This document shows positions 1-64,000 of a DNA stretch of 64,000 nucleotides, piece after piece. Each line of letters starts with the position of its first letter. The stretch's first letter is position 1. Below the pieces are notes generated by a model. It was not told where the DNA came from. It did not search any database and worked only from the letters and a program-made list of their open reading frames with translations. Location of the stretch: the sequence record PV654397.1, one strand, 5' to 3'. The translations under genes were made by a program, and so were the position numbers.

Positions 1-2
1 GT

Positions 3-3000
3 GGTAGTTTTGATTTAGATGATATCCAAGCAACAACATTATCAGTATCCGGTGCTTCAGCACTAACTGGTGCAGTTACATTGGGTGCAAACATCACTGG
101 TCTAGCAAGTACTGCAACATTCAAAGCAATCAATTTGGGTCAAAATACCGCTGATGCTAACGTTAAGCTAGGTTTTGCATATACTGCACCTAGTGCACGT
201 CCAACAGTCTTGTTAGCAAACGAAGTTCAATCTGAACTAATGTCTCCTGCTAAGTTGAACGTTCTACAAACTGCAACCTTCGGTTCTGCTGCACTATCTA
301 CCTATGGTATTACTGGTAATGGTCTAAACAAATTAGATTATCTAACAATTACTGGTAACGCAACACAAAACCCTGCTACTCCACAACTTCAAGTTGGTGG
401 TAAAGCAATTCTTAATGATGTTGAATTTACAGGTACTGTAACTGGCCTAACTGTTGATGTGAGTGGACAAGATCTAACTCCTAAATCAGTAGTTGCTGCT
501 GAAGTAATCAAAGGCCAAACTCTTGAATCAGTTGGTCAAACAACTGTAGGTTCATCTCTACAAGTTGGTGGTGCTGCAACTGTTACTGGTGCATTATCTG
601 CTGCCTCTGGTACTTTCAGTGGTGATGTTAGTGGTTCTAAAGGTATCTTCAGTGATAGCGTATCCGGTACAAGTGCAACCTTTACTGGGGATGTTAGCGG
701 TGATAACGCAACCTTTAGTGGCGATTTATCTGCTGTAGCTGGCACTTTCAGTGGTGATGTAACCGTAACTGGTCAAACAATCACGGTTAAAGACTTGGTA
801 GTAACTGGAACTTCAACTGGTGTAACTGCAATCGCTGACGTTGACGGTCTTGATATTGCTCCAAACAAAGTTGATGTTACAACAACTCTATCTGTTGCTG
901 GTGAATCAACTCTTGCTGGTGTTACAGCAACTTCAATCAATAGTACTGGTGCAATTGCAGGTACTGCAATTTCTGGCTCTACTATTACAGCAACTGGTGA
1001 AATTTCTGGTGCATCATCTGTAGTAACTGGTCTTTCTAAATCTGGTAGCGTTGAAACTGGTGCTCTAAAGGCATCTTCTGTTGAAACTGCAATCATTAGC
1101 AACACTGCTGGTGTGTCAATAACAAACAACACTTCAATTGCAGGTAATCTATCTGTAACTGGAACTGTTACCCCTGGTGCAATTGACCTAAGTACTACTG
1201 ATATTGATGCTAAGTCTCTAACAACTACTGAAGGTGCTAACATTGGTGGTGACCTAGTTGTTGCAGGTACAGTTGATCTAAGTGCTGCTGACGTTGCTGT
1301 TAAATCTCTAACCAGTACTGGTGCAGTTATTAGTTCTGAAGGTACAGTAAGTAGTGTTCTACCTAAACTTTCCAGTACTGAAGCTAATATTACCACAGTG
1401 ACTGCAACCACTGCAAATGCAACCACACTAAATGTAACTGGTACATCAACTCTAGCTGGTGTTAACGCTTCTGGTGCTATTACTTCTGCAACTAACATTA
1501 CCGCTACTGGTGTATTAAAAGGTGCATCTGTTGAAACTGCGTCAATCAGCAATGCTGATGGTGTAGCAATTAACAATAACACTACAATCACTGGTAATTT
1601 GGACGTATCTGGGACATTGACCCCTGGTGCAATTGACCTAAGTACTACTGATATTAGTTCTAAGTCTCTAACCACAACTGAAGGTGCTACAATTGGTGGC
1701 GATCTTGTGGTAGCAGGTACTGTTGACCTAAGTGCTGCTGATGTGTCTGTGAAATCTCTTGCAAGTGCAGAGACAATTACAAGTGCTGGTGTTATTACAG
1801 TTTCGGATACAGTGAATTCTAGCACTCTACCAAAACTAATTACTACTGATGCAACTATTGGTGCTGTCCATGCAGCTACTATTGAAACAACTGGTTCAAG
1901 TACACTAAAACAAGTATCTGCTACTGAAGTAACAGCTACAAGTATTGTACTAAATTCAGTTGGTGAAGGTTTACGTGTTGACAATAATGCAAACATTAAT
2001 GGTATATTAAGTGTTAATAATATTACTTCTACCAATGATACTATTGCAATTGCGAAAAGTGCTGCTATTACTGGTGATCTGACCGTATCTGGGACATTGA
2101 CCCCTGGTGCAATTGACCTAAGTACTACCGATATTAGTTCTAAATCCCTAAGTACTACTGAAGGTGCTACAATTGGTGGTGACCTAGTTGTTAATGGTTC
2201 AATTGATTTAAGTTCTTCCAATGTTTCAGCAATTACCCTTGCTAGTTCTGGTAATACTACCGTTGGTGGTAACCTAGTACTAACAACTGGTGTTGTAACT
2301 GGCAGCCCATCTGTATCTGGTAACCTTTCAGTTGCAGGTACTGCGGCAGTAACTGGTGCAACTACCCTAACTGATATCGTAAATATCGGTAAGAAAGTAA
2401 CTGTAAGCACTGGTGGTATTCAAGTAGTTGCAGGTGGTATTAATACCGACGCTATATTAGTATCCGGTGATACAACTTTAAACAACACTACTGTAAACAC
2501 TACCTTAAATGTAACTGGTCAAAGTACAGTAGCTGCACTAAGTGCTGCATCTTTGAATGTATCTGGTGATAGTACTGTTCAAAAACTAACAGTTGAAGGT
2601 GAATTGGTTCCACAAGGTGGTATCGACCTAACTGGTGCAGATATTTCTGCTAATAGTCTTGCAACTGCTTCAACAATCACTGCAACTGGACTAAGCACAC
2701 TAAGTGGTGGTGTAAGTACTACTAATGTTACTGCATCTGGTACAGTGAATGCTGGTAGTTTGGATGTTACTAACAACGCAACCGTTGGTGGTAATTTGGG
2801 TGTAACTGGTTCATTAACTTCTGGACCATTGAGTGTAACAGGTATTGCGAATATTACTGGTGTAACAACTGTTGGTTCATTGGTTTCCGGTGCTGTATCT
2901 GGTAGTACTGGTACATTTAGTTCAACATTAGGTGTAACTGGTGCAGCTACATTTGACAATGACGTAACTGTTGAAGGTGTATTCACCCCAGCAGGTGGTT

Positions 3001-4826
3001 TAGACCTAACAACTTCTGATATTACAGCTAAGAGTTTGTCAGTATCTGAAACTATTCACTCTGATGGTGCAGCTTCCTTTGGTGGTAACACAACAGTAGG
3101 TGGTACATTGGGTGTAACTGGTGCAGTAACTGCTCCATCGGCAACCCTAAGCGGTACTGGTACTGCACTAGCAGTAACTAATAATGCAACTATTGGTGGT
3201 ACATTGGGTGTAACTGGTCAAGCATCACTTGGTTCTATAGTAACTTCTGGTGTATCTGCAACAAGTGGCTCTTTCAGTACTACTCTTGGCGTTACTGGTG
3301 CTGCGACATTTGGAAACGATGTAACTGTAGTTGGAACACTAACTCCTGGTAGCTTAGATCTAACTGGTGCAGATATCTCTGCTAAAACACTAACTCTATC
3401 TGAAACATTAAATGCGACAGGTAATACTACCCTTGGTGGAACATTAGGTGTAACTGGTTTAGCAACAATTGGTGGAACACTAACGTCTGGTGCAGTAACT
3501 GCTCCATCTGCAACCTTGAATGGTTCAGGAACTGGTCTAGCAGTAACTAACAACGCAACCGTTGGTGGTACATTAGGTGTAGTTGGTCAAACAACACTAG
3601 GTTCTGTTAAAACTGGTGCAACTCTAACAGTTGGTACACCATTAGGTGAGCAGCCTGAAACTGTACAGATTATGCCAGACACTTATATTGCTGGTAAACT
3701 ACGTGTTGAGGGTGGTATTAACGCAGATATCGATGTTGGTGGACAAACACTAGAACCGTTTGCAGTAATAGCATCTGATTCTTTATCTTCTGCTGGTAAT
3801 ATTACTGCTGGTGCAGCAATTATTTCAAGTTCTGCAACAATTGGTGAAGTCGGTTCACAAAACAACAACCTAATCGTTAATGGTAACGTTGTAAACAACG
3901 GTAACTTCACTGTTACTGGCGTACTAAATGCACAATTGAACCAAGCAGATTCCGATGTAGCTGTTAAGTCTTTGACTGCAACTAACAACGTAGCTGCTGG
4001 AACCACATTAAGTGCAGGTACTGCAATTACTGCTGGTACTTCCATCACTGCAACTGGATTACTTAAAGGTAATACTTTAGAAGTTACTACTACTGGTTCA
4101 TTTGGTGGTGCAGTAACTATGTCAAGTGGTGCAAACATCACTGGTACAGTAGGTATTACTGCTGGTAACCTAACAGTGGGTGGTGATATCTCTGCAACTG
4201 GCACTGCTGGATTCGGTGCAACAACCGTTTCTACAATTACAACATCAGGTTTGGCTACACTTGCAAGTACATCCGTTACTGGTAACGCAACAGTAGGTGG
4301 AACACTAGCAGTAACAGGAGCACTAACTGCGAATGGTAACGTAACATTAGGTGACGCAGCGGCTGACGTTCTAACCGTTAATGCAACTTCATCATTTAAA
4401 GAAAATGCTGTGTTTGATAAGGCAGTAACAGTAACTGGTGAACTAACCACTACTAATGCTAACTTAACTACTACAACAGTAACTACCAAAAAGTATGATG
4501 TAATCCCAACTCAAGTTACATCATCAGTAATTGCTCCAACCGGAACATGGACTCCAGATGGTACAAGTAACGTGTACTTCATCACTCTAGACCAAGATAC
4601 CACGTTGGCTCCAATTACTGGCCTAATTGGTGGCGGTAAAGCTGCATCAGTATACATCTATGTTAAACAAGATACAACTGGTAACAGAAACTTTACAACT
4701 GATGGTACTTATGCTGTTGTTGATGGTGAACTAAACAAAACTGCTGGTAGCGTGACCATTTACCAAGTAATTTATGATGGTGTAAGTCCAGTTACTGATT
4801 TGTTCATTGCACAACGTACTGCTTAA
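3..4826 (+). CDS. Giant tail fibre/spike-like virion protein, 5' end outside window
   Basis: Frame is open from base 3 (GSFDLDDIQATT...), so 81 is not the true start. Over 1600 aa of G/T/S/V/A-rich beta-repeats with internal duplications and a distinct C-terminal domain. Confidence 0.8.
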   Translation, partial: GSFDLDDIQATTLSVSGASALTGAVTLGANITGLASTATFKAINLGQNTADANVKLGFAYTAPSARPTVLLANEVQSELMSPAKLNVLQTATFGSAALSTYGITGNGLNKLDYLTITGNATQNPATPQLQVGGKAILNDVEFTGTVTGLTVDVSGQDLTPKSVVAAEVIKGQTLESVGQTTVGSSLQVGGAATVTGALSAASGTFSGDVSGSKGIFSDSVSGTSATFTGDVSGDNATFSGDLSAVAGTFSGDVTVTGQTITVKDLVVTGTSTGVTAIADVDGLDIAPNKVDVTTTLSVAGESTLAGVTATSINSTGAIAGTAISGSTITATGEISGASSVVTGLSKSGSVETGALKASSVETAIISNTAGVSITNNTSIAGNLSVTGTVTPGAIDLSTTDIDAKSLTTTEGANIGGDLVVAGTVDLSAADVAVKSLTSTGAVISSEGTVSSVLPKLSSTEANITTVTATTANATTLNVTGTSTLAGVNASGAITSATNITATGVLKGASVETASISNADGVAINNNTTITGNLDVSGTLTPGAIDLSTTDISSKSLTTTEGATIGGDLVVAGTVDLSAADVSVKSLASAETITSAGVITVSDTVNSSTLPKLITTDATIGAVHAATIETTGSSTLKQVSATEVTATSIVLNSVGEGLRVDNNANINGILSVNNITSTNDTIAIAKSAAITGDLTVSGTLTPGAIDLSTTDISSKSLSTTEGATIGGDLVVNGSIDLSSSNVSAITLASSGNTTVGGNLVLTTGVVTGSPSVSGNLSVAGTAAVTGATTLTDIVNIGKKVTVSTGGIQVVAGGINTDAILVSGDTTLNNTTVNTTLNVTGQSTVAALSAASLNVSGDSTVQKLTVEGELVPQGGIDLTGADISANSLATASTITATGLSTLSGGVSTTNVTASGTVNAGSLDVTNNATVGGNLGVTGSLTSGPLSVTGIANITGVTTVGSLVSGAVSGSTGTFSSTLGVTGAATFDNDVTVEGVFTPAGGLDLTTSDITAKSLSVSETIHSDGAASFGGNTTVGGTLGVTGAVTAPSATLSGTGTALAVTNNATIGGTLGVTGQASLGSIVTSGVSATSGSFSTTLGVTGAATFGNDVTVVGTLTPGSLDLTGADISAKTLTLSETLNATGNTTLGGTLGVTGLATIGGTLTSGAVTAPSATLNGSGTGLAVTNNATVGGTLGVVGQTTLGSVKTGATLTVGTPLGEQPETVQIMPDTYIAGKLRVEGGINADIDVGGQTLEPFAVIASDSLSSAGNITAGAAIISSSATIGEVGSQNNNLIVNGNVVNNGNFTVTGVLNAQLNQADSDVAVKSLTATNNVAAGTTLSAGTAITAGTSITATGLLKGNTLEVTTTGSFGGAVTMSSGANITGTVGITAGNLTVGGDISATGTAGFGATTVSTITTSGLATLASTSVTGNATVGGTLAVTGALTANGNVTLGDAAADVLTVNATSSFKENAVFDKAVTVTGELTTTNANLTTTTVTTKKYDVIPTQVTSSVIAPTGTWTPDGTSNVYFITLDQDTTLAPITGLIGGGKAASVYIYVKQDTTGNRNFTTDGTYAVVDGELNKTAGSVTIYQVIYDGVSPVTDLFIAQRTA
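1171..2128 (+). repeat. Three copies of an internal fibre module
   Basis: Identical cccctggtgcaattgacctaagtactac at 1171, 1621 and 2101; protein unit TPGAIDLSTTDI..KSL.TTEGA.IGGDLVV. Confidence 0.9.
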
Positions 4827-4892
4827 TAATTATAATAAAAAAAACGGTGTCATCAATTATGGTGACACCATCTTAACAAGTGAGGTAGTTAT

Positions 4893-5672
4893 ATGTTTAC
4901 ATATGTAAAAGGTAGTTCTAAAGAAAATTATGAATTGGGTAACATCATCTCCAACCCAGTTGGTGTTAAGGGTTTAAAAGAACGCCCTGGGGCAACTCCA
5001 GATGATGAACAAACATATCGTTATTTGTACAGTGATATTCGTGCACTTTATGGTATTTCAAGTAAAGATGGTTCTGAAATTGAACCTAATAACGCTGTTC
5101 GCAAAGAAGAGGGTTTCTGGTGGTTGGAATATAAGAATGTTGGTAATGTGAACGCAATTAATGAGAATTTGGAATATATTAAACTACAAGATAGTAATCA
5201 ACCAGTCATCACATTCTTAGAAGAAGCAGAAGGTGAATATAAAGAGTTAACAGTACTGAAAACTTATAATTATGTTGATATGGACATTGCAGCAGTTAAA
5301 TCTGATCTGAAAGCACGCACAGTATCATCTCGTAGTGATCGTATTAATGCTGGTTATATGTTTAACGGTCATCGTTATAGTACTGATCTAGCTGGTCGTC
5401 AAATGCTTCTTAATTATTATACACAAGTAACTTCCGGTTCTGATAGCGTTTCGATTTTCCTTGATGACGCAATTGTAAAACTATCTGCTGCTGAAATGAC
5501 TCAACTATACACTGAAGCATTTGCTATGGTTGAATCCCTATTTGCAGAGTGTAATAAGCAATGTGCTGACATTGATGCAGTTCCTGATGCTGATGAAGAT
5601 GCAATTTATAAAGCACAACAGGCGGCTGTATGGGTATATGAAGGTATTGATATTCCTGAGCGTACTCGTTAA
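4893..5672 (+). CDS. Tail fibre assembly-like protein, DUF4376-like C-terminal domain
   Basis: Directly follows the fibre gene with a gagg RBS; GYMFNGHRYSTD..GRQ resembles DUF4376. Confidence 0.55.
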   Translation: MFTYVKGSSKENYELGNIISNPVGVKGLKERPGATPDDEQTYRYLYSDIRALYGISSKDGSEIEPNNAVRKEEGFWWLEYKNVGNVNAINENLEYIKLQDSNQPVITFLEEAEGEYKELTVLKTYNYVDMDIAAVKSDLKARTVSSRSDRINAGYMFNGHRYSTDLAGRQMLLNYYTQVTSGSDSVSIFLDDAIVKLSAAEMTQLYTEAFAMVESLFAECNKQCADIDAVPDADEDAIYKAQQAAVWVYEGIDIPERTR

Positions 5673-5686
5673 TTTATATTTTTTTT

Positions 5687-5716
5687 AAAGGTCAACTATG
5701 GTTGGCCTTTTCTTTT
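5687..5716 (+). terminator. Intrinsic terminator
   Basis: aaaggtcaac-tatg-gttggccttt followed by a T-rich tract. Confidence 0.7.
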
Positions 5717-5764
5717 ATCTAAAATAAATACTTAATATATAATCTATTCTGAGGAAATATTTAA

Positions 5765-7729
5765 ATGAGTATAAATCGAATTAGAGGTGATGGTGGTGTA
5801 ATTATAGATAGTCAGGCATTTCTAGAATTACCTAAAGCACCGACTAAAGAAACCGCTGATGTGGTTAGATCAGGGATGATTAGATACAATAAAGGATGGA
5901 AAGCATTTGAAGGTGTACTAGACTTTGAAGATGGTTCAATGGCATATCGACGTTTTGCAAACCTAGATGCAAACGGTAAACTTCTTACTTCCCAATTACC
6001 AGATTCAGTAACTAGTGGTTTACAATTTGTTGGTACATATAATCCCATCCCAGATGATATCGATCCACCTTTAGCACAAACTCCACTACCAGCACCATCA
6101 CCATCGCTTAATGGTGATTATTATGTCGTTCGTGGTATAATGGATGCCGCACAAGCACATTATGAAGCAAATAATCCACAAACAAGTCCTGTTACATTTA
6201 CACCTACAAATCCAACTGGACAAGGTAATTGGATTGAAATTTTATATTATGTTGACTCTAATCCAAATATTTCTGGTGCTAAACTAGTAACATACGCTTT
6301 TGCTAGAATTATTACTGCATCTATTCCCAGTACTGGACATGATGGCCTTGAAAATTTAGCAACAGATACTGACTTGACCAAACCATTTGCATCTGGTGTT
6401 CCAATGAACCAAACTGCACTTTCAGATGGCGATTGGATTATTATAACTGAAGATAAGAATATACGTCTTCGTCAGTCAAGAACAAGCATTTCCGCTGCTT
6501 CAGTATTATATGACAATACTGTAATGATTGCAAATCATCGTCAATTTAGAACAAACGCAGGGACCGTTCAAACATCCATAGATAACGTTGTGATTGAGTG
6601 TTTACGTAGAACTGGCGATTCCATGTATAATGATGGAACAGACGGCTCTGGGCGTTTTGGTGTGGTGTATGGCAGTGCAGCAGCACCAGCATTGACATTT
6701 AATAATAATCCGTTTGACCCAACGAACAACCCAGGTAATGACCCAACTAAGTGGTCCGATGCTAATACTGGTATATTCCATCCAGCAGATGATGCAATTG
6801 GTTTTACAACAGCCGGAACTGAGCGTGTTAGAATTAATAATGGAACATTAACATTATTCCAAACTACCGCTACACCAGCAGCTACGCCAGTAATACGTTT
6901 TGATAATGCATCAAACACAAACGTAGGGATAAGTGCAAGTAGTAATATTATTTCTTTAAGTTCAATGAATAAAGTTCAAGTTGAATTTAAAAATGGTGAA
7001 TCACATTTTCATGGAAATATTATTGTAGATGGATCAACATCACTAACTGGTGATTTAAACGCAGGTAACATCACTGCCAGCGGGAATTTAGTTGTTAAAG
7101 GTAATACAACACTAGGCGACACTACTGGTGACACTATTACAGTTAATGGTGTTAGTACTTATAATGCAAATACTAATTTCAATGGAACTAATAACAAATT
7201 CAAAAACATAAACTTACTAGAGAATGGTGTATTCACATTAGAAAGTACTACAAACCAAAGTGATATAAAACTACTTGGTGCAGACTTACGTTTCACTATG
7301 GGAAGTTATGCTGATGTAAGTATATATGATAACGGTGTTATTCGTACTCGTTTCAACCGATATGGTATTCAATTACCAGTACTGGCTACAATTGATAACT
7401 CAGTTGGTGTTGATGGTATGATTGCATACTCAAATACCGAACGTACATCGATGCAGAAGGTCCAAGGACAATGGGTTCCAATTGGTTCTGGTTCTGTACG
7501 TACTGACCCGTTTACTGCGTCAGCGTGGGTTTTAAACGGCTCATATTACACATTAACAGTAACTGCTAGTAACATAGTAACTGCTGAAATTCAAGAACTC
7601 GTAAGTACTGGTGTTTACACTCGTGTTGAAGTTGATAGTGTCACATTCAATGGAACAAGCGTAGTGTTCAGTATTCCTGCAACTCCTGATGTGAGATTTG
7701 CCGGACGTACACTGGTTACATTAAGATAA
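5765..7729 (+). CDS. Virion structural protein, tail/baseplate fibre-like
   Basis: 654 aa with GMIRYN motifs, PAL.F..D.NTGIF fibre motif and beta-repeats; TAAATA and RBS upstream. Confidence 0.65.
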   Translation: MSINRIRGDGGVIIDSQAFLELPKAPTKETADVVRSGMIRYNKGWKAFEGVLDFEDGSMAYRRFANLDANGKLLTSQLPDSVTSGLQFVGTYNPIPDDIDPPLAQTPLPAPSPSLNGDYYVVRGIMDAAQAHYEANNPQTSPVTFTPTNPTGQGNWIEILYYVDSNPNISGAKLVTYAFARIITASIPSTGHDGLENLATDTDLTKPFASGVPMNQTALSDGDWIIITEDKNIRLRQSRTSISAASVLYDNTVMIANHRQFRTNAGTVQTSIDNVVIECLRRTGDSMYNDGTDGSGRFGVVYGSAAAPALTFNNNPFDPTNNPGNDPTKWSDANTGIFHPADDAIGFTTAGTERVRINNGTLTLFQTTATPAATPVIRFDNASNTNVGISASSNIISLSSMNKVQVEFKNGESHFHGNIIVDGSTSLTGDLNAGNITASGNLVVKGNTTLGDTTGDTITVNGVSTYNANTNFNGTNNKFKNINLLENGVFTLESTTNQSDIKLLGADLRFTMGSYADVSIYDNGVIRTRFNRYGIQLPVLATIDNSVGVDGMIAYSNTERTSMQKVQGQWVPIGSGSVRTDPFTASAWVLNGSYYTLTVTASNIVTAEIQELVSTGVYTRVEVDSVTFNGTSVVFSIPATPDVRFAGRTLVTLR

Positions 7730-7730
7730 T

Positions 7731-7763
7731 AAAAAAGGGAGACATAAGTCTCCCTTTTCTTTT
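7731..7763. terminator. Bidirectional terminator between convergent genes
   Basis: aaaaaagggagac-ataa-gtctcccttttctttt. Confidence 0.85.
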
Positions 7764-8691
7764 ATACAGCCATTGGTGCTTTGATTGTTGGCATTGGATC
7801 GTAATTAACTAATTTGAAAGAATCCATAGTGAAATCTTCAATATCAGTAATAGTAGGATCTAGCCATAATTCTGGTAATGTACGTGGTTCACGTTGGAGT
7901 TGCTCTTTTACTTGTTCAATATGGTTTTGATAGATATGGCAGTCGCCACCATTCCAAATAAATTCACCAACATCTAACCCTGTAATTTGTGCAATCATAT
8001 GAGTTAGTAGTGAGTAACTACTAATATTAAATGGTACACCAAGGAATAGATCAGCACTACGTTGATGAAGAATACAACTTAGTTTACCCTGTACAACACA
8101 AAACTGCACAAAGCTATGACAGGGTGGCAAAGTCATAGCATCAAGCTCACCAACGTTCCATGCACTTAGAATGTGACGACGACCGTATGGATCAGTATTG
8201 ATACCTTCAATAACTTGTTTTAGCTGGTCAGTTACACGACGCATAATAACACCATGTGAACCAGTATAATCAATAACTTTATACCCTTTATCTTTTAGTT
8301 CTTGAATTTCTTCAGTACTGGAACTGAATTTATAATCTTCCCATTCACGCCATTGTTTACCATAAACTGGGCCAAGCTCACCATCAGAATACCCAAGGCT
8401 TACACCTTGATTAAGGTAGTTGTCTGTCCAAATTGTTTTCTTTTCTACATCACGTGTCCCGTGTAAAATTTCACACAGACGACGCTCATCGTGAGAACCT
8501 TCAATAAACCATAACAATTCTGAAGTCATTGCTTTCCAAGCCAAACGTTTAGTAGTTACTGCTGGGAAACCTTCTTTTAGGTCAAAACGCATTTGTTGTC
8601 CGATTAGCTTGATAGTGCCAACACCAGTACGATCAACGCTTTCGACACCTTGATCCAGAATTCTTTGATATAGTTCTTGTAGTTGTTTCAT
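7762..8691 (-). CDS. thyA: Thymidylate synthase
   Basis: DRTGVGT, LPPCH catalytic Cys, QRSADLFLGVPFN, C-terminal PMAV. Confidence 0.97.
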   Translation of the reverse strand: MKQLQELYQRILDQGVESVDRTGVGTIKLIGQQMRFDLKEGFPAVTTKRLAWKAMTSELLWFIEGSHDERRLCEILHGTRDVEKKTIWTDNYLNQGVSLGYSDGELGPVYGKQWREWEDYKFSSSTEEIQELKDKGYKVIDYTGSHGVIMRRVTDQLKQVIEGINTDPYGRRHILSAWNVGELDAMTLPPCHSFVQFCVVQGKLSCILHQRSADLFLGVPFNISSYSLLTHMIAQITGLDVGEFIWNGGDCHIYQNHIEQVKEQLQREPRTLPELWLDPTITDIEDFTMDSFKLVNYDPMPTIKAPMAV

Positions 8692-9284
8692 TTTACGTCC
8701 TTGAAAAATGTAATAAAGTGTTCCATGTGTTTTTGTGTAGCATTACGTGAACCAATCCCAGTCCAGTTACCGTGTGGTGCTGGTATTGAGAATGTTTCAG
8801 TAAACTCTTTCAGTACTGTATCATAATAAAATACAGAGCGAGTGTTCATATCATAACAATATATTTCTGGATTGTCAACTGAATCCATATACATCTGTAC
8901 GGCCCATGCAGTTCCACCTGAAACTTGCGTAGGTGATGTAATATTTGCAATACAATATACTCTTTTTGTATTAAGTATCTGATAACTATTCCTTGCAAGT
9001 AAGTTATATACATACGAACCAGGCTTAGGAACTTTACGGCGTAAAGAGTAACATGCAATGTTTAATTGTTTTAATATTGAACTATCACAAAGGATATTGG
9101 GTGGAATTTCTAATATAGTATTTTCATCTACGCTGCTTTGGTGACCCTTGAATGAAAAATTTATTACTTCAAATCCATTGTCTTTTGCATAGATAGAAAA
9201 AAGGCGGTCAGCACCTGCTGCCCCGCCACTGAAACATACATTAGATAAACCATTGATTGCTTCATCTAATTCTATTTTATTCAT
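8688..9284 (-). CDS. SLOG/DprA-like nucleotide-binding protein
   Basis: SGGAAGAD, LLARNSYQI, GGTAWAV and GIGSR motifs. Confidence 0.6.
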   Translation of the reverse strand: MNKIELDEAINGLSNVCFSGGAAGADRLFSIYAKDNGFEVINFSFKGHQSSVDENTILEIPPNILCDSSILKQLNIACYSLRRKVPKPGSYVYNLLARNSYQILNTKRVYCIANITSPTQVSGGTAWAVQMYMDSVDNPEIYCYDMNTRSVFYYDTVLKEFTETFSIPAPHGNWTGIGSRNATQKHMEHFITFFKDVK

Positions 9285-9289
9285 TTATA

Positions 9290-9943
9290 TTATTTTGCTT
9301 TACGTTCTGCAAATGCCTGTTTAACTTTCTCAATTGCTTTGGTTTGTGAAATTCCTTCTGGGATTTCAATATAGAAAGTTTTGCTATCAGGTGCTACAGG
9401 TGTTGCTTGAACTTGTGGACGTAGAGATGGTTCTAAGTTGTAAGCACGTTCAAAGTGCTCTTTAGCCAACTGCTCATAACGTTGTGCATCTTTAAGTAGT
9501 TGCTCAACAATGGTAGCTTCTTCAACAGAAGTATCAACTTCTTGTGGCTTGAATGGGTTGTATTCTTTAACTTTACCATCTTCATGTTTTTTAGCATCAT
9601 TATCATTGATTGCGTTGTTTAGAACATCAAGAGAAATCTTACTGTTTCCACCAACATGCATATCAATATCACAAGTACGTGCACGACGCAAATGTTGTAG
9701 ATTATGAAGAACATCTAGCATTTTGCGACCGTCTAGATGACCAATCTTATGCATAACTTCCCACAAATCTACATTCGATTGACCTTGATTCATTACTAAA
9801 TCTGCAACAGATTGAGCATATGCTTCAGGAAGTGAATCGCGATAAACAATGAGACAATGTTCTGGATCATCAGGGAGTGAACGCCATACCACAAATACTC
9901 GTGAACCCGTATTACGTACTACACCAACGTGACGAATAGCCAT
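9290..9943 (-). CDS. Hypothetical protein
   Basis: 217-aa ORF with RBS, tightly packed in operon. Confidence 0.8.
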   Translation of the reverse strand: MAIRHVGVVRNTGSRVFVVWRSLPDDPEHCLIVYRDSLPEAYAQSVADLVMNQGQSNVDLWEVMHKIGHLDGRKMLDVLHNLQHLRRARTCDIDMHVGGNSKISLDVLNNAINDNDAKKHEDGKVKEYNPFKPQEVDTSVEEATIVEQLLKDAQRYEQLAKEHFERAYNLEPSLRPQVQATPVAPDSKTFYIEIPEGISQTKAIEKVKQAFAERKAK

Positions 9944-9945
9944 TA

Positions 9946-10176
9946 TTATTCTCCTTTATTTTGTTCAGCAGCAGCTTGTGCAGCATCAGCTTCTTCTTGT
10001 GCTTTGATATCTTCGAGTGCAGAGTTGGCAAACTCAACAAACTTAGATACGACTGGAGCAACATCAACAAGTTCTTCGACTTTAAATGAATTACGAGCCA
10101 CAGCAGCTTCCATGATTTTAGCAGCGTTGATTAGGTCGATTAGTGTTAGTTGAATTTTTTCTGGTTCTTGTTCCAT
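9946..10176 (-). CDS. Small acidic hypothetical protein
   Basis: Start reassigned to MEQEPEK, which has a ggag RBS. Confidence 0.7.
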   Translation of the reverse strand: MEQEPEKIQLTLIDLINAAKIMEAAVARNSFKVEELVDVAPVVSKFVEFANSALEDIKAQEEADAAQAAAEQNKGE

Positions 10177-10243
10177 TTTAATACTCTCCATGTATGTTGT
10201 TACAAATATAATTATATCACCTTTTTCCAAGCTGTCCCGCTGA

Positions 10244-10273
10244 AAAAAGTAGAGAACGGAATTTTCCGTTCTC
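10244..10273 (-). terminator. Intrinsic terminator after vWA gene
   Basis: gagaacgga-att(t)-tccgttctc hairpin with a minus-strand U tract. Confidence 0.7.
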
Positions 10274-10285
10274 ATTATTTAGTAC

Positions 10286-11695
10286 TTAGCTACGTTGACG
10301 CTTTTTGTCAGCTTCATATTCGTAGTGTACAGTTTCGCCAAATGGTGCTTGTTTGTTAGGATTACTGTGGATAACAAACAGTGTCTTACAGTAATCAGGA
10401 TCACCCCATGACTGCCACGGCTCACCATCTGTAAACATAATAAGCTGTTTAGGCTTATAGTTGTCATGCTTCATATGAACCCATACTGCTTCAAAGTCAG
10501 TACCACCACCACCTTTCACTGGATATTCGAGAATCTTACTCTCTTCACCAGTTTTGTAATCTTTCACAGTATAAACTTCAGTATCGAACGTCATGATACG
10601 GATTTTAAATTGTTTAAACTGCTTAGTGATACCCAGTACTTCACTGATGAAATCACGGAGCATATCTTCAGAGATAGAACCGGATGCATCTAGTGCAATT
10701 GCAATATCAATATCATCATCTGGTTTCATACCAGGGAAGATTGGATTCCCGTAGAATGAACCAGAACTACCAAAACCAGCACCCCATGAACGACGATTAG
10801 GATTTTGATAAGTTGCATCAGACTTCAACCAGCTACGCAGTGTGCGGTGAAGTTTAGAACGCCAGTCGATCTTTGGTTCTTTGAAGTTGTTAATCATACG
10901 TGCGATTTCAGCAGGAGTACCACCTGCACGAGCAGCATTCATCATTGCTGTTTTGAAATCATCCATATAATCACGTTTTTGTTTATCACTTGAACCACCT
11001 TCTTGACCTTCTTGTGGAACGTCATGCTGGTCGATTGTTGTACCTTTGCCTTTACCATCTTTGATATCACCAAAAGTACCGCGTGATTTACCTTCACCCT
11101 CACCACTACCAGCCTGTGGATTTCCTTCACCTTCTCCGTCTTGATCCTGCTTATCTTCTTCTTCGAGAATGTTATAAATCTCTTCAGCAGTCATACCATC
11201 GTACTTTTTATCGTACAGCCATTGGCTTTGGATTTTACCAATTTTATCACGAACAAGAATCTGGTTAATTGCATAGTCAGCAGCACGGTTATAACGCTGC
11301 GGGTCACGCATACCACGACGCAAGAAGTGGTCATATGCACAGTGAAGAATTTCATGACAGATAACTGCAATCAGGTTTTCATCAGTCAAACCTTCTGTCA
11401 TTTCTTTAAGTTGTTCTTCAGTTACTTCAGGATGTTTCTCACGAATTGCTTCTTCGTATGCTGACTTTTTGGATTGGTCCTGAATACCCATGATGAATTC
11501 TACGTTGTAGAATAAATGCTTACCATCTACAGCCAAAGTACGACACCATGTGTTGTTTGCAACTGGACGCAGACGAGAAGCCAGTACACCAAAGAATGGG
11601 AATGTTAGCATTAAAGATGTGCGAGCTAAGATCAGACGATCTTGACATTCTTTCTGGAGAGCCGGAGTAACATCACTGAAACGTTTATCTGACAT
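10286..11695 (-). CDS. DUF2201-type HExxH metallopeptidase-like domain fused to vWA domain
   Basis: TLAVDGKHLFYN, HEILH, acidic Gly-rich linker, DASGS MIDAS motif, GGGGTDF, MFTDG. Confidence 0.88.
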   Translation of the reverse strand: MSDKRFSDVTPALQKECQDRLILARTSLMLTFPFFGVLASRLRPVANNTWCRTLAVDGKHLFYNVEFIMGIQDQSKKSAYEEAIREKHPEVTEEQLKEMTEGLTDENLIAVICHEILHCAYDHFLRRGMRDPQRYNRAADYAINQILVRDKIGKIQSQWLYDKKYDGMTAEEIYNILEEEDKQDQDGEGEGNPQAGSGEGEGKSRGTFGDIKDGKGKGTTIDQHDVPQEGQEGGSSDKQKRDYMDDFKTAMMNAARAGGTPAEIARMINNFKEPKIDWRSKLHRTLRSWLKSDATYQNPNRRSWGAGFGSSGSFYGNPIFPGMKPDDDIDIAIALDASGSISEDMLRDFISEVLGITKQFKQFKIRIMTFDTEVYTVKDYKTGEESKILEYPVKGGGGTDFEAVWVHMKHDNYKPKQLIMFTDGEPWQSWGDPDYCKTLFVIHSNPNKQAPFGETVHYEYEADKKRQRS

Positions 11696-11770
11696 TTGTA
11701 TTTCCTCGTTTAGTTAAGATAAAAGAAGGATACCATGTGGTATCCTCCTTGTCAACACTCTTTTTAATTA

Positions 11771-13099
11771 TTAACCAAGAGAGCGTGCTTTACGTACTAG
11801 GTCAGAGTACTTCATAACGAAGTCTTTAAACGCTGGTACATCTTTAATCGTAATCGCTACTTTATGAAGCGTGATGGTACGAATCGCCAGTACTGCCAGT
11901 TCTGCTTGAGTTGCAGAGAAGTTATGGTCTAGGAAGGTGATGAAGTTGTTGCACAGCTTACCCCAATCTTCCACTGGTAGACGTTGTTCTTGCTTCTCAT
12001 TGTAGAGGTCGATAATTTTGTAAACCAGATTCAGAGTGATGAAGTAGTTCGCGGAAATATCAAGCGAAGCATCAATCTCTTTAATCTCACCCTGTAGGAT
12101 GGACATGGTATCTGGTAGTTTAGCTACGTTATCAACATACTCGATGTATTCAGTTGCTACGCCTTCACCAACACGACCTGCAATCATCGCACGGAACACT
12201 TCTTTATCAATGTTCTTAACTTTCTTCAGATCTTCGTAGCGTGCTACTGCTTCCCATGAACGTGGAGAAGTACCACCACAGTGAGAAGGATCTTGTGGGC
12301 TAAGGGTGTTGAAGTGTTTAGCACCAGTGTTGTTGATGAACGCTACAGTTGCTGGGTTCAAACGCTTACCAATCGCATAATCGTTAATCCAATCTTGATG
12401 ATAAGGAATCATTTCGATGTGGGTCATACGGTCACGCAGTGGTGTAGCTAGAGAGAACGTTACACCGCCATCAGTTTCACGGTTACCTGCTGCGAGAATC
12501 AGTGCAGTCTTAGGTAGCTTCATCTCACCAACACAACGGTCGAGGATTAGCTGATAAGACGCTGCCTGTACAATCGGCATTGCAGAGTTGATTTCGTCAA
12601 ACAGAATAACACCTTTCCAATCTGGAGACAGTTTCAGTACTTTAGGTGCTGCCCACACAACTGCTGTTTCAGCGATGTAATCTTGTGCACTAGCCAGTTC
12701 AGATTCAATCAGTTGCTTACCATCCATATCAAGGAACACTTTCTCTGGAACTGGGATACCGCGAAGGTCACTTGGTTCAATCTGAGACAAACGGAAATCG
12801 ATAAAGTTAGTGTCTTGGTCGATTAGTTTGGCTTCAAACGCTGCCAGTTCACGGCGAAGTTGATCAGCATTTTCAGTATCAGCTTCGATTTGTTGTTTCA
12901 TGAACTCAATTTTTGCCACGTTATCTTTACGCAGTGGGTAGTTCTCATCAGCGTATTGACGTGCGATAGCAGATTTACCGATACCAGGGCTACCCCAAAT
13001 CATCAGGCTATCTTGAATCATGTCAGCCAGTGCCATTGCTTCTTTAGCTTTCTTAGGAGTCAGTTTTACGTTCAGGATATCGTTGTTTTGAGTAGACAT
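11771..13099 (-). CDS. MoxR-like AAA+ ATPase
   Basis: Walker A GSPGIGKS, DFRLSQ..PSDLRG, Walker B ILFDEIN, AAGNR, SPRSW. Confidence 0.9.
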   Translation of the reverse strand: MSTQNNDILNVKLTPKKAKEAMALADMIQDSLMIWGSPGIGKSAIARQYADENYPLRKDNVAKIEFMKQQIEADTENADQLRRELAAFEAKLIDQDTNFIDFRLSQIEPSDLRGIPVPEKVFLDMDGKQLIESELASAQDYIAETAVVWAAPKVLKLSPDWKGVILFDEINSAMPIVQAASYQLILDRCVGEMKLPKTALILAAGNRETDGGVTFSLATPLRDRMTHIEMIPYHQDWINDYAIGKRLNPATVAFINNTGAKHFNTLSPQDPSHCGGTSPRSWEAVARYEDLKKVKNIDKEVFRAMIAGRVGEGVATEYIEYVDNVAKLPDTMSILQGEIKEIDASLDISANYFITLNLVYKIIDLYNEKQEQRLPVEDWGKLCNNFITFLDHNFSATQAELAVLAIRTITLHKVAITIKDVPAFKDFVMKYSDLVRKARSLG

Positions 13100-13139
13100 G
13101 TATATTTTCCTTTTGTTGGATAAAATCGTTTAGGTTTCT

Positions 13140-13168
13140 ATTATAGCCAATCCGTGGGCAAAAGTAAA
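13140..13168 (-). promoter_or_regulatory. Sigma70-like promoter P3
   Basis: TTTACT-17-TATAAT on the minus strand. Confidence 0.6.
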
Positions 13169-13270
13169 GGAACTGTGTTAAAAGAATTTTTAACTTATCA
13201 GTTCCTTTGTTACTTCATGAATCATCCGTGTATTTAAAAAGGCATTTCTCTTTGCCGTCTTGATGTGGTC

Positions 13271-13298
13271 ATTATATCACATCGTTCAGGCTTGTCAA
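13271..13298 (-). promoter_or_regulatory. Sigma70-like promoter P2
   Basis: TTGACA-16-TATAAT with extended TGn. Confidence 0.85.
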
Positions 13299-13362
13299 CA
13301 ACTTTTTTATTTCTTTTTCAATCTCACATCTTGTGATTTTGAAAACTTGCTTCGTGGTGGTC

Positions 13363-13390
13363 ATTATAACACATCATTCGGCGTTGTCAA
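13363..13390 (-). promoter_or_regulatory. Sigma70-like promoter P1
   Basis: TTGACA-16-TATAAT with extended TGn; near copy of P2. Confidence 0.85.
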
Positions 13391-13415
13391 CATCTTTTTT
13401 TCTTTATTTTCGAAG

Positions 13416-13793
13416 CTACATGTGCATCGAAAATAACATTCTAAAATCATCACCACACAATGTTAACTCTGTAACTATCATTGCGTCCGAGAGGTATATG
13501 TACTGCCCTTCTACATAGTAGGGTGAAGTACATATCCTATCAAGCGATGTAAAGATTATAGAACTTTTGAACTCTCTTTGCAAGGGGATTTTTGTAAATT
13601 CGTAAAGAATGTTTTCTTTACAAATTGTATATCCAAACTTGCTAAGTCTTAAACCACCGCCAGTTCTGAAATTTTCAAAAATTGACATCAGAAGCATACG
13701 GTCTGTTAATTCAGCGTCTGATCCATGTACTTCTCTAACTTTTAAAAGTACATCGTTTTGAAATTCAGTACTGTTGTGTGGTTCAGGAATCAT
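13416..13793 (-). CDS. Hypothetical protein
   Basis: 125-aa ORF at the end of the operon. Confidence 0.75.
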   Translation of the reverse strand: MIPEPHNSTEFQNDVLLKVREVHGSDAELTDRMLLMSIFENFRTGGGLRLSKFGYTICKENILYEFTKIPLQREFKSSIIFTSLDRICTSPYYVEGQYIYLSDAMIVTELTLCGDDFRMLFSMHM

Positions 13794-13796
13794 AAA

Positions 13797-14189
13797 TTAC
13801 ATCCCCACGAAACCCTGTCTTGCTGCATATGAAGGAGCATCTTTAACTTTATAGTCTTGGACACCATCTTTACCAATTTTCGGACCCATATCTTTGGTTC
13901 CGAAGCAGCAATCAGTGGATTCATCAACTTCTTCAGTACTTTCATCATTATATCGAACATCCGATAAAATGTCACACGCTTTTTGAAGCTTTTCTACGAT
14001 TTCTTTTTGATCTTCACCTGATTTAACCTTATCCACAATGTGGATAAGGCATTCGGTGATATCTTTAAGTAAATCGGTGGCAACAGCATCAGAAGGAGTC
14101 TCAACTGCAAAACTTTCTTCTTCAGTAGATTCTTCACTAGAAGTGATTTCATCTAATGCTTCAACCAATTCACGATAATTATATCCCAT
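13797..14189 (-). CDS. Acidic protein, putative head-associated
   Basis: Glu-rich with LVE/LDE/VDE motifs; in structural operon. Confidence 0.6.
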   Translation of the reverse strand: MGYNYRELVEALDEITSSEESTEEESFAVETPSDAVATDLLKDITECLIHIVDKVKSGEDQKEIVEKLQKACDILSDVRYNDESTEEVDESTDCCFGTKDMGPKIGKDGVQDYKVKDAPSYAARQGFVGM

Positions 14190-14190
14190 C

Positions 14191-15180
14191 TTATTTGTCC
14201 CCTAGAAATTGTTGATATTTCTTCTGGAGACTTTCGAAAATGTCTTCGACTTCTTCATCGCTTTCATCTTCTAGTTCTTCGTTACCTTCCACAGACTCAT
14301 CACTCTCATTAACATTGAGTGGGTTGTCACCTAGAGCAGTACCTGGGAACTTAGGTTCAAATTTGTGAACACGGTTCTCGTTACCGTCATTGTCATAGTA
14401 CTCTGGTTCAGGACGATTGTCAACATCTTCATCAACGACACGTCTCCAGTAGAACTTGTTACCCTTGGTAATAACAACAAAGTGGTCACCTTCTACACCA
14501 TTAGTTTTAGCTTGACCGTCACGAACGGCATCAGCTTCAGTGTTGTAAGGTCCAAAATCAGTACTGTCACCTTGTTCTTCATCTTCGGAGATGGTTAGGT
14601 CTGGTAGGAAAGTGTTTTCTTCAACTTTAACTTCAGTATCTGGGTTACCTTCTACTGAATATTCATCTTCTGGTTCGTCTTGAAGACCAGCTAGAGATAG
14701 CATACGACTGAAATCGAATTCTTCTTCGATGATTTCTTCTTCTTCCTCTTCTTCAACTGATTCTAGTTGAGGTTGACCGGAAAGATCTAAAGAAAACTCT
14801 TCTTCATCTGCAACACCAGGCTCTTCGAACTCTGCATCCATACTTACTTCTTCAGAATCACCACCAAAATCACCAGCTTCAGCAGATAGTGAGTCAGCAG
14901 CTACTTCCAATGGGTCTTCAACTGGTGCATCAATCGCACCATCCATTGCACCACCAACTTCTTCTTCAGCACCAGCACCAATGGAATCCATGTCGAGTGG
15001 AGCGATTGGTGGTAGAGAAGGGGCCATAGACCCCATAGAAGGAACTGGAGCAGCAACAGGAGAAGCTTGACGCTCTGCTTGACCAGCTAATGCAAGCATA
15101 CGAGATAGTGTTTCTAGATCTTCAGATTCTAGACCTGCGATATCGATTTTAACTTGTGCTTCATTAATTTTTTTAGCCAT
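14191..15180 (-). CDS. Highly acidic protein, putative prohead core/internal protein
   Basis: Very E/D-rich with many I/L/V-x-E motifs. Confidence 0.6.
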   Translation of the reverse strand: MAKKINEAQVKIDIAGLESEDLETLSRMLALAGQAERQASPVAAPVPSMGSMAPSLPPIAPLDMDSIGAGAEEEVGGAMDGAIDAPVEDPLEVAADSLSAEAGDFGGDSEEVSMDAEFEEPGVADEEEFSLDLSGQPQLESVEEEEEEEIIEEEFDFSRMLSLAGLQDEPEDEYSVEGNPDTEVKVEENTFLPDLTISEDEEQGDSTDFGPYNTEADAVRDGQAKTNGVEGDHFVVITKGNKFYWRRVVDEDVDNRPEPEYYDNDGNENRVHKFEPKFPGTALGDNPLNVNESDESVEGNEELEDESDEEVEDIFESLQKKYQQFLGDK

Positions 15181-15202
15181 TTTAAATAAATCCTTTTAGT
15201 TA

Positions 15203-16714
15203 TCAATCATTCTTATTTAATGATTTTAAAATTTGCACTGTTTCATCCTTTTTACCAGATAGTAAAATGTCAGCAGCAATTAGAGAAACCTCATCACCAC
15301 GCGTTAAGAGTACTGTAATTTTCTTAGCGTAAGGTGATTCTTTAATTCGTGAAGCTAATGATTGAACTTCATCCCCAGCAGCAGGAACTTCAGGTTCTGG
15401 CTCTGCAACAGGTTCTGGTTCTTTAGTAGGTTCAGCTTTTGGTTCAACTACATCAGTACTTGATACTTCAGCATCTACTTTATCTTCAGGTTCTTCTTCT
15501 TTCTTATCAGCACGTTCTGCATCATAACGAGCAAGAATGTTATCAGCAGTTGATTTTGGAATCAATTTACCATCAGCACTAATAAAGCGGTTACCACCGA
15601 TATAAGAATACTCTGTGCCTTTCTTAGATTTTACTTTAGTTCCGATTTTCATTGCACCAGAACTGTTATGGCGAATTATATCACGTTGAGCAGCACGTTC
15701 AACACTTTTTGCAGCACTAACATTTAGTTGTTTTTTAGTTTCTACATCAAACCATGCATCTTTTTGTTTAATGTATGTTTTACCTTTATTTGAAGTAATG
15801 CGGTAACCATTTGGAACCACAACAGATTCAGTTTCTTCAATCTCTTCATCTGCTTCATTAATGGATTCTTTTGTTGCGAATACTGGCTGTTTTACTGGTT
15901 GTTTAGGTTGTTCTGGCTTTTCACCTGATCCAAAACGTTGTTCACCTGATTCATGTTCACCAGTTAGTGAAGGAAAATCACCAGGGTTAGCCTTAACAAA
16001 TTGCTGATATGCATTAAAGATTACATGTGCATTTTGTTCTGGAATTACAACATTACCATCATTATCACAAAATTCTTTACCATTCCATTCGGAACGAGTA
16101 TTACCTTGTACTAAAGTAGATTTAATTGGAATTAGTTTGTTTTTTGGTGCTAATTGGCGAGCAATACGCATACCTTCATCGGAAAGTTTACGGGTCATTG
16201 CTGGGTCAACTGGACGTCCAGATTTTGCATCAACAAAACGGTGATTTTTAGGGATGAATTTAAATCCACTAACTTCCATACCTGCTGGAATAGAAATATC
16301 ATCAGCATATGGTGGAAGGATATAGAATTTTAGGGAGTTCCATTCTTTTTGTAGAGTTTCTTTTGAAACATTATATACACGGTGGTCATCTGCCATTAGT
16401 TCAGTGATAATTTCACTTTCAGTTAGTAGAATTCCATCTTTAGAATTGAAACGATTTTCACCAAGAAATGTACACTCTTTACCTTCAAGAATATATTTGT
16501 TACCAATTTTATATTCACTAGAAGATAGATTGTGCTCAACAATCTGTTGTCGAGCACTTGCGTACATGGATGGGTATTTTTTAGGGTCTACCATTAACAT
16601 ATTATTGTCGTTAAACCAGAAACCTTCTAGAAATACATATTTGCCACCAGTGTGAGAAGTATATACATATCCATTAGGTACTGTGGTAGTTTCAGTACTG
16701 AAAAAATTATCCAT
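15203..16714 (-). CDS. Putative virion protein with internal repeated domain
   Basis: Start reassigned to MDNFFS; VPNGY...GK.Y...WF unit occurs twice. Confidence 0.65.
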   Translation of the reverse strand: MDNFFSTETTTVPNGYVYTSHTGGKYVFLEGFWFNDNNMLMVDPKKYPSMYASARQQIVEHNLSSSEYKIGNKYILEGKECTFLGENRFNSKDGILLTESEIITELMADDHRVYNVSKETLQKEWNSLKFYILPPYADDISIPAGMEVSGFKFIPKNHRFVDAKSGRPVDPAMTRKLSDEGMRIARQLAPKNKLIPIKSTLVQGNTRSEWNGKEFCDNDGNVVIPEQNAHVIFNAYQQFVKANPGDFPSLTGEHESGEQRFGSGEKPEQPKQPVKQPVFATKESINEADEEIEETESVVVPNGYRITSNKGKTYIKQKDAWFDVETKKQLNVSAAKSVERAAQRDIIRHNSSGAMKIGTKVKSKKGTEYSYIGGNRFISADGKLIPKSTADNILARYDAERADKKEEEPEDKVDAEVSSTDVVEPKAEPTKEPEPVAEPEPEVPAAGDEVQSLASRIKESPYAKKITVLLTRGDEVSLIAADILLSGKKDETVQILKSLNKND

Positions 16715-16727
16715 GTGTTGATTCTCC

Positions 16728-17273
16728 TTAAGAAAGCATACGCAAAAGTTGTTCACGCTGCTCTGGACTTAATTTTTGTAGAGCATCAGGGATACTAGAA
16801 CCTTGTGCTTTTGGCTGTTCCTGTGGTGCTGATTGTGGAGCATTGTCAGGTTGAGCTTGTGGTGCAGGACGTTGTTGTTCTTCACCTTTATCATCATCAC
16901 GATAATCATTCATCAAGTCACGTGCTGCTGCCAATAGAGCAGAACCAACATCTTTAGGAGTAAAAGTACGACGACTGTTATTGCCCAAATGTTTTATATC
17001 AAGGTTATTTCCTTTGAAGAATTGTGCAACATCAGCATATGGTACTGATGGCTGTGCTTTACCGTATTTGCGACCAACATAGCGTTTAAATTCAGCCCAA
17101 AGACGGTTTGCTTCTGCACCAACTTCTTGTGCACCTTGTTCTACTTGACCACTACCGAAAAAGCCTTTTACTTTTCCTTTTGCACTATCTACTGCACTTT
17201 GTGAACGACTATATGGACGAGCTTCATTTAGCTCTTCATCATTATAGTCTAACATTTCATTAAGTATACTCAT
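16728..17273 (-). CDS. Hypothetical protein, putative virion
   Basis: Starts MSILNEM...LNEA; Q/P-rich linker. Confidence 0.7.
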   Translation of the reverse strand: MSILNEMLDYNDEELNEARPYSRSQSAVDSAKGKVKGFFGSGQVEQGAQEVGAEANRLWAEFKRYVGRKYGKAQPSVPYADVAQFFKGNNLDIKHLGNNSRRTFTPKDVGSALLAAARDLMNDYRDDDKGEEQQRPAPQAQPDNAPQSAPQEQPKAQGSSIPDALQKLSPEQREQLLRMLS

Positions 17274-17276
17274 GTC

Positions 17277-17810
17277 TCAATCCTTTTTACCAAAACCAGC
17301 ACTCATATATTGAGAGTATTTATTGTCACTTTTAACTGCTTCAATCGCATCTTTAACTGCGGTTACAGCACGTTCTTCACCAGCTAAATCATGGCTGTCT
17401 TCTGGTTTACCAAAATCAACACCAATTACTGGTTCGTAATCGTCAAAGTCAATATCATCTTCGAGTTCGGTCATTTCTTGTTGACGTGGTTCATCTTTAC
17501 TACGTACACGGATTAGAGCTTCAGTCATACTTAGTAGGTTGCCAATTTCATACATTAGTACGTTTGATTGAACACCACGGTGGCATTTGAAATCAAACAT
17601 CCAAATTTCACCACAATCTAATTCATAAAAATCTAGTGGTCTTTCCATGAAAATAGTTTTCTTTAGTGCACCAATATCAAATGCATCATAACGATCCATT
17701 AGGCGTTGTGATACTTTACTTAGTTGCTCATTGGTAGGTTCAACTGCAAACTTGACTCGGTATTCAAAAACTGGTTTTTTATCCGTTAGGATTTGTTGTA
17801 ATCTATTCAT
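17277..17810 (-). CDS. Hypothetical protein
   Basis: 177-aa ORF with ggag RBS. Confidence 0.75.
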   Translation of the reverse strand: MNRLQQILTDKKPVFEYRVKFAVEPTNEQLSKVSQRLMDRYDAFDIGALKKTIFMERPLDFYELDCGEIWMFDFKCHRGVQSNVLMYEIGNLLSMTEALIRVRSKDEPRQQEMTELEDDIDFDDYEPVIGVDFGKPEDSHDLAGEERAVTAVKDAIEAVKSDNKYSQYMSAGFGKKD

Positions 17811-17837
17811 TTTAATAACTCCATAAGGTCGTTTAAG

Positions 17838-18854
<1,017 letters not shown>

Positions 18855-19949
18855 TTAAAAATCTCCTAATATGTTACCTAATCCGAATTTTGAGCTTGCA
18901 GAAGAAACGATGCTTCCTAAACCAATAGCATTTGCACCTCTTGTCACTGCGGAACCTATGTTTCGGATGGTATCAGGAGTAATGTCACCACGAAGGATAT
19001 CACCAGCACTACTGATTATATCACTAACTGATGTTCCTGCTCGGATAATTTTACCAACTGTCGAAATTCCTTTAGTTTTGTCATCAAGTTCACCAAAGTA
19101 CTTAAAGAATCCACTCACACCAAGACCTTCAGTATCGGTGATGAGTTGTGCAATTTCCATTGTAGGAACACCAATACTCAAGTACCCTTCAGGACCAAAG
19201 TTGTTACACGCTTCATAACGCATAGTCAACGATAATAGTGCTGGGTCACCTTCACTTTCCATAGATTTAGTTTCTAATTGTATATCTTCGATGAATACAT
19301 TTATCATGTTATGAACTGTATAGGTTTCATTATCAATTTCATAGATATTAATTGATTTGAAAAAGTACTGGTTGTCGTAGTTACCATTGTTCATTACAGA
19401 ACGACCCCAGTTTCCACCTAAACCATTGAAATTTTCTGGTGTACTGAGTACGTCATTTCGGTAAGATTGTGGGTTCTTGTCAAAGAAGTCACCATAGTAG
19501 AACTTACGATATGCGTCCATTAGGAGATATCCAGCACCATCAACAGTATCGTAGAAGACAACATTACTTGGTTTATAAACAATATCACCAGTAACTAAAC
19601 GTTTTTTGTTGTATTGGTTTACGGTTTCAACACTAAAAGAAAAACTAGGAAGTGTTACATCTTTTACAAAGCACGATACATTATTAACATCAAAATCAGT
19701 ATGTGTATCTGGGAGTTGGGTTTTAATAAAGTTCTTTGCGAACGGGGTTAGTACAAATTCGATAATAAAACTGTTCTTAAATTTTGGTAAATTATAGAAT
19801 GAAAAACCCATTTCACCTGCTGTACCAAACACACGTTGTGCAGCGTTATAATTCTCAAAAGCTGGTTCTCTAATGATGTTGATATTGTCAATAACACCAT
19901 TAACTATACTAGTTCCAGTACTGACAAATGAATCAAAAAAATCACTCAT
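18855..19949 (-). CDS. Tail tube-like / baseplate tube initiator protein
   Basis: PKFKNSF, VTLPSF, NQYNKKR, VFYDT: T4 gp19/gp54-like pattern. Confidence 0.6.
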   Translation of the reverse strand: MSDFFDSFVSTGTSIVNGVIDNINIIREPAFENYNAAQRVFGTAGEMGFSFYNLPKFKNSFIIEFVLTPFAKNFIKTQLPDTHTDFDVNNVSCFVKDVTLPSFSFSVETVNQYNKKRLVTGDIVYKPSNVVFYDTVDGAGYLLMDAYRKFYYGDFFDKNPQSYRNDVLSTPENFNGLGGNWGRSVMNNGNYDNQYFFKSINIYEIDNETYTVHNMINVFIEDIQLETKSMESEGDPALLSLTMRYEACNNFGPEGYLSIGVPTMEIAQLITDTEGLGVSGFFKYFGELDDKTKGISTVGKIIRAGTSVSDIISSAGDILRGDITPDTIRNIGSAVTRGANAIGLGSIVSSASSKFGLGNILGDF

Positions 19950-19960
19950 GGGTTATCTCC

Positions 19961-20737
19961 TTATAATCCAATGCTACCGAAAACACGGTCAATGATATCT
20001 AATCCTTGGTTTACGTTTTCAGGTAAAAGTGAATTTATTCTAGTACTGTACATTTCTTCGATATTATCGAATTGGATACAATTATCAGGTTTTATTGTAA
20101 TAACCATTTCAACAGGAGAACTTGAACTATAGTCAAGTGAATCATATGATATATTTTGTATAACACATCCTGTTAGTACAAAGTACTCCATAACGCCAGC
20201 ACTATTGTATGATGAACCACCAATGAACTGATCAACAGCGTTGACTAATCCAGTATTGTTGGTAGCGGCAGTTGTTGCATTAACTAATGTGTTTCTTCCC
20301 AAGTCTTCTAGTGTATCATCAGAGTTGCGACCATTCAACATCTGAATGACAATTCCGAACTTATATGAACCATAATCATGGTCAGTTCTGGAAGTAATTC
20401 TTCGTTGAAAATCTAATTGTTTCTGTAATTGACGTGACAAGGCTTTTGCTGATGCATTACCAACTGAATCACGGATAGTTAAAGTAATTGGGTCCCAATC
20501 GTGACTACCAATGTAAGATGTATTTGTTGTAAATTGATATAGTTTATGAGTACTGAAAGTAACAGTAGGTCTATCAACTTTATCAACATCTAATGCAATG
20601 TGATCACGCTCATCTATATCAGTACCGAAATTATATACAATAACACGAAATTTGTATTTTGCTTTCGGTTGTAACATTGAACGGTTACGTCCTGATGGTA
20701 GAGGAACGCCATATTTATTAATCATGTTATTTGCCAT
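19961..20737 (-). CDS. Tail tube protein paralog
   Basis: QPKAKYKFRV, WDPITLTIRDSVGNAS; paralog of 20827-21513. Confidence 0.7.
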   Translation of the reverse strand: MANNMINKYGVPLPSGRNRSMLQPKAKYKFRVIVYNFGTDIDERDHIALDVDKVDRPTVTFSTHKLYQFTTNTSYIGSHDWDPITLTIRDSVGNASAKALSRQLQKQLDFQRRITSRTDHDYGSYKFGIVIQMLNGRNSDDTLEDLGRNTLVNATTAATNNTGLVNAVDQFIGGSSYNSAGVMEYFVLTGCVIQNISYDSLDYSSSSPVEMVITIKPDNCIQFDNIEEMYSTRINSLLPENVNQGLDIIDRVFGSIGL

Positions 20738-20780
20738 AGCAACCTCTTTTATTTTATAAGGTATTATACTTTATTTAGCA

Positions 20781-20810
20781 TAAAAAAAGCCCCGAACTAG
20801 TTCGAGGCTT
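20781..20810 (-). terminator. Intrinsic terminator after tube gene
   Basis: aagccccgaac-tag-ttcgaggctt with a minus-strand U7 tract. Confidence 0.75.
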
Positions 20811-20826
20811 ACGTTTAAAAGAAAAA

Positions 20827-21513
20827 TTAATTTTCGTAGAAGTTACTATCTGGTAGAGTAGTACTACTAATGTTGGTTTGTGCACCACTAATAGAGGTAG
20901 CAGTGGATGGGTTACCGAAACCAGTAATTTCATCACCGAACGCTTCACCATTAGGACCGAGTTTTGCACAGCCGTCTGGTTGAATTGTCATAGAAATAAC
21001 TTGTGCTTCACTTGAGGAATAATCCCAGTCACCAAAGTTACTAGATTCGATAAAGCAGCCTTGACATACCCAAGTACTCAAAGTACCTTCAAAAAGGTTA
21101 GAAGTGTTTTCACTATTGGAGCCATCTAGCTCTTGAATCCACATTTCAAATTTGAACTGGGAATCAGTCATACGAGATTCTTGACTGTAATAGTTAAATT
21201 CTTTACGCATTTGGTTATAAAGAGCTTTAGCAGAAGCATTACCAACTGAATCACGGAAAGCCACATCAATAGTATCCCAAGTATACTTACCTTTATAGTG
21301 AGCAGAACTGTTATAACTATGCACAGTGACGTTTTCATGTGATACAGATACAGCACCAACGGTGTTGGTATCTAGGGTAATCATATTGCCATCGTCGTTA
21401 GCACCGAAGCCAAAGAAAACAACACGGAATTTATATTTTGCTTTAGGTTGTTTCATAGAGATACGACCACCGCCAGCGAGCGGAACGCCATATCGATCAA
21501 GCATTGTAGCCAT
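20827..21513 (-). CDS. Tail tube protein
   Basis: QPKAKYKFRV, YKGKYTWDTIDVAFRD, WDYSSSE; lies after the sheath gene. Confidence 0.78.
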   Translation of the reverse strand: MATMLDRYGVPLAGGGRISMKQPKAKYKFRVVFFGFGANDDGNMITLDTNTVGAVSVSHENVTVHSYNSSAHYKGKYTWDTIDVAFRDSVGNASAKALYNQMRKEFNYYSQESRMTDSQFKFEMWIQELDGSNSENTSNLFEGTLSTWVCQGCFIESSNFGDWDYSSSEAQVISMTIQPDGCAKLGPNGEAFGDEITGFGNPSTATSISGAQTNISSTTLPDSNFYEN

Positions 21514-21570
21514 TTATATTCTCCTGTTATGGAATGACATCTTTATATTATTTATCTATTACTTACACTT

Positions 21571-21817
21571 TTATTGAAGTATCTCATCAACAGGAAACCA
21601 ATCTATATTCACACAATACAAGTACTTTTTTTCTTGTTTATGATCTGTATAGTTTACACCAACCGACCATTTACCATTTGTGTAAACATTGTATTCTCGA
21701 ATTATACCGACAATGTTCCAAATTTTGTATAAAAGCTTTAAGGATTTTTACGGCATCGTCCTGTGTTGCTACAGTTTTACTTACATCTTGTAATGTTTTT
21801 TTAAGTATTTCTTCCAT
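21571..21817 (-). CDS. Hypothetical protein (~81 aa) needing a +1 shift; not in ORF track
   Basis: AGGA RBS and MEEILKK... frame 0 stops after 48 aa; the +1 frame GIIREYNVYTNGKW...FPVDEILQ runs to 21571. Confidence 0.5.
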
Positions 21818-21868
21818 ATTATTCCTGATCGTTGAATTAATAACATAACGTATTTAATTTTAAACAAT

Positions 21869-21894
21869 AAAAAAGGGAACCAAAAGGTTCCCTT
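21869..21894 (-). terminator. Intrinsic terminator after sheath gene
   Basis: aagggaacc-aaaa-ggttccctt. Confidence 0.75.
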
Positions 21895-21900
21895 AGTGTT

Positions 21901-24564
21901 TTATTGAGTCTTTTCAATACGAATAGGTACGTAAATGAAGTTGATAGACTTAGTAGGTTGGATTGCAATATCCATCCAAAGTTCATTACGGTCAATACGT
22001 TCAGAAGTGTTGTTACTTTCGTCACAAACAACTGCGAAGTTATATAGACCTTGTTGTTGAACGATTTCAGCTAGGAAGCTATTCACTACACCACTGAATT
22101 CCTGACGAGTACTTGGAGTATTCAAACGGAATAGGAATGGTTCAGAGATGATTTCTAGTTGACGACGAATGTAAACAACCAAACGAGCAACGTTAACACG
22201 GCTTAGTGCAGAGGTTTGGTTAGCAGATAGTGTTTTATCACCATATACTAGCAAGCCACGGTTAGGACGCATTGCAATTGGGTTAATGTTGTTGGTATAC
22301 ATCACGTCACGTTGACCTTGGTTGTATACTACTGGTTGATATTCACCTTCACTGTTAATGAAACCAGTACTTGCAGCGTTGGTTACAACACCACGAGTAG
22401 TACCAGCAGGTGGATACCATACAAAACTAACACTATCACTGTACGCATAGGTACGCATTGCAACAGTACTGCCTGGAACCGCTACTTCTTCACCATCAAC
22501 GTTAGTACTTAGACACCAGCCCATGTACTGAGCAGCATAATCATATGCAGAAGTACGGCCTACTGAACCATTACTTGGTGCGTTATTCGCGTTAGTAGCC
22601 CATTCTTGAACTGCACTACCGTTTCCGGTTGGGTTCAAACGAGCAGGTACATCAGTTACAATGAACGCTGTTTCTTTACGATCAGTGTTTAGGGTAATAC
22701 ATTCATCTAGAGTTTCTACATAACCAGGAACACAGATTAGGTTGAAGTCGATGAATTCAGAACGGATATCATCATTACCGACGATTACAGCAGCTAGTGC
22801 TTCAACGATTAGTTTGCGTTGTGCTGCACGACCGAATAGACCTGCACCATCAAGACTAACACCACTAACAACTTGCCATTGACCATTAACCATTTTCTTA
22901 ACAACACCTTCGGTATTACCGAGGTCAATTGCAAGCATACCATTCTGATAAAGAGCAGCAGAAGCAACTTGTTCAGGGAAGTTAAAGTCAGCGAAAATCA
23001 TACCGTTTAGAGTACTTTGGTCAGTATTGTCTAGTTTAACCCACTCACCATCAACGTTACGATAGAAATCATAACCATCAATTCCTTGAGATAGAGGGCG
23101 TACCCAAATTAGACGGTCTGCCGCAGGTTCATCAACTTGAACATATTTGTTATCTTCTTGTACTAGATCCCATTCGTCATTTGCAACATCTGCAATGTAC
23201 ATGGTAACAGTTAGGTTATCGGAATTACCGAAATCATACCAAATAGTACCGTCTTTAGCAATACTACGTGGAACAGAAGAGCTAACACGTAAGTTATTAA
23301 CGTTAACTAGAGAATAGTTGTTACTATCTACAGTTAGTTTAGCTAGTTCATTCGCTGCAAAAATATCATCACCGCTTTGGGTAACTTTAAAGCTATAACC
23401 TTTGGTGTTTGTAACTACCAAACCGCCATTAGATTCACGTTTGAATTTGAATCCATCATTGATAAGATCAGCACTAACATTTAGATTATCGATGATAGTT
23501 TGAGTATTAATTACGCCACCTTGTGGTACTGCAAGTACTTTAACAGATTTGTTTAGGTAAGCGAAAGTCAAATAACTATCTTCACCAGCTTGCTCAATAA
23601 CAGTTTCACCTAGTGGTACTGCTGGAGCACTAATTGCTGATAGTTTTGCACTTTGAATATAGAAAGAGAAACTCTTACTATCGTCATCAAAACGGCAAGC
23701 AATATAACTGTTGTTTAGTACACCACTCTTAGCTTCAACTTCTTGGAAAGAATTACCAGTATATGCTGGAACGATATTCCAAACTTGAGTTAGAGATGCA
23801 TAACGTTTTAGAACAAAACGAGTACCAAAATAGTTTGAACCATTTTGAGTATAACCATCACGAATCCATACGTTACCTTGTTCAACAGTTGAACCAACTG
23901 GAACTTTGTTGATTGGTGATAGATAAGTTTCAACCTGTACTAGACCAGATGCTGCACGTTTGTACATAAGCATTTGACCATTACTTGGCTTATAACGTAG
24001 AACTAGATCATCAACGTTTAGACCAACTAGGCTAACATCGTCAACTTCTTCAGAACTTACGATGGTAACAGGCTTCAATTGCCAGTCATAGAAGCTGCTT
24101 GGGCTGTCTTTCTTAGCAACATAAGCTTCAATTTGTGATTGAGCAGCATCAAACCATAGAGTACCATTTGGTACTGGACCAGTTGGTGCAGTTGCACTTG
24201 GTGATAGTTGAGCTAAATCGATATCAGCACGAATAACATATGCACGGTTGGTGATGCCTAGATAAGAATATACCGCATGTAGACCATATTCGTTTAGTTC
24301 GTCACCTTGAACAACTGAACCATTGTTCATTTGGAAAATTGGTGAGCCAAATGTATCTAGTGAGCTTTTCTGTGATGTTAGTAGCTGTAGTTTACCAGCG
24401 TTTGCTTTAGTGGTTCCCGCAGCGATTGCACTGCTACCAGGAACAAGTTTGTCTTCAGCAGTAGCGATTACAAATAGTGGTACTGTGCCAGGAGCAGCAG
24501 CAGTACTCATACTTTCATCAGTTACTGAAATGGAAACGCCAGGTGAGAGTAGATCTCCTGCCAT
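21901..24564 (-). CDS. Tail sheath protein
   Basis: LLSPGVSISVTDES N-terminus; WYPPAGTTRG, NINPI, LVYGDKT, RVNVARL, PTKSINFIYV. Confidence 0.96.
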   Translation of the reverse strand: MAGDLLSPGVSISVTDESMSTAAAPGTVPLFVIATAEDKLVPGSSAIAAGTTKANAGKLQLLTSQKSSLDTFGSPIFQMNNGSVVQGDELNEYGLHAVYSYLGITNRAYVIRADIDLAQLSPSATAPTGPVPNGTLWFDAAQSQIEAYVAKKDSPSSFYDWQLKPVTIVSSEEVDDVSLVGLNVDDLVLRYKPSNGQMLMYKRAASGLVQVETYLSPINKVPVGSTVEQGNVWIRDGYTQNGSNYFGTRFVLKRYASLTQVWNIVPAYTGNSFQEVEAKSGVLNNSYIACRFDDDSKSFSFYIQSAKLSAISAPAVPLGETVIEQAGEDSYLTFAYLNKSVKVLAVPQGGVINTQTIIDNLNVSADLINDGFKFKRESNGGLVVTNTKGYSFKVTQSGDDIFAANELAKLTVDSNNYSLVNVNNLRVSSSVPRSIAKDGTIWYDFGNSDNLTVTMYIADVANDEWDLVQEDNKYVQVDEPAADRLIWVRPLSQGIDGYDFYRNVDGEWVKLDNTDQSTLNGMIFADFNFPEQVASAALYQNGMLAIDLGNTEGVVKKMVNGQWQVVSGVSLDGAGLFGRAAQRKLIVEALAAVIVGNDDIRSEFIDFNLICVPGYVETLDECITLNTDRKETAFIVTDVPARLNPTGNGSAVQEWATNANNAPSNGSVGRTSAYDYAAQYMGWCLSTNVDGEEVAVPGSTVAMRTYAYSDSVSFVWYPPAGTTRGVVTNAASTGFINSEGEYQPVVYNQGQRDVMYTNNINPIAMRPNRGLLVYGDKTLSANQTSALSRVNVARLVVYIRRQLEIISEPFLFRLNTPSTRQEFSGVVNSFLAEIVQQQGLYNFAVVCDESNNTSERIDRNELWMDIAIQPTKSINFIYVPIRIEKTQ

Positions 24565-24658
24565 ATTAAATCCTCCAAAAATAATTGGTTATTCGAATTA
24601 TATTCGTATAGTCTTATTTATTGAAGGATTTGAATGTCAAGTCCTAATTGTTTTAATT

Positions 24659-25285
24659 TCACTTATTGGCATAAATAACGCTCAATGCTTGTTGGTGCAA
24701 CGCTTCAATTGTGCTATTATTTTGTACAATGATATCAGGATTATTGATACCAATCCACGCCCATTCAGATTCATGAACTGATTCTAACTCAATTGGTTTC
24801 ATGCTAATATCACCTTTATTAAAAGATGCTGCTAAACCATACCAGTGTGGGAGGGTACGCTGAACTTCAATCACAATACCATTTAATGAACGAATCATTT
24901 TTAGTTCATTTGGGAATCGACAGTCAGTAATGATAATATTCCCTTCAACAGATTGCATTGACTTCTCTAAGCTATGGACCCAAATATCATTATGAAAGTA
25001 CTTACGCAAAATATTAGTACCGTAATTCTGTAATACCCAACGAGGGGAAACATCATCACGCCCCAACTTCTCACACCAGTACTGGTCTGGCTCTTCACGG
25101 AGTTTACGACTTTCCTTAGTCGAACCCTCAAGCATTTCACGATCCCATCCAAAGATAGCAGCAACTGAATCTTTAAGATTAGTTGCAAATGACATTCTTG
25201 TGTAACCATTATTGATAAAAGTTTCACCAAAAGTATCTTTGCCACTACCGATAGTACCGTTAATTGCAATTATTTGTCTTTCCAT
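24659..25285 (-). CDS. Deoxynucleoside monophosphate kinase
   Basis: INGTIGSGKDT P-loop, SFATNLKD, IITDCRFPNE, HESE. Confidence 0.88.
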   Translation of the reverse strand: MERQIIAINGTIGSGKDTFGETFINNGYTRMSFATNLKDSVAAIFGWDREMLEGSTKESRKLREEPDQYWCEKLGRDDVSPRWVLQNYGTNILRKYFHNDIWVHSLEKSMQSVEGNIIITDCRFPNELKMIRSLNGIVIEVQRTLPHWYGLAASFNKGDISMKPIELESVHESEWAWIGINNPDIIVQNNSTIEALHQQALSVIYANK

Positions 25286-25303
25286 AATACTTCTCCATGT
25301 ATA

Positions 25304-25582
25304 TTATATAAGTACTACTAAATCCTTTCCTACTAAACATTCAAGTAATCCAACTATAAACTCACTCCCATAATATATAGTAACATAAGTGATGTAGAAT
25401 GTTTCTCCATTATCATCACGACATATACTCGCCCACGCGTTTATTCGATCTCTACCGAAAACATCTACGATTGATTCTTTTATAAATTTCCAGTTCTTTT
25501 CGGTTGATTCATAATCCAATGTAGGTGCTCCACAAGTATATTTGTTATACATTGCATACACTGCATCTATGTTGTTATTCAT
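25304..25582 (-). CDS. Hypothetical protein
   Basis: 92-aa ORF in operon. Confidence 0.7.
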   Translation of the reverse strand: MNNNIDAVYAMYNKYTCGAPTLDYESTEKNWKFIKESIVDVFGRDRINAWASICRDDNGETFYITYVTIYYGSEFIVGLLECLVGKDLVVLI

Positions 25583-25626
25583 GTCAGGTTCCTTTAGATT
25601 AATATTATCATTATATCACAACATAT

Positions 25627-25657
25627 AAAAAAAGACCCCATATAGGAGTCTTTTTTT
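25627..25657 (-). terminator. Intrinsic terminator after neck gene
   Basis: aaagacccc-atat-aggagtcttt flanked by A and T runs. Confidence 0.7.
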
Positions 25658-25660
25658 GTT

Positions 25661-26452
25661 TTATCCGATAATCATTCCAAGTGGATCACCACCATCTTTG
25701 TATCTCTTCAACTGTTCTTTAAGCTGTTCTTGAAGTTGTGCACCTTCATTACGTAATGTATCACCATCCATAGAGAATGTACCCTGTGGTCCAGGCAATG
25801 TAGCAAATTTAGCACGGTTGCGACCCAACATAATCATAGCTTCAGACAATGCCCAGTCACGTAGCCAAGGATAGCTTTGTTGACGTTGGAATAGCAATGG
25901 TTCAGGTATATTATGATATACATGTAATAGCACTTCTTCAGTACCACGAATATCACGGTCAATTATTAGTTTTTTGGTCATTGGGTTGAACTGGAAGATG
26001 ATTTCTCTACCAAACATACGCCCAACTAATTCTTGGAACTGAAAACTAAAATCATAAGTAGTTAAGTCATAACCACCAGCGTTACGTGCAGACGTTAAAA
26101 GGTAAGTGTTGGTAAATGCGAGTGAAAAAGGGTCTACTGAGTTACCACTACCAGAACTTAGATAACCGTTACCATAACGATAAATCTGTTTGACAATTTC
26201 AACTTCAGTAGGAAGCATGTATACAGATTGTGAATCATAGAATTTCATGTTCAAGAATGCTTCTTCTTTTGAAGCAGAACTCCATGCTCGGTAGTTTGAT
26301 ACCGCATTATCAATTGCAATTTCCAATTGACCGTCAGTAATTTCAACTTCAACTGCACCAGCACCTAACATTTGAGTGATAACATCTTTCAGTTTTTCAC
26401 GATGATCAAAGTTTGGAGCATCTGGGTTTCCACCCATATAATCGTAAGACAT
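25661..26452 (-). CDS. Neck/head-tail adaptor protein, T4 gp13-like
   Basis: Start reassigned to MSYDYM; LGAGAVEVEIT..QL..AI, WLRDWAL, LGRNR.KF...PGP.G. Confidence 0.75.
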   Translation of the reverse strand: MSYDYMGGNPDAPNFDHREKLKDVITQMLGAGAVEVEITDGQLEIAIDNAVSNYRAWSSASKEEAFLNMKFYDSQSVYMLPTEVEIVKQIYRYGNGYLSSGSGNSVDPFSLAFTNTYLLTSARNAGGYDLTTYDFSFQFQELVGRMFGREIIFQFNPMTKKLIIDRDIRGTEEVLLHVYHNIPEPLLFQRQQSYPWLRDWALSEAMIMLGRNRAKFATLPGPQGTFSMDGDTLRNEGAQLQEQLKEQLKRYKDGGDPLGMIIG

Positions 26453-26502
26453 AAAAAAGCACCTCATTAATGTTTATATACATTATTTAGAGGTGCTAAT
26501 AG

Positions 26503-26721
26503 TTATTTGGAATTATACAAGCAATACAAGTATACCATAGGAGCAAAATGTTCGGTATCAACTAAGTATATTAACTGGGTGTCATATATACCGTACAAAT
26601 CTCGAAATTTATCTCTGTACAGCAACAATGACTTATTGTTGTGTGGGTCAACCCAGTACTTTAAGTCATTGTAGTGCAACGTGTTATTACGGTAACCTGA
26701 TAATATTTGTTTTTTAGCCAA
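26503..26721 (-). CDS. Hypothetical protein
   Basis: 72-aa ORF overlapping the upstream stop. Confidence 0.6.
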   Translation of the reverse strand: MAKKQILSGYRNNTLHYNDLKYWVDPHNNKSLLLYRDKFRDLYGIYDTQLIYLVDTEHFAPMVYLYCLYNSK

Positions 26722-27091
26722 CTTTTTTACAATTACTTAGTAAATGCATGATGGCATCAGCGGTAAATGGTCCCAGTACTAAAACTTCTTCTCCATTACC
26801 GAAGATACTCAATGGTACAGATTGTTGTCCTGCTAGATATTCGATTTGTTCTAATTCGAAAATGTCATCAGCAGCATAAACAACCTGTTCCATTTCATTA
26901 TCTTTAATCCATGACTGCCAATGTTCTTTAAACTGCTTCGCTTCGTATTCCAGTACATAGTTAGGTGATTCTGGATTGTACTGATGTAGCATTGTCATAC
27001 CAGCCATAACCAGTTCTTTTGGTGATGGAGTGGAATCTTTCAGTACTACGATAGCTTGGATAGTTTTAACTTTAACGTTTTGAGCAGCCAT
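26714..27091 (-). CDS. Degenerate peptidyl-tRNA hydrolase 2 (PTH2)-like protein
   Basis: AIVVLKD, W...EQVVY, EL..I...A, VLVLGP; lacks the typical AQ..HA and DAG motifs. Confidence 0.45.
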   Translation of the reverse strand: MAAQNVKVKTIQAIVVLKDSTPSPKELVMAGMTMLHQYNPESPNYVLEYEAKQFKEHWQSWIKDNEMEQVVYAADDIFELEQIEYLAGQQSVPLSIFGNGEEVLVLGPFTADAIMHLLSNCKKVG

Positions 27092-27103
27092 TAGATACCT
27101 CTA

Positions 27104-27421
27104 TTATAGAATGATTTTGTTATCAGGAACAATCAGTGCTGGTTTTTCTTCGATAGCCTTGATTGCTTCAACATAAGCTTCAACTAGTGCAGGGTTTGCA
27201 TCGCTGATGCTAATGATGTTGGATTTATAAAAAATAACGCCTTTTTCAGAACTAATGAATTCTAGGTAATCACGTAGAATGATTTCACCTTGTTCGTCAG
27301 TACCTAGCTGTGCTGGGTAGTTAACTACTACTGCTTCTGGTGCATCATTTTGTAGAATTGCTAGTACTGGGCCAACGCTGTTGATGTTTAGTAGTTTAAC
27401 GGTCATAGTCATTTTTGTCAA
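27104..27421 (-). CDS. Hypothetical protein
   Basis: 105-aa ORF with RBS. Confidence 0.75.
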   Translation of the reverse strand: MTKMTMTVKLLNINSVGPVLAILQNDAPEAVVVNYPAQLGTDEQGEIILRDYLEFISSEKGVIFYKSNIISISDANPALVEAYVEAIKAIEEKPALIVPDNKIIL

Positions 27422-27431
27422 GTCCTTTTGT

Positions 27432-27908
27432 TTATTTTAGAAAGTATAAGTGTTTTTCTGCATTAACCAGTCTGTGGTCAATGATTTCTTTGATAACGTT
27501 CCAGTTACCACCGCCTAAATCGGCTCCAATTTTCGGGAAGTGTACATGAACAGTGCGTTCAACGTTACATAAGTAATTGAGTTGTTTGAAAACATCATCG
27601 ATTGCATCATAACTCACATACTTAGAACCGTCATTACCATAGTACTTTTGGGTAATGCAGTTTGCGATAAGCAAATCATCACTTATAGAAGAATATGAAA
27701 TTTGTCCTGTTCTTAGAAATCCCATTTCCTTTTCATATGCTTTATAATCATCATATGCCATCGGATAACGATTTCTTAGTTCTTTTGCAAAACCCGAACC
27801 CATCTTACCCTGTGCATTACAACCATGAGCGATTATATGCAACGCGGTTTGATCATCAGTAACAGTGTTGAATAATTCAAACAAATTACCTAGGTGTTCA
27901 TGTATCAT
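27432..27908 (-). CDS. Macro domain (ADP-ribose processing) protein
   Basis: IAHGCNAQGKMGSGFA, ANCITQ, FPKIGADLGGGNW. Confidence 0.88.
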   Translation of the reverse strand: MIHEHLGNLFELFNTVTDDQTALHIIAHGCNAQGKMGSGFAKELRNRYPMAYDDYKAYEKEMGFLRTGQISYSSISDDLLIANCITQKYYGNDGSKYVSYDAIDDVFKQLNYLCNVERTVHVHFPKIGADLGGGNWNVIKEIIDHRLVNAEKHLYFLK

Positions 27909-27922
27909 TATATTCTCCGAAA

Positions 27923-27950
27923 AGAAAGGACTCTGTAATCAGAGTCCTTA
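27923..27950 (-). terminator. Intrinsic terminator
   Basis: aaggactctg-taat-cagagtcctt. Confidence 0.7.
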
Positions 27951-27959
27951 ATTTATATT

Positions 27960-28217
27960 TTATTCTTCTTCACCGAATCGAATTTTTTTCAATTCTTTTC
28001 GTTGTTTGCGAGCAATGGTACTTTTGTGAAGTCTATTACCACGTTTTGTGTCTTTCGTAATGTACCATGAATCTTCTGGTGCATCATAATCACAATAACC
28101 ATCTTCTGTAATCGTCCCTAAGAAAGCAGACTTTTTAGGAATGGATGTTTGAGCTTTAGCAGCGAATTGGCCTTTTGCTAATTGTTCACGAAAACTGAGC
28201 ATAATAGTATCTCCCAA
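27960..28217 (-). CDS. Basic hypothetical protein
   Basis: ORF with ggag RBS. Confidence 0.7.
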   Translation of the reverse strand: MGDTIMLSFREQLAKGQFAAKAQTSIPKKSAFLGTITEDGYCDYDAPEDSWYITKDTKRGNRLHKSTIARKQRKELKKIRFGEEE

Positions 28218-28247
28218 ATTGTTACGAAGAACTTGTGTTCTTCATTA

Positions 28248-28490
28248 TTATTTAGGGTTGCTCGAAACCTCTACTGAAGCGATGAATGCCAAAATATCAT
28301 CTTTACTGAAAGCTTCAATAATATAAGCAACCGCTTTATCGTACTGTTCTTTCTTAGTAGTGTATTCTTTCATTTTGTGAATTTTACGTTGTGCTTTAAC
28401 TTTTGCAGCTTCCATATCAGGCATTTTAAATTCAACACCCAATGTATCAGCTAAATGTTTTGCACGAGATGATACTTTATCAATATTCAT
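28248..28490 (-). CDS. Hypothetical protein
   Basis: 80-aa ORF coupled to the glutaredoxin gene. Confidence 0.7.
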   Translation of the reverse strand: MNIDKVSSRAKHLADTLGVEFKMPDMEAAKVKAQRKIHKMKEYTTKKEQYDKAVAYIIEAFSKDDILAFIASVEVSSNPK

Positions 28491-28738
28491 TAATTCCAGC
28501 GACCTTCTTTAAGACCTTCAACGAAACCAGTACAGCCACCTGGAACGTAAACATCGTTTACGAAAATTTGTGGAACCTGTCGTACTGGCTCACCACATAG
28601 TTCAGATAGTTTAGCACCATCAATACCAGCGGTAACAATATCGATAAACTCCATATCAAATTTGTTATTTTCACATACTGCTTTAGCAGTGTCGCAGAAT
28701 TTACAACCAGTAGTGCGACCATAAATTTTAACTTTCAT
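28490..28738 (-). CDS. Glutaredoxin
   Basis: CKFC active site, VPQIFV, GG motif. Confidence 0.88.
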   Translation of the reverse strand: MKVKIYGRTTGCKFCDTAKAVCENNKFDMEFIDIVTAGIDGAKLSELCGEPVRQVPQIFVNDVYVPGGCTGFVEGLKEGRWN

Positions 28739-29172
28739 TTCTTTTCCCTTTATTTCGTTGAAACATCGTAACAGCCTTTATTATACTGTTACACATTCGT
28801 TCAGTCAAATACTTTTGACAATCTAGTACATCAATGTACATGAACTTATCCAATTCTGGGTGACTTCTACCATATCTGTTTGTGTAAGTACTTTTACACA
28901 CCAACTCTTCTGGTATAGGCTTATCTTTGGCTGTATAGAAAAATAAAACTAAACGTTTCCCCTTTCTATACGATACATCACCAAGAAACAGAAGATCATC
29001 TTCATCGATTTCATATCCTGTCTCTTCGTAGCATTCACGTACAGCAGCCTCTTTAAATGTTTCTGTACCTTCAGTTTTACCTTTAGGTAAGTCCCAGTGA
29101 TTCTGTCCGTGTTGTATGCCCGATAAGTATCTGACCATCACGATAAAATATTATACCACAGCTATAACGCAT
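28728..29172 (-). CDS. Nudix hydrolase with +1 frame break near 29109
   Basis: Frame 0 gives MRYSCGIIFYRDGQILIGHTT; +1 frame gives GQNHWDLPKG and Nudix box G-x5-E-x7-RECYEETG. Confidence 0.85.
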
Positions 29173-29247
29173 AATCTTATCTCTTTATCATCAAGTGATG
29201 TTCAGATACTAGTAATTATATCAGAAGATGTTAACTTGTCCCAGCTT

Positions 29248-30363
29248 TTAGAACATTTGCTTGATTGCTTCAATACGCAATTCAGCAACAAAATCACGAA
29301 TCTCTGATGTTTGGAGTTCACCATCTTTCACTAACTGCTGAATATCAGGTAATTCAACATCAGTATAACGATCATAAACTTTAATAATCAAATCTTCAAG
29401 TTCAGAATCAATTTCTTTGTTCAAAATGAAGTTTTCCAGTACTCTGTAAAGGAAATCTTCACCACCATTGTTTTTGATATTCATATCCAGTAAGATTTGT
29501 CCCATTTCAACTGGGGTCTTCTTACGGAAGGTTTTAATATCTTCACGGAAACGCTTGATGTAATTACTAAACTTCACGTACTTAACTGGAACCTTAATGG
29601 AACCGTTAAGTACTGAATCATTATTTACTTCTTCATTTTCAAGAAGTACTGTCCATAAGAAATATGGTTTATATTCTTCTGTACAATTTGCAGCGATAGA
29701 ATCAATTAATTCCAGACGTTTCTTGGTAACTGGAACTGTAGTAAATGCCTTTTCGTAATAACCAAATTGTACCAGAGTTTTGATAAACTTGGAAGGGTTT
29801 TCTTCAGAAAGTGCTTTTTCGAATTCAACAAAAACACGATCTGGAACTAGATGGTCTAGTTCACCAGTACTAACCATATCTTTACACATTGTCATAGTAT
29901 CATCATGGATTGTAAAGTCGGAGTAACGCGTAGCGAAACGGGCCAAACGTAGAACACGCAATGGATCTTCTTTAAAGTGTTCTGATACATGACGAAGTAC
30001 TTTGTTCTTGATATCAGCTTTCCCGCCATAAGGGTCGATGTGAATCTGGAGTACTGGATCATACGCAATTGCATTAATTGTAAGGTCACGGCGATACAAA
30101 TCTTGTTCCAGTGTTACGCCTTTAGTATTCACTTCGAAGCCACCGTAACCAGTACCAGTTTTACGTTCAGTACGTGCCAATGCGTGCTCATTACCCTCTG
30201 GACTGAGATACACAGGAAAATCCTTACCTACTTGCTTATAACCAATACTTTGCAAGTACTTAATATCAGATTCGGATGCACCGACAATGACATAATCTTT
30301 GTCTTTTGCACGGATGCCCATTAAACGATCTCTCGTATAACCTCCAACCAAATACTTTTTCAT
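29248..30363 (-). CDS. cca: tRNA nucleotidyltransferase (CCA-adding enzyme)
   Basis: YLVGGYTRD, DKDYVI, GKDFPV, RRDLTINA, EDPLRVLR.ARF. Confidence 0.93.
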   Translation of the reverse strand: MKKYLVGGYTRDRLMGIRAKDKDYVIVGASESDIKYLQSIGYKQVGKDFPVYLSPEGNEHALARTERKTGTGYGGFEVNTKGVTLEQDLYRRDLTINAIAYDPVLQIHIDPYGGKADIKNKVLRHVSEHFKEDPLRVLRLARFATRYSDFTIHDDTMTMCKDMVSTGELDHLVPDRVFVEFEKALSEENPSKFIKTLVQFGYYEKAFTTVPVTKKRLELIDSIAANCTEEYKPYFLWTVLLENEEVNNDSVLNGSIKVPVKYVKFSNYIKRFREDIKTFRKKTPVEMGQILLDMNIKNNGGEDFLYRVLENFILNKEIDSELEDLIIKVYDRYTDVELPDIQQLVKDGELQTSEIRDFVAELRIEAIKQMF

Positions 30364-30364
30364 A

Positions 30365-30487
30365 TCATTCCCCCATCAACCAATCACGTAGACGTTCCCA
30401 GAAGCCTTTTGGCTGATATTCTGGATATTCATATTCATCTGTTCCTTGCTCGGAAACACCCCAATCTTCTTCTAATACTGTAATCAC
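30365..30487 (-). CDS. 40-aa acidic micro-protein, paralog A
   Basis: GGAGG RBS, GTG start; VITVLEEDWGVSEQGTDEYEYPEYQPKGFWERLRDWLMGE. Confidence 0.7.
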   Translation of the reverse strand: MITVLEEDWGVSEQGTDEYEYPEYQPKGFWERLRDWLMGE

Positions 30488-30498
30488 AATGCCTCCAA

Positions 30499-30942
30499 TT
30501 AAATTAATCTATCACGTAGACGGTCGTAATATTTTGCATGTATATCTAGTATACACTGAAATGATGGATAGTCAATACTAAATGTATCATCAATGAACAT
30601 GTACTGAAGAAGTGTTTCTGGTCCATTATCAACAACTGGTAATGTCCCTTCTTTTTTTGATAGGGTGTGCCACATCAACTCACTTTCAATATGGTGAGTT
30701 GCGTATGTCAATTCAATCTTACTTTTTCGTAGTAAAATTAACAATTCATCATTGTCATCGAGTGCATTACGAAATTTAATACGAACTGTACCCTGGAAAT
30801 TATTAGTGTACATAACACGATGATGATTGTATGAAATTAAACCACGTCTTTCAGTACTGATTTCATGTTCAGCAAAGTACTTTAACGTTTCATTAAATTT
30901 TGGAATTTTACTTGCGTCCACCAATGTAATCCTCATATACAT
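30499..30942 (-). CDS. Hypothetical protein, Q..F..D paralog family
   Basis: C-terminal LLQYMFIDDTF motif. Confidence 0.75.
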   Translation of the reverse strand: MYMRITLVDASKIPKFNETLKYFAEHEISTERRGLISYNHHRVMYTNNFQGTVRIKFRNALDDNDELLILLRKSKIELTYATHHIESELMWHTLSKKEGTLPVVDNGPETLLQYMFIDDTFSIDYPSFQCILDIHAKYYDRLRDRLI

Positions 30943-31321
30943 GATATACGTTCATTATACTATTATATAGTTCAAAGTCAAATCCAAATGTGTCATCAAT
31001 GAACTGATATTGTAGATACTCTTCATATGAAGCATCAATTGGTAATGAGCCAGAACGAATATCATCTGATTTAAAATCGTCAATATATCTTAATGTTATT
31101 TCTTCATCAACAGTGATATCTATCATCAACGTATCGTCACTGTACCAAAGGTTATGTATACGGATGTAAAGTTTCTTAGCACGATTAAAACTAGATACAT
31201 TGGTATTGCGATGGAGTTTATCTAAGTTGAAGTAAAAACCAGGCTCGTTTTTACTTATGTTTTTCATATGTTCTGCAATCGAATCAATTATATAATCAAT
31301 GTTGAATGTTCTCATAAACAA
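30908..31321 (-). CDS. Hypothetical protein, Q..F..D paralog family
   Basis: C-terminal EEYLQYQFIDDTF motif. Confidence 0.75.
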   Translation of the reverse strand: MFMRTFNIDYIIDSIAEHMKNISKNEPGFYFNLDKLHRNTNVSSFNRAKKLYIRIHNLWYSDDTLMIDITVDEEITLRYIDDFKSDDIRSGSLPIDASYEEYLQYQFIDDTFGFDFELYNSIMNVYHVYEDYIGGRK

Positions 31322-31497
31322 ATCTCATAGCGGTTTGTGTTTGGATTGTAGCAATAGGTATCATTAATTTTAACACCAGGTTTAAGTGTTATTGTTGTTC
31401 CTACTTCAGTACTGGGTTCTGCATCACAAAAAATCATCACACCAACGCCACAGATTAAAGCTAAGATACAAATAATAGCACATATTGTATATTCCAT
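31312..31497 (-). CDS. Small membrane protein
   Basis: Start at MEYTIC (TGATG coupling); N-terminal hydrophobic helix. Confidence 0.65.
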   Translation of the reverse strand: MEYTICAIICILALICGVGVMIFCDAEPSTEVGTTITLKPGVKINDTYCYNPNTNRYEICL

Positions 31498-31622
31498 CAC
31501 TCCCCCATCAGCCAATCAAAGAGACGCTCCAAGAAGCCATTAGGCTTGTATTCTGGTTCTTTGTTCACGTCGGTTTCTTGTTCATAAACACCCAAATCTT
31601 CTTCAAGTATAATTGTATTCAT
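31497..31622 (-). CDS. 41-aa acidic micro-protein, paralog B
   Basis: TAATG coupling; MNTIILEEDLGVYEQETDVNKEPEYKPNGFLERLFDWLMGE. Confidence 0.72.
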   Translation of the reverse strand: MNTIILEEDLGVYEQETDVNKEPEYKPNGFLERLFDWLMGE

Positions 31623-32005
31623 TATATATTATACTCTATTATACCATCATCACATTCACCAGACAACCACTTAATGTAATTTACTTTGTAGAAATTAATC
31701 AATGCATAAGTGCTGTACTCAATCAACAAGTGATCTCTCAAGAATTCGTCTTGAGCATATCCATCTTCATCCAAATCTGTTGGAATATCAGTTTCTTTGT
31801 CTTGGATGTGTAAAGTTATTGTGTCTTTTGTTATACAAATTTTTATATGATTACAAATAGTAATGATGATTATGCTATATGTTCTATTGAAATATATTGT
31901 GAAATCTTCATTAATATTATATCTTCGACTTTCTTCATATTTCTGATATGGGTCGAAATGTGATAAATTAACTTTAATTAATGTATTTCTCAACTTACAC
32001 CTCAA
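31622..32005 (-). CDS. Hypothetical protein, Q..F..D paralog family
   Basis: IPTDLDEDGYAQDEFLRD motif. Confidence 0.7.
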   Translation of the reverse strand: MRCKLRNTLIKVNLSHFDPYQKYEESRRYNINEDFTIYFNRTYSIIIITICNHIKICITKDTITLHIQDKETDIPTDLDEDGYAQDEFLRDHLLIEYSTYALINFYKVNYIKWLSGECDDGIIEYNI

Positions 32006-32011
32006 TCATAT

Positions 32012-32095
32012 AAAGTAATTATACATTTTATTGTACAATATAAAAAGGTCTTAAAAAGTAATTATACATTTTATTGTACAATATAAAAAGGTCTT
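32012..32095. repeat. Tandem duplication, 41 bp identical, 43 bp period
   Basis: aaagtaattatacattttattgtacaatataaaaaggtctt at 32012 and 32055. Confidence 0.92.
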
Positions 32096-32444
32096 TCACA
32101 TTATCATAAGTAATGTTAGATAGATCATAAATCAATGATAACTGAAAAAATGAAGCTTCGTCTATTTCTGCTGGGATTATAACATCTCCATCGTCTTCGT
32201 CCATTTTATTGGTGTAGTATTTTATGTGATCAGCATTCAACTCAATCGAGAACATAAGGTTGGATTTTGTCTCATCTTCAATTAATCCAAACAAATTAGA
32301 TTTATCATTAGTAAAAAATCCAATTCCAACGTTACAGTCCTCTGGATTTGGATAGTACCATCTGTTAAATACCAGACTATCTGGTAAATCAACATCATTT
32401 GTTGATACGAGAGATTTTACTACATCTGCCCAAACATAATTCAT
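32028..32444 (-). CDS. Hypothetical protein, Q..F..D paralog family
   Basis: IPAEIDEASFFQLSLIYD motif. Confidence 0.75.
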   Translation of the reverse strand: MNYVWADVVKSLVSTNDVDLPDSLVFNRWYYPNPEDCNVGIGFFTNDKSNLFGLIEDETKSNLMFSIELNADHIKYYTNKMDEDDGDVIIPAEIDEASFFQLSLIYDLSNITYDNVKDLFILYNKMYNYFLRPFYIVQ

Positions 32445-32461
32445 AATTAAAACTCCATAAG

Positions 32462-32490
32462 AAAAGGGACAGAATAATCTCTGTCCCTTT
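32462..32490 (-). terminator. Intrinsic terminator after hpf
   Basis: aaagggaca-gaataatctc-tgtcccttt. Confidence 0.65.
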
Positions 32491-32498
32491 ATTATATC

Positions 32499-32831
32499 TT
32501 ACTCTTCGTCTTCAGTCAAGTCTTCTTGAACTGGATGTTCGGGGTGGTTACGGCGATGCAATTTGATGCTTTTGTCTTTACCTAAGACAGTTTCCATTTT
32601 TTCAAATGAATCACCAATTGCTTTGTATAAATCTGCATCATCGGCTGTAACACTCTTACCGCCTGATGTTAAAGTTACGGAATATTGATTCTTATGCTCT
32701 TTCTTCACATGAACACCAATATGCAGTACTGAAGAATCACTAAATTTCGTTAGTACATTTGCTTCTGCATGAATCGCGTCATTGATTGCTGGAGTAATAT
32801 CAACATTACCTTGAATAACTAAATCTAGCAT
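32499..32831 (-). CDS. hpf: Ribosome hibernation promoting factor (S30AE/HPF/RaiA family)
   Basis: IQGNVDITPAI...DLYKAIG...KM aligns by eye to HPF ITGNNVEITEAL...DMYAAID..KL. Confidence 0.8.
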   Translation of the reverse strand: MLDLVIQGNVDITPAINDAIHAEANVLTKFSDSSVLHIGVHVKKEHKNQYSVTLTSGGKSVTADDADLYKAIGDSFEKMETVLGKDKSIKLHRRNHPEHPVQEDLTEDEE

Positions 32832-32847
32832 AATTTACCTACCTTTT

Positions 32848-33774
32848 TTAGAGTGAGCTTAACAGCAAATCCGCTCTGTTTGTAACTTGGCGATACCACA
32901 AGGAATTCATGATTTCTTTCTTGAATTTCTTAGGGTTATCCATTTTAACACTTTTCCAAAGTTTGTCAAATGTTGCCAACTTATCAACGCCCATTGTGTA
33001 TGACATTTCAAACAGGATACGCTGCTGTTCTTTTGTCAGATTAACTGCATCTTTCTTCTGCATCAATAGTGTAAAGTCCTCGTAAGTCCTTTTCATATCT
33101 TGCATTAAAAGTTTGTTGGCCTGTGCTTTGGTAATCCCGTTTCTGTACTTCATTGCATCAGAATCTTTCTTACCCAAATAATGCCCATAACCAATTGTAT
33201 AATTACCTTTCATGTCCTTATAGGGATGAAATTTAGAATTGTGGAAAGGAACTCCAACTTTCCCACCAAGTAAACGTCGTTTGTTCTTGGACTGAAATTC
33301 AATAGAACCTTCAGCTTCTTTGATGTGATTGACAATTTCTGGATCTTTATAATCAAACAGTACAGTCACATCTGGTAACAATACGTTCTTCAAATCCTCT
33401 TTTGTTGGGATAAAGATACCCTGAGAAGTATGAAGAGTTGCATTTAAGTTGATGTTCTTCAACAAAATGACATAATCTTCAATCTGTACATTTTTAGGTT
33501 TAAATTTCTGTGCAATAGAATAATAACTATCTCCAGGTTGAACCGTATAATGTTTCTCGCTGCTTGGAACTGCTTTTGGTACTGATACCTGTGGTAGTTC
33601 CTGCTTTTGAATTTGAGTAAACTGTGGTTTTAAATTATGCACCTGACTTTCGTCTAATGATGGTACATGATCACTTTGAGAAAAACCATAAAATCCAATC
33701 GCAGCGAATAGGGCTGATGAAACTAATACGCCTACGGCAATTTTAGTTTTCAGTGCTTTTTTCGCTTTTTTCAA
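32848..33774 (-). CDS. Membrane-anchored LysM + T4-lysozyme-like (GH24) protein
   Basis: TTG start after AAAGGAGG; N-terminal TM helix; YTVQPGDSYYSIA LysM; EG..YKD..G.YTIGYGH and SLWYRQ..NRA. Confidence 0.85.
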   Translation of the reverse strand: MKKAKKALKTKIAVGVLVSSALFAAIGFYGFSQSDHVPSLDESQVHNLKPQFTQIQKQELPQVSVPKAVPSSEKHYTVQPGDSYYSIAQKFKPKNVQIEDYVILLKNINLNATLHTSQGIFIPTKEDLKNVLLPDVTVLFDYKDPEIVNHIKEAEGSIEFQSKNKRRLLGGKVGVPFHNSKFHPYKDMKGNYTIGYGHYLGKKDSDAMKYRNGITKAQANKLLMQDMKRTYEDFTLLMQKKDAVNLTKEQQRILFEMSYTMGVDKLATFDKLWKSVKMDNPKKFKKEIMNSLWYRQVTNRADLLLSSL

Positions 33775-33890
33775 AACGCCTCCTTTGTTGGTTGTTAACA
33801 ATGAGCAATCACAAAGAGGGCAAAGAGGCCATTTGCAAAAGCCTCATTGGACTTTCTACAGTACTCAGTTGTTCTTTGGAACATTTAAGT

Positions 33891-33918
33891 AGTATAGCAT
33901 ACTTTTTAGTTATATCAA
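33891..33918 (-). promoter_or_regulatory. Sigma70-like promoter for lysozyme gene
   Basis: TTGATA-16-TATACT. Confidence 0.55.
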
Positions 33919-33941
33919 GACCTATTTACCAAATAACCACA

Positions 33942-34352
33942 TTAATCGTAGTATGTTCTACCAATGGTGATGTGATATTTGAAATATTTAGATGCTAAAC
34001 CAAGTTCATCACGAATTTGTGCAATGAAATCATCTTCAAACTCTATGATAAAGAATGACCCAGGTTTCTTATTGTCTTTTACTTCTTCGATGAAAGGTTC
34101 GAACTTAATCTTAACTTTCATACCATCGTACTTTTTCCAGTACTCTGGATTTGGTGGCACTTCACCACGAACGATACTGACATGTGCTCCCCATTGTGGG
34201 TCTTTAATATCAATATGTAAGTCAGTTCTGATGAAGTACTGGTAGTAACGAACCAACTGTAATGGAAGTTGCAGTACTAACCAGAAGTCCTTCTTCTTTT
34301 TCATAGTGCCACGATCTGGATCATACACCAGAGTTCCTTCCATTTCAATCAT
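33942..34352 (-). CDS. 2H phosphoesterase family protein
   Basis: Two H-hydrophobic-S/T motifs: AHVSIV and YHITIG. Confidence 0.7.
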   Translation of the reverse strand: MIEMEGTLVYDPDRGTMKKKKDFWLVLQLPLQLVRYYQYFIRTDLHIDIKDPQWGAHVSIVRGEVPPNPEYWKKYDGMKVKIKFEPFIEEVKDNKKPGSFFIIEFEDDFIAQIRDELGLASKYFKYHITIGRTYYD

Positions 34353-34359
34353 ATTTTAC

Positions 34360-34563
34360 CTATAAATTTACATATATGTTTTTATTTTCAATACGAACAT
34401 AAGTTTCCAAAACATCTTTCGGAATTTTATTACTTGTTTTGTACCATGTAGTATTATCTACTAAAACAAAAGTTTCACCTTCAGTTTCACCAAATGTACT
34501 TAGTGCATAAATGAAGTAGTTTGGTGATGCACTACAATATACATCAGCATTAATTTCAATCAT
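34360..34563 (-). CDS. Hypothetical protein
   Basis: 67-aa ORF in operon. Confidence 0.6.
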   Translation of the reverse strand: MIEINADVYCSASPNYFIYALSTFGETEGETFVLVDNTTWYKTSNKIPKDVLETYVRIENKNIYVNL

Positions 34564-34566
34564 ATT

Positions 34567-34698
34567 TTACACCACAATAAAGCTTAATACAACGAGTGTA
34601 ATAAACACACCCACGATGGCAGTCATTTCTGGATTTGCATCATATGTGTATCGGATGCACTTTAGAAAATCTTTACCAAACTTTTTTAGTCCATTCAT
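34567..34698 (-). CDS. 43-aa C-terminally anchored membrane peptide
   Basis: aagga RBS; MNGLKKFG...AIVGVFITLVVLSFIVV. Confidence 0.55.
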   Translation of the reverse strand: MNGLKKFGKDFLKCIRYTYDANPEMTAIVGVFITLVVLSFIVV

Positions 34699-34709
34699 AT
34701 ATTTTCCTT

Positions 34710-35066
34710 TCATTTCTTGTGTAAAGGGTCGGTACTTTCATAATAGATTGTATCATTATTTCGTTCAATAGTAAAACTCTTTTGACACAACTCTTCAGCT
34801 AAACCCTTAGCATAGTTTAATACATCTCGGTTGAGATATATTTCTTCTTTTGGGAAGCGTGGGTACTGAATAATACGAGCACACATTCCACTTTCAAGAC
34901 CACCCGTGTAGATGTATTCACACGGAATCAATTGTACACAAAATCCAAGCTTGAATGCAAACTTTCGTGTGTACTCTCTTGCTGTTTGGATATCACCAGC
35001 AATATGAATATTCCAGTACTGTGTTTCAACTGTACCTTTGTCGATGTATTTCATACTCATCTCCAA
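34710..35066 (-). CDS. Hypothetical protein
   Basis: 118-aa ORF, YIYTGGLESG...YPRFP. Confidence 0.7.
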   Translation of the reverse strand: MEMSMKYIDKGTVETQYWNIHIAGDIQTAREYTRKFAFKLGFCVQLIPCEYIYTGGLESGMCARIIQYPRFPKEEIYLNRDVLNYAKGLAEELCQKSFTIERNNDTIYYESTDPLHKK

Positions 35067-35083
35067 TTATAGCATAAAAAATC

Positions 35084-35479
35084 CTACTTGCCCAAATCTT
35101 CTATAATTCTTTTTATGATATCATTGTTTTCCAGACATAAAGTACTGAAATTTCTACCTGTTTTTTCATTGAGTTCATTAATCTCAAGCATAAGATAACC
35201 ATAAGTGATATCTTGGACCCTACTTCGTTTTACCCTTGAGTACAGTCTGATGGGTACAGATACACGAGTATTCAAAAAGAATTCTGATAAATCATAACGA
35301 TATACCAGGTATTCATTCTTGTAACGTTTACGACTGTACGATTCTAAACACTGTGGGAAACGTCTATCAAACATACTACTTCTTAGTTGAAGTGTGATTG
35401 GATCTAACTTATGCGAGAAATACTTTTTGATTATTTTATTAAATCTTGTTACATGTCGTTTACGCCATCTCATAATCAA
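35084..35479 (-). CDS. Basic hypothetical protein
   Basis: 131-aa ORF, ATGA coupled. Confidence 0.65.
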   Translation of the reverse strand: MIMRWRKRHVTRFNKIIKKYFSHKLDPITLQLRSSMFDRRFPQCLESYSRKRYKNEYLVYRYDLSEFFLNTRVSVPIRLYSRVKRSRVQDITYGYLMLEINELNEKTGRNFSTLCLENNDIIKRIIEDLGK

Positions 35480-35919
35480 ACCTTAAAAAATATAATAGGA
35501 AAGTATTTTGTTTCCGAATCTGAAATACTGTTACAGTAATCTTTCAATTCATCATGGATAACATTCAAATGAATAGTAGGATAGTTCATAGGTTTCTGTA
35601 CTGGGCCAGTGGCATATACGCAATCTGTTCTATCCCAACTTACATATTGGGTTGGGTAATTATCTTTAGTACGTTCTTCAATAATAATATTATATTCTGG
35701 TGTATTGAATATATACATATCACATTGTGAAATGTACTGAACATTAAAATCACCGTCAGTGAGATGGATCATGTTCCCATCGCAATATAAGCATGATGGT
35801 TCAGTGTATCCTAAAATTGAAGATAAAGTTCTGAAGTTTGCTCCTGGACCCAAATATACCAAATTCGTGTGTAAACAAATATCAATGAAACGTTTGAAGA
35901 CTTCAGTTTCGTTATGCAT
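35476..35919 (-). CDS. Hypothetical protein
   Basis: 147-aa ORF with RBS. Confidence 0.7.
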   Translation of the reverse strand: MHNETEVFKRFIDICLHTNLVYLGPGANFRTLSSILGYTEPSCLYCDGNMIHLTDGDFNVQYISQCDMYIFNTPEYNIIIEERTKDNYPTQYVSWDRTDCVYATGPVQKPMNYPTIHLNVIHDELKDYCNSISDSETKYFPIIFFKV

Positions 35920-35962
35920 ATAGATACCTTAAAAAGACCCCACATAGTGAGGTCAAACACTT

Positions 35963-36187
35963 TTAAACGTTATCATCATCCAAAGCTTCACGGTACACAT
36001 AATAAACATGCGTACCTAGAAGAACAATGAGTACAATGAATACTAACCAGAATGGTACAAAATGCAGTACAAGTGCAAATGCCATTACGGTAATAACCAT
36101 CACTACTGAACTAAAAATAAGACTAGTAGCTTTTTTAAATCCAGATAGTACATCATTCAAAACGCGTTTCATAAATGAATCAACCAT
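35963..36187 (-). CDS. Small two-TM membrane protein
   Basis: Two hydrophobic segments. Confidence 0.7.
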   Translation of the reverse strand: MVDSFMKRVLNDVLSGFKKATSLIFSSVVMVITVMAFALVLHFVPFWLVFIVLIVLLGTHVYYVYREALDDDNV

Positions 36188-36764
36188 TTTTATTCCTCAT
36201 ATAATCCATATAGCAAGTTCTGCATAGACTCTTGTATGATTCATCACCACCAATAAAGACTTTATCAGTACTTTCAACTATACGGGCATTCATAGTGGCT
36301 TCTTTGCCACACTTCTGATTCTCACACACGTTCTTAAGTTCATGTATGTCATCAGCTATTTCGAACAGTCTTTGTGAACCTTCAAAAAGATTGGATTCAA
36401 AATCTGTTCGTATTCCATAACAGGAAACATCAACACCATAATTATCTGCTATATCAGCTAAATGGTCAATTTGTTCTCTGTTTAAAAATTGACATTCATC
36501 AACATAGATACTGTTAATGTCAACGTCATTTTTGAGTGTTTCTTTAACTTTAAGAAGAACACTAATGTCATTTTTTGGAATTACTTCAGCCACAGCTTCG
36601 ATGCCAATTCTTGAAGTAATCTTTCCTGTTCCATAACGATCATCAAGTGCACTGGTTAAGTAAATTACCTTCATTCCATTTTTCTTATGGTTATATGCTT
36701 TTTGTAAAAGATGAGTACTTTTACCACTAGACATACTACCATAGTAATATACTAATTTACCCAT
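36180..36764 (-). CDS. tdk: Thymidine kinase
   Basis: GSMSSGKS, ITSRIG, VDECQF, YGIRTDF, Zn cysteines C...CG and LCRTC. Confidence 0.96.
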   Translation of the reverse strand: MGKLVYYYGSMSSGKSTHLLQKAYNHKKNGMKVIYLTSALDDRYGTGKITSRIGIEAVAEVIPKNDISVLLKVKETLKNDVDINSIYVDECQFLNREQIDHLADIADNYGVDVSCYGIRTDFESNLFEGSQRLFEIADDIHELKNVCENQKCGKEATMNARIVESTDKVFIGGDESYKSLCRTCYMDYMRNKNG

Positions 36765-37095
36765 TTTTAATCCTTAAGTACGTGTGCTTACATTTTAATC
36801 TATTACCATAGGATGAAATTGGGATATTGAACATTTCTATTTTACCCTCTTTTAAAAGACGTAAAATATCTGGATCGTTTTTGGTTTGTACACAATGAAG
36901 ACCATTGACTTGAATTTCTAAACCATTCTTCAGAAATTCATAAATCTTCTGTCTACGCTTCCCACCGAAACTTTCATTTCGGATAACATCTCTTAGGTCT
37001 TTATATTCTTGTTTTAATTTCCTGTCAAAAAGTGTTCCATCTTTCTTTCTGATTTCTTCAATACACTTATATTGAGTTTGTCCTCTAAGAGCCAT
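36757..37095 (-). CDS. Hypothetical protein
   Basis: 112-aa basic ORF. Confidence 0.7.
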   Translation of the reverse strand: MALRGQTQYKCIEEIRKKDGTLFDRKLKQEYKDLRDVIRNESFGGKRRQKIYEFLKNGLEIQVNGLHCVQTKNDPDILRLLKEGKIEMFNIPISSYGNRLKCKHTYLRIKNG

Positions 37096-37564
37096 ATTTG
37101 ACCTCGTTGGGATATTTCTTCATTAACTCATGTAAACGTTGAATTTCCTGATTTTTCTTATGTTCTTCATCATACTTCTTAGAAAGATTCTTTCTTGTAT
37201 TTGTTTCTAATAATCTAAAATTAGTACAGAATCTATCATTTTTAGCAACGTTCTTACGTAACGCATCAAAAACAGTACTGAAATAGTTATCCAATGGAAA
37301 AGAAGTATCAGTGTAATTATAAAAATCCATTACATTTGTCATGTTCACATGTTCAATTACCGCACCATTGTGCGTTACAATAAACATTATATCACCATAA
37401 TTACAATTTGCATCAGTACGGTACAGATATAAATGATCACGTAAATAATCTTTTAATTTATGTTCAATACCACTTTGTTCAGTACTTTGAAATACCAAAA
37501 CTTCACCATAGATTGTATTACCTTCATAATCATTTGGTTCGCGGATAATTGTAAGGTTATACAT
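37085..37564 (-). CDS. Hypothetical protein
   Basis: 159-aa ORF with ggag RBS. Confidence 0.7.
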   Translation of the reverse strand: MYNLTIIREPNDYEGNTIYGEVLVFQSTEQSGIEHKLKDYLRDHLYLYRTDANCNYGDIMFIVTHNGAVIEHVNMTNVMDFYNYTDTSFPLDNYFSTVFDALRKNVAKNDRFCTNFRLLETNTRKNLSKKYDEEHKKNQEIQRLHELMKKYPNEVKYGS

Positions 37565-37572
37565 ATAACTCC

Positions 37573-37863
37573 TTATACCGGAGATACGGTACTCAGCATT
37601 AGTAGAGCAGTGTTTTCATCAATTTCATGTTGATTGTCGCACACTAGATTTTCCAATAGGTCTGGATTGTAATAATAATGTTCATAATCTGTATCATTTG
37701 GAATATGGTGATAGGTGAATACAATGTCAAATACATCATCATCATTTTCACTTTTGAAACGCTTTAATTCTTCTACACTTTCAACAAAACCATACTCTTC
37801 AAAAGCAGTAGTACCATCAGTAAGTTTCATCCATGCACTTGCGACAATTTTCATAAATTTCAA
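37573..37863 (-). CDS. Hypothetical protein
   Basis: 96-aa ORF. Confidence 0.7.
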   Translation of the reverse strand: MKFMKIVASAWMKLTDGTTAFEEYGFVESVEELKRFKSENDDDVFDIVFTYHHIPNDTDYEHYYYNPDLLENLVCDNQHEIDENTALLMLSTVSPV

Positions 37864-37867
37864 ATCC

Positions 37868-38455
37868 TTATTCTTTTGTAATGTTTAGTTTAGAAACGAA
37901 ATGGTTTTTTGCTTCTTCAAATGTCATTGAAGTATATACTGGGTTCCAATTATCGTCAAGATCTGTAAGTACTTTAACTTCCATTACATCTTCAGGTGTG
38001 TAGAATTGCCATGTGTTATGATCTGGTTCATAATTAGGGTCTAGTGTGAAAACTGTTCCATTCTGACCATAAACTTGTCCATCCTCTAATAGCTCACGAA
38101 ATAAGTCTTCCCCAGTTGTTGGGTCTTCGTATGCATTATAAAAAGGAAAAACAACATTCTCAACATCAGTTCGGGTAGTACCATCGTCTTCATCATATTC
38201 AACTAAACGGTCCTGATGAAATACTAGGTCAATAGCACCAATGCGAGGTTTATTATGTGGAGTTTTGATTTCTTGCTGGGAATTGTAATCCATACGTTCA
38301 GTACTGATGAATACACCACTTGGTGTGATTTCAATACCAGACACATTTTCTGGTGAATAGTACGCTTCACACATATCATCAATATACATGTGCTCATGAT
38401 ACACTTCCATTTCAGGGTTCTGCATCAACAGTGCTGCTAGGTCTTTTGCTTTCAA
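37868..38455 (-). CDS. Acidic hypothetical protein
   Basis: 195-aa ORF, ATGA coupled. Confidence 0.75.
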   Translation of the reverse strand: MKAKDLAALLMQNPEMEVYHEHMYIDDMCEAYYSPENVSGIEITPSGVFISTERMDYNSQQEIKTPHNKPRIGAIDLVFHQDRLVEYDEDDGTTRTDVENVVFPFYNAYEDPTTGEDLFRELLEDGQVYGQNGTVFTLDPNYEPDHNTWQFYTPEDVMEVKVLTDLDDNWNPVYTSMTFEEAKNHFVSKLNITKE

Positions 38456-38844
38456 TCTTCAATCTCCATAGAGTCATCACTTTCGTAATCATCACTAGTG
38501 TACTTAGTTTTTACCTCAATACCATTCTCATGTAGGTATGTGATAAAACCATTACCATGAACGAATTGATTATAATATGTATTTTCTTCTACATGTGAGT
38601 CATAATCATCTTCGTAATATGTGGGCATTGTAACATCATGACCTGCACTTTGCAAGTACTGGAACAATTCTTTCAGTACTACTTCGATATCACCTTCTTC
38701 TGTGCCATAACAATATGCAGGTTCACCGTGAGTGAATTTGAATCCTTTACAGGAAACTGTATAAATATCACTCATGTTCATACCACAATCATCACATTCA
38801 TGTATAGAACAATGCTGGTGGAATTTAATCTTTTTGATTTGCAT
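38452..38844 (-). CDS. Hypothetical protein with possible metal-binding Cys/His
   Basis: H.HC..HEC.DCG motif. Confidence 0.7.
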   Translation of the reverse strand: MQIKKIKFHQHCSIHECDDCGMNMSDIYTVSCKGFKFTHGEPAYCYGTEEGDIEVVLKELFQYLQSAGHDVTMPTYYEDDYDSHVEENTYYNQFVHGNGFITYLHENGIEVKTKYTSDDYESDDSMEIED

Positions 38845-39178
38845 TTAGAAAATCCTGTAAAGATGTAGTAGACATTGGACTATCAGCACCATCATACCAC
38901 AGTGATGTATATGGCTGAACTGAACTAATATCAATACAGAATCCTTCACGCTCACATTTTCGAGCGAATTCTTCAGTAGTTAGTTTGTTACCAAAAGAAA
39001 TCTCAAATTCATAACTAGACATATCAATATCAGTACTGTAAATCAATGTACCATCATATGTAATATGGAGTTTAGAATCTGCGTCAAAAAGACGATCTGA
39101 AATAGCTTCATAATCATCTTCAGGAACTGCTTCAATAAGACGGGCCATTAGTCCAGATGTTACGCGGTAATCACTCAT
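38825..39178 (-). CDS. Hypothetical protein
   Basis: Start reassigned to MSDYRV (ggag RBS). Confidence 0.7.
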   Translation of the reverse strand: MSDYRVTSGLMARLIEAVPEDDYEAISDRLFDADSKLHITYDGTLIYSTDIDMSSYEFEISFGNKLTTEEFARKCEREGFCIDISSVQPYTSLWYDGADSPMSTTSLQDFLNANQKD

Positions 39179-39191
39179 ATATATTCTCCAA

Positions 39192-39219
39192 AAGAAAAGG
39201 AGAGTCACAATGACTCTCC
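39192..39219 (-). terminator. Intrinsic terminator
   Basis: ggagagtca-caa-tgactctcc with a minus-strand U tract. Confidence 0.75.
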
Positions 39220-39226
39220 ATATATT

Positions 39227-39667
39227 TTATTGTAAAACTTTGAGTTTGTAAAGCATTCCTTCACAAAAACTCATAATGTCTTCTAGCGTGTTAGTACTGC
39301 CATAGTCTTCAGCCTCTTCTAGCATAGCATGAATGGCTTTACATTGACTAACATATTCTTCAAGAATTGGTACACAATCCTCGATAGGGGTAAAACGATA
39401 ACTGTTACCAGTACCTACCTGCAATGCCCCGCGAGTGTTCATAATACCCTCTACAAATGCATCAACGTACTCAGGTAACTCTTTGTATAGTTCATCCAAT
39501 TGTAGGTGCTTAGTGTAGAAATGGCTCTGTAAATGCCAGTTGTGAGCAGCAGCACTTAAAAATAAACTATTCTCAATAAATGTAAGTAGTACTTCATCAT
39601 AAGAACTATCTTCTTCAGTATCTCCGATAAAGTCCATTACATGTCGTAAATCATTAATATTTTCCAT
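39227..39667 (-). CDS. Ferritin/Dps-like four-helix protein (DUF5856-like)
   Basis: AHNWHLQS.FY.KH..LDELY.ELPE.VD.FVE; YKLK.LQ C-terminus. Confidence 0.7.
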   Translation of the reverse strand: MENINDLRHVMDFIGDTEEDSSYDEVLLTFIENSLFLSAAAHNWHLQSHFYTKHLQLDELYKELPEYVDAFVEGIMNTRGALQVGTGNSYRFTPIEDCVPILEEYVSQCKAIHAMLEEAEDYGSTNTLEDIMSFCEGMLYKLKVLQ

Positions 39668-39697
39668 AAATCTCTCCTTAGAGTTATTCTATGGTAT

Positions 39698-40126
39698 TTA
39701 GTTAATAATAAAGGTAACTTCAGGATTCATTTCTGAAACTGCATTTCTCTTACTTCTATTCCATAGTACTCTATTGTTATATAATGAAGAATCACAAATT
39801 ATAAGTAAGCAATTCCTTAATCTACTTACAGTACTTTGATTACTTAAATCAGTTTCTGTAACAAAAAATACATTATCAGGAACTTCTACAGGAATTGATT
39901 TATCAAAGAAGAAAACTACAATAGGTCTGTTTGTATGAACTAAATTAATAAAGTCTAAAATACTGTTATAAAATTCAGTTCCTTTGTTTAAACTTAATGG
40001 ATCTTTGATTCTCTTCAAATAGGTCTGAACCAAATTATGATCGCTTTTGATTTGATACTCAAAATATTCTTTGAATAACATTTGTGTTAATTCAGATGTA
40101 TTGGATATTTTCGTTGTGTTACTCAT
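39698..40126 (-). CDS. Hypothetical protein
   Basis: 142-aa ORF. Confidence 0.7.
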   Translation of the reverse strand: MSNTTKISNTSELTQMLFKEYFEYQIKSDHNLVQTYLKRIKDPLSLNKGTEFYNSILDFINLVHTNRPIVVFFFDKSIPVEVPDNVFFVTETDLSNQSTVSRLRNCLLIICDSSLYNNRVLWNRSKRNAVSEMNPEVTFIIN

Positions 40127-40264
40127 TCACTTCGTTCTCTCGTAACTCAAGAAGTCACTACGTTTACTTCGTAAACTAGTTCCTTCTGAAAATGATAATG
40201 TACTTTAAAAGCTTGACGGGATTTGTTGAGGACTATTTCATCCCCCCGCAGGGGAATGAAGGTA

Positions 40265-40781
40265 ATAAAAAAGAGACAATTAAGTCTCTCTTGACGATGA
40301 TGGCATCGGATATTATCGAATTGCGAATTTCTCAAATTTTGGACGGATCTTTCCTGTACCAAAATTTAGAGAGCGAAAGCGGGTTGCTCGGTTTCTCTCT
40401 ATCGCAGTCATATGCAACGGTCGCTGGTCTTTTCATCAACAGCACTCAGTACTAAACTCTATTCGATCAAAGTAGTACCTGTTCTCAAATTTTGGACGCA
40501 ACTTTCTTGTAAAATCGCGTCCACAATCCTTGAACTCCCTTAGCAAATTCGTAAGGTGCGAACCTTATACATCTATCTAGGAACTCTCTGTGTGCTTATT
40601 GGAGTTCTTTATACAGCCGTGTCGCCGTGATTCGTGGTCTTATCTCGTGTTTGTTTGATTGCCAGTACTCTAACAGGTTTCTTTTGCTGTTCGCTACAAC
40701 GGTAAAGCTCATCTATCCTTTACATTTTCAAGAGAAGTAGGTTCTCATTATCCATTTTTCAATGTCCGTTGTCATTTTACA
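40265..40781 (-). ncRNA. Candidate large structured non-coding RNA (or structured DNA element)
   Basis: No convincing CDS; promoter at 40788-40815; terminator-like stem at 40264-40292; at least 7 hairpins; about 42% GC versus about 28% in the left flank (hand-counted samples). Confidence 0.5.
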
Positions 40782-40787
40782 ATATAC

Positions 40788-40815
40788 ATTATATCACTAG
40801 GATGTATTATGTCCA
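40788..40815 (-). promoter_or_regulatory. Sigma70-like promoter firing into the non-coding region
   Basis: TGGACA-16-TATAAT with extended TGn. Confidence 0.7.
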
Positions 40816-40816
40816 G

Positions 40817-41230
40817 TTACATGTATACCTTTTTCAAATCCTTGGAACAACGGTCAAAAATTGTGTTGATGAATTCGACATCCTCTTTGATATTGGAGTC
40901 TATAGCATCATTCTCGTTTCTTGTCGTGTTCCTGTATTTGTGTTCAGGGTGATTGTATACCACCTTGACTACATTATTTAGGTCTACAAAAAATGACGAT
41001 TTTTGCGTATAGGAAGCCTGAAGCTTAATGAGTTTACCATCGTTTTGTAGATTAGTCTTGTGAATTAGTTCTTCAATACCATCTAAATGGCTATAGCTAT
41101 CCTGTTCTTTGACGAATGTAACAGTTACCAGTACTGACTTCTCATCTCCAAAGTCAGAGATATTTTTAACAGCACTGATGATTTCTAAGTTTGAAAAATC
41201 TAATTCTTTTAGCATTACAAGTATTTCCAC
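40817..41230 (-). CDS. Hypothetical protein
   Basis: 137-aa ORF. Confidence 0.7.
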   Translation of the reverse strand: MEILVMLKELDFSNLEIISAVKNISDFGDEKSVLVTVTFVKEQDSYSHLDGIEELIHKTNLQNDGKLIKLQASYTQKSSFFVDLNNVVKVVYNHPEHKYRNTTRNENDAIDSNIKEDVEFINTIFDRCSKDLKKVYM

Positions 41231-41571
41231 AAAGTTCGATAAGTGATAATTTCTTCTCTGGTAACAGAAACTTCATAGCACTTAACACCATCAGTTTCAT
41301 TTCTGAATGGTTCTGCTGGTCTATCTTCTGTTAAACCTCGTTCATACGTACAATGATAATATTTGTTCGTGTTCATGTCAAGAAAAACTAGATCAAATTC
41401 TTCTGTCCATCGTCTATGCCCTTTACTTTCATTACTAATGATTTTGTACTTAACATCGGGATTGAATGATTCAGTACTGTCATCCCATGTACCATAGTCA
41501 GTATATTCATCATCTTCATCTAACTCTGCCAGATGCCACATTAACTGCGGTAAAAAGATTTTAGATTTCAT
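41215..41571 (-). CDS. Hypothetical protein
   Basis: 118-aa ORF, GHRRWTE...YERGLTE. Confidence 0.7.
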   Translation of the reverse strand: MKSKIFLPQLMWHLAELDEDDEYTDYGTWDDSTESFNPDVKYKIISNESKGHRRWTEEFDLVFLDMNTNKYYHCTYERGLTEDRPAEPFRNETDGVKCYEVSVTREEIITYRTLWKYL

Positions 41572-41625
41572 TTATTTTCTCCAAAAAAATAGGGACTCGA
41601 TTTCTCAAGTCCCTATCATAACATA

Positions 41626-42237
41626 TTAATTGTGATTATTCAATTTCTTTTGTTCTTTTTTTAGAGCTTTCATATGTCGTCCAAAATCACGAACATGCCA
41701 TATATGGTCGGTTTCCCATAGTTCTGTACGTAAACGGCGTTCTTCCAATTCTTCTGGAGTAGGAATTTTAGATTTCTTCTTATCTTTATTGAAAAAATCA
41801 TTCATATGTTCTTCCAGTAGATTTCTACCCTTAACTTTTTCCAGGAATTCATCTACTGATTCAGTTTTATTAGAACGAAGACTGTTACAACGTGAACACA
41901 TGGTGTTGTAATTTGACTCTAAATCAGGTCCACCCTTAGATGCTAGTTGGTTATGATCTACTGTCATCAGTACTTCATATAGACCACAAACTGCATAGAC
42001 ATTTAAGTGAGGTTTACCATATACCGGATCAGTGCTATGTGAACGCTCAATGCGAACTTCAGTAGCTTCAATGCCACACGCAACGCATTTGCAATTCTTA
42101 ACGAATGTCAGTACTTTTTGTGGGAAGTATCGGAAAGTAACACCGTTATATGTATAGCGTTTCATCTGTGTACTTCTTTGATTTAACTCATTAAGAAGTG
42201 ATAGTTTGGCAACATAGTAGACCTGATATTTTGACAT
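41626..42237 (-). CDS. HNH endonuclease
   Basis: CVACG, TVDH, SKGG, N...MCSRCN..RSN. Confidence 0.85.
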   Translation of the reverse strand: MSKYQVYYVAKLSLLNELNQRSTQMKRYTYNGVTFRYFPQKVLTFVKNCKCVACGIEATEVRIERSHSTDPVYGKPHLNVYAVCGLYEVLMTVDHNQLASKGGPDLESNYNTMCSRCNSLRSNKTESVDEFLEKVKGRNLLEEHMNDFFNKDKKKSKIPTPEELEERRLRTELWETDHIWHVRDFGRHMKALKKEQKKLNNHN

Positions 42238-42239
42238 TT

Positions 42240-42554
42240 TTAATCCTCGGATTTAATTTTAACCTTAACATCTTGATTTTGTAAATCACGAATAGTTTTA
42301 ATTAATGCATCATGTTTTAGTGCACAGTCATTGTACATTGCATCCCATTTTGCAAGTACTGCGAGAATTTCAGCACCATCATATCCTCTGAACCCATTTT
42401 TATCGACCATGATCTTACTTGGTAGTGGTGTGTTTTCATCACAACGTTCAAGTAAGATTTCTTGTTCTACAATTGGCTTAGGTTTATACTTAATTTCTTC
42501 AGCACAACCACTAATTAATAGAAAAGAAATTGCAAATACTAAAGCGTATTTCAT
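42240..42554 (-). CDS. o-spanin (Rz1-like lipoprotein)
   Basis: Lipobox LISGC, Pro-rich, further Cys residues; ATGA overlap with i-spanin. Confidence 0.8.
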   Translation of the reverse strand: MKYALVFAISFLLISGCAEEIKYKPKPIVEQEILLERCDENTPLPSKIMVDKNGFRGYDGAEILAVLAKWDAMYNDCALKHDALIKTIRDLQNQDVKVKIKSED

Positions 42555-42925
42555 TTGAATTTATTCCTCGCTGCAAGGGAATTCTGTTTAAGTTCATTCA
42601 GAAGTTTAACGCCATCTTCATCTAGACATACGTTTTTGTAAACTTCTCTTTCTACTATAATAGGCACTTGTGTCTCGATAACTTTAGCATTATCTTGCAT
42701 TATCTTTTTGGTTTCGATATAGTTTTTTGCATTTTCTTGCTGCATCTTAGCGAGTGCAGAATCAACTTTCTTTTCTATTTTTTGGTCAATACTTTCTTTA
42801 TAACCAGTATAATAAGTATTTGCTGACCATCCACCGTAAACACAACCTGCCATTACACCTACTACCAAAATTGGTTTCCAATATGGTATTAAAACTTTTG
42901 AAACAATAATTTCTAGTACACTCAT
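42551..42925 (-). CDS. i-spanin (Rz-like)
   Basis: N-terminal TM helix, coiled coil, VYKNVCLDEDG C-terminus. Confidence 0.8.
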   Translation of the reverse strand: MSVLEIIVSKVLIPYWKPILVVGVMAGCVYGGWSANTYYTGYKESIDQKIEKKVDSALAKMQQENAKNYIETKKIMQDNAKVIETQVPIIVEREVYKNVCLDEDGVKLLNELKQNSLAARNKFK

Positions 42926-42978
42926 AATAACATCTCCTATAGTTGGTAATATTATTTAGAGTGTACTATATTATATGT

Positions 42979-43395
42979 TTACAACATTTTTTGAATATGA
43001 TCTACGAGTTTATACAGTTTAGTGTTTTCATTCTCGTATTCCAAATCAACTTCAACTTTGAATTCTTCTTCAAGTTCCATGATCATTTCAAGCCAGTCAA
43101 GCCAATCGAATTTAAATTTTTCCACGACTTCACATTTAGTAAGATGGAAGTTCATTGATACATCTTTTTCGGATGCATTTTTGTCGCGACTTGTAATGAA
43201 TTTGACAATTGCTTTTTCAACGTCAGTTAGTTCACGTGTGCGATATTCTGGTTCAAGATACCATTCGCCATTATTGATAGCTTCCAACGAAAGTCTAAGT
43301 TCATGCATTAGTTTATAACGATCAGTACTTTTATGGATGCGGTTAACTTCGCGATTCAGTACACGTAGTGCGTCTTTGATTTGTTCGTTTAGCAT
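42979..43395 (-). CDS. Acyl carrier protein-like domain protein lacking the Ppant serine
   Basis: FDWLDWLEMIMELEEEFKVEV versus ACP [21 protein letters not shown]; start reassigned to MLNEQ. Confidence 0.72.
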   Translation of the reverse strand: MLNEQIKDALRVLNREVNRIHKSTDRYKLMHELRLSLEAINNGEWYLEPEYRTRELTDVEKAIVKFITSRDKNASEKDVSMNFHLTKCEVVEKFKFDWLDWLEMIMELEEEFKVEVDLEYENENTKLYKLVDHIQKML

Positions 43396-43405
43396 AACAA
43401 TCCTC

Positions 43406-44644
43406 TTATTTTTTACTGTACCATTGCATTTCACGGATATCTAATAGTACCTTCGTAGCCAACTTTATGTTTGGTTTCTTCGGTAGATGGGTCTTATGAT
43501 ACGCCACATTTCGGATGTAGTCAACCTTTTCGTTGAAATAATCCATAACTTCTTGATACAACCACTTCCCGTTACGAATGTCCATCAACATAGCAGCATC
43601 CGGTCGGTGAACTTGGATGATACCAGTTTCAAGTGCTTCCTGTGCTGTATTCAGCAGCCTGATTGTATGCATAGCATGTTTGCAGTCATAACCGTGGTGT
43701 GATTCAAGAATAGCACGTTTGGCATTACGATTCTGCTTCCATTTGTGATAACTCTTACGGTTCTCACTATTTTCTTTGTATTCCTTTTCATTGAATTTTA
43801 CAATGAGTTCAGGACGAACTTTCAATTCTTCTGTAGTACGTTCTTTGTTGAAGTAACGTAGTGAACCATCAGCATTCACTGTACTTTCATTCGGGTTGAT
43901 AATTACCCCAAAGATGTTTTCACCGTAATGGATTAGTTCATACCCTGAATTGTAATTCAATAAATTGAAATCACGATCTAATACTTTATCAGTACTATAA
44001 TTATGTACTAAACGTACAAAATGATATTGTTTCAATGCTTGTGTTGAAACTAATTGTAATGAAGTATCACGCATGTATTTTTCAAAATCAATTTTTGTAG
44101 CATTGAATGGGTGAAGATTGGATTTATTCAAACGGTCAACCAAATACTGCGGGAATGTATCATACATCCATGAAAGTACTTCGTCAACTGGATGTTCTTC
44201 TAAAATTTCATTTAGTTTACGTTCAGCAATTCGTTCCTTATCGAGCCAGCCGTGGTGATTAGACATACGCTTAACCTGATTGTATGCATATCCACTGTAT
44301 GAGTGTGCAATCTTTGAACTCAATAATTGCTGATTGAATGAGCGTAGATAGTCATAGATTTCAGTACTTTCTACGATGTGTTCCGGTTTAACCCATAGTG
44401 ATTCAAGAATGTTTGGGTTAGCTTCAGTATACAGACTTAAGTACTGATTGATTTCATAAAATTTAGTATCTTCTTCAGAAGTATCTGAAACTTCCTTAAC
44501 ATTAAAAAAAGGAGTTAGGATATATTCTTTGTTTGCAAGGAAGATACCACGATAATCTGTATCACTTTCTGGTGTGCTTGTGCCATACGCCTGTGAACCA
44601 GCTAAGTGTTTCACAATAGTTTGTTCTAGAAAATTGTTTTTCAT
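43406..44644 (-). CDS. Pol-beta superfamily nucleotidyltransferase (COG3541/RlaP-like)
   Basis: GSQAYGTSTPESDTDYRG, NPNILESLW, YDCKHAMHTIRLL, L.DIRNG. Confidence 0.88.
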   Translation of the reverse strand: MKNNFLEQTIVKHLAGSQAYGTSTPESDTDYRGIFLANKEYILTPFFNVKEVSDTSEEDTKFYEINQYLSLYTEANPNILESLWVKPEHIVESTEIYDYLRSFNQQLLSSKIAHSYSGYAYNQVKRMSNHHGWLDKERIAERKLNEILEEHPVDEVLSWMYDTFPQYLVDRLNKSNLHPFNATKIDFEKYMRDTSLQLVSTQALKQYHFVRLVHNYSTDKVLDRDFNLLNYNSGYELIHYGENIFGVIINPNESTVNADGSLRYFNKERTTEELKVRPELIVKFNEKEYKENSENRKSYHKWKQNRNAKRAILESHHGYDCKHAMHTIRLLNTAQEALETGIIQVHRPDAAMLMDIRNGKWLYQEVMDYFNEKVDYIRNVAYHKTHLPKKPNIKLATKVLLDIREMQWYSKK

Positions 44645-45042
44645 AAGTAAATCGTTAACTCCTTTAGAAAACCATTATAGTATCGTTTAAAATCATGATC
44701 CAGTACTTGATAGTCATTGTAACTAAATCCAAGATTGATGATGGTATCTTCTTGGAAGAATTTCTCTTCATTCATTACTTCGATGGGTTCGTATTCTTTC
44801 CCACCTTTATATACTTTAGTAAAGAACATACCATCATTGTTAATTTCAACGTACATGAAATTATTTTCTGGATCTCGTGGGCACACAATGTTTAGTGAAC
44901 TTGTCCCGTTGTTATTATATTCGTATGAAATAATATCAAAAGAATCGATGCCATAACATTTGGACTTTTCTTTGTCACCAAAGACTTTTCTATCTGTACT
45001 CATATTGCGTATAGTACTGTAGATATCATCGATTGTAGTCAT
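44641..45042 (-). CDS. Hypothetical protein, Q..F..D paralog family
   Basis: MNEEKFFQEDTII motif. Confidence 0.7.
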   Translation of the reverse strand: MTTIDDIYSTIRNMSTDRKVFGDKEKSKCYGIDSFDIISYEYNNNGTSSLNIVCPRDPENNFMYVEINNDGMFFTKVYKGGKEYEPIEVMNEEKFFQEDTIINLGFSYNDYQVLDHDFKRYYNGFLKELTIYL

Positions 45043-45044
45043 AA

Positions 45045-45554
45045 TTAACCACCGTACTTTGACTTATATGTTTCTAAAGATAAAGAAATGCGATTTTGCT
45101 TTTTAATTCTTTCATCAATATCCTTTGAATTCTTAACACTTCTGTATACATCAGCTAATAAATTATAATCTTCTTTATTTGAGCTATGTAATGCCCAACC
45201 TATATCTGTTTTGATTCGAACATATGCTTTATTTGATGTGAAATAAAAATTGAATCCGTTAGACCCATCAAAAATATCATAAGTATTTACCCAATCTCCA
45301 TAAGGAAAACTCATTGGTACTGACTCATAATCAATGGTGATATCCGATAAATTTTTAGAACAGTACTTTACGAAGTGGTAAACAATCGGATCACATTTTG
45401 ATAATTCGTATTTGTATTCAATGATAGTTTTTCTATTAGTATCATTGATGGCATATTCTTTCATCAATGGACTTTTTTTGATGATAAGAGTCCATAGAAA
45501 CGATTCTAATCCAGTTTCATCAACTTTTTCTTTCTTTTTGAAAAATGAAATCAT
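45045..45554 (-). CDS. Hypothetical protein, KS..EYKYELSK triad 1
   Basis: IIKKSPLMKE...RKTIIEYKYELSK. Confidence 0.75.
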   Translation of the reverse strand: MISFFKKKEKVDETGLESFLWTLIIKKSPLMKEYAINDTNRKTIIEYKYELSKCDPIVYHFVKYCSKNLSDITIDYESVPMSFPYGDWVNTYDIFDGSNGFNFYFTSNKAYVRIKTDIGWALHSSNKEDYNLLADVYRSVKNSKDIDERIKKQNRISLSLETYKSKYGG

Positions 45555-46072
45555 TTATATAAACCCTTAATTTTCTGTCTATTATGTATATCATTTTGCT
45601 GAATTTTCAAATTAGTAAGATTGTGTCTTACACCTTCAACGCCACGCATTATTTGTAACATAATTAGTGATTCGTCATATGTTAGAACATTGCTATTATT
45701 ATCGATATATACTTTCACTCCACTTTCAAGATAATCATTTTCTTTGGAGTTAAAGTTTCTAATAGCAAACTTAACGCCATTTGTTGCATCACTGAATACA
45801 TATCGTTCCGCACCGTAGAATGTTTTTCCACGAAATAAACCGCCTTCTTCAAACTTCCAACGACTGGATTCATAATCATTAACGTAATCAATGATTAATG
45901 GTAGCAAAGGGTGTTTGCTCAATTTATATTTTGCTTCTAACAGAACACGACGATCTTGATCTGTATTGATGATATCTTTAAGTGTGAAACTTTTTGATAT
46001 AATTTTAAAGATAATTTCATGCCAAATTAAAGTACTGTTTTGTTTTCCAACTGGGCCAAAAAACATATTCAT
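45551..46072 (-). CDS. Hypothetical protein, triad 2
   Basis: IISKSFTLKD...RRVLLEAKYKLSK. Confidence 0.75.
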   Translation of the reverse strand: MNMFFGPVGKQNSTLIWHEIIFKIISKSFTLKDIINTDQDRRVLLEAKYKLSKHPLLPLIIDYVNDYESSRWKFEEGGLFRGKTFYGAERYVFSDATNGVKFAIRNFNSKENDYLESGVKVYIDNNSNVLTYDESLIMLQIMRGVEGVRHNLTNLKIQQNDIHNRQKIKGLYK

Positions 46073-46078
46073 TCCTCA

Positions 46079-46645
46079 TTAGTATAAATCAGTAATGTCT
46101 TTGTATGCATTAATCTGTTTTTGTTGTAATGAAAGTTCATTGAGTTTAGTTACCATTTTATCTACACCAACACGTATATAGAAAATAATAAATGAATCTA
46201 ACTTGCCTAGAGTAATTCTTGAACTGAAAGTTGAAAGTTTTCTTGCATAAACATAAATTTCTTCTTCACTTGGTAAACGTTTCTCAATCAGCAAGTTTTC
46301 CACACCATTCGGCTCATAATCAATCTCGAACTCTACGCCTATCACAGTATCTTGAATGATATCAGTATATGAACCACCGAAAAAAAACTCTCTTGGTTTG
46401 GTTCTCCAACGAGGACTAAATGGGTCAGATGCGTATTCTTTTACAAATTTGTAAAAGGACATTTTACTGAGCATATACTTCATCTCAATTAGTGCTTTGC
46501 GGTCATCATCAGTTTTAAACTCTGCTTTGAGCGATGGACTTTTACACAGTAACTTAACTAAATTGTTGTACATCTTTAATGTACGTTGGTCTTTCATTTC
46601 TTGGATTTTGTGACGCTTTGGTGGTGGTAGTAAAGATTTGACCAT
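46079..46645 (-). CDS. Hypothetical protein, triad 3
   Basis: LLCKSPSLKA...RKALIEMKYMLSK. Confidence 0.75.
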   Translation of the reverse strand: MVKSLLPPPKRHKIQEMKDQRTLKMYNNLVKLLCKSPSLKAEFKTDDDRKALIEMKYMLSKMSFYKFVKEYASDPFSPRWRTKPREFFFGGSYTDIIQDTVIGVEFEIDYEPNGVENLLIEKRLPSEEEIYVYARKLSTFSSRITLGKLDSFIIFYIRVGVDKMVTKLNELSLQQKQINAYKDITDLY

Positions 46646-46668
46646 AATTTCCTCCTGTATTTTCTAGC

Positions 46669-46697
46669 ATTATACACATAAAAGAAAAGCCCGTCAA
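46669..46697 (-). promoter_or_regulatory. Sigma70-like promoter overlapping a terminator hairpin
   Basis: TTGACG-17-TATAAT; the -35 box lies within aagcccgtc-aata-gacgagctt. Confidence 0.75.
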
Positions 46698-46715
46698 TAG
46701 ACGAGCTTAAAATTT

Positions 46716-49445
46716 TTAATGCCAACGTGTACCAGAGCTTGAAGGAACACCAGTACTTGCTGGGATAGCAGAACCACGCTTGGTCGTACTAGGTCTGTAT
46801 GTCAAGAATCGTGTTACCTTTTCCGTATCAATTGACGTGATACTCGTACTTCCAGTAACAATATCACCAACGTATACGTTTGTCAATGTCTCATCAAGAA
46901 GAGTGGTACTGATAACGTATGCCGCTTTTCTTGTGTTACGGTTCATTTGAATGTAAAGATAAAAAGTACTGTTAGCTGGGTTAGTTTTAATAGTACTTAA
47001 TTCTATGTTTTGAATCGCTAATCTATCAAACATACCTCCAAGGAATACCGGAACTTCACGGGTGAAGTACACAGTGAAACCTTCAGCAACATCTTGTGAA
47101 ACTACTACGATTTTATCTTGTACAGTTCCTGAACCATCAATCAACCCATCCATCTGTGCTGATGTTGTCCCGAAGAGACTAAACACTGCTTTGGTTTGAT
47201 AATCTGAATCTTGTAGATGATAGTATCCAAATCCAACACCTGGTATAACTCCGTGCTGGAATGCATTGCCATTATCTATGTAGCTGGATGACATAAAACG
47301 GTTAGATGTAATCAAACCATTCACTGTTTTAGCAATCATCAATTTGAATTGAGCATTACCTGGTTGTGAAAACTGATGAACTGCATCAACCCCAATATAA
47401 CCAAAGCCAGAATACTTTGCAACAGTTAGACCAGTACAGCGTTTCATATAGGCTTCAGTTACAATACCTGTTACAGAATTAAGTGTTTCGTATCTAGAAC
47501 TCACCATAGTCGCAGAACTAATATTGGTTCCTGAAATTGTAACATCAACTTCAGAATATATTGCATAACCTTGGTTATTGCCTAAGTTATATGCAGAAAC
47601 CACCGCAATAGATTTTGAGAAAGAACTATCTGGTACATAATATAAAGCAATTTTACCAGTAAATGCTCCTACTATTCCAATATTAGCAAGTATTTCTTGT
47701 TTTAATGTTTCTAGAACATTATCACCAATTGTATAAGAACCATCAAATTCTAAAGTATCTGGGTTAAACAAACCACCACTTGTTTTGTATACACCTTCAA
47801 TGAATGATGTCCCATAGCATTTAACTGAACCGTCAGTGTCAATTAATGAAATCATACCTGTATATTTGTAGTTGTCGCCGAGGCGAATTCGGTTGGCTTG
47901 TGGTGCAAAACCATTAAGTGTTGTATTGTTTTGTACTGAATTGAACTGGAAGGTTGGTTCAGTACCAATTTCAGAAAATACTGTATTGTTATAGCCATAT
48001 GACTCATCTTCATATGTTCCAGAACATGCTAACAGTACTTTACGTTTATCAATAAAACGTGTTCCTAAAAGGTTTTCACCTACTGCACTACCATATGTTG
48101 GTGCAACGTTTACAAATTTAGAATTGTTCGCTTTGCGAGTACTGGCAACCCAACTATCATATGGTGTTCCTGTTACGTTATAAACCTGAATACCATAGGT
48201 TTCAGAAGAACTCCAACGAGCACGAGTACTGAATACTAAACCGTCATAGGTTTGGCATATAGAACCAACGTTACCTAATTGCGGAACACCTAACTGTGTA
48301 CCCATGAAGTTGTTCATCTCAATGGCAAATGGGTTTGTTAATGTGAATCCATCAACATCATTATATTCCGCTGCTATTGGTGCTCTACTACTTCCATCAA
48401 TTGATAATGATTTAGAGTTGATAGTATAAACAAAACTAAAACCACTAGCATAAACAGTACTAATATATAGATTTGATACTAAACGGTTAGTTGGGAATAA
48501 TGTAATTCTAATCTTTGATAAATCGGGACTTACGTTTGCTTGTATATTATAATCTGTATAATCTGAATATTCAACTCGTGTAACTGGTGAAGTGCATTCA
48601 AATAATGAATCACTACTAGTTCCAACTGAATATAATCTTTCATAAATTTTCAAATTATTAGCACTTGTGTAGTTAACACTTCTTAAGGTTTGACCGGAAA
48701 AACCAGTAACCTTAGCAAAAGTACTCATAGTACCATCTTTAATACTACTTGTATTAACAGTATATAATGTTAAAGCCAAACCATAGTTTGCTATAGTAGT
48801 GTCTTTGCACCACACAAATACTTTATCATTGACGATATGTGCATATAATGGTTTATCTGTACCAAATGATGTAGCAGCGATAGAAGCGTGAATATGTGCA
48901 ACTTCGTTAAATGTACCATTTGTTAAAGTGAAAATATAATTACTTGCACTAGATAGGCTAACTAGTAATTCATAACCATTCGTTCCGATGAACTGTTTAA
49001 CATTTTCAGTACTTGGAAGAATTCTAGGATGATATTTTGATGTAGTACTGATAACACTACTTTGTGTCAGTGCATCAATATTACGTAAATCACGAATAAA
49101 TGCGTAGTAATATCCTTCAGTACTACCATTTGTACCAGCACGTAATACCACACCAGTACCATCATCTTCGACTATTGTTGGTTGCATACGGTATACATCT
49201 GAAAGCGACGTTGCCCCTTCGTATGAACCATTAACGTTTAATGGTAGATAATCCATTTCCCCTATACGGGAGATTGGTAACATATCAAGTATTTTTTGAA
49301 CTTCTGATCTTTTATAAATTGGATAGTCAACAATACCTGTATTTGCGTCTGGTGCTGTACCATTAAAAGTACGCATAGCGTACTTTCCACCAATTGCCAA
49401 ATTTCCAAGTATAGCAGCACTACCAATGATGCGTTTGGATGACAT
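46716..49445 (-). CDS. Large virion structural protein (tail fibre/baseplate-associated), paralog 1
   Basis: 909 aa, S/T/G/Y-rich; shares N- and C-terminal modules with 50062-52758. Confidence 0.7.
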   Translation of the reverse strand: MSSKRIIGSAAILGNLAIGGKYAMRTFNGTAPDANTGIVDYPIYKRSEVQKILDMLPISRIGEMDYLPLNVNGSYEGATSLSDVYRMQPTIVEDDGTGVVLRAGTNGSTEGYYYAFIRDLRNIDALTQSSVISTTSKYHPRILPSTENVKQFIGTNGYELLVSLSSASNYIFTLTNGTFNEVAHIHASIAATSFGTDKPLYAHIVNDKVFVWCKDTTIANYGLALTLYTVNTSSIKDGTMSTFAKVTGFSGQTLRSVNYTSANNLKIYERLYSVGTSSDSLFECTSPVTRVEYSDYTDYNIQANVSPDLSKIRITLFPTNRLVSNLYISTVYASGFSFVYTINSKSLSIDGSSRAPIAAEYNDVDGFTLTNPFAIEMNNFMGTQLGVPQLGNVGSICQTYDGLVFSTRARWSSSETYGIQVYNVTGTPYDSWVASTRKANNSKFVNVAPTYGSAVGENLLGTRFIDKRKVLLACSGTYEDESYGYNNTVFSEIGTEPTFQFNSVQNNTTLNGFAPQANRIRLGDNYKYTGMISLIDTDGSVKCYGTSFIEGVYKTSGGLFNPDTLEFDGSYTIGDNVLETLKQEILANIGIVGAFTGKIALYYVPDSSFSKSIAVVSAYNLGNNQGYAIYSEVDVTISGTNISSATMVSSRYETLNSVTGIVTEAYMKRCTGLTVAKYSGFGYIGVDAVHQFSQPGNAQFKLMIAKTVNGLITSNRFMSSSYIDNGNAFQHGVIPGVGFGYYHLQDSDYQTKAVFSLFGTTSAQMDGLIDGSGTVQDKIVVVSQDVAEGFTVYFTREVPVFLGGMFDRLAIQNIELSTIKTNPANSTFYLYIQMNRNTRKAAYVISTTLLDETLTNVYVGDIVTGSTSITSIDTEKVTRFLTYRPSTTKRGSAIPASTGVPSSSGTRWH

Positions 49446-49461
49446 ATTCTTTTTCCTTTAA

Positions 49462-50049
49462 TTACCAGTCTAATGTACCAGTTTGTGTTGGATTTCCAGT
49501 ACTGACTGGGAAAGATGAACCTTTTTGTGTTGTACTTGGTCTGTATGTATTGAATCGTGATACGCGTTCAATGTTAATAGCAGTAATACCAGAAGTTCCA
49601 ACGGTAATAGTCCCGATGAACATTATAATCTGTGATTCTTGTAATTGTGAAGTTGAGATTCTATAAATTGGCTCACCCAGTACTAAAGTAGCGTATACAT
49701 ATTGTGTTTGTGTTCCTGATGCCACTGTTGGTGCTGTCACTGCAACAACAGGGTAATTATAAAGATAGCCACCGATGAATGCAGGTATCTCTCGGTTAAA
49801 ACGTAATGAATAACCGCTTGATGTAATTGACAAACTAGATACATCATAAAGTTCACCATATTGTGATAATGGTAAACCGTTAACAATAGAATCAACTTCA
49901 TCTTTTGTTAAGAGGGGGAATGTACATTCCCCATTTGCGTCTGTTCGATACGATACGTCATTAATATCACTAATAGATAGTCCAGTGTTTTTATTCTGGA
50001 CTACGATTTGTGACATAGCTTCGATATCGGATCTTATAATATATGCCAT
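49462..50049 (-). CDS. Structural protein sharing the C-terminal module of its neighbours
   Basis: RVSRFNTYRPSTTQKGSSFPVSTG.P.QTGT.DW. Confidence 0.7.
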   Translation of the reverse strand: MAYIIRSDIEAMSQIVVQNKNTGLSISDINDVSYRTDANGECTFPLLTKDEVDSIVNGLPLSQYGELYDVSSLSITSSGYSLRFNREIPAFIGGYLYNYPVVAVTAPTVASGTQTQYVYATLVLGEPIYRISTSQLQESQIIMFIGTITVGTSGITAINIERVSRFNTYRPSTTQKGSSFPVSTGNPTQTGTLDW

Positions 50050-50061
50050 AAGATTAATCCT

Positions 50062-52758
50062 TTACCAATTGATTGTTCCTGTTTGTGACGGTAGACCATA
50101 ACTAACTGGGAATGAAGAACCAGCAGCTTCAAGCGACGCACCGAAAATATCCAATCTTGAACGTTTTTGTATGTTAACATTTGATATTTGTAGTGAGTTT
50201 GTTTGTATAGTACCTATCCAGAAAATATTATATGCTGTAGTACCAGTCTCTGAAATAACATCAGTTGTTATTACATATTTTGCATTACCTTGTTCCATTT
50301 TAACATATACATGAAATAATGTGTTTGCTGGATTAGCCTTAACTGTAGTTAAGTTTATACTAGTAATCGGTAATGTAAATGCTTTACCAGAAAGAATTAC
50401 TGGAGTTTCTTCTGTGAAGTACACAATAAAACCTTGAGCAACGTCTTGTGAAACTACGTTAATCGGTGCACCTTGAGCAGTCCAGTTATTATAATCAGCA
50501 ATTGTAGTACCACATTTTTGGAAAGTCATTTTGTTTACATAGTCTATTGCTTGGAAATAACCAAAACCAATACCAGGTAAAGCTGCTGGTTGAATACCTT
50601 GCTCATAACTTGCATGTGAACCACTGATAATAAAACTATCAAATTGTGCAGTTGCTTTTGTTACATATGCTCTGAATTGGTGTGTACTTGTATTACCAAT
50701 AGTTGGGTGAGATAATGGGTCAGAACCACCTATGAAGTAGAAAGAACCACCATCATATATTGTTAAACCAACAGAAGACGATGCAAAACTACCATTACCA
50801 TTTGGTGTAAAGTTACTTCCGTAAACGTTTTCTAGTACTAAACGCTTGAAGGTAATTGTAGTGATATTACCTGAACGTGTATTCACATTCACTTCAGCAA
50901 TTCTAATATAGTTCTGATATGTATTTGTAACTGTACTTAGCATTACGAATGCAGGTATATCAGTTTGTTGTGGAACAAACAATGTCATATCTTTATAAGC
51001 AGCAGGAGATAAGTTCCAGTCGCTTAGTACTTTAGCGTATTCAGCATTTCTGAAATTATCAAGTACTGATTGAGTAACACTAATAATACCAGTTCCGTTC
51101 ATATTTTTATCATATGATAGTGATTGGGAATATCTCTGACCAACCATGAATATCCCACCATTTGTAGTAACATTATTACCACTAATGGAACTAATAAAAA
51201 CTCTGTTGTTCGTGTTATCTGTCACATTAGCACGTTCTGTTGTTGGCTCATAACCTTGTATGGTTCCACGTGATAAAGAATTAAACGTAAAGTTAGGAGT
51301 ACTTTTATGAACTGCATAAGATGGACGGAATGCACCAGAACCAGATGAACGAGAATACTGTTTAGTACTGTTCCCTGGAAGCAATTCTACGCCGTTAACA
51401 AAAGAACCAACTGCTGAACCAAATGAAGGACGAACTATGCCATTTCTGAAATCAGTTGAAATGTTCGCACGTACATTAATCATGCTATATATTGATTGTG
51501 CAGTAAATTTAGCTTTCTGCATAAGCAATGGTTCTGCTAAGTTTGGACATGCAGTACAGAATACTTCACCTGTATTCAGATAATAATATGAACTGTAAAT
51601 GTTTCTTGCACCGCTATGATCATATAACGGATCGTTGTTGAGAACATTACCAGTAGCAACCAATGCCGAACCTGTGTTTGTAACAACAAATGGTGCAGCA
51701 AATGTACCAATATCGTTCCCATTATCCAAGTTACATTGTTTAGTACTCATGTTAAAATTGAAACTATAACTATGCTGTGGTCGGGTATTGTAGTTTGCCA
51801 TAGTGAACCATGCGTCACCATTCATTCTGAATCGGAAGTTCTGCGTTCCTGGCTCTTGAGCAACATACAAATCGATTGAGGTCATGTAAATTCCAATACC
51901 AGCTAAATTCTGTGGTACATAAACATATGGCTTATCTGCAATGTTTGTTGATGTAACATGGTCAGTAATGATCATATTATTCTGAGCAGTATATGTAGTA
52001 TTGTAAAAAGTTTTTGTTGTCCACCCCGTGATTCGGGTAGCAGTATAAGTACCGTTTGCAATATTCAACACAACACGAACAACAACAATCTGTAGTTTGT
52101 TATTTTCATTAAGGACGTTGAATACATAAACTGAACCGTCTTCTGCCATCATAGCATACTCAATCCCACCTTCAGGTGAAATATCAGCTTGGTTCACAAA
52201 AAGACCACTATGTTGTGTATCATCCAATGTACCATTCGTTACTGATATAAACAACCCATTAGTACTGGTAGATGTGTCATTGTAACGACCTAACAGTATT
52301 TTTGAATCGGTATTGTATAAACCAATAGCAACACGGTTTGCCCCGAAATAGCCAGGCTTATACTGACGGCTTGTATTAACAGTACGACTCATATCGGTAA
52401 CTGATAATGCGTTCGCTAGGTAAGAATAAAACAAACCTTCAACACTACCGTTTGTACCACTACGTAATAGTACTAATGTGCCATCGTTTTCTAAAAGTAT
52501 TTTGTTTCTACGTTGGGATTGGTTTTCTGATGCACCATTAAAATCACCAGATACCCCAGCAGGTAGATAGTTATGTGTACCATAATGCGAGATTGGAAGT
52601 AAACTAATTACATCAAGTAATTCTTCTTTGGAATATGTATCAATTTCCATATTACCATTAGCATCAAATACTTGATCATTGATGCCCTGTACTGTTCTTT
52701 TCCCTTTAACTGTCACATTATGAGTGACGTCTAAGCCACCATATATTTTCTTTGACAT
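50062..52758 (-). CDS. Large virion structural protein, paralog 2
   Basis: 898 aa; LPISHYG..YLP, LLRSGTNGS.EG, VVSQDVAQGF; TAAATA upstream. Confidence 0.7.
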   Translation of the reverse strand: MSKKIYGGLDVTHNVTVKGKRTVQGINDQVFDANGNMEIDTYSKEELLDVISLLPISHYGTHNYLPAGVSGDFNGASENQSQRRNKILLENDGTLVLLRSGTNGSVEGLFYSYLANALSVTDMSRTVNTSRQYKPGYFGANRVAIGLYNTDSKILLGRYNDTSTSTNGLFISVTNGTLDDTQHSGLFVNQADISPEGGIEYAMMAEDGSVYVFNVLNENNKLQIVVVRVVLNIANGTYTATRITGWTTKTFYNTTYTAQNNMIITDHVTSTNIADKPYVYVPQNLAGIGIYMTSIDLYVAQEPGTQNFRFRMNGDAWFTMANYNTRPQHSYSFNFNMSTKQCNLDNGNDIGTFAAPFVVTNTGSALVATGNVLNNDPLYDHSGARNIYSSYYYLNTGEVFCTACPNLAEPLLMQKAKFTAQSIYSMINVRANISTDFRNGIVRPSFGSAVGSFVNGVELLPGNSTKQYSRSSGSGAFRPSYAVHKSTPNFTFNSLSRGTIQGYEPTTERANVTDNTNNRVFISSISGNNVTTNGGIFMVGQRYSQSLSYDKNMNGTGIISVTQSVLDNFRNAEYAKVLSDWNLSPAAYKDMTLFVPQQTDIPAFVMLSTVTNTYQNYIRIAEVNVNTRSGNITTITFKRLVLENVYGSNFTPNGNGSFASSSVGLTIYDGGSFYFIGGSDPLSHPTIGNTSTHQFRAYVTKATAQFDSFIISGSHASYEQGIQPAALPGIGFGYFQAIDYVNKMTFQKCGTTIADYNNWTAQGAPINVVSQDVAQGFIVYFTEETPVILSGKAFTLPITSINLTTVKANPANTLFHVYVKMEQGNAKYVITTDVISETGTTAYNIFWIGTIQTNSLQISNVNIQKRSRLDIFGASLEAAGSSFPVSYGLPSQTGTINW

Positions 52759-52807
52759 ACATATCCCTTGTAATTTAGATATTAGTTACTGTATTTATGA
52801 ATGTACT

Positions 52808-52829
52808 AAAAAAGCACCCATTGGGTGCT
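52808..52829 (-). terminator. Intrinsic terminator after nrdG
   Basis: aagcaccc-att-gggtgctt with a minus-strand U tract. Confidence 0.7.
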
Positions 52830-52834
52830 TGTGT

Positions 52835-53305
52835 TTAAAAGTCTTTATTTTTATATAAAATACGTTGGTTATTTGAACCACGAAAAGGTAATGTCAAATT
52901 CTTTTCATCTGAAACAAATTTACCATCAACTAATACATCTAAGTACTGAAGAATGTCTTTAGCATGATTATCCATAATCTCTTCTAACGTATATCCACTC
53001 CAGCACCAAATAGTTTTATTGGGATAAGTCTCTTTTACAATCTTACATAGCTCTAAAATTGTTTCGATGTTCTTTTTCATTAGAGGATCTCCACCAAGGA
53101 GTGATAACCCACTAATGTACGGTTTACTGAGTTCAGCTAAAATTATATCAATTGTATCAGTACTGAACTCTTGTCCACTTCTATAATCCCATGCTTCTTC
53201 ATTGAAGCATCCGGCACACCCATGACTGCACCCACTAACAAAAAGGGAGCATCTTACTCCCTCCCCATTAATAAGGTCGTCTTTAATTATCGTCTGGTAA
53301 TTCAT
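52835..53305 (-). CDS. nrdG: Anaerobic ribonucleotide reductase activase
   Basis: NGEGVRCSLFVSGCSHGCAGCFN, GGDP, FRGSNNQR. Confidence 0.96.
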   Translation of the reverse strand: MNYQTIIKDDLINGEGVRCSLFVSGCSHGCAGCFNEEAWDYRSGQEFSTDTIDIILAELSKPYISGLSLLGGDPLMKKNIETILELCKIVKETYPNKTIWCWSGYTLEEIMDNHAKDILQYLDVLVDGKFVSDEKNLTLPFRGSNNQRILYKNKDF

Positions 53306-53609
53306 CTAATATTGCACTCACTATCTCAACGAGAACATCACCATGACATGATTTCGGTTTACAGAAACAGCCAAGACGTTTCCCTGCTAACTCAAGTAAA
53401 TCATCAATCTTAACTTCTCCATTAGAAATACGCTCAATAATGTATTCTCTGAACTTTTCGATTGATTCTTCCCTTGTAGCAACAATGAACTCGGCTTTGG
53501 TCTGTTTATCACTGATATGGGTAAATGGGTTACCCCATTTAGACCCACGACCGATATACACATCATACGGTTCTTTATATTTGTTAACCACAATTGGCTT
53601 TAAATCCAT
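53283..53609 (-). CDS. DUF4326 family protein
   Basis: YDVYIGRGSKWGNPF, LAGKRLGCFCKPK.CHGDVL. Confidence 0.85.
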   Translation of the reverse strand: MDLKPIVVNKYKEPYDVYIGRGSKWGNPFTHISDKQTKAEFIVATREESIEKFREYIIERISNGEVKIDDLLELAGKRLGCFCKPKSCHGDVLVEIVSAILDELPDDN

Positions 53610-53617
53610 AATGTACC

Positions 53618-55450
53618 TTATTTGTGTTGTATACGCTCACAACATTCTTGTTGTTTGCCTTTGTTGAATCCACGAGACGATGGGTTCCCCAAATATCCAG
53701 AAACACGACGAATCACTGAGATTGTCTTCTCATTGCGATTATCACATACTGGACAATGAAAACCGTGTTTATCTACACTGAACTCACCTTTATACCCACA
53801 CTCGAAACACTGGTCAATTGGCTGGTTGATGCCAAAATATGGAATCTTTGTGTAAGCGTAATTGACTAAAGTCTCAAGTGCTTGAATATTGTTACTTAGG
53901 TTGGGTGATTCCACATAACTGATGTTTCCTCCATTACTGAGGTAAGCAAAGCCCTCTTCGTAACTCCACTTATCAAATGCAGAACTTTCTACCCATACTG
54001 GCTGATGGAAGGAATTTGTGATGTAATCACGTTTTAGTACTGAAGGGTATTTAGATTCGATGCAACGTGCAAATTTGTAGCAAAGTGACTCTGCTGGGGT
54101 TCCATATAGACTAAAAGCTATGTTACTCTCTTTTTTGAACTCATCGCATTTCACTTTCATATAATTCAGTACTGACATACAGAACTCCTTACTGATAGAA
54201 CCAGTCAGAATTTCTGAACATTCAACTAAACCAACGTAACCAATACTAATACTAGCATATCCGTTATAAAATAGCTTGTCAATCGTTTCTTCTGCCCCTA
54301 AACGTGAAAGTGCACCTTCCATGAACAAAATCGGATTCTGCTTCGCTTTTGTGCCTTTTAAACGCTCTACACGGTTCATCTGAGCACGATATGCAATATT
54401 CATATGCTCGTCTATTTTATCAAAAAACTCTCCATCTGAGGTACTTTCAAGAGCAATTAGAGGTAAATTGATAGAAACTACGCCTAAGTTGAAACGACCG
54501 TTATATTGCTCATTTCCATTGGAATCTTCCCATTTTCCTAAAAATGAACGACAACCCATCGGAGTTACTGCTGTACTGCCACTTCCTGTAACTTTATGAT
54601 TTAACGGCACAGAAACGAAGTCTGGGTAGATTCTCTTCGATGCACAACGCATTGCCAACTGTTTCATGTCATAGTTGCAATCATCGCTATTCATGTTGAT
54701 TCCGTCCTGTAAAAAGAAAATTACTTTAGGAAACACAGGAGTAATCTTATCTTTGCCTAAACCATTCTCATGTACTTTTAAGTACTGTTCAGTGATTAAT
54801 TTACCAAATTTAGAAGTATTAAGCCCTAAACTAAGAGAAATGAATGCAGCTTGTCCATTAGTGCTAATCATTGAATTAGTCTGGTAAAGTAATGTTTGAC
54901 ATCCATCGTATACTTCTTTTCGTAATTCTTCTTCAATGAACTCATCACTTAGATTATATTTCTTTTGTTTTTCTAACAGCTTATCCCATGACTTTTGAAC
55001 GTAAGGTTCTAAACCGACATCAATGTGAGCCAACGATTGACCGCCGTATTGGGAACTAGCTACTGCTTGTACAATCTGTGTCAGTACTGTACATGCTACA
55101 CTAAAACTCTTTGGTTCTTCAATTTTGGCACAACCAATGGTAAATCCATTTTTTAGCATATCTGGATAGTTAACCAAGCAACAGTTAGTTAATGGGCTGA
55201 TATAGTAGTCTAAATCATGAATGTGACCATAACCATCATTATGCCACTGCATTAGCTCCTTTGGAATAACATCTTGTGAATAATGCTTAGATAGGATACC
55301 AGCAAGTAAATCCCTGTGTGTATTGACGCATTTCGCATCTTTGTTTGCATTTTCATTTGTAAGATCAGTATTGCTCTGATTTAGGAAATTTGTTACGTCA
55401 GTATATAATTTATCTAATTGCATTTTACTTTCCTTGTATTTTGAAATCAT
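53618..55450 (-). CDS. nrdD: Anaerobic ribonucleoside-triphosphate reductase
   Basis: HIHDLDY, TNCCL, PMGCRSFL, GRFNLGV, TPAESL, CxxC..CxxC, RRVSGYL; no ATP cone. Confidence 0.97.
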   Translation of the reverse strand: MISKYKESKMQLDKLYTDVTNFLNQSNTDLTNENANKDAKCVNTHRDLLAGILSKHYSQDVIPKELMQWHNDGYGHIHDLDYYISPLTNCCLVNYPDMLKNGFTIGCAKIEEPKSFSVACTVLTQIVQAVASSQYGGQSLAHIDVGLEPYVQKSWDKLLEKQKKYNLSDEFIEEELRKEVYDGCQTLLYQTNSMISTNGQAAFISLSLGLNTSKFGKLITEQYLKVHENGLGKDKITPVFPKVIFFLQDGINMNSDDCNYDMKQLAMRCASKRIYPDFVSVPLNHKVTGSGSTAVTPMGCRSFLGKWEDSNGNEQYNGRFNLGVVSINLPLIALESTSDGEFFDKIDEHMNIAYRAQMNRVERLKGTKAKQNPILFMEGALSRLGAEETIDKLFYNGYASISIGYVGLVECSEILTGSISKEFCMSVLNYMKVKCDEFKKESNIAFSLYGTPAESLCYKFARCIESKYPSVLKRDYITNSFHQPVWVESSAFDKWSYEEGFAYLSNGGNISYVESPNLSNNIQALETLVNYAYTKIPYFGINQPIDQCFECGYKGEFSVDKHGFHCPVCDNRNEKTISVIRRVSGYLGNPSSRGFNKGKQQECCERIQHK

Positions 55451-55685
55451 CTGGGGGTGAAGTTATTTAACATCACCAGACACCATTATAGCGTCAGAAC
55501 AGGGTATTTCTCTTGATCTATATCAAGGAAATGTCACATTGCTTTTTATTTGTACAAATAGAAAAAGCACCACTAGGGTGCTTTAAAGTACTGCTAATAT
55601 AACAACTGCCCAAATTAGCAGTACTACATTGGTTGGAGCGGCAAAAAACATATATGCAGCAAGTGCACTGCATCCGATTACAAGT

Positions 55686-55871
55686 TTAGCTAGTCTCATC
55701 TGGACTCCATGTAATAGTCACAGTAAATGTGCCTTCTTGGAAACCAAATTCATCTTGTGGGATTTGTCCAGCTAATGGGTTAAATCTTGAATCGAATGCT
55801 TCATGTACGTCTCGCTGAATATCATAGAGACTTTCACCATCGTATTCTTTTTTAAAGATTTCATTCTGCAT
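55686..55871 (-). CDS. Hypothetical protein
   Basis: 61-aa ORF in operon. Confidence 0.6.
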   Translation of the reverse strand: MQNEIFKKEYDGESLYDIQRDVHEAFDSRFNPLAGQIPQDEFGFQEGTFTVTITWSPDETS

Positions 55872-56271
55872 TTATACGTAACGACCCTCGTATTCTGTCT
55901 GGATATCCATCAAATAGATCAATGAATTGGTTTAACGCATAAGTACTGATGAATGGATTATTCTTTGCAAGTTCTATGCGTTTTTCAAAATCCATTAATA
56001 TAATCTCTGGTCTACTGAAATTTCCTTTACGTCTATATGTTAGTAAACGCTCGGTATGACCACTGAACTGAAATTCAAAATATGTTGATGCTGCATAATC
56101 ACTTCCATCAGGAACCGGAATTGAAAAATCAACATTGAACTTATTACCAAATGCGAAAAAATACCCACCATCTTCGTGTGGTATAGTTTTATCATTTAGA
56201 TGGAAATCTATTTCATCACCTAATATATCAAATATCTTGATACTTAGAGACATAAAATCGTCGGCTAACAT
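55861..56271 (-). CDS. Hypothetical protein
   Basis: 136-aa ORF. Confidence 0.7.
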   Translation of the reverse strand: MLADDFMSLSIKIFDILGDEIDFHLNDKTIPHEDGGYFFAFGNKFNVDFSIPVPDGSDYAASTYFEFQFSGHTERLLTYRRKGNFSRPEIILMDFEKRIELAKNNPFISTYALNQFIDLFDGYPDRIRGSLRINAE

Positions 56272-56281
56272 TTTTTTTACC

Positions 56282-56500
56282 TTATTTTATAGCTCTACAA
56301 TAGAAATGAATAATATACGGAAATATAGGATTATCTACGTATGTTGCAAAATTAGCTATGGTAATTTTTTTATAGTACGAGTTATGGATGGATATAATGG
56401 TTTGTGGGTCGATTGCTTCTCTATTTGATAGTTCAACAAAACGACCACACTTCATATAAGCCTTACCATAATAATCGTAAGTTATCTCATATTGATCCAT
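56282..56500 (-). CDS. Hypothetical protein
   Basis: 72-aa ORF. Confidence 0.6.
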   Translation of the reverse strand: MDQYEITYDYYGKAYMKCGRFVELSNREAIDPQTIISIHNSYYKKITIANFATYVDNPIFPYIIHFYCRAIK

Positions 56501-56860
56501 TTATTCTGGTTCTTTGTTTTTATCAACAGTATTGTTTTTGTTTAGGTCAATACCGAGTGCCATAGCAGCCGCCATGTTTTCAATACCATCACCGTTGAAG
56601 CGGAAACCTTGCTTGAGTAGGTTTTGTGTGTAGTATTTGTTGTAGAAAAATGCCCATACAAACATGGCGATGAAACCTAATGTACCAAAACTAATAACGT
56701 TCAGGATTACAAAGATGACAAACGCACCGATGAATGTTATAAAATCAGAACGGAATAGTGCAGGGATTGGACCAAAAAAGAATGTAGTCCATGAAAAACC
56801 ATAGAAACCGTCTTTCTTGATTCCAGTACTTTCATTTTTTAAAGAAATAGTTTTAGCCAC
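56501..56860 (-). CDS. Membrane protein, DUF2628-like
   Basis: GTG start after AAGGAG; GFSWTTFFFG...YNK.Y...LLKQG. Confidence 0.65.
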   Translation of the reverse strand: MAKTISLKNESTGIKKDGFYGFSWTTFFFGPIPALFRSDFITFIGAFVIFVILNVISFGTLGFIAMFVWAFFYNKYYTQNLLKQGFRFNGDGIENMAAAMALGIDLNKNNTVDKNKEPE

Positions 56861-56870
56861 AGTTGACTCC

Positions 56871-57092
56871 TTACATGTTATGATTTGGTATACAGTACAC
56901 AAATACTAAATTGGAAAAGTGTTCAGTACTGGAATATTTTGCTAAATCTGTTATATGGAAGTAGACATCTTTGAAATTATCATTCTCAAATGTCGTTATT
57001 TGTAAACAGTGTGTGGGTCTGAAAATATAATAATAAAATATATCATCTTCAGCCACAACTGTATGGTTTTTGTAGCGTTCAATTTTTTTCAT
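56871..57092 (-). CDS. Hypothetical protein
   Basis: Start reassigned to MKKIERY (ATGA coupling). Confidence 0.6.
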   Translation of the reverse strand: MKKIERYKNHTVVAEDDIFYYYIFRPTHCLQITTFENDNFKDVYFHITDLAKYSSTEHFSNLVFVYCIPNHNM

Positions 57093-57457
57093 GTGTGAAT
57101 AATTTCTTTGACCCCATATTCCATAATTGCCAACGTACAAATCTCACAAGGCTTGGCAGGGACTGGAATACCATCTTTACTTACCCGTGCAATCAACAAA
57201 GTATGAACTTCAGCACGAGAAGCCAGCAAACATGAGATTTCAGCATGAAGAAATTCACCTTGTGGACGACCAGCACGGATTGCAAAACCTTTCTGTACTG
57301 GGTGAGTATGTGTGTAAGAATTAGTACGTGTTGCCAATACACGACCTTTCTTATCTAGTGCACGAGCAATCACACGATAACGTTTGTAGCTCCCCACTTG
57401 CTCGATTGGTGGCATCCGTCGCAATTCTTCAATTAGTTTCTCAAGTTTACGATTCAT
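57089..57457 (-). CDS. Zinc-dependent cytidine/dCMP deaminase-like protein
   Basis: HAE...PCEIC motifs. Confidence 0.82.
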   Translation of the reverse strand: MNRKLEKLIEELRRMPPIEQVGSYKRYRVIARALDKKGRVLATRTNSYTHTHPVQKGFAIRAGRPQGEFLHAEISCLLASRAEVHTLLIARVSKDGIPVPAKPCEICTLAIMEYGVKEIIHT

Positions 57458-58080
57458 AAGTCTAAGTCTATACCCTTTTCAAATGATTTCTCTAGAACCC
57501 AAAGTTTACATTCTTCACTCTCCAAATGCATCTTTGCCTCTTTCTGTTGTTCTATTGTACAAGACTTTATAAATTCACGCAAGGCTTCTATTGTACTTTT
57601 TATATTTTTTATGTCTTCCAGAATTGTTTCTTTGGCTTCAGCATCAATTACAGATGAACTCCACCCGTGACGTTCTTCCCAAACTGTTTTTGCTGGATTG
57701 TAAATTGATGATGTAGAAATGACTGCATGGATCTTATTAAACGTATCGTCTGCTTCTTGTTGGGTGTAATCACCATAAGTGTTTAGCACATTTTTGTATA
57801 GTTCATCGATTGCCTCATCATAAGTATCACCACCGCAATCTAACTCATAATCATGTGCTTGTACCCATTCATCATCTTGCTCAATGTACATAGGTGAGAT
57901 GAATTCTACCCAAAATTGTGTCTTTGTATTCAGAGCTTTAAATGATTCAATGCGGTTTGTGATTGGACACACATCATGTGGTTCGATATCAATCCTTGGG
58001 GGAACCATATCTCTGTTGATGAATTTAGGATGACCCAAAATCCACCAGTACTTTTCAGATGTAGTCATAGTAATCTCCAA
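57454..58080 (-). CDS. Hypothetical protein
   Basis: 208-aa ORF with ggag RBS. Confidence 0.75.
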   Translation of the reverse strand: MEITMTTSEKYWWILGHPKFINRDMVPPRIDIEPHDVCPITNRIESFKALNTKTQFWVEFISPMYIEQDDEWVQAHDYELDCGGDTYDEAIDELYKNVLNTYGDYTQQEADDTFNKIHAVISTSSIYNPAKTVWEERHGWSSSVIDAEAKETILEDIKNIKSTIEALREFIKSCTIEQQKEAKMHLESEECKLWVLEKSFEKGIDLDL

Positions 58081-58113
58081 TTAAAAAGTACTGCCACTAT
58101 AACAGTACTGATA

Positions 58114-58473
58114 TTAAATGTAACGTTTCTTTTTATAATCATACCCTACTTCTTTGTAAAAGTCAAACAAAGAAGCATGGGTAAACGTAGGTAACAGATC
58201 ATATGGGTGCTGATAGTTCGCAATACCAACAACTGCCAGCATTGATTCAGCCGTTCTGGAATTTTCACTATCCCATTCATCTAAACGCCACAGTGAACAA
58301 AGAACTTCACGTTCGTGTTGCTTACCAAGAAAGAATTCAGCTTCACGGTCACGAAATGCACCTACGCTGATAGTACTTTTGTACCAGTCTTTCTCACCAT
58401 AAGCTGGCATACGGATAATGTGTTTTTCTTGAGCTTCACCAAAGCGATGAAGAAATGCCACATAATCACTCAT
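58114..58473 (-). CDS. Hypothetical protein
   Basis: 119-aa ORF. Confidence 0.7.
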   Translation of the reverse strand: MSDYVAFLHRFGEAQEKHIIRMPAYGEKDWYKSTISVGAFRDREAEFFLGKQHEREVLCSLWRLDEWDSENSRTAESMLAVVGIANYQHPYDLLPTFTHASLFDFYKEVGYDYKKKRYI

Positions 58474-58640
58474 AACTTATAACCCATTACTGGTTTTGAA
58501 TAATCAGGTTCATAAAACTTTTCAGTACTGAACCCTCTGAAATTACCACGACCTGGCTTCGGACAAGCCATCCCTTCTACACCGTGCTTACCCTGAACCT
58601 TTCCGCAGTTTTTGCATTTGTATCCAATAACTTCTTTCAT
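58470..58640 (-). CDS. 56-aa putative zinc-binding micro-protein
   Basis: MKEVIGYKCKNCGKVQGKH...ACPKP; ATGA overlaps at both ends. Confidence 0.65.
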   Translation of the reverse strand: MKEVIGYKCKNCGKVQGKHGVEGMACPKPGRGNFRGFSTEKFYEPDYSKPVMGYKL

Positions 58641-58870
58641 TGTGCATCCTTTGGAATAGTGTTAAGGCGTGTACGGTTTACAATCTTCCTGCACATGAGA
58701 TTAAGATCTTGCCCATGACGCATCTCATGGCAAGCATACAATGTGCCATCATAGTTAAGTTTAGTCAAATTCTGGCGAATGAACTCTGCATCAGCCTCCT
58801 GAACTTTAGGTGCACATCCACAAAGAGTAATGGACACAAATACTGTTAACGTACTGAATATATTTTTCAT
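58637..58870 (-). CDS. Putative lipoprotein
   Basis: MKNIF..., lipobox-like TLCGC. Confidence 0.6.
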   Translation of the reverse strand: MKNIFSTLTVFVSITLCGCAPKVQEADAEFIRQNLTKLNYDGTLYACHEMRHGQDLNLMCRKIVNRTRLNTIPKDAQ

Positions 58871-58881
58871 GATATTTTTTC

Positions 58882-59262
58882 TCATTGAGTAAAGCATGTA
58901 TTATTGTCAATAAGTTCGTTAATAACAGTTTGAACTTCAATAGAATTGATATCAACTTTATAATAATTATAGTTTTTAACTCTAAAATGTTCTTTAGTGA
59001 TATCAACATTGAAATCAATTATTTCCAAATTACCAATATATTCAGATTTGTTTGTTCTCAAATCTATAAATGAAGATTCGGCTTTTTCTGGCTTACATAA
59101 TAATAATTTATATTTTTCTGGTTCCCATGAAAAATTAAACAGATCATAATAATCATCAATAACAAAACGAATATTATCAGTACTTAATTTTTGTGATTTA
59201 CCTTTTTTATACACAGCTACTATTTTTAAATCAAACGTTTTTCCATAACGGGTAATTTTCAT
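58882..59262 (-). CDS. Hypothetical protein
   Basis: 126-aa ORF. Confidence 0.65.
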   Translation of the reverse strand: MKITRYGKTFDLKIVAVYKKGKSQKLSTDNIRFVIDDYYDLFNFSWEPEKYKLLLCKPEKAESSFIDLRTNKSEYIGNLEIIDFNVDITKEHFRVKNYNYYKVDINSIEVQTVINELIDNNTCFTQ

Positions 59263-59265
59263 AAT

Positions 59266-59445
59266 TTAATCACCTATACATAAGTACTCGATTGATGGTT
59301 TACCATTAACTAACACAATACCAGTGTGAGTTAATACACAGTTCGTTGGTGCTTCTTCAAATACTGATACGTAAATGTATGAACCATTACTAACTGAACA
59401 AGATAATACCATAAGAACGGCGATTAGTACAAGTAAAATTTTCAT
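59266..59445 (-). CDS. 59-aa putative lipoprotein/membrane peptide
   Basis: MKILLVLIAVLMVLSC signal-like N-terminus. Confidence 0.55.
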   Translation of the reverse strand: MKILLVLIAVLMVLSCSVSNGSYIYVSVFEEAPTNCVLTHTGIVLVNGKPSIEYLCIGD

Positions 59446-59451
59446 ATGAAC

Positions 59452-60099
59452 CTACTTTTTTGATTTATGTAATGCAATTTGTACTCGCGTAATGAACTCA
59501 CGCTCTACTTCATCTGAATTAACACCATCATATTGTGTTTTGAATAGTTCCATAGCTTTGATAGCCATTTGCACAGAAAGATCAGCAATACTTTCAGTAC
59601 TGGTAGTCTCAAATACATTTTTGAGGCTTAGTTCACCATCATCAATACATTCTTTAGGTTTGTTGATTTCTGGTTCTTGGATGTATCGTAATGCTTTGTA
59701 TTCTGCTTTGGACAGTTTTCCAGTCCATCTTGGATCATTGAACAAGTCATGCATTGTAATGCCAGCTTCACCCATTAGGTGTACTAACTCTTCATTTCGG
59801 CGAATATGCTTTTCTTCATCTTTGAAATTTTTGTAAGTGTAAGCACAACGCATGATAGCCAAACGTACTTCACCACTTTTAGTAATTGTATACGTATGAA
59901 TTGCATTATCGTAGTCACTTTCCCATTGTTGACCCGCATATTCGTACCAAAGGTCATTTGTCTCCCAACGGAGCATTTTACCTTCTAGTAGCTCGTCAAT
60001 CATTTTAGCCATGTTACCATGATATTCACAACTGGTAATATTAAATCCACCATTGTACTTTGCAAGGTACAGAATCTTTTCTTGTGATACATTTTTCAT
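59452..60099 (-). CDS. Hypothetical protein
   Basis: 215-aa ORF. Confidence 0.75.
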   Translation of the reverse strand: MKNVSQEKILYLAKYNGGFNITSCEYHGNMAKMIDELLEGKMLRWETNDLWYEYAGQQWESDYDNAIHTYTITKSGEVRLAIMRCAYTYKNFKDEEKHIRRNEELVHLMGEAGITMHDLFNDPRWTGKLSKAEYKALRYIQEPEINKPKECIDDGELSLKNVFETTSTESIADLSVQMAIKAMELFKTQYDGVNSDEVEREFITRVQIALHKSKK

Positions 60100-60437
60100 T
60101 ACATGTAATCCTTGATGTATTTTAGCAGTTTAGATTTCTCTTCGGTACTTAATGATTTCTTGTTCATCAAGTGTTTCATTTCTTGACGTTCAATTTCTTC
60201 ACATATTTTAGATTCAGCTTCAATTCGTGCATGGTATTCTTCGTCAGTTTCTTCTCTGGTCCAAATTACATTGTATCCATGAAAACCGCCGTAACCACCG
60301 TCTGGTGTAAGACTAATGTGACCGTTATATTCAGCACGATACTTATTAAGAGTGTCAATAAAGGTATCAATGCCACACGGTTCAATTTCAATATAACCAA
60401 TCACTACAGTAACTTCAATTTTGTTCATAAAGTTCAC
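60099..60437 (-). CDS. Hypothetical protein
   Basis: 112-aa ORF, REETDEEY..RI motif. Confidence 0.7.
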   Translation of the reverse strand: MNFMNKIEVTVVIGYIEIEPCGIDTFIDTLNKYRAEYNGHISLTPDGGYGGFHGYNVIWTREETDEEYHARIEAESKICEEIERQEMKHLMNKKSLSTEEKSKLLKYIKDYM

Positions 60438-60446
60438 CTATAAAAT

Positions 60447-60467
60447 TAGGGAGCATTAGCTCCCTTT
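60447..60467 (-). terminator. Hairpin/terminator
   Basis: agggagc-atta-gctccct. Confidence 0.55.
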
Positions 60468-61013
60468 GTATTGATGTTTACGTTTTGTACTGTATTTCCA
60501 GCCAGTACTGTGTCTTGTTCTGATATCGTCCCAATACGATGGTAATGAACGCATCTTACGTCTTCCACGTATTTCAGGTTCCCCCTCATCCTTCAGTACT
60601 GCACAAGCCATACGACGCTCTTGTTGGGTCTTAGGACGTTTGTATCGGGAGTGGTTATGTTTGTACATATACGAACGCTTGTGTCGCCATTCAGTGTCAC
60701 GAGCATTTCGTTTATGCTCCCAGTACTCATTATAGAGTATCATGTATTCACCCATAAGTAAATCAGGAGATACAAGTAATCCTTTTTCAGTACAAAGATA
60801 ATAACCTACGAACTTTTCTGGATACATTTCGTAATAGAAACGGTTCTTCCAAAATGTTTCACGATTCTTTTTGTTGAATTCAGCTAAATCGAATTTCATC
60901 TTACTGTGGAAACGGTCTATACCATCATGTTCCGCAATGTACTCTAACAGATTATCAATAATCTCAACTTTACCTGAATCATGGTACAACGTAAATGTTT
61001 GGTCAAAAAACAT
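60456..61013 (-). CDS. Phage protein with Arg/Lys-rich C-terminus
   Basis: RPKTQQERR...RGRR..RSLPSYWDD...GWK; AGGAG RBS. Confidence 0.75.
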   Translation of the reverse strand: MFFDQTFTLYHDSGKVEIIDNLLEYIAEHDGIDRFHSKMKFDLAEFNKKNRETFWKNRFYYEMYPEKFVGYYLCTEKGLLVSPDLLMGEYMILYNEYWEHKRNARDTEWRHKRSYMYKHNHSRYKRPKTQQERRMACAVLKDEGEPEIRGRRKMRSLPSYWDDIRTRHSTGWKYSTKRKHQYKGS

Positions 61014-61107
61014 ATATTTCTCCTTTAAGTTAAACTAACCTAATGGAATGTCATTCTTCCTTTACTACATGTTCTCATGGTTTAATCCTTTTGTCAATAT
61101 CTAGAAA

Positions 61108-61134
61108 GAAAAAATCCCTGCCAAAAGACAGGGA
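61108..61134 (-). terminator. Intrinsic terminator
   Basis: atccctg-ccaaaaga-cagggat with a minus-strand U tract. Confidence 0.65.
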
Positions 61135-61238
61135 TGAAAAACTGAAATAACACATGGAGTTCTTTTTAAATTAATAAAAAGTATTATTATTCTTATGAAA
61201 GTATTTATCATGAACTCCAGTTTATTGCTTCAAATGAA

Positions 61239-61427
61239 TCAATAACCTTTTTGTGCTACTAGCTCACGGTATTGAGCACGAGTTAGAACACCTTGTTTAC
61301 GTAGAGCTTGAAGACCTGTTAGGGTTTCTGCTTTACGTAGTTCGAAAATACGTTGTTCTTTAGATTGAATAACTTTAACTTTCTTAACTTTTGCTACTGG
61401 TTCTTTTTTCTTAGGTTGCTTTGCCAT
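61239..61427 (-). CDS. Small very basic protein, possibly DNA-binding
   Basis: Lys-rich 62 aa; ggag RBS. Confidence 0.7.
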   Translation of the reverse strand: MAKQPKKKEPVAKVKKVKVIQSKEQRIFELRKAETLTGLQALRKQGVLTRAQYRELVAQKGY

Positions 61428-61493
61428 GAGTATTTCTCCTTTGTTGTTAATAACATTATTATATCATGTATGGGACGAATGTCCCACACATTA

Positions 61494-62933
61494 TTACATA
61501 TTTTCTTCAGCAAATTCTGCCAGTGGTGAACGAACGACACCTTCTAGTTCGATTACACGACAACCGTCCCAGTTCTTGAACTTCTCGGTAACATAAGTTA
61601 GACCGCTGTTTACTGGACTAATGAACTTAGAGTCAATCTGACTCAAGTTACCCATAATAACCACTTTACAGTTCATTCCTGCACGAGTCAAGATTGTTTT
61701 TGCCTGAGCAGGTGTGATGTTCTGGAATTCATCAACTACTAGGATAGTATTTGTGAAAGAACGACCACGAACGAAGTTTAGTGCTTTGAACTGGATAACA
61801 TTGCGTTTCATGATTTCTTCGATACTGCCTTGTGGGTTAGCATCATCTTTGTGTAGGAATTCCAACGCATCAATTGCTGCACCACAGAAAGGAATCACTT
61901 TCTCTGCTTCAGATCCTGGTAAGAAACCAATGTCTTCGAATTGGGAATCTTGTGTTTTGGAGAAGATGATACGGTCGTATTTTTTCTTCTCTAGTACTAG
62001 CTCTAGTGCAGTTGCAATAGTGATTAGTGTTTTACCAGTACCTGCTGAACCTAACAGTACTGTTAGATGAACATCAGGATCTAAAATACTGTTGATTGCT
62101 AGTGCTTGCTGAATATTCTTAGCCTTGATATCCCACACTTTAGCACGTAAAGCAACTGATTGTCCAACGTCCTGGAATACAAGAATATCTTCTGGTGTTA
62201 ACGTACCATCGTCTTCTTCAATTGCAGATTGACCTTCGTACACAAATAGAACATCAGCATTATCATATAGGTAATCACCGATGCAAACATTTTGTGGCAT
62301 GATATGATCAATCAAGCTTTTAGGAATGTAGTGATACAAACGGCGACCAACTTGTTCAGATTGGATAGACACATCAGTTAGATTGCTATACACATCCCAA
62401 AAATCTAGGTCTAGGTGATGTTGACCAATGTGAATCAAATCACTATCACCAATCACGATATCATGACGGTAATCTTGAACTTCTACCCCGTAGCTTAGAG
62501 CCTTGATACGCATGTTGATATCACGGGTAACCAGTACTGAATCAGTTGCTAATGCTACTAAAATGATTTTATCATCTGGTACTGTGCTTTTTAGAAGAGT
62601 TTGAACTTTCTCTTCGTTACCAGCAGTACGAATTAGTGCTTCAGCTTCTTCGCTTGTAATAACAAACAATTTGCTTTCAGGACTCATATTAGTATGAACA
62701 TCAGCAATATTAACACCAGTACTACTAATTTCTTCATGTGATGCATCAGAAAGGATTGCTTCAATGTTACGGATTGCAACACGAGCATCACGGGAAACAT
62801 CCACATTACGACTTTTGATTGAATCCAATTCTTCAAGTACTGTGAACGGTAGAATGATAGCTGCTCCATCAAAAGCAATGGTAGCATTTGGATCAGATAG
62901 TAGTACGTTTGTGTCAATTGTATATTTTTTCAT
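61494..62933 (-). CDS. phoH: PIN domain-PhoH ATPase fusion (PhoH2-like)
   Basis: IDTNVLL, EELD..K, DDKI, TRDINMR (PIN); GSAGTGKT, GFLPGS, RGRSF, DEFQN, GN..QID (PhoH). Confidence 0.92.
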   Translation of the reverse strand: MKKYTIDTNVLLSDPNATIAFDGAAIILPFTVLEELDSIKSRNVDVSRDARVAIRNIEAILSDASHEEISSTGVNIADVHTNMSPESKLFVITSEEAEALIRTAGNEEKVQTLLKSTVPDDKIILVALATDSVLVTRDINMRIKALSYGVEVQDYRHDIVIGDSDLIHIGQHHLDLDFWDVYSNLTDVSIQSEQVGRRLYHYIPKSLIDHIMPQNVCIGDYLYDNADVLFVYEGQSAIEEDDGTLTPEDILVFQDVGQSVALRAKVWDIKAKNIQQALAINSILDPDVHLTVLLGSAGTGKTLITIATALELVLEKKKYDRIIFSKTQDSQFEDIGFLPGSEAEKVIPFCGAAIDALEFLHKDDANPQGSIEEIMKRNVIQFKALNFVRGRSFTNTILVVDEFQNITPAQAKTILTRAGMNCKVVIMGNLSQIDSKFISPVNSGLTYVTEKFKNWDGCRVIELEGVVRSPLAEFAEENM

Positions 62934-62994
62934 AAAACATCCTTGAGTTATGAGTACATCCTTGTACTCGACTAATGGTTAGTGACTCGGAATA

Positions 62995-63297
62995 TTACAT
63001 GCTCGGTTCGTATTCAACATAACATCTTGAACCACGAGCCTTTTCCTCCCAGCATTCTTGGTAAACTAGTTGACCAATTGATACTGGATCTCTTGATAAC
63101 CCATTACGAACTTCACCAGTACTGGTTTTATAAGTAAATGAGCATTTATTTTCATTACATTGACCTAATCCTATTACAGTCGCTGTATTGTAATGAATAT
63201 TATAACGTTTAGTGTTCTCATGATATGAACTGAACCACAGAACACCTATACCTAATAGCGTTGTGCAAATAAGACTCTTAATATGTGTTGAAATCAT
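62995..63297 (-). CDS. Membrane-anchored hypothetical protein
   Basis: N-terminal TM helix and Cys pairs. Confidence 0.65.
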   Translation of the reverse strand: MISTHIKSLICTTLLGIGVLWFSSYHENTKRYNIHYNTATVIGLGQCNENKCSFTYKTSTGEVRNGLSRDPVSIGQLVYQECWEEKARGSRCYVEYEPSM

Positions 63298-63614
63298 AGT
63301 GCATTAAACCCATTAGTTAAGTAAGTTTCAATATTAACTTTCCCTACTGGATTACTACTATGTACATAGTATTTAAATGGTTCTTTAATATTATGCTCAA
63401 ACATATAATCAATTAGAAATTTGGCAAAAGTGTATCCCGTTTTCTCATCTGTACTCAAGTCGCCCAAGTCATGGTCAAATGAGACAAATGCTGGAATTCC
63501 ATTTTTGATTACGTATTCACATGCACTTTCGTAGTCACGACACAATACCATCTCTTGGTCAGGATAATATTTTTGATAATCACGAATATCATCCAAGAAC
63601 ATTGAGTACGACAT
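63294..63614 (-). CDS. Stand-alone receiver-like protein (cyclic-phosphate-processing receiver family)
   Basis: FLDDIR, SFDHDLG, KTGY, HSSNPVG. Confidence 0.75.
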   Translation of the reverse strand: MSYSMFLDDIRDYQKYYPDQEMVLCRDYESACEYVIKNGIPAFVSFDHDLGDLSTDEKTGYTFAKFLIDYMFEHNIKEPFKYYVHSSNPVGKVNIETYLTNGFNAL

Positions 63615-63623
63615 TTTAAACTC

Positions 63624-63938
63624 CTATAGATAGCTGATTAGTAAGTTTTCTTTTTGTACAAGATACTCTAATTCTTGTTTCGCAGTTCCGATGAAGTTCT
63701 GTGTCATAAGATTATTATATCCTGCTTCTCGATTTTGTCCCTTCGAATAACGAGAGATGTGACATAAATTTACACCAGCCACCTCTGCACTAGCATGTTT
63801 GCCATATGCATAATTATCACGAAGTTTTTTAAGTTCAGCATAAGTCATTTCATAACTATAGCTATGTGAGTGACCCTCTGGAAACAATTCAAGTGATTTT
63901 AATGGAGACAGGCGACTTTTGTCAATGATATAGTTCAT
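63624..63938 (-). CDS. Hypothetical protein
   Basis: 104-aa ORF. Confidence 0.65.
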   Translation of the reverse strand: MNYIIDKSRLSPLKSLELFPEGHSHSYSYEMTYAELKKLRDNYAYGKHASAEVAGVNLCHISRYSKGQNREAGYNNLMTQNFIGTAKQELEYLVQKENLLISYL

Positions 63939-64000
63939 TTCTTCTTGTACTTCACGTTGTAACGCATCTTCTAATGACTTATCAGTACTTTCAACTGTTC

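Follow-up and report, generated by a model that had tools for sequence, protein, structure and literature searches.

The palindrome AGTACT is over-represented in RaK2-like jumbo phages of enteric bacteria and occupies fixed positions in their σ70-like early promoters

AGTACT sites in the analyzed window

The analyzed window is a stretch of 64,000 nucleotides from sequence record PV654397.1, which is 100% identical to the genome of Escherichia phage WPEC5. In the interval 34235-40669, which comprises small minus-strand genes coding for a thymidine kinase, a Dps-like DUF5856 protein and hypothetical proteins, 19 copies of the palindrome AGTACT were found. Over the whole window, 157 sites are dispersed between positions 108 and 63989 with a mean spacing of 410 bp. 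Their distribution is Poisson-like, as the gaps fit an exponential distribution (KS p=0.65) with a CV of 0.93 and the variance/mean of 2-kb bins is 0.77. In the unique genome of WPEC5, 984 copies were counted against 111 expected.

Regarding the reading frame, 82 of the 157 sites are read as AGT-ACT, 46 as xxA-GTA-CTx and 25 as xAG-TAC-Txx, and only four are intergenic. One of the intergenic sites (10281-10286, minus strand) is located directly after the stop codon of the HNH/DUF2201 gene and before a terminator-like hairpin. Another one (21621-21626, minus strand) lies upstream of a tail-tube gene in the context AAAAAA-AGTACT-TGTATT, which resembles the -35-register class of the early promoters described below, so that a promoter at this position is putative. 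Furthermore, a terminator-like hairpin was identified at 58087-58109 on the minus strand (cAGTACTgttatagtggcAGTACTttttt). Its two AGTACT copies, 17 bp apart from start to start, pair with each other in the predicted transcript and are followed by UUUUU, just upstream of the ribosome-binding site and ATG of the next gene. The minimum-free-energy structure shows a 10-bp stem, although the z-score of the whole fragment is only -0.7. Six such pairs followed by a T-run occur in the genome.

Two further sites (40448-40453 and 40664-40669) are located in a G+C-richer stretch at 40.4-40.7 kb, which is annotated only as tiny ORFs. No Rfam family matched this stretch, and the site at 40448 is in no promoter register. 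The initial annotation had called both sites non-coding, whereas they lie in tiny annotated ORFs of doubtful reality.

The observation made in the initial annotation, a strong excess of AGTACT in this interval, is correct, including the count of 19 and all nine positions listed, and it is stronger than stated there. One value has to be corrected, since the G+C content of the window is 36.3% and not about 33%.

The enrichment is not reproduced by coding constraints

Dinucleotide shuffles of the window gave 21.1±4.5 sites (maximum 37), and AGTACT is the most over-represented of all hexamers. The initial annotation had named two outcomes that would speak against a selected mark, namely reproduction of the count by codon- and dipeptide-preserving shuffles and an equal enrichment of other NGTACN words. 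Neither was observed. Synonymous-codon shuffles, which preserve each protein and therefore every dipeptide as well as the codon usage of each gene, gave 46.9±5.7 and, in a second run, 47.5±5.5 sites for the window (z about 19-20), and 6.6±2.1 sites for the interval (maximum 13 in 200 shuffles). Other AT-rich palindromes gave |z|<2.3 in the same test. Of the other NGTACN palindromes, TGTACA occurs 32 times (36 expected), and CGTACG and GGTACC are absent.

In addition, all three frames are used to a similar degree. Of the Ser-Thr, x-Val-Leu and Q/K/E-Tyr-T.. opportunities, 55%, 52% and 47% are realized, against 16%, 10% and 7% expected. Ser-Thr itself is over-used 1.39-fold, so that the word is kept even at the cost of amino acid choices. 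Outside the early region, the density is 2.42 per kb inside ORFs and 2.45 per kb outside.

The flanks of the site are dyad-symmetric (C-AGTACT-G). C is found at -1 in 50% and G at +1 in 46% of the sites, and the two flanks are statistically independent. The sequence CAGTACTG makes up 37 of the 157 sites. Only position -1/+1 adds information, and it does so equally in coding DNA and in the early region. As the word and its flank preference are palindromic, an orientation cannot be encoded.

A by-product without a function of its own, arising from codon or dipeptide usage, context-dependent mutation or repair (VSP-like), spill-over from palindrome avoidance or self-complementarity at the RNA level, is therefore very unlikely and already largely refuted. 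AGT, ACT, GTA and TAC are common codons here and two nearby copies can form terminator stems, but all frames and intergenic DNA are equally affected and sites occur in untranscribed promoter spacers. One-mismatch neighbors are not depleted but mildly enriched, unlike in a conversion process, and the avoided neighbors GGTACC and CGTACG had expected counts of only about 7 each.

Distribution among related phages

AGTACT is the top hexamer with a 7.6-10.6-fold enrichment in WPEC5, PBECO4, RaK2, GAP32 and Erwinia phage pEa_SNUABM_12. The trait is shared by four genera on Escherichia, Klebsiella, Cronobacter and Erwinia. It is absent from the more distant relatives PA5oct (0.2x), RAS14 (0.7x) and XacN1 (0 sites), as well as from T4 (0.6x) and rV5 (1.0x). 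At 84.5% identity, 63% of the sites are retained, against 42% of all hexamers. At about 60% protein identity only 19-26% are retained, yet orthologues carry equal numbers (57 vs. 64 and 54 vs. 59). Most individual sites have thus turned over between genera while the density stayed constant, which indicates continuing selection. A 50-kb sample of E. coli K-12 contains 3 sites.

Fixed registers in early promoters

The early region is about 21-fold enriched. There, the motif occupies two fixed registers of near-consensus σ70-like promoters (AGTAC-TTGACA-N9-10-AGTACT-G-TATAAT), a placement that is a new finding of this analysis. Of 33 strong σ70-like promoters, 23 carry the site, at offsets -27 and -7 from TATAAT, whereas sister promoters with the same backbone lack it. 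The same two registers were found in RaK2 with varying spacer bases. Between WPEC5 and 121Q, 8 of 8 and 12 of 14 register sites are retained, while the mid-spacer identity falls to 67-86%. However, some of the fixed registers could reflect common descent of duplicated promoter units rather than independent constraint.

The two-site promoter pattern gave only 7 hits in 596 Gbp of prokaryotic genomes, none of them in Enterobacterales, with an estimated chance expectation of about 13. The architecture is therefore not a host design. Nevertheless, a host protein of Enterobacterales could read the site, for example the nucleoid-occlusion factor SlmA, whose 12-bp site GTGAGTACTCAC has an AGTACT core (PMC3020112). 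All enriched phages infect Enterobacterales, the non-enriched relatives infect Pseudomonas, Stenotrophomonas or Xanthomonas, and early promoters must work before any phage protein is made. The SlmA site is a palindrome GT-R-AG-Y-R-CT-Y-AC, in which G1, T2, A4 and G5 are required (PMC3020112), and no match to it was found in the 359,664 bp of the genome. A GTR flank is present at only 32 (20+12) of 1,968 half-sites, and G at -1 is disfavored at 6-9%. Since T4 and rV5 infect the same host without enrichment, and sister early promoters, inferred to be functional, have the same backbone without the site, a host reader seems unlikely. It is not formally excluded, as the clade boundary coincides with the host order.

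A dispersed recombination, repair or replication signal is likewise unlikely, although neither supported nor excluded by the data. Examples would be a Chi-like regulator of a nuclease-helicase, a programmed nick site or a priming site that works on either strand because it is palindromic. The Poisson-like dispersion and the constant density despite turnover, as for Chi, are in line with this, and the phages carry T4-type recombination and replication genes. The density is highest in and next to the 21.7-kb terminal repeat, but the high-density zone extends beyond the repeat to 27 kb and tracks the early transcription units. Known signals of this kind are asymmetric and oriented, genuine Chi (GCTGGTGG) is separately enriched (37 vs. 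about 2.6), and the promoter registers conserved across genera are not explained.

Methyltransferases and candidate reader proteins

A 6-bp palindrome is the typical target of type II methyltransferases, and AGTACT is the ScaI site. AGTACT could be the target of a phage-directed modification (methylation or another adduct), in which case the mark rather than a bound protein would matter. It could protect the DNA or tune early promoters according to the methylation state of incoming versus replicated DNA. Sites overlapping promoter elements recall Dam-regulated promoters, and RaK2 DNA was reported to be refractory to many enzymes (PMC3622015). WPEC5 encodes a C5 (PF00145) and a Dam-family (PF05869) methyltransferase, whose specificities cannot be read from sequence. 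Members of PF05869 are usually GATC-specific. The m5C of RaK2 was mapped to a CpG context (PMC3622015), whereas AGTACT has no CpG. Homologues of the C5 enzyme at about 50% identity occur in rV5-like phages, and rV5, which carries one, shows no enrichment. No data on ScaI digestion or PacBio/Nanopore signals at the site were found in the literature searched.

A search of 142 mid-sized ORFs gave no restriction endonuclease match, no further methyltransferase match and no clear DNA-binding domain among the 25 families listed per library. The proteins of the early region have almost no Pfam hits, and the HTH protein of GAP32 is not conserved in WPEC5. Furthermore, 22 other palindromic hexamers and GCGC are completely absent from the genome. 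This near-total avoidance argues that the DNA is largely unmodified and may also explain much of the reported resistance to digestion, which is a practical caution for reports of restriction resistance in these phages. Modification by itself gives no reason to accumulate sites. This reading finds no support here and remains unlikely.

Interpretation

The interpretation in the initial annotation, a selected genome-wide mark serving as a binding site for a phage protein, a modification target or a recombination/packaging signal, is partly supported: the mark is selected at the DNA level and is not a coding by-product, and of the three options a phage protein gains support from the conserved promoter positions.

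The best explanation, to which a probability of roughly 45% is assigned, is that AGTACT, weakly extended to C-AGTACT-G, is a cis-acting recognition site on double-stranded DNA, kept by selection at about one per 340-400 bp throughout the genomes of RaK2-like jumbo phages of Enterobacterales. It would most likely be read by a two-fold symmetric factor encoded by the phage itself, a homodimeric DNA-binding protein made early or delivered with the virion, for which no candidate was found among the proteins searched. In the early region the site lies at -39..-34, overlapping the -35 box, and at -19..-14, in the spacer and abutting the -10 box. A bound dimer there would compete with RNA polymerase, so that the site would act as an operator that times or shuts off early transcription. 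Elsewhere, the roughly 1,000 copies make phage DNA about 50 times richer in the site than the sampled E. coli DNA, and the same factor could load preferentially on the phage chromosome, whether to coat, organize, protect or distinguish it. The analysis itself establishes the enrichment, its frame-independent and symmetric nature at the DNA level, its restriction to one clade, the turnover of sites at constant density and the conserved promoter registers, whereas it is inferred that the reader is a protein, that the phage encodes it, that it binds the site and represses transcription, and what the genome-wide copies are for. Fewer than 10% of the sites are in promoters, and the role of the other 90% is pure inference. 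Moreover, a bare palindrome of 6-8 bp is short for a classical repressor operator and more typical of restriction-modification enzymes.

A more far-reaching version, less likely than not but not excluded, starts from the fact that RaK2-like phages have no known base hypermodification. The Sharanji paper reports no homologue of the phage-nucleus shell protein chmA and suggests that no nucleus forms. These phages may instead carry a sequence-encoded self mark, read by a dedicated and possibly co-injected protein. It would load on phage DNA about 50 times more densely than on host DNA, switch off early promoters as it accumulates and organize or shield the chromosome, e.g., against translocating nucleases, or let phage enzymes tell phage from host DNA. 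This would be a chromatin-like alternative to DNA modification and a new way for large unmodified phages without a nucleus-like compartment to handle their chromosome.

Phage genomes are known for avoiding short palindromes. This genome does so to an extreme, yet it keeps one palindrome at nine times its expected frequency, a trait found in four genera on four host genera. The pattern implies an unrecognized DNA-reading function that is central to the biology of a whole group of jumbo phages, several of which are being proposed for therapy. The motif also gives a direct experimental handle, as it can serve as oligonucleotide bait, coincides with the site of a commercial enzyme and occurs in natural promoter pairs with and without it.

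Comparison with known systems

The ScaI-type restriction-modification target is the identical palindrome, with the symmetry and length typical of such enzymes. However, restriction targets are normally depleted in phages, and no ScaI-like nuclease or matching methyltransferase was detected. The SlmA-binding sequence is also dispersed on a chromosome and read by a dimeric protein of enteric bacteria, but its required flanks are missing or disfavored here. Chi with RecBCD and the DNA uptake sequences (DUS/USS) are short words kept far above chance density, whose individual copies turn over and which serve as a self signal for a DNA-processing machine. They are asymmetric and orientation-dependent, occur in cellular genomes and have known readers.

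The histone-like proteins p6 of phi29 and TF1 of SPO1 are abundant phage proteins that bind all along the phage chromosome, prefer phage over host DNA and turn down early promoters. p6 recognizes bendability and supercoiling and TF1 hydroxymethyluracil DNA, and neither uses a discrete, over-represented sequence word.

Finally, in the stoperators of cluster A mycobacteriophages one phage-encoded reader, the L5 gp71-type repressor, recognizes both an operator at the early promoter and many further copies of the same short site spread over the phage genome (PMC9283540, PMC6550527). Stoperators are 13 bp long, asymmetric, intergenic and co-oriented with transcription, number about 25-35 per genome, and are bound by a monomeric repressor in temperate phages. 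In the phages described here, in which no repressor homologue is annotated and the reader is inferred only, the site is a palindrome of 6-8 bp with about 1,000 copies in lytic jumbo phages, and more than 90% of the copies lie inside ORFs.

Over-representation of AGTACT in the window

The 64-kb window is 100% identical to positions 229954-293953 of Escherichia phage WPEC5 (PV654397.1), a 381-kb jumbo myovirus of the PBECO4/121Q (Asteriusvirus) type. It belongs to the RaK2-like group, which also contains Klebsiella phage RaK2, Cronobacter phage GAP32 and Erwinia phage pEa_SNUABM_12. The window is 95.7% coding, mostly on the minus strand, and encodes tail and neck proteins, enzymes of nucleotide metabolism and many small hypothetical proteins. 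Thymidylate synthase (7762-9943) and thymidine kinase (36180-37564) are each annotated as two pieces with an ORF between them, which encodes a SLOG/DprA-like protein and a hypothetical protein, respectively. Several relatives align to the thymidine kinase region in two pieces, which suggests an insertion polymorphism.

The over-representation of AGTACT described in the initial annotation was confirmed, and all of its coordinates were correct. Exactly 19 sites are located in 34235-40669 and 157 in the window, whereas dinucleotide shuffles give 21.1±4.5 with a maximum of 37. AGTACT is the most over-represented of all 4,096 hexamers, and the next two, GTACTG and CAGTAC, are its extensions. The G+C content of 36.3% is slightly above the previous estimate of about 33%.

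Two conditions under which the enrichment would have been dismissed had been named beforehand, and neither applies. First, synonymous codons were permuted within each gene, which keeps each protein, and hence all dipeptides, as well as the codon usage per gene. This gives 46.9±5.7 sites for the window (z about 19-20) and 6.6±2.1 for the interval 34235-40669 (maximum 13 in 200 shuffles). This null is conservative, because the codon usage it preserves is itself inflated by the motif. Under the same shuffle the other AT-rich palindromes are ordinary (|z|<2.3). Second, the other NGTACN palindromes are not enriched, with TGTACA found 32 times (36 expected) and both CGTACG and GGTACC found 0 times.

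Selection at the level of DNA

The sites lie in all three reading frames, with 82 as AGT-ACT, 46 as xxA-GTA-CTx and 25 as xAG-TAC-Txx, and 4 are intergenic. In each frame, about half of the places where the protein sequence would allow the word actually carry it, namely 55% of Ser-Thr, 52% of x-Val-Leu and 47% of Q/K/E-Tyr-T.., against 16%, 10% and 7% expected from codon usage. A codon, dipeptide or codon-order artifact was rejected on the basis of the shuffles and of these opportunity counts, and a by-product without a function of its own is considered very unlikely. The dipeptide Ser-Thr is over-used 1.39-fold while Thr-Ser is at 1.00, therefore the pressure also reaches the protein sequence. 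Several sites that differ between WPEC5 and PBECO4 involve amino acid changes, e.g., AGAACT versus AGTACT. Outside the early region, the density is the same inside and outside ORFs (2.42 and 2.45 per kb).

The flanks of the word are dyad-symmetric. C at -1 and G at +1 are each found at about 45-50%, whereas G at -1 and C at +1 are each found at 6-9%. The two flanks are statistically independent, and a search for an extended motif showed no information beyond them. One-mismatch neighbors are not depleted but mildly enriched, most strongly at the outer positions, which fits selection for binding and does not fit a mutation-conversion process. A VSP-like conversion was rejected for this reason.

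Spacing in the window is Poisson-like, cannot be told apart from random and is slightly over-even, so that periodic or clustered arrays were rejected. Excess pair distances of 20-24 bp and 11 bp occur only through the promoter architecture described below. The E. coli Chi sequence GCTGGTGG is over-represented in the WPEC5 genome as well, with 12 copies on the plus strand and 25 on the minus strand against 1.3 expected each, and CTGGTG is also a top hexamer in the window. A role of the AGTACT sites as a recombination or replication signal is regarded as unlikely.

In the unique WPEC5 genome (359,664 bp), AGTACT occurs 984 times against 111 expected. In contrast, 22 of the 64 palindromic hexamers are absent from it, although up to 51 copies of each are expected, and GCGC occurs 0 times against 219 expected. 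In the window alone, 26 of the 64 are absent. The genome is therefore under very strong restriction-site avoidance and makes one large exception. PBECO4, RaK2, GAP32 and the Erwinia phage share this pattern, and the restriction resistance reported for RaK2 DNA may largely reflect missing sites.

Phylogenetic distribution and turnover of sites

AGTACT is the top hexamer at 7.6-10.6 times expectation in WPEC5, PBECO4, RaK2, GAP32 and pEa_SNUABM_12, and all five also lack GCGC. The RaK2 stretch tested first was a replication-gene region not homologous to the window. More distant relatives do not show the enrichment (PA5oct 0.2x, Stenotrophomonas phage RAS14 0.7x, Xanthomonas phage XacN1 0 sites), and neither do the unrelated coliphages T4 (0.6x) and rV5 (1.0x). 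A 50-kb sample of E. coli K-12 has 3 sites, thus phage DNA is roughly 50 times denser in the word than that host sample.

Between WPEC5 and PBECO4 (84.5% identity), 63% of sites are retained against 42% of all hexamers. Of the 114 aligned sites of the window 42 are absent from PBECO4, and of the 100 aligned sites of PBECO4 28 are absent from the window. In orthologous genes at about 60% protein identity, only 19-26% of sites are located at the same codon position, against 11.5% for any hexamer, yet the orthologs carry the same numbers (57 vs 64, and 54 vs 59). The density is therefore maintained by continuing selection with weak constraint on each individual site, and is not simply inherited. 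The interpretation proposed in the initial annotation was partly supported, and its core, that the word is a selected genome-wide mark, holds.

AGTACT in predicted early promoters

Along the whole genome every 10-kb bin is enriched, but the first 27 kb carry 6-7 sites per kb, about 21 times expectation. This stretch comprises the direct terminal repeat of 21,662 bp, which is exact (1-21662 and 359665-381326), and the adjacent small-ORF region. The repeat copy at the far end shows the same density. In this stretch, the density is 5.0 per kb inside ORFs and 9.9 per kb between them. An array of about 15 paralogous RCC1-like ("chromosome condensation regulator") genes lies next to the early region, at 26.7-45 kb in WPEC5 and at 22.3-30 kb in the 121Q sequence.

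Judged from sequence alone, the early region has dozens of near-consensus σ70 promoters with 16-bp spacers, each in front of a small ORF. The intergenic AGTACT copies are located in such promoters on the coding (minus) strand, in two registers. The first one overlaps the upstream edge of the -35 box (AAA-AGTACT-TGCAA, 27 nt before TATAAT). The second one lies in the spacer and abuts the -10 box (AGTACT-G-TATAAT). Of 33 strong promoter-like sequences in this stretch 23 carry at least one site, and several carry both, 20 bp apart centre to centre, whereas in the rest of the genome 10 of 141 promoter-like hits carry one. Sister promoters with the same backbone have AATACT or AAACGCG at these positions instead, therefore the word is probably not needed for promoter activity itself. 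Resemblances to LexA, TrpR and the extended -10 were considered, but the spacing or register does not fit.

RaK2, a different genus on a different host, has 220 sites in 40 kb of its early region (22 times expectation). It uses the same two registers, AGTAC-TTGACA-N9-10-AGTACT-G-TATAAT, while the spacer bases between them differ from promoter to promoter. The last 50 kb of GAP32 were analyzed for its early promoters, but the region held none. Between WPEC5 and 121Q (89% identity), 8 of 8 and 12 of 14 register sites are retained, while mid-spacer positions fall to 67-86% identity. Positions -39..-34 and -19..-14 are where a bound protein would clash with RNA polymerase, which is the classical arrangement of an operator.

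The two-site design is essentially absent from 596 Gbp of prokaryotic genomes, with 7 hits, none of them enterobacterial, against our own estimate of about 13 expected by chance. This argues against a host regulon. Six related environmental viral contigs of a quite different kind (L023-L028, from IMG/VR) carry the identical design AGTAC-TTGACA-N10-AGTACT-G-TATAAT once each, where it appears to drive an apparently non-coding transcript. This lineage has about 41% G+C and contains GCGC, the word is only 2-3.5-fold enriched overall, and the one contig tested gave no DNA match in the phage collection. The contigs share no regulator-like protein with WPEC5, as only lysozyme, MazG and GroES-like proteins were found in common.

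Two further places had been singled out in the initial annotation. The pair at 58087-58109 forms a terminator-like hairpin in the minus-strand transcript, the stem of which is made of the two self-complementary copies, followed by UUUUU. Six such pairs exist in the genome, and this is a secondary use of the word. The G+C-richer stretch at 40.4-40.7 kb (40380-40780), which is annotated only as three tiny ORFs, carries two sites in no recognizable promoter register. An Rfam search on 40.0-41.0 kb returned no match. A strong σ70-like promoter (TGGACA-16-TATAAT) lies just upstream at 40815-40788.

Search for a factor reading the word

No reader could be identified by the searches performed here. 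The two annotated methyltransferases are a C5 enzyme and a Dam-family enzyme. The C5 methyltransferase was judged an unlikely cause, since m5C of RaK2 was mapped to a CpG context (PMC3622015) and homologs at about 50% identity occur in rV5-like phages, whereas rV5 shows no enrichment. A screen of 142 mid-sized ORFs against PADLOC and Pfam showed no restriction nuclease and no further methyltransferase among the 25 best families listed per library, so that weak hits could be hidden. On this evidence, AGTACT as the target of a DNA modification seems unlikely, although it remains the least improbable of the alternatives.

Early-region proteins are almost all without Pfam hits, and Pfam annotation around the RaK2 early genes gave no candidate. 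A 166-aa early protein at 8853-9353 of L037 (relative of RaK2, early region) has a weak Pfam hit to the H-NS N-terminal oligomerisation domain and could be a nucleoid-protein mimic or a DNA binder. The HTH protein of GAP32 gave no candidate either, and ten hand-picked enzymes gave nothing relevant. The host nucleoid-occlusion factor SlmA binds GTGAGTACTCAC (PMC3020112), but the phage has no SBS-like 12-mers and disfavors the required flanks, so that SlmA was rejected. A host factor in general is considered slightly less likely than a recombination or replication signal.

Proposed mechanism and comparison with known systems

The most likely mechanism, which is held only tentatively (probability about 0.45), is that AGTACT is the site of a two-fold symmetric DNA reader, probably phage-encoded. 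At early promoters it would act as an operator for shut-off or timing, and its roughly 1,000 other copies would let the same factor load preferentially on phage DNA. Whereas the enrichment, its independence of frame and codon usage, its symmetric flanks, its phylogenetic distribution, the turnover of sites at constant density and the conserved promoter registers were shown by the sequence analysis, the reader itself, its phage origin, its binding and effect on transcription and the purpose of the genome-wide copies are inferred.

In the literature searched, no paper connects AGTACT with these phages, and none reports their promoter architecture in these terms. The signal is of high interest, as it is extreme, clade-wide and immediately testable. 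A genome-wide selected recognition word combined with an operator is in itself known, and the closest precedents are the stoperators of cluster A mycobacteriophages, where one repressor has many genome-wide sites (PMC9283540). Further precedents are phi29 p6 and SPO1 TF1, proteins which coat the genome and repress early promoters. Chi and DNA uptake sequences are the precedent for a word kept at high density as a "self" signal. The case described here differs from these systems in that the word is a palindromic hexamer, lies mostly inside genes and reaches about 50% saturation of the available positions, and in that the phages are lytic jumbo phages which otherwise purge palindromes.

Follow-up and report, generated by a model that had tools for sequence, protein, structure and literature searches.

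What does a gap of about 690 bp, without any apparent gene, contain in the otherwise densely coding genome of a jumbo phage? A preliminary description, made from sequence alone, had proposed that it encodes a large structured non-coding RNA with its own promoter and terminator. To address this question we analysed the gap within its surrounding window, the whole 64,000-nucleotide stretch of record PV654397.1, and compared it with phage, metagenomic, plasmid and bacterial sequences. The window belongs to an Asteriusvirus (121Q/PBECO4 group, 350-kb genomes), the region being 100% identical to Escherichia phage WPEC5 and 95-100% identical to about 30 other phages of this group. Overall, the observation proved to be real, with the gap holding the gene of an intricately folded RNA of roughly 520-575 nucleotides that is read from the minus strand and matches no described RNA family.

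Transcription signals and lack of coding capacity

The gap (40127-40816) lies between two minus-strand genes (40817-41230 and 39698-40126) and contains no credible ORF, the longest being 87 aa on the plus strand and 71 aa on the minus strand. All six frames carry 5-18 stops in every family member examined and most indels are not multiples of three, whilst the short CDSs annotated over the region in some GenBank records are not conserved, so that the outcome named beforehand as fatal to the RNA reading, a coding region, finds no support in the sequence. GC content rises to 0.41-0.42 inside the element, compared to 0.25-0.28 in the left flank. On the minus strand, a near-consensus sigma-70 promoter matches 11 of 12 consensus positions and carries an extended -10 element, and it is conserved in all of the 51 or more copies examined. 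A hairpin followed by a U-tract, with the sequence UUUUUAUU after its AGAGAC/GUCUCU stem, is present at 40292-40264, as had been proposed, although a simple terminator scan missed it; all five of its stem pairs show compensatory changes in relatives. The locus thereby fulfils the definition of a sigma-70 promoter and intrinsic terminator transcription unit, with a core of about 515 nt between these signals, but the terminator is optional across the family, being absent in about 15 of 51 members. A profile search with nhmmer found a single copy in the window, at 40773-40209 on the minus strand. The features of this copy, all on the minus strand, are as follows.

40810-40815 (-): -35 element TGGACA, for which the family consensus is TG(G/A)AAC(G/A).
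40788-40796 (-): extended -10 element TGATATAAT, separated from the -35 element by a 16-nt spacer, with TATAAT at 40793-40788; the transcription start is inferred, not mapped, at about 40783-40780.
40264-40783 (-): terminated form of the RNA, about 515-520 nt, from promoter to intrinsic terminator.
40552-40734 (-): 5' domain, with helices P2 (40734-30/40720-16), P3 (40708-06/40695-93), P4 (40690-86/40617-13), P4a (40676-73/40628-25), P5 (40607-02/40586-81) and P6 (40567-63/40556-52), and pseudoknot PKa, pairing 40622-20 with 40571-69.
40482-40523 (-): optional module, copy 1, hairpin GGACGCGAU...GUUGCGUCC followed by AAAAUUUGAGA.
40316-40479 (-): 3' core with nested pseudoknots; hairpin P7 (40472-69/40460-57) has a loop (40466-61) that pairs with 40321-16 (S2), and the other helices are P8 (40444-42/40424-22), X (40418-14/40387-83), Y (40406-02/40326-22), Z (40399-95/40379-75) and W (40372-70/40332-30).
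40334-40367 (-): optional module, copy 2, inside helix W.
40290-40307 (-): last hairpin H1 (GAUG 40307-04 / CGUC 40296-93), whose 3' strand is motif 1, CGUCAAG (40296-90).
40264-40292 (-): intrinsic terminator, with AGAGAC (40289-84), a 6-nt loop, GUCUCU (40277-72) and a U-run (40271-64).
40237-40260 (-): G-rich hairpin UUCAUUCCCCUGCGGGGGGAUGAA, with a nearly invariant 3' arm, GGGGGGAUG.
40212-40218 (-): motif 2, CGUCAAG, a second copy of the 3' strand of H1, marking the end of the conserved element (about 40209).

Conserved fold and the 3' module

A search for homologues with compensatory changes had been named in advance as a test of the RNA reading, and its outcome was strongly in favour. 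Alignment of nine copies (A1) revealed an invariant extended -10 promoter, about 200 invariant core positions and helices kept by double changes, one example being GAACUC/GAGUUC, which appears elsewhere as GAAUGC/GCAUUC, GAAGUG/CACUUC and AAGCG/CGCUU. RNAalifold on 23 distinct copies (A2) gave 72 pairs, of which 40 had compensatory changes, with about 197 positions invariant across genera even though the flanking genes no longer align at the DNA level. ATAAT of the -10 element is invariant in A1 and A2. Pattern scans then added 22 IMG/VR loci, 68 metagenome loci and four bacterial genome loci, and on 51 non-redundant copies, at most 96% identical to each other (A3), we curated 17 helices with 72 pairs, including three pseudoknot helices. 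In A3, TATA-T is invariant, with the fifth position A in most copies and C in a few. Within this alignment 95.3% of cells are paired, compared to 79.3 ± 0.3% in shuffles and 35-46% when partners were slid by 1-3 columns; 50 pairs have changes on both sides, 581 cells are compensatory (about 150 in shuffles), and the covariation score is 0.49 (0.18 in shuffles, 0.05-0.09 in slid controls), with 0 of 500 shuffles reaching the observed values. As the helices were selected on the same alignment on which they were scored, these statistics are somewhat inflated, and no covariance model was built, but the margin is very large. The MFE z-score is -4.1 on the minus strand and -2.5 on the plus strand.

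G-U pairs outnumber A-C pairs 326 to 60, so that the structure is 95.3% paired on the minus strand and 88.0% paired on the plus strand, which, together with the conserved promoter, settles the strand. The preliminary description had left open a bidirectional RNA or a DNA cruciform or origin, a hedge that is not supported by the strand statistics. Similarly, a purely DNA-level element (cruciform or protein-binding array) or a decayed protein gene, to which the inverted repeats and the elevated GC content could have pointed, is refuted by the strand-specific G-U pairing, the pseudoknot covariation, the conserved promoter and the stops in all frames of every member.

The RNA begins with a variable 5' hairpin, followed by the 5' domain, in which PKa joins the P4 internal loop to the strand before P6, all six pairs of P5 covary and four of five pairs of P4 covary. 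The 3' core is the most conserved part of the element. Here the loop of P7 pairs with S2, a strand 140 nt downstream, this pairing is stacked on helix Y, which encloses helices Z and W, and helix X (GUUGC/GCAAC) crosses both Y and Z. Helices X, Y and S2 are 100% paired and carry 3-5 covarying pairs each; Z also has several compensatory pairs and is compensated again in XaC1 (GGAAG/CUUCC) and RaK2 (GGACG/CGUUC). A peripheral module of about 30-45 nt (...ACAnnAnAGnUnCGUCCAAAAUUU...) explains an internal direct repeat of the window (40329-58 and 40482-511, 27 of 30 identical) and occurs 0-2 times per family member at two alternative insertion sites. Of the seven stems initially listed, three match helices supported by covariation, with 40581-40607 corresponding to P5, 40552-40567 to P6 and 40237-40260 to the G-rich hairpin. 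Of the remainder, 40368-40400 largely coincides with Z, 40493-40523 and 40334-40367 are the two copies of the optional module, and 40162-40176 lies outside the conserved element.

The conserved unit does not stop at the terminator, as had been assumed, but runs about 55 nt further through the G-rich hairpin and the repeated CGUCAAG motif. The G-rich hairpin is present in all copies, including a divergent 'type 2' subfamily from metagenomes, and its 5' arm varies between C and U whilst keeping G-C or G-U pairs, as expected for pairing in RNA. About 20 nt further on, motif 2 appears. Motifs 1 and 2 are identical to each other in each of five variants: CGUCA in most copies, CGACA in Serratia sp. 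2723, UGUCA in two metagenomic phage copies, CUUCA in the RaK2 group and CGAAG throughout type 2, where the 5' strand of H1 has also switched, to UUUCG, so that pairing is kept with all bases changed (UUUCG/CGAAG). No conserved internal complement to the CGUCA motif exists other than the 5' strand of H1. The simplest explanation is that this strand can pair with either copy, which would allow a local hairpin in the terminated RNA and a long-range closure in the read-through RNA; this step is inferred from the identity of the two motifs rather than from direct evidence, and in L109, one of the four bacterial genome copies (L107-L110), the register differs. Two other pairings were rejected. A long-range pairing of GAUG (in CAGAUGAG) with motif 2, proposed by RNAalifold, does not follow the motif variants, and a second hairpin between GAUG in the tail of the G-rich hairpin and motif 2 fits type 1 and partly fits L109, but fails in RaK2 and type 2.

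Distribution in jumbo phages and integrative islands

That the element is one of about four paralogous copies per genome, and is carried by bacterial islands, could not have been seen from the window alone. At 65-71% identity, a stretch of about 480-530 bp was found in every other RaK2-like jumbo phage in the collection searched, spanning phages of Klebsiella, Salmonella, Erwinia, Yersinia, Cronobacter, Pectobacterium, Serratia and Xanthomonas, such that 72 of 72 RaK2-like records carry it at 3-5 separate places each. The complete 121Q genome holds four copies: A (247.4-248.2 kb, the orthologue of the window copy), B (326.6-327.2 kb, between the endonuclease VII and baseplate hub genes), C (192.8-193.3 kb) and D (90.3-90.7 kb, just after an RNA polymerase sigma-factor gene). 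All four lie in gene-free gaps of 0.6-0.85 kb, share the same absolute orientation and have a GC content of 0.40-0.41, in a genome of 0.34; C and D lack the terminator. Positions are conserved between genera, with the B context recurring in Serratia phage BF, Salmonella phage 7t3 and Escherichia phage EJP2, and the D context in RaK2.

Full-length homologues (nhmmer E-values 1e-74 to 1e-82) were found in four bacterial genomes, the Serratia fonticola GTA-SR07 chromosome, Serratia sp. 2723, Silvania hatchlandensis and an Enterobacteriaceae MAG, and full-length copies also occur in 2 of 5426 complete E. coli genomes, whilst none was found in 72,556 plasmids. In each case the RNA lies beside the integrase end of a small integrated element, but these elements differ. 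One has a large serine recombinase plus two ParB/RepB-like genes, two have a CI-like S24 repressor, with a serine recombinase in one and a tyrosine integrase in the other, and in E. coli LR-29-1 the RNA sits in a 10.7-kb island next to ffs that also carries the candidate defence system PDC-M45. The three serine recombinases are only 26-28% identical to one another where they align, and an otherwise similar island has a tyrosine integrase instead, so the link is to integrative islands in general and not to large serine recombinases as such. No island protein has a homologue in 121Q or the window, and no partner protein co-occurs with the RNA. In a tree, island copies interleave with phage copies, copies from Mimasvirus and Eneladusvirus group by type across genomes, indicating old paralogy, and the four 121Q copies group loosely together.

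This distribution bears on several alternative explanations. A cis-regulatory leader, giant riboswitch or processive antiterminator could be suggested by copies A, C and D of 121Q, where the RNA points the same way as the downstream genes, by the absence of the terminator from C and D, and by the terminator that follows a large folded domain in the window. However, copy B and all four bacterial genome copies (L107-L110) converge on the next gene, leaving nothing downstream to regulate, and motif 2 lies after the terminator and cannot influence termination, making this reading very unlikely.

A mobile or intron-like element (an ORF-less group I or II intron, an IS200/605-type miniature element, or an omega-RNA scaffold working with the nearby HNH gene) might be proposed from the multiple copies, the ribozyme-like size, the short direct repeats (CGTCAAG) flanking a hairpin and the HNH genes within 1 kb of copies A and D. 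Against this, the element lies between complete genes in different contexts rather than interrupting one, has its own promoter and occupies stable positions across genera, and its two repeats change together, unlike a target-site duplication. The link to the HNH gene raised in the preliminary description is not supported. HEARO or omega-RNAs of IscB, IsrB or TnpB lie directly next to an effector ORF (RuvC and/or HNH, about 350-500 aa), whereas the nearest HNH protein here has 203 aa and lies two genes away, the HNH genes near A and D are not adjacent and lie on different sides, g416 next to copy C is not an HNH protein, and no HNH gene lies next to the element in the contexts examined from other genera. 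No transposase, IscB or TnpB is annotated in 121Q. These readings are largely refuted.

The main rival is a cis-acting, RNA-primed replication origin, in which the structured transcript, like ColE1 RNA II, would fold so that its G-rich 3' part forms a lasting RNA-DNA hybrid that is processed into a primer; the four copies would be the phage's origins, and islands would carry a copy so as to be replicated by a helper jumbo phage. ColE1 RNA II is about 550 nt, is made from a sigma-70 promoter by host RNA polymerase, depends on its fold, has a G-rich segment and needs no element-encoded protein. Consistent with this view, the element is of similar size (about 520-575 nt) with a sigma-70 promoter, a G6 run lies near the 3' end, several diverged copies are kept at conserved positions per 350-kb genome, all in one orientation in 121Q, and copies sit on 4-10-kb integrative islands in which no replication gene was recognised. 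The promoter also belongs to the 'divergent RpoD-like' class (-35 TGAAACG) that was found mostly upstream of DNA-synthesis genes in phage CBB (PMC5259590), the family consensus being TG(G/A)AAC(G/A), about 17 nt, then TGnTATAAT, which the island copies keep. However, about 200 invariant nucleotides and nested pseudoknots represent far more constraint than R-loop origins are known to need, and the present RNA is far more conserved than RNA II and is pseudoknotted. R-loop formation, primer processing and support of plasmid replication were not assayed; no R-loop evidence exists, no conserved antisense promoter of the RNA I kind was seen, and the absence from plasmids argues against an origin driven by host enzymes alone. 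Cumulative GC skew of 121Q shows no inflection at the four loci, although this test is weak for phages and was uninformative. A T4-type origin (oriF/oriG), in which a promoter is followed by an AT-rich unwinding element, does not fit, as the element is richer in GC than its surroundings and the sequence after it is not unusually AT-rich. An RNA II-like origin, which also fits poorly with the high GC content and the absence of an unwinding element, is considered unlikely, though it would neatly explain the copies at fixed places and their presence on small islands.

A role in defence or counter-defence is a plausible but doubtful sub-case of a trans-acting RNA, suggested only by context. In this view the phage RNA would bind or neutralise a host factor, or would be essential to the phage, with islands expressing a variant copy as a decoy or sensor that interferes with infecting jumbo phages. 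The island copies keep the phage-type promoter, lie next to the integrase in islands with a CI-like repressor, a membrane protein and, in LR-29-1, PDC-M45, are rare and interleave with phage copies. There is, however, no known precedent for this RNA, and the proteins tested from the islands of L108 and L109 gave no defence hits in PADLOC.

Interpretation and comparison with described RNAs

The proposal of an undescribed, independently transcribed, structured minus-strand phage RNA of about 515 nt is supported by our analysis, subject to the corrections on strand, 3' extent and the HNH gene given above. We regard as demonstrated that the locus (40815-40209, minus strand) is a conserved, promoter-driven RNA gene whose product folds into at least 17 helices, three of them pseudoknot helices, around many invariant unpaired nucleotides, that in this copy an intrinsic terminator defines a form of about 515 nt from a start near 40781 (itself inferred), and that it is one of about four old paralogous copies kept in every RaK2-like jumbo phage, with relatives on small integrase-bearing islands in Enterobacterales. 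What we infer goes further: read-through would add the G-rich hairpin and motif 2, giving a form of about 570 nt in which motif 2 can probably replace motif 1 as the partner of the same 5' strand, so that the 3' end could take two alternative pairings, and the folded RNA itself would be the product, free-standing and acting in trans during infection as a ribozyme-like or protein-binding scaffold, possibly self-assembling and perhaps a multimer as found for GOLLD and ROOL. The promoter class suggests that it is made by host RNA polymerase early or in the middle of infection, and in this reading it is not an mRNA, a leader of the downstream gene or a DNA site. No transcript has been observed for any member, we found no RNA-seq data for RaK2-like phages in literature searches that were too broad to be useful, function is untested and the molecular target is unknown. 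Acting in trans is likewise an inference, since several diverged copies at fixed positions, all in one orientation in 121Q, plus a copy on small mobile islands, fit a cis-acting element equally well. We assign a probability of about 0.6 to this reading as a whole, and above 0.95 to the RNA gene alone.

A more far-reaching possibility, which we regard as tentative, is that this is a new class of catalytic or self-assembling RNA, in which the four diverged paralogues build or act as a ribozyme-sized machine with a 3' strand-exchange switch that is essential for infection, copies of which small chromosomal islands have captured to parasitise or block these phages. An equally novel alternative is a protein-independent, RNA-structured replication origin shared between jumbo phages and their satellites.

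An Rfam search, also named beforehand as a check, gave no family assignment. Of 4227 Rfam 15 models, including group I/II introns, RNase P, tmRNA, 6S, GOLLD, ROOL, OLE, HEARO, raiA and self-cleaving ribozymes, none reached its gathering score anywhere in the window, only scattered chance hits at E 3-9 fell in the region, and none hit the RNA in 12 diverse members; intron, HEARO and ribozyme models gave no hit even at E<=10. ARAGORN detected no tRNA or tmRNA gene in the 64-kb window. Searches of PMC and bioRxiv found no description of this RNA, which appears to represent an undescribed class of large structured RNA.

GOLLD and ROOL RNAs are likewise several hundred nucleotides long, elaborately folded with pseudoknots, free-standing, carried by phages or prophages and without known function, and their cryo-EM structures show RNA-only multimers (10.1101/2024.12.08.627333). 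The present RNA is comparable in size, complexity and phage association, although its oligomeric state was not measured. It shows no sequence or structure match to them, its hosts are Enterobacterales jumbo phages rather than Lactobacillales or rumen taxa, and it occurs as about four diverged paralogues per genome, with no tRNA genes in the window. In the immunity RNA of satellite phage P4 (CI RNA), one sequence (seqB) has two identical complementary partners (seqA and seqC) on the same transcript, which co-vary between related elements, and this RNA also occurs on a small integrative element. It is, however, about 70 nt after processing and acts by causing termination, whereas here the repeat is a 5-7-nt strand at the 3' end of a 550-nt RNA with motif 2 after the terminator, and there is no homology. 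In the related jumbo phage PA5oct, RNA-seq defined four ORF-free transcribed regions of 236-619 nt (ncRNA001-004), two of which make up 2-5% of phage reads (PMC7318152); nhmmer found no sequence homology for ncRNA001 and ncRNA002, the two that were compared, ncRNA003 and ncRNA004 not being included.

Few large bacterial or phage RNAs with ribozyme-like complexity are known, among them RNase P, group I and II introns, tmRNA, OLE, GOLLD, ROOL, HEARO and raiA, and each has opened a line of research. The RNA described here is supported by unusually strong covariation, is kept in about four copies in a whole group of therapeutic-candidate jumbo phages, and sits in well-studied, culturable E. coli phages (121Q, PBECO4, phAPEC6 and others) in which it can be tested directly at the bench. 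Its presence on integrase-bearing islands, one of which carries a candidate defence system, suggests a link between phage RNA biology and mobile-element conflict. The finding also corrects annotation, as many GenBank records place 2-6 'hypothetical proteins' over this locus.

Internal repeat, gene annotation and neighbouring genes

Within the window, we identified a 30-nt internal direct repeat (27 of 30 identical), a peripheral RNA module of unknown role that family members carry 0, 1 or 2 times at two alternative insertion sites, with a tertiary contact being one possibility. The CDSs annotated over the RNA locus in many GenBank records are almost certainly false gene calls; their frames are not conserved even among close relatives. 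Neighbouring genes were named from their 121Q orthologues, and none is linked to the RNA in other copies. The features concerned are:

40329-40358 and 40482-40511, the two copies of the internal direct repeat
40201-40356 region, 121Q gene 516, with 4-6 'hypothetical proteins' annotated over 40100-40850 in WPEC5 and others
39227-39667 (-), a Dps-like 'starvation-inducible DNA-binding protein'
41626-42237 (-), a free-standing 203-aa HNH endonuclease
43406-44644 (-), a 412-aa nucleotidyltransferase

Bacterial islands carrying the RNA

In E. coli LR-29-1 (L112; NZ_AP027515.1, 3473.2-3483.6 kb), a 10.7-kb island is inserted beside the ffs (4.5S RNA) gene, and carries an IS3-disrupted tyrosine integrase, the RNA, a membrane protein and the candidate defence system PDC-M45 (DUF488, a dual-OB protein and DUF4326). 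In the Serratia fonticola locus (L110), two tandem rof (Rho-inhibitor) genes (4775-5490) lie next to the island, whereas the related metagenome contig L040 has one. The duplication may mark the integration site.

A divergent subfamily, an unannotated phage gap and ORF-free phage transcripts

Eight metagenome contigs (L055, L060, L064, L083, L085, L093, L094 and L104) represent a divergent 'type 2' subfamily of the RNA, in which motif 2 is followed by a further conserved stretch of about 110 nt that includes the hairpin GUGCUGCUAAAGCAC. No cultured phage carries this type. One contig encodes a Thg1-like enzyme, which may point to a large phage.

Outside the window, a gap of about 2 kb with no annotated gene was observed in phage 121Q (135194-137161 of the record; 35194-37161 of the 121Q segment L009), in a region of many tiny ORFs. 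This is the largest unannotated stretch seen in 121Q, and a profile search with the RNA family across all collected loci listed no copy there. In the related jumbo phage PA5oct (L111), ncRNA001 (764-999) and ncRNA002 (14452-14902) are highly expressed ORF-free transcripts that are GC-rich and not homologous to the present family, and so may be further undescribed phage RNAs.
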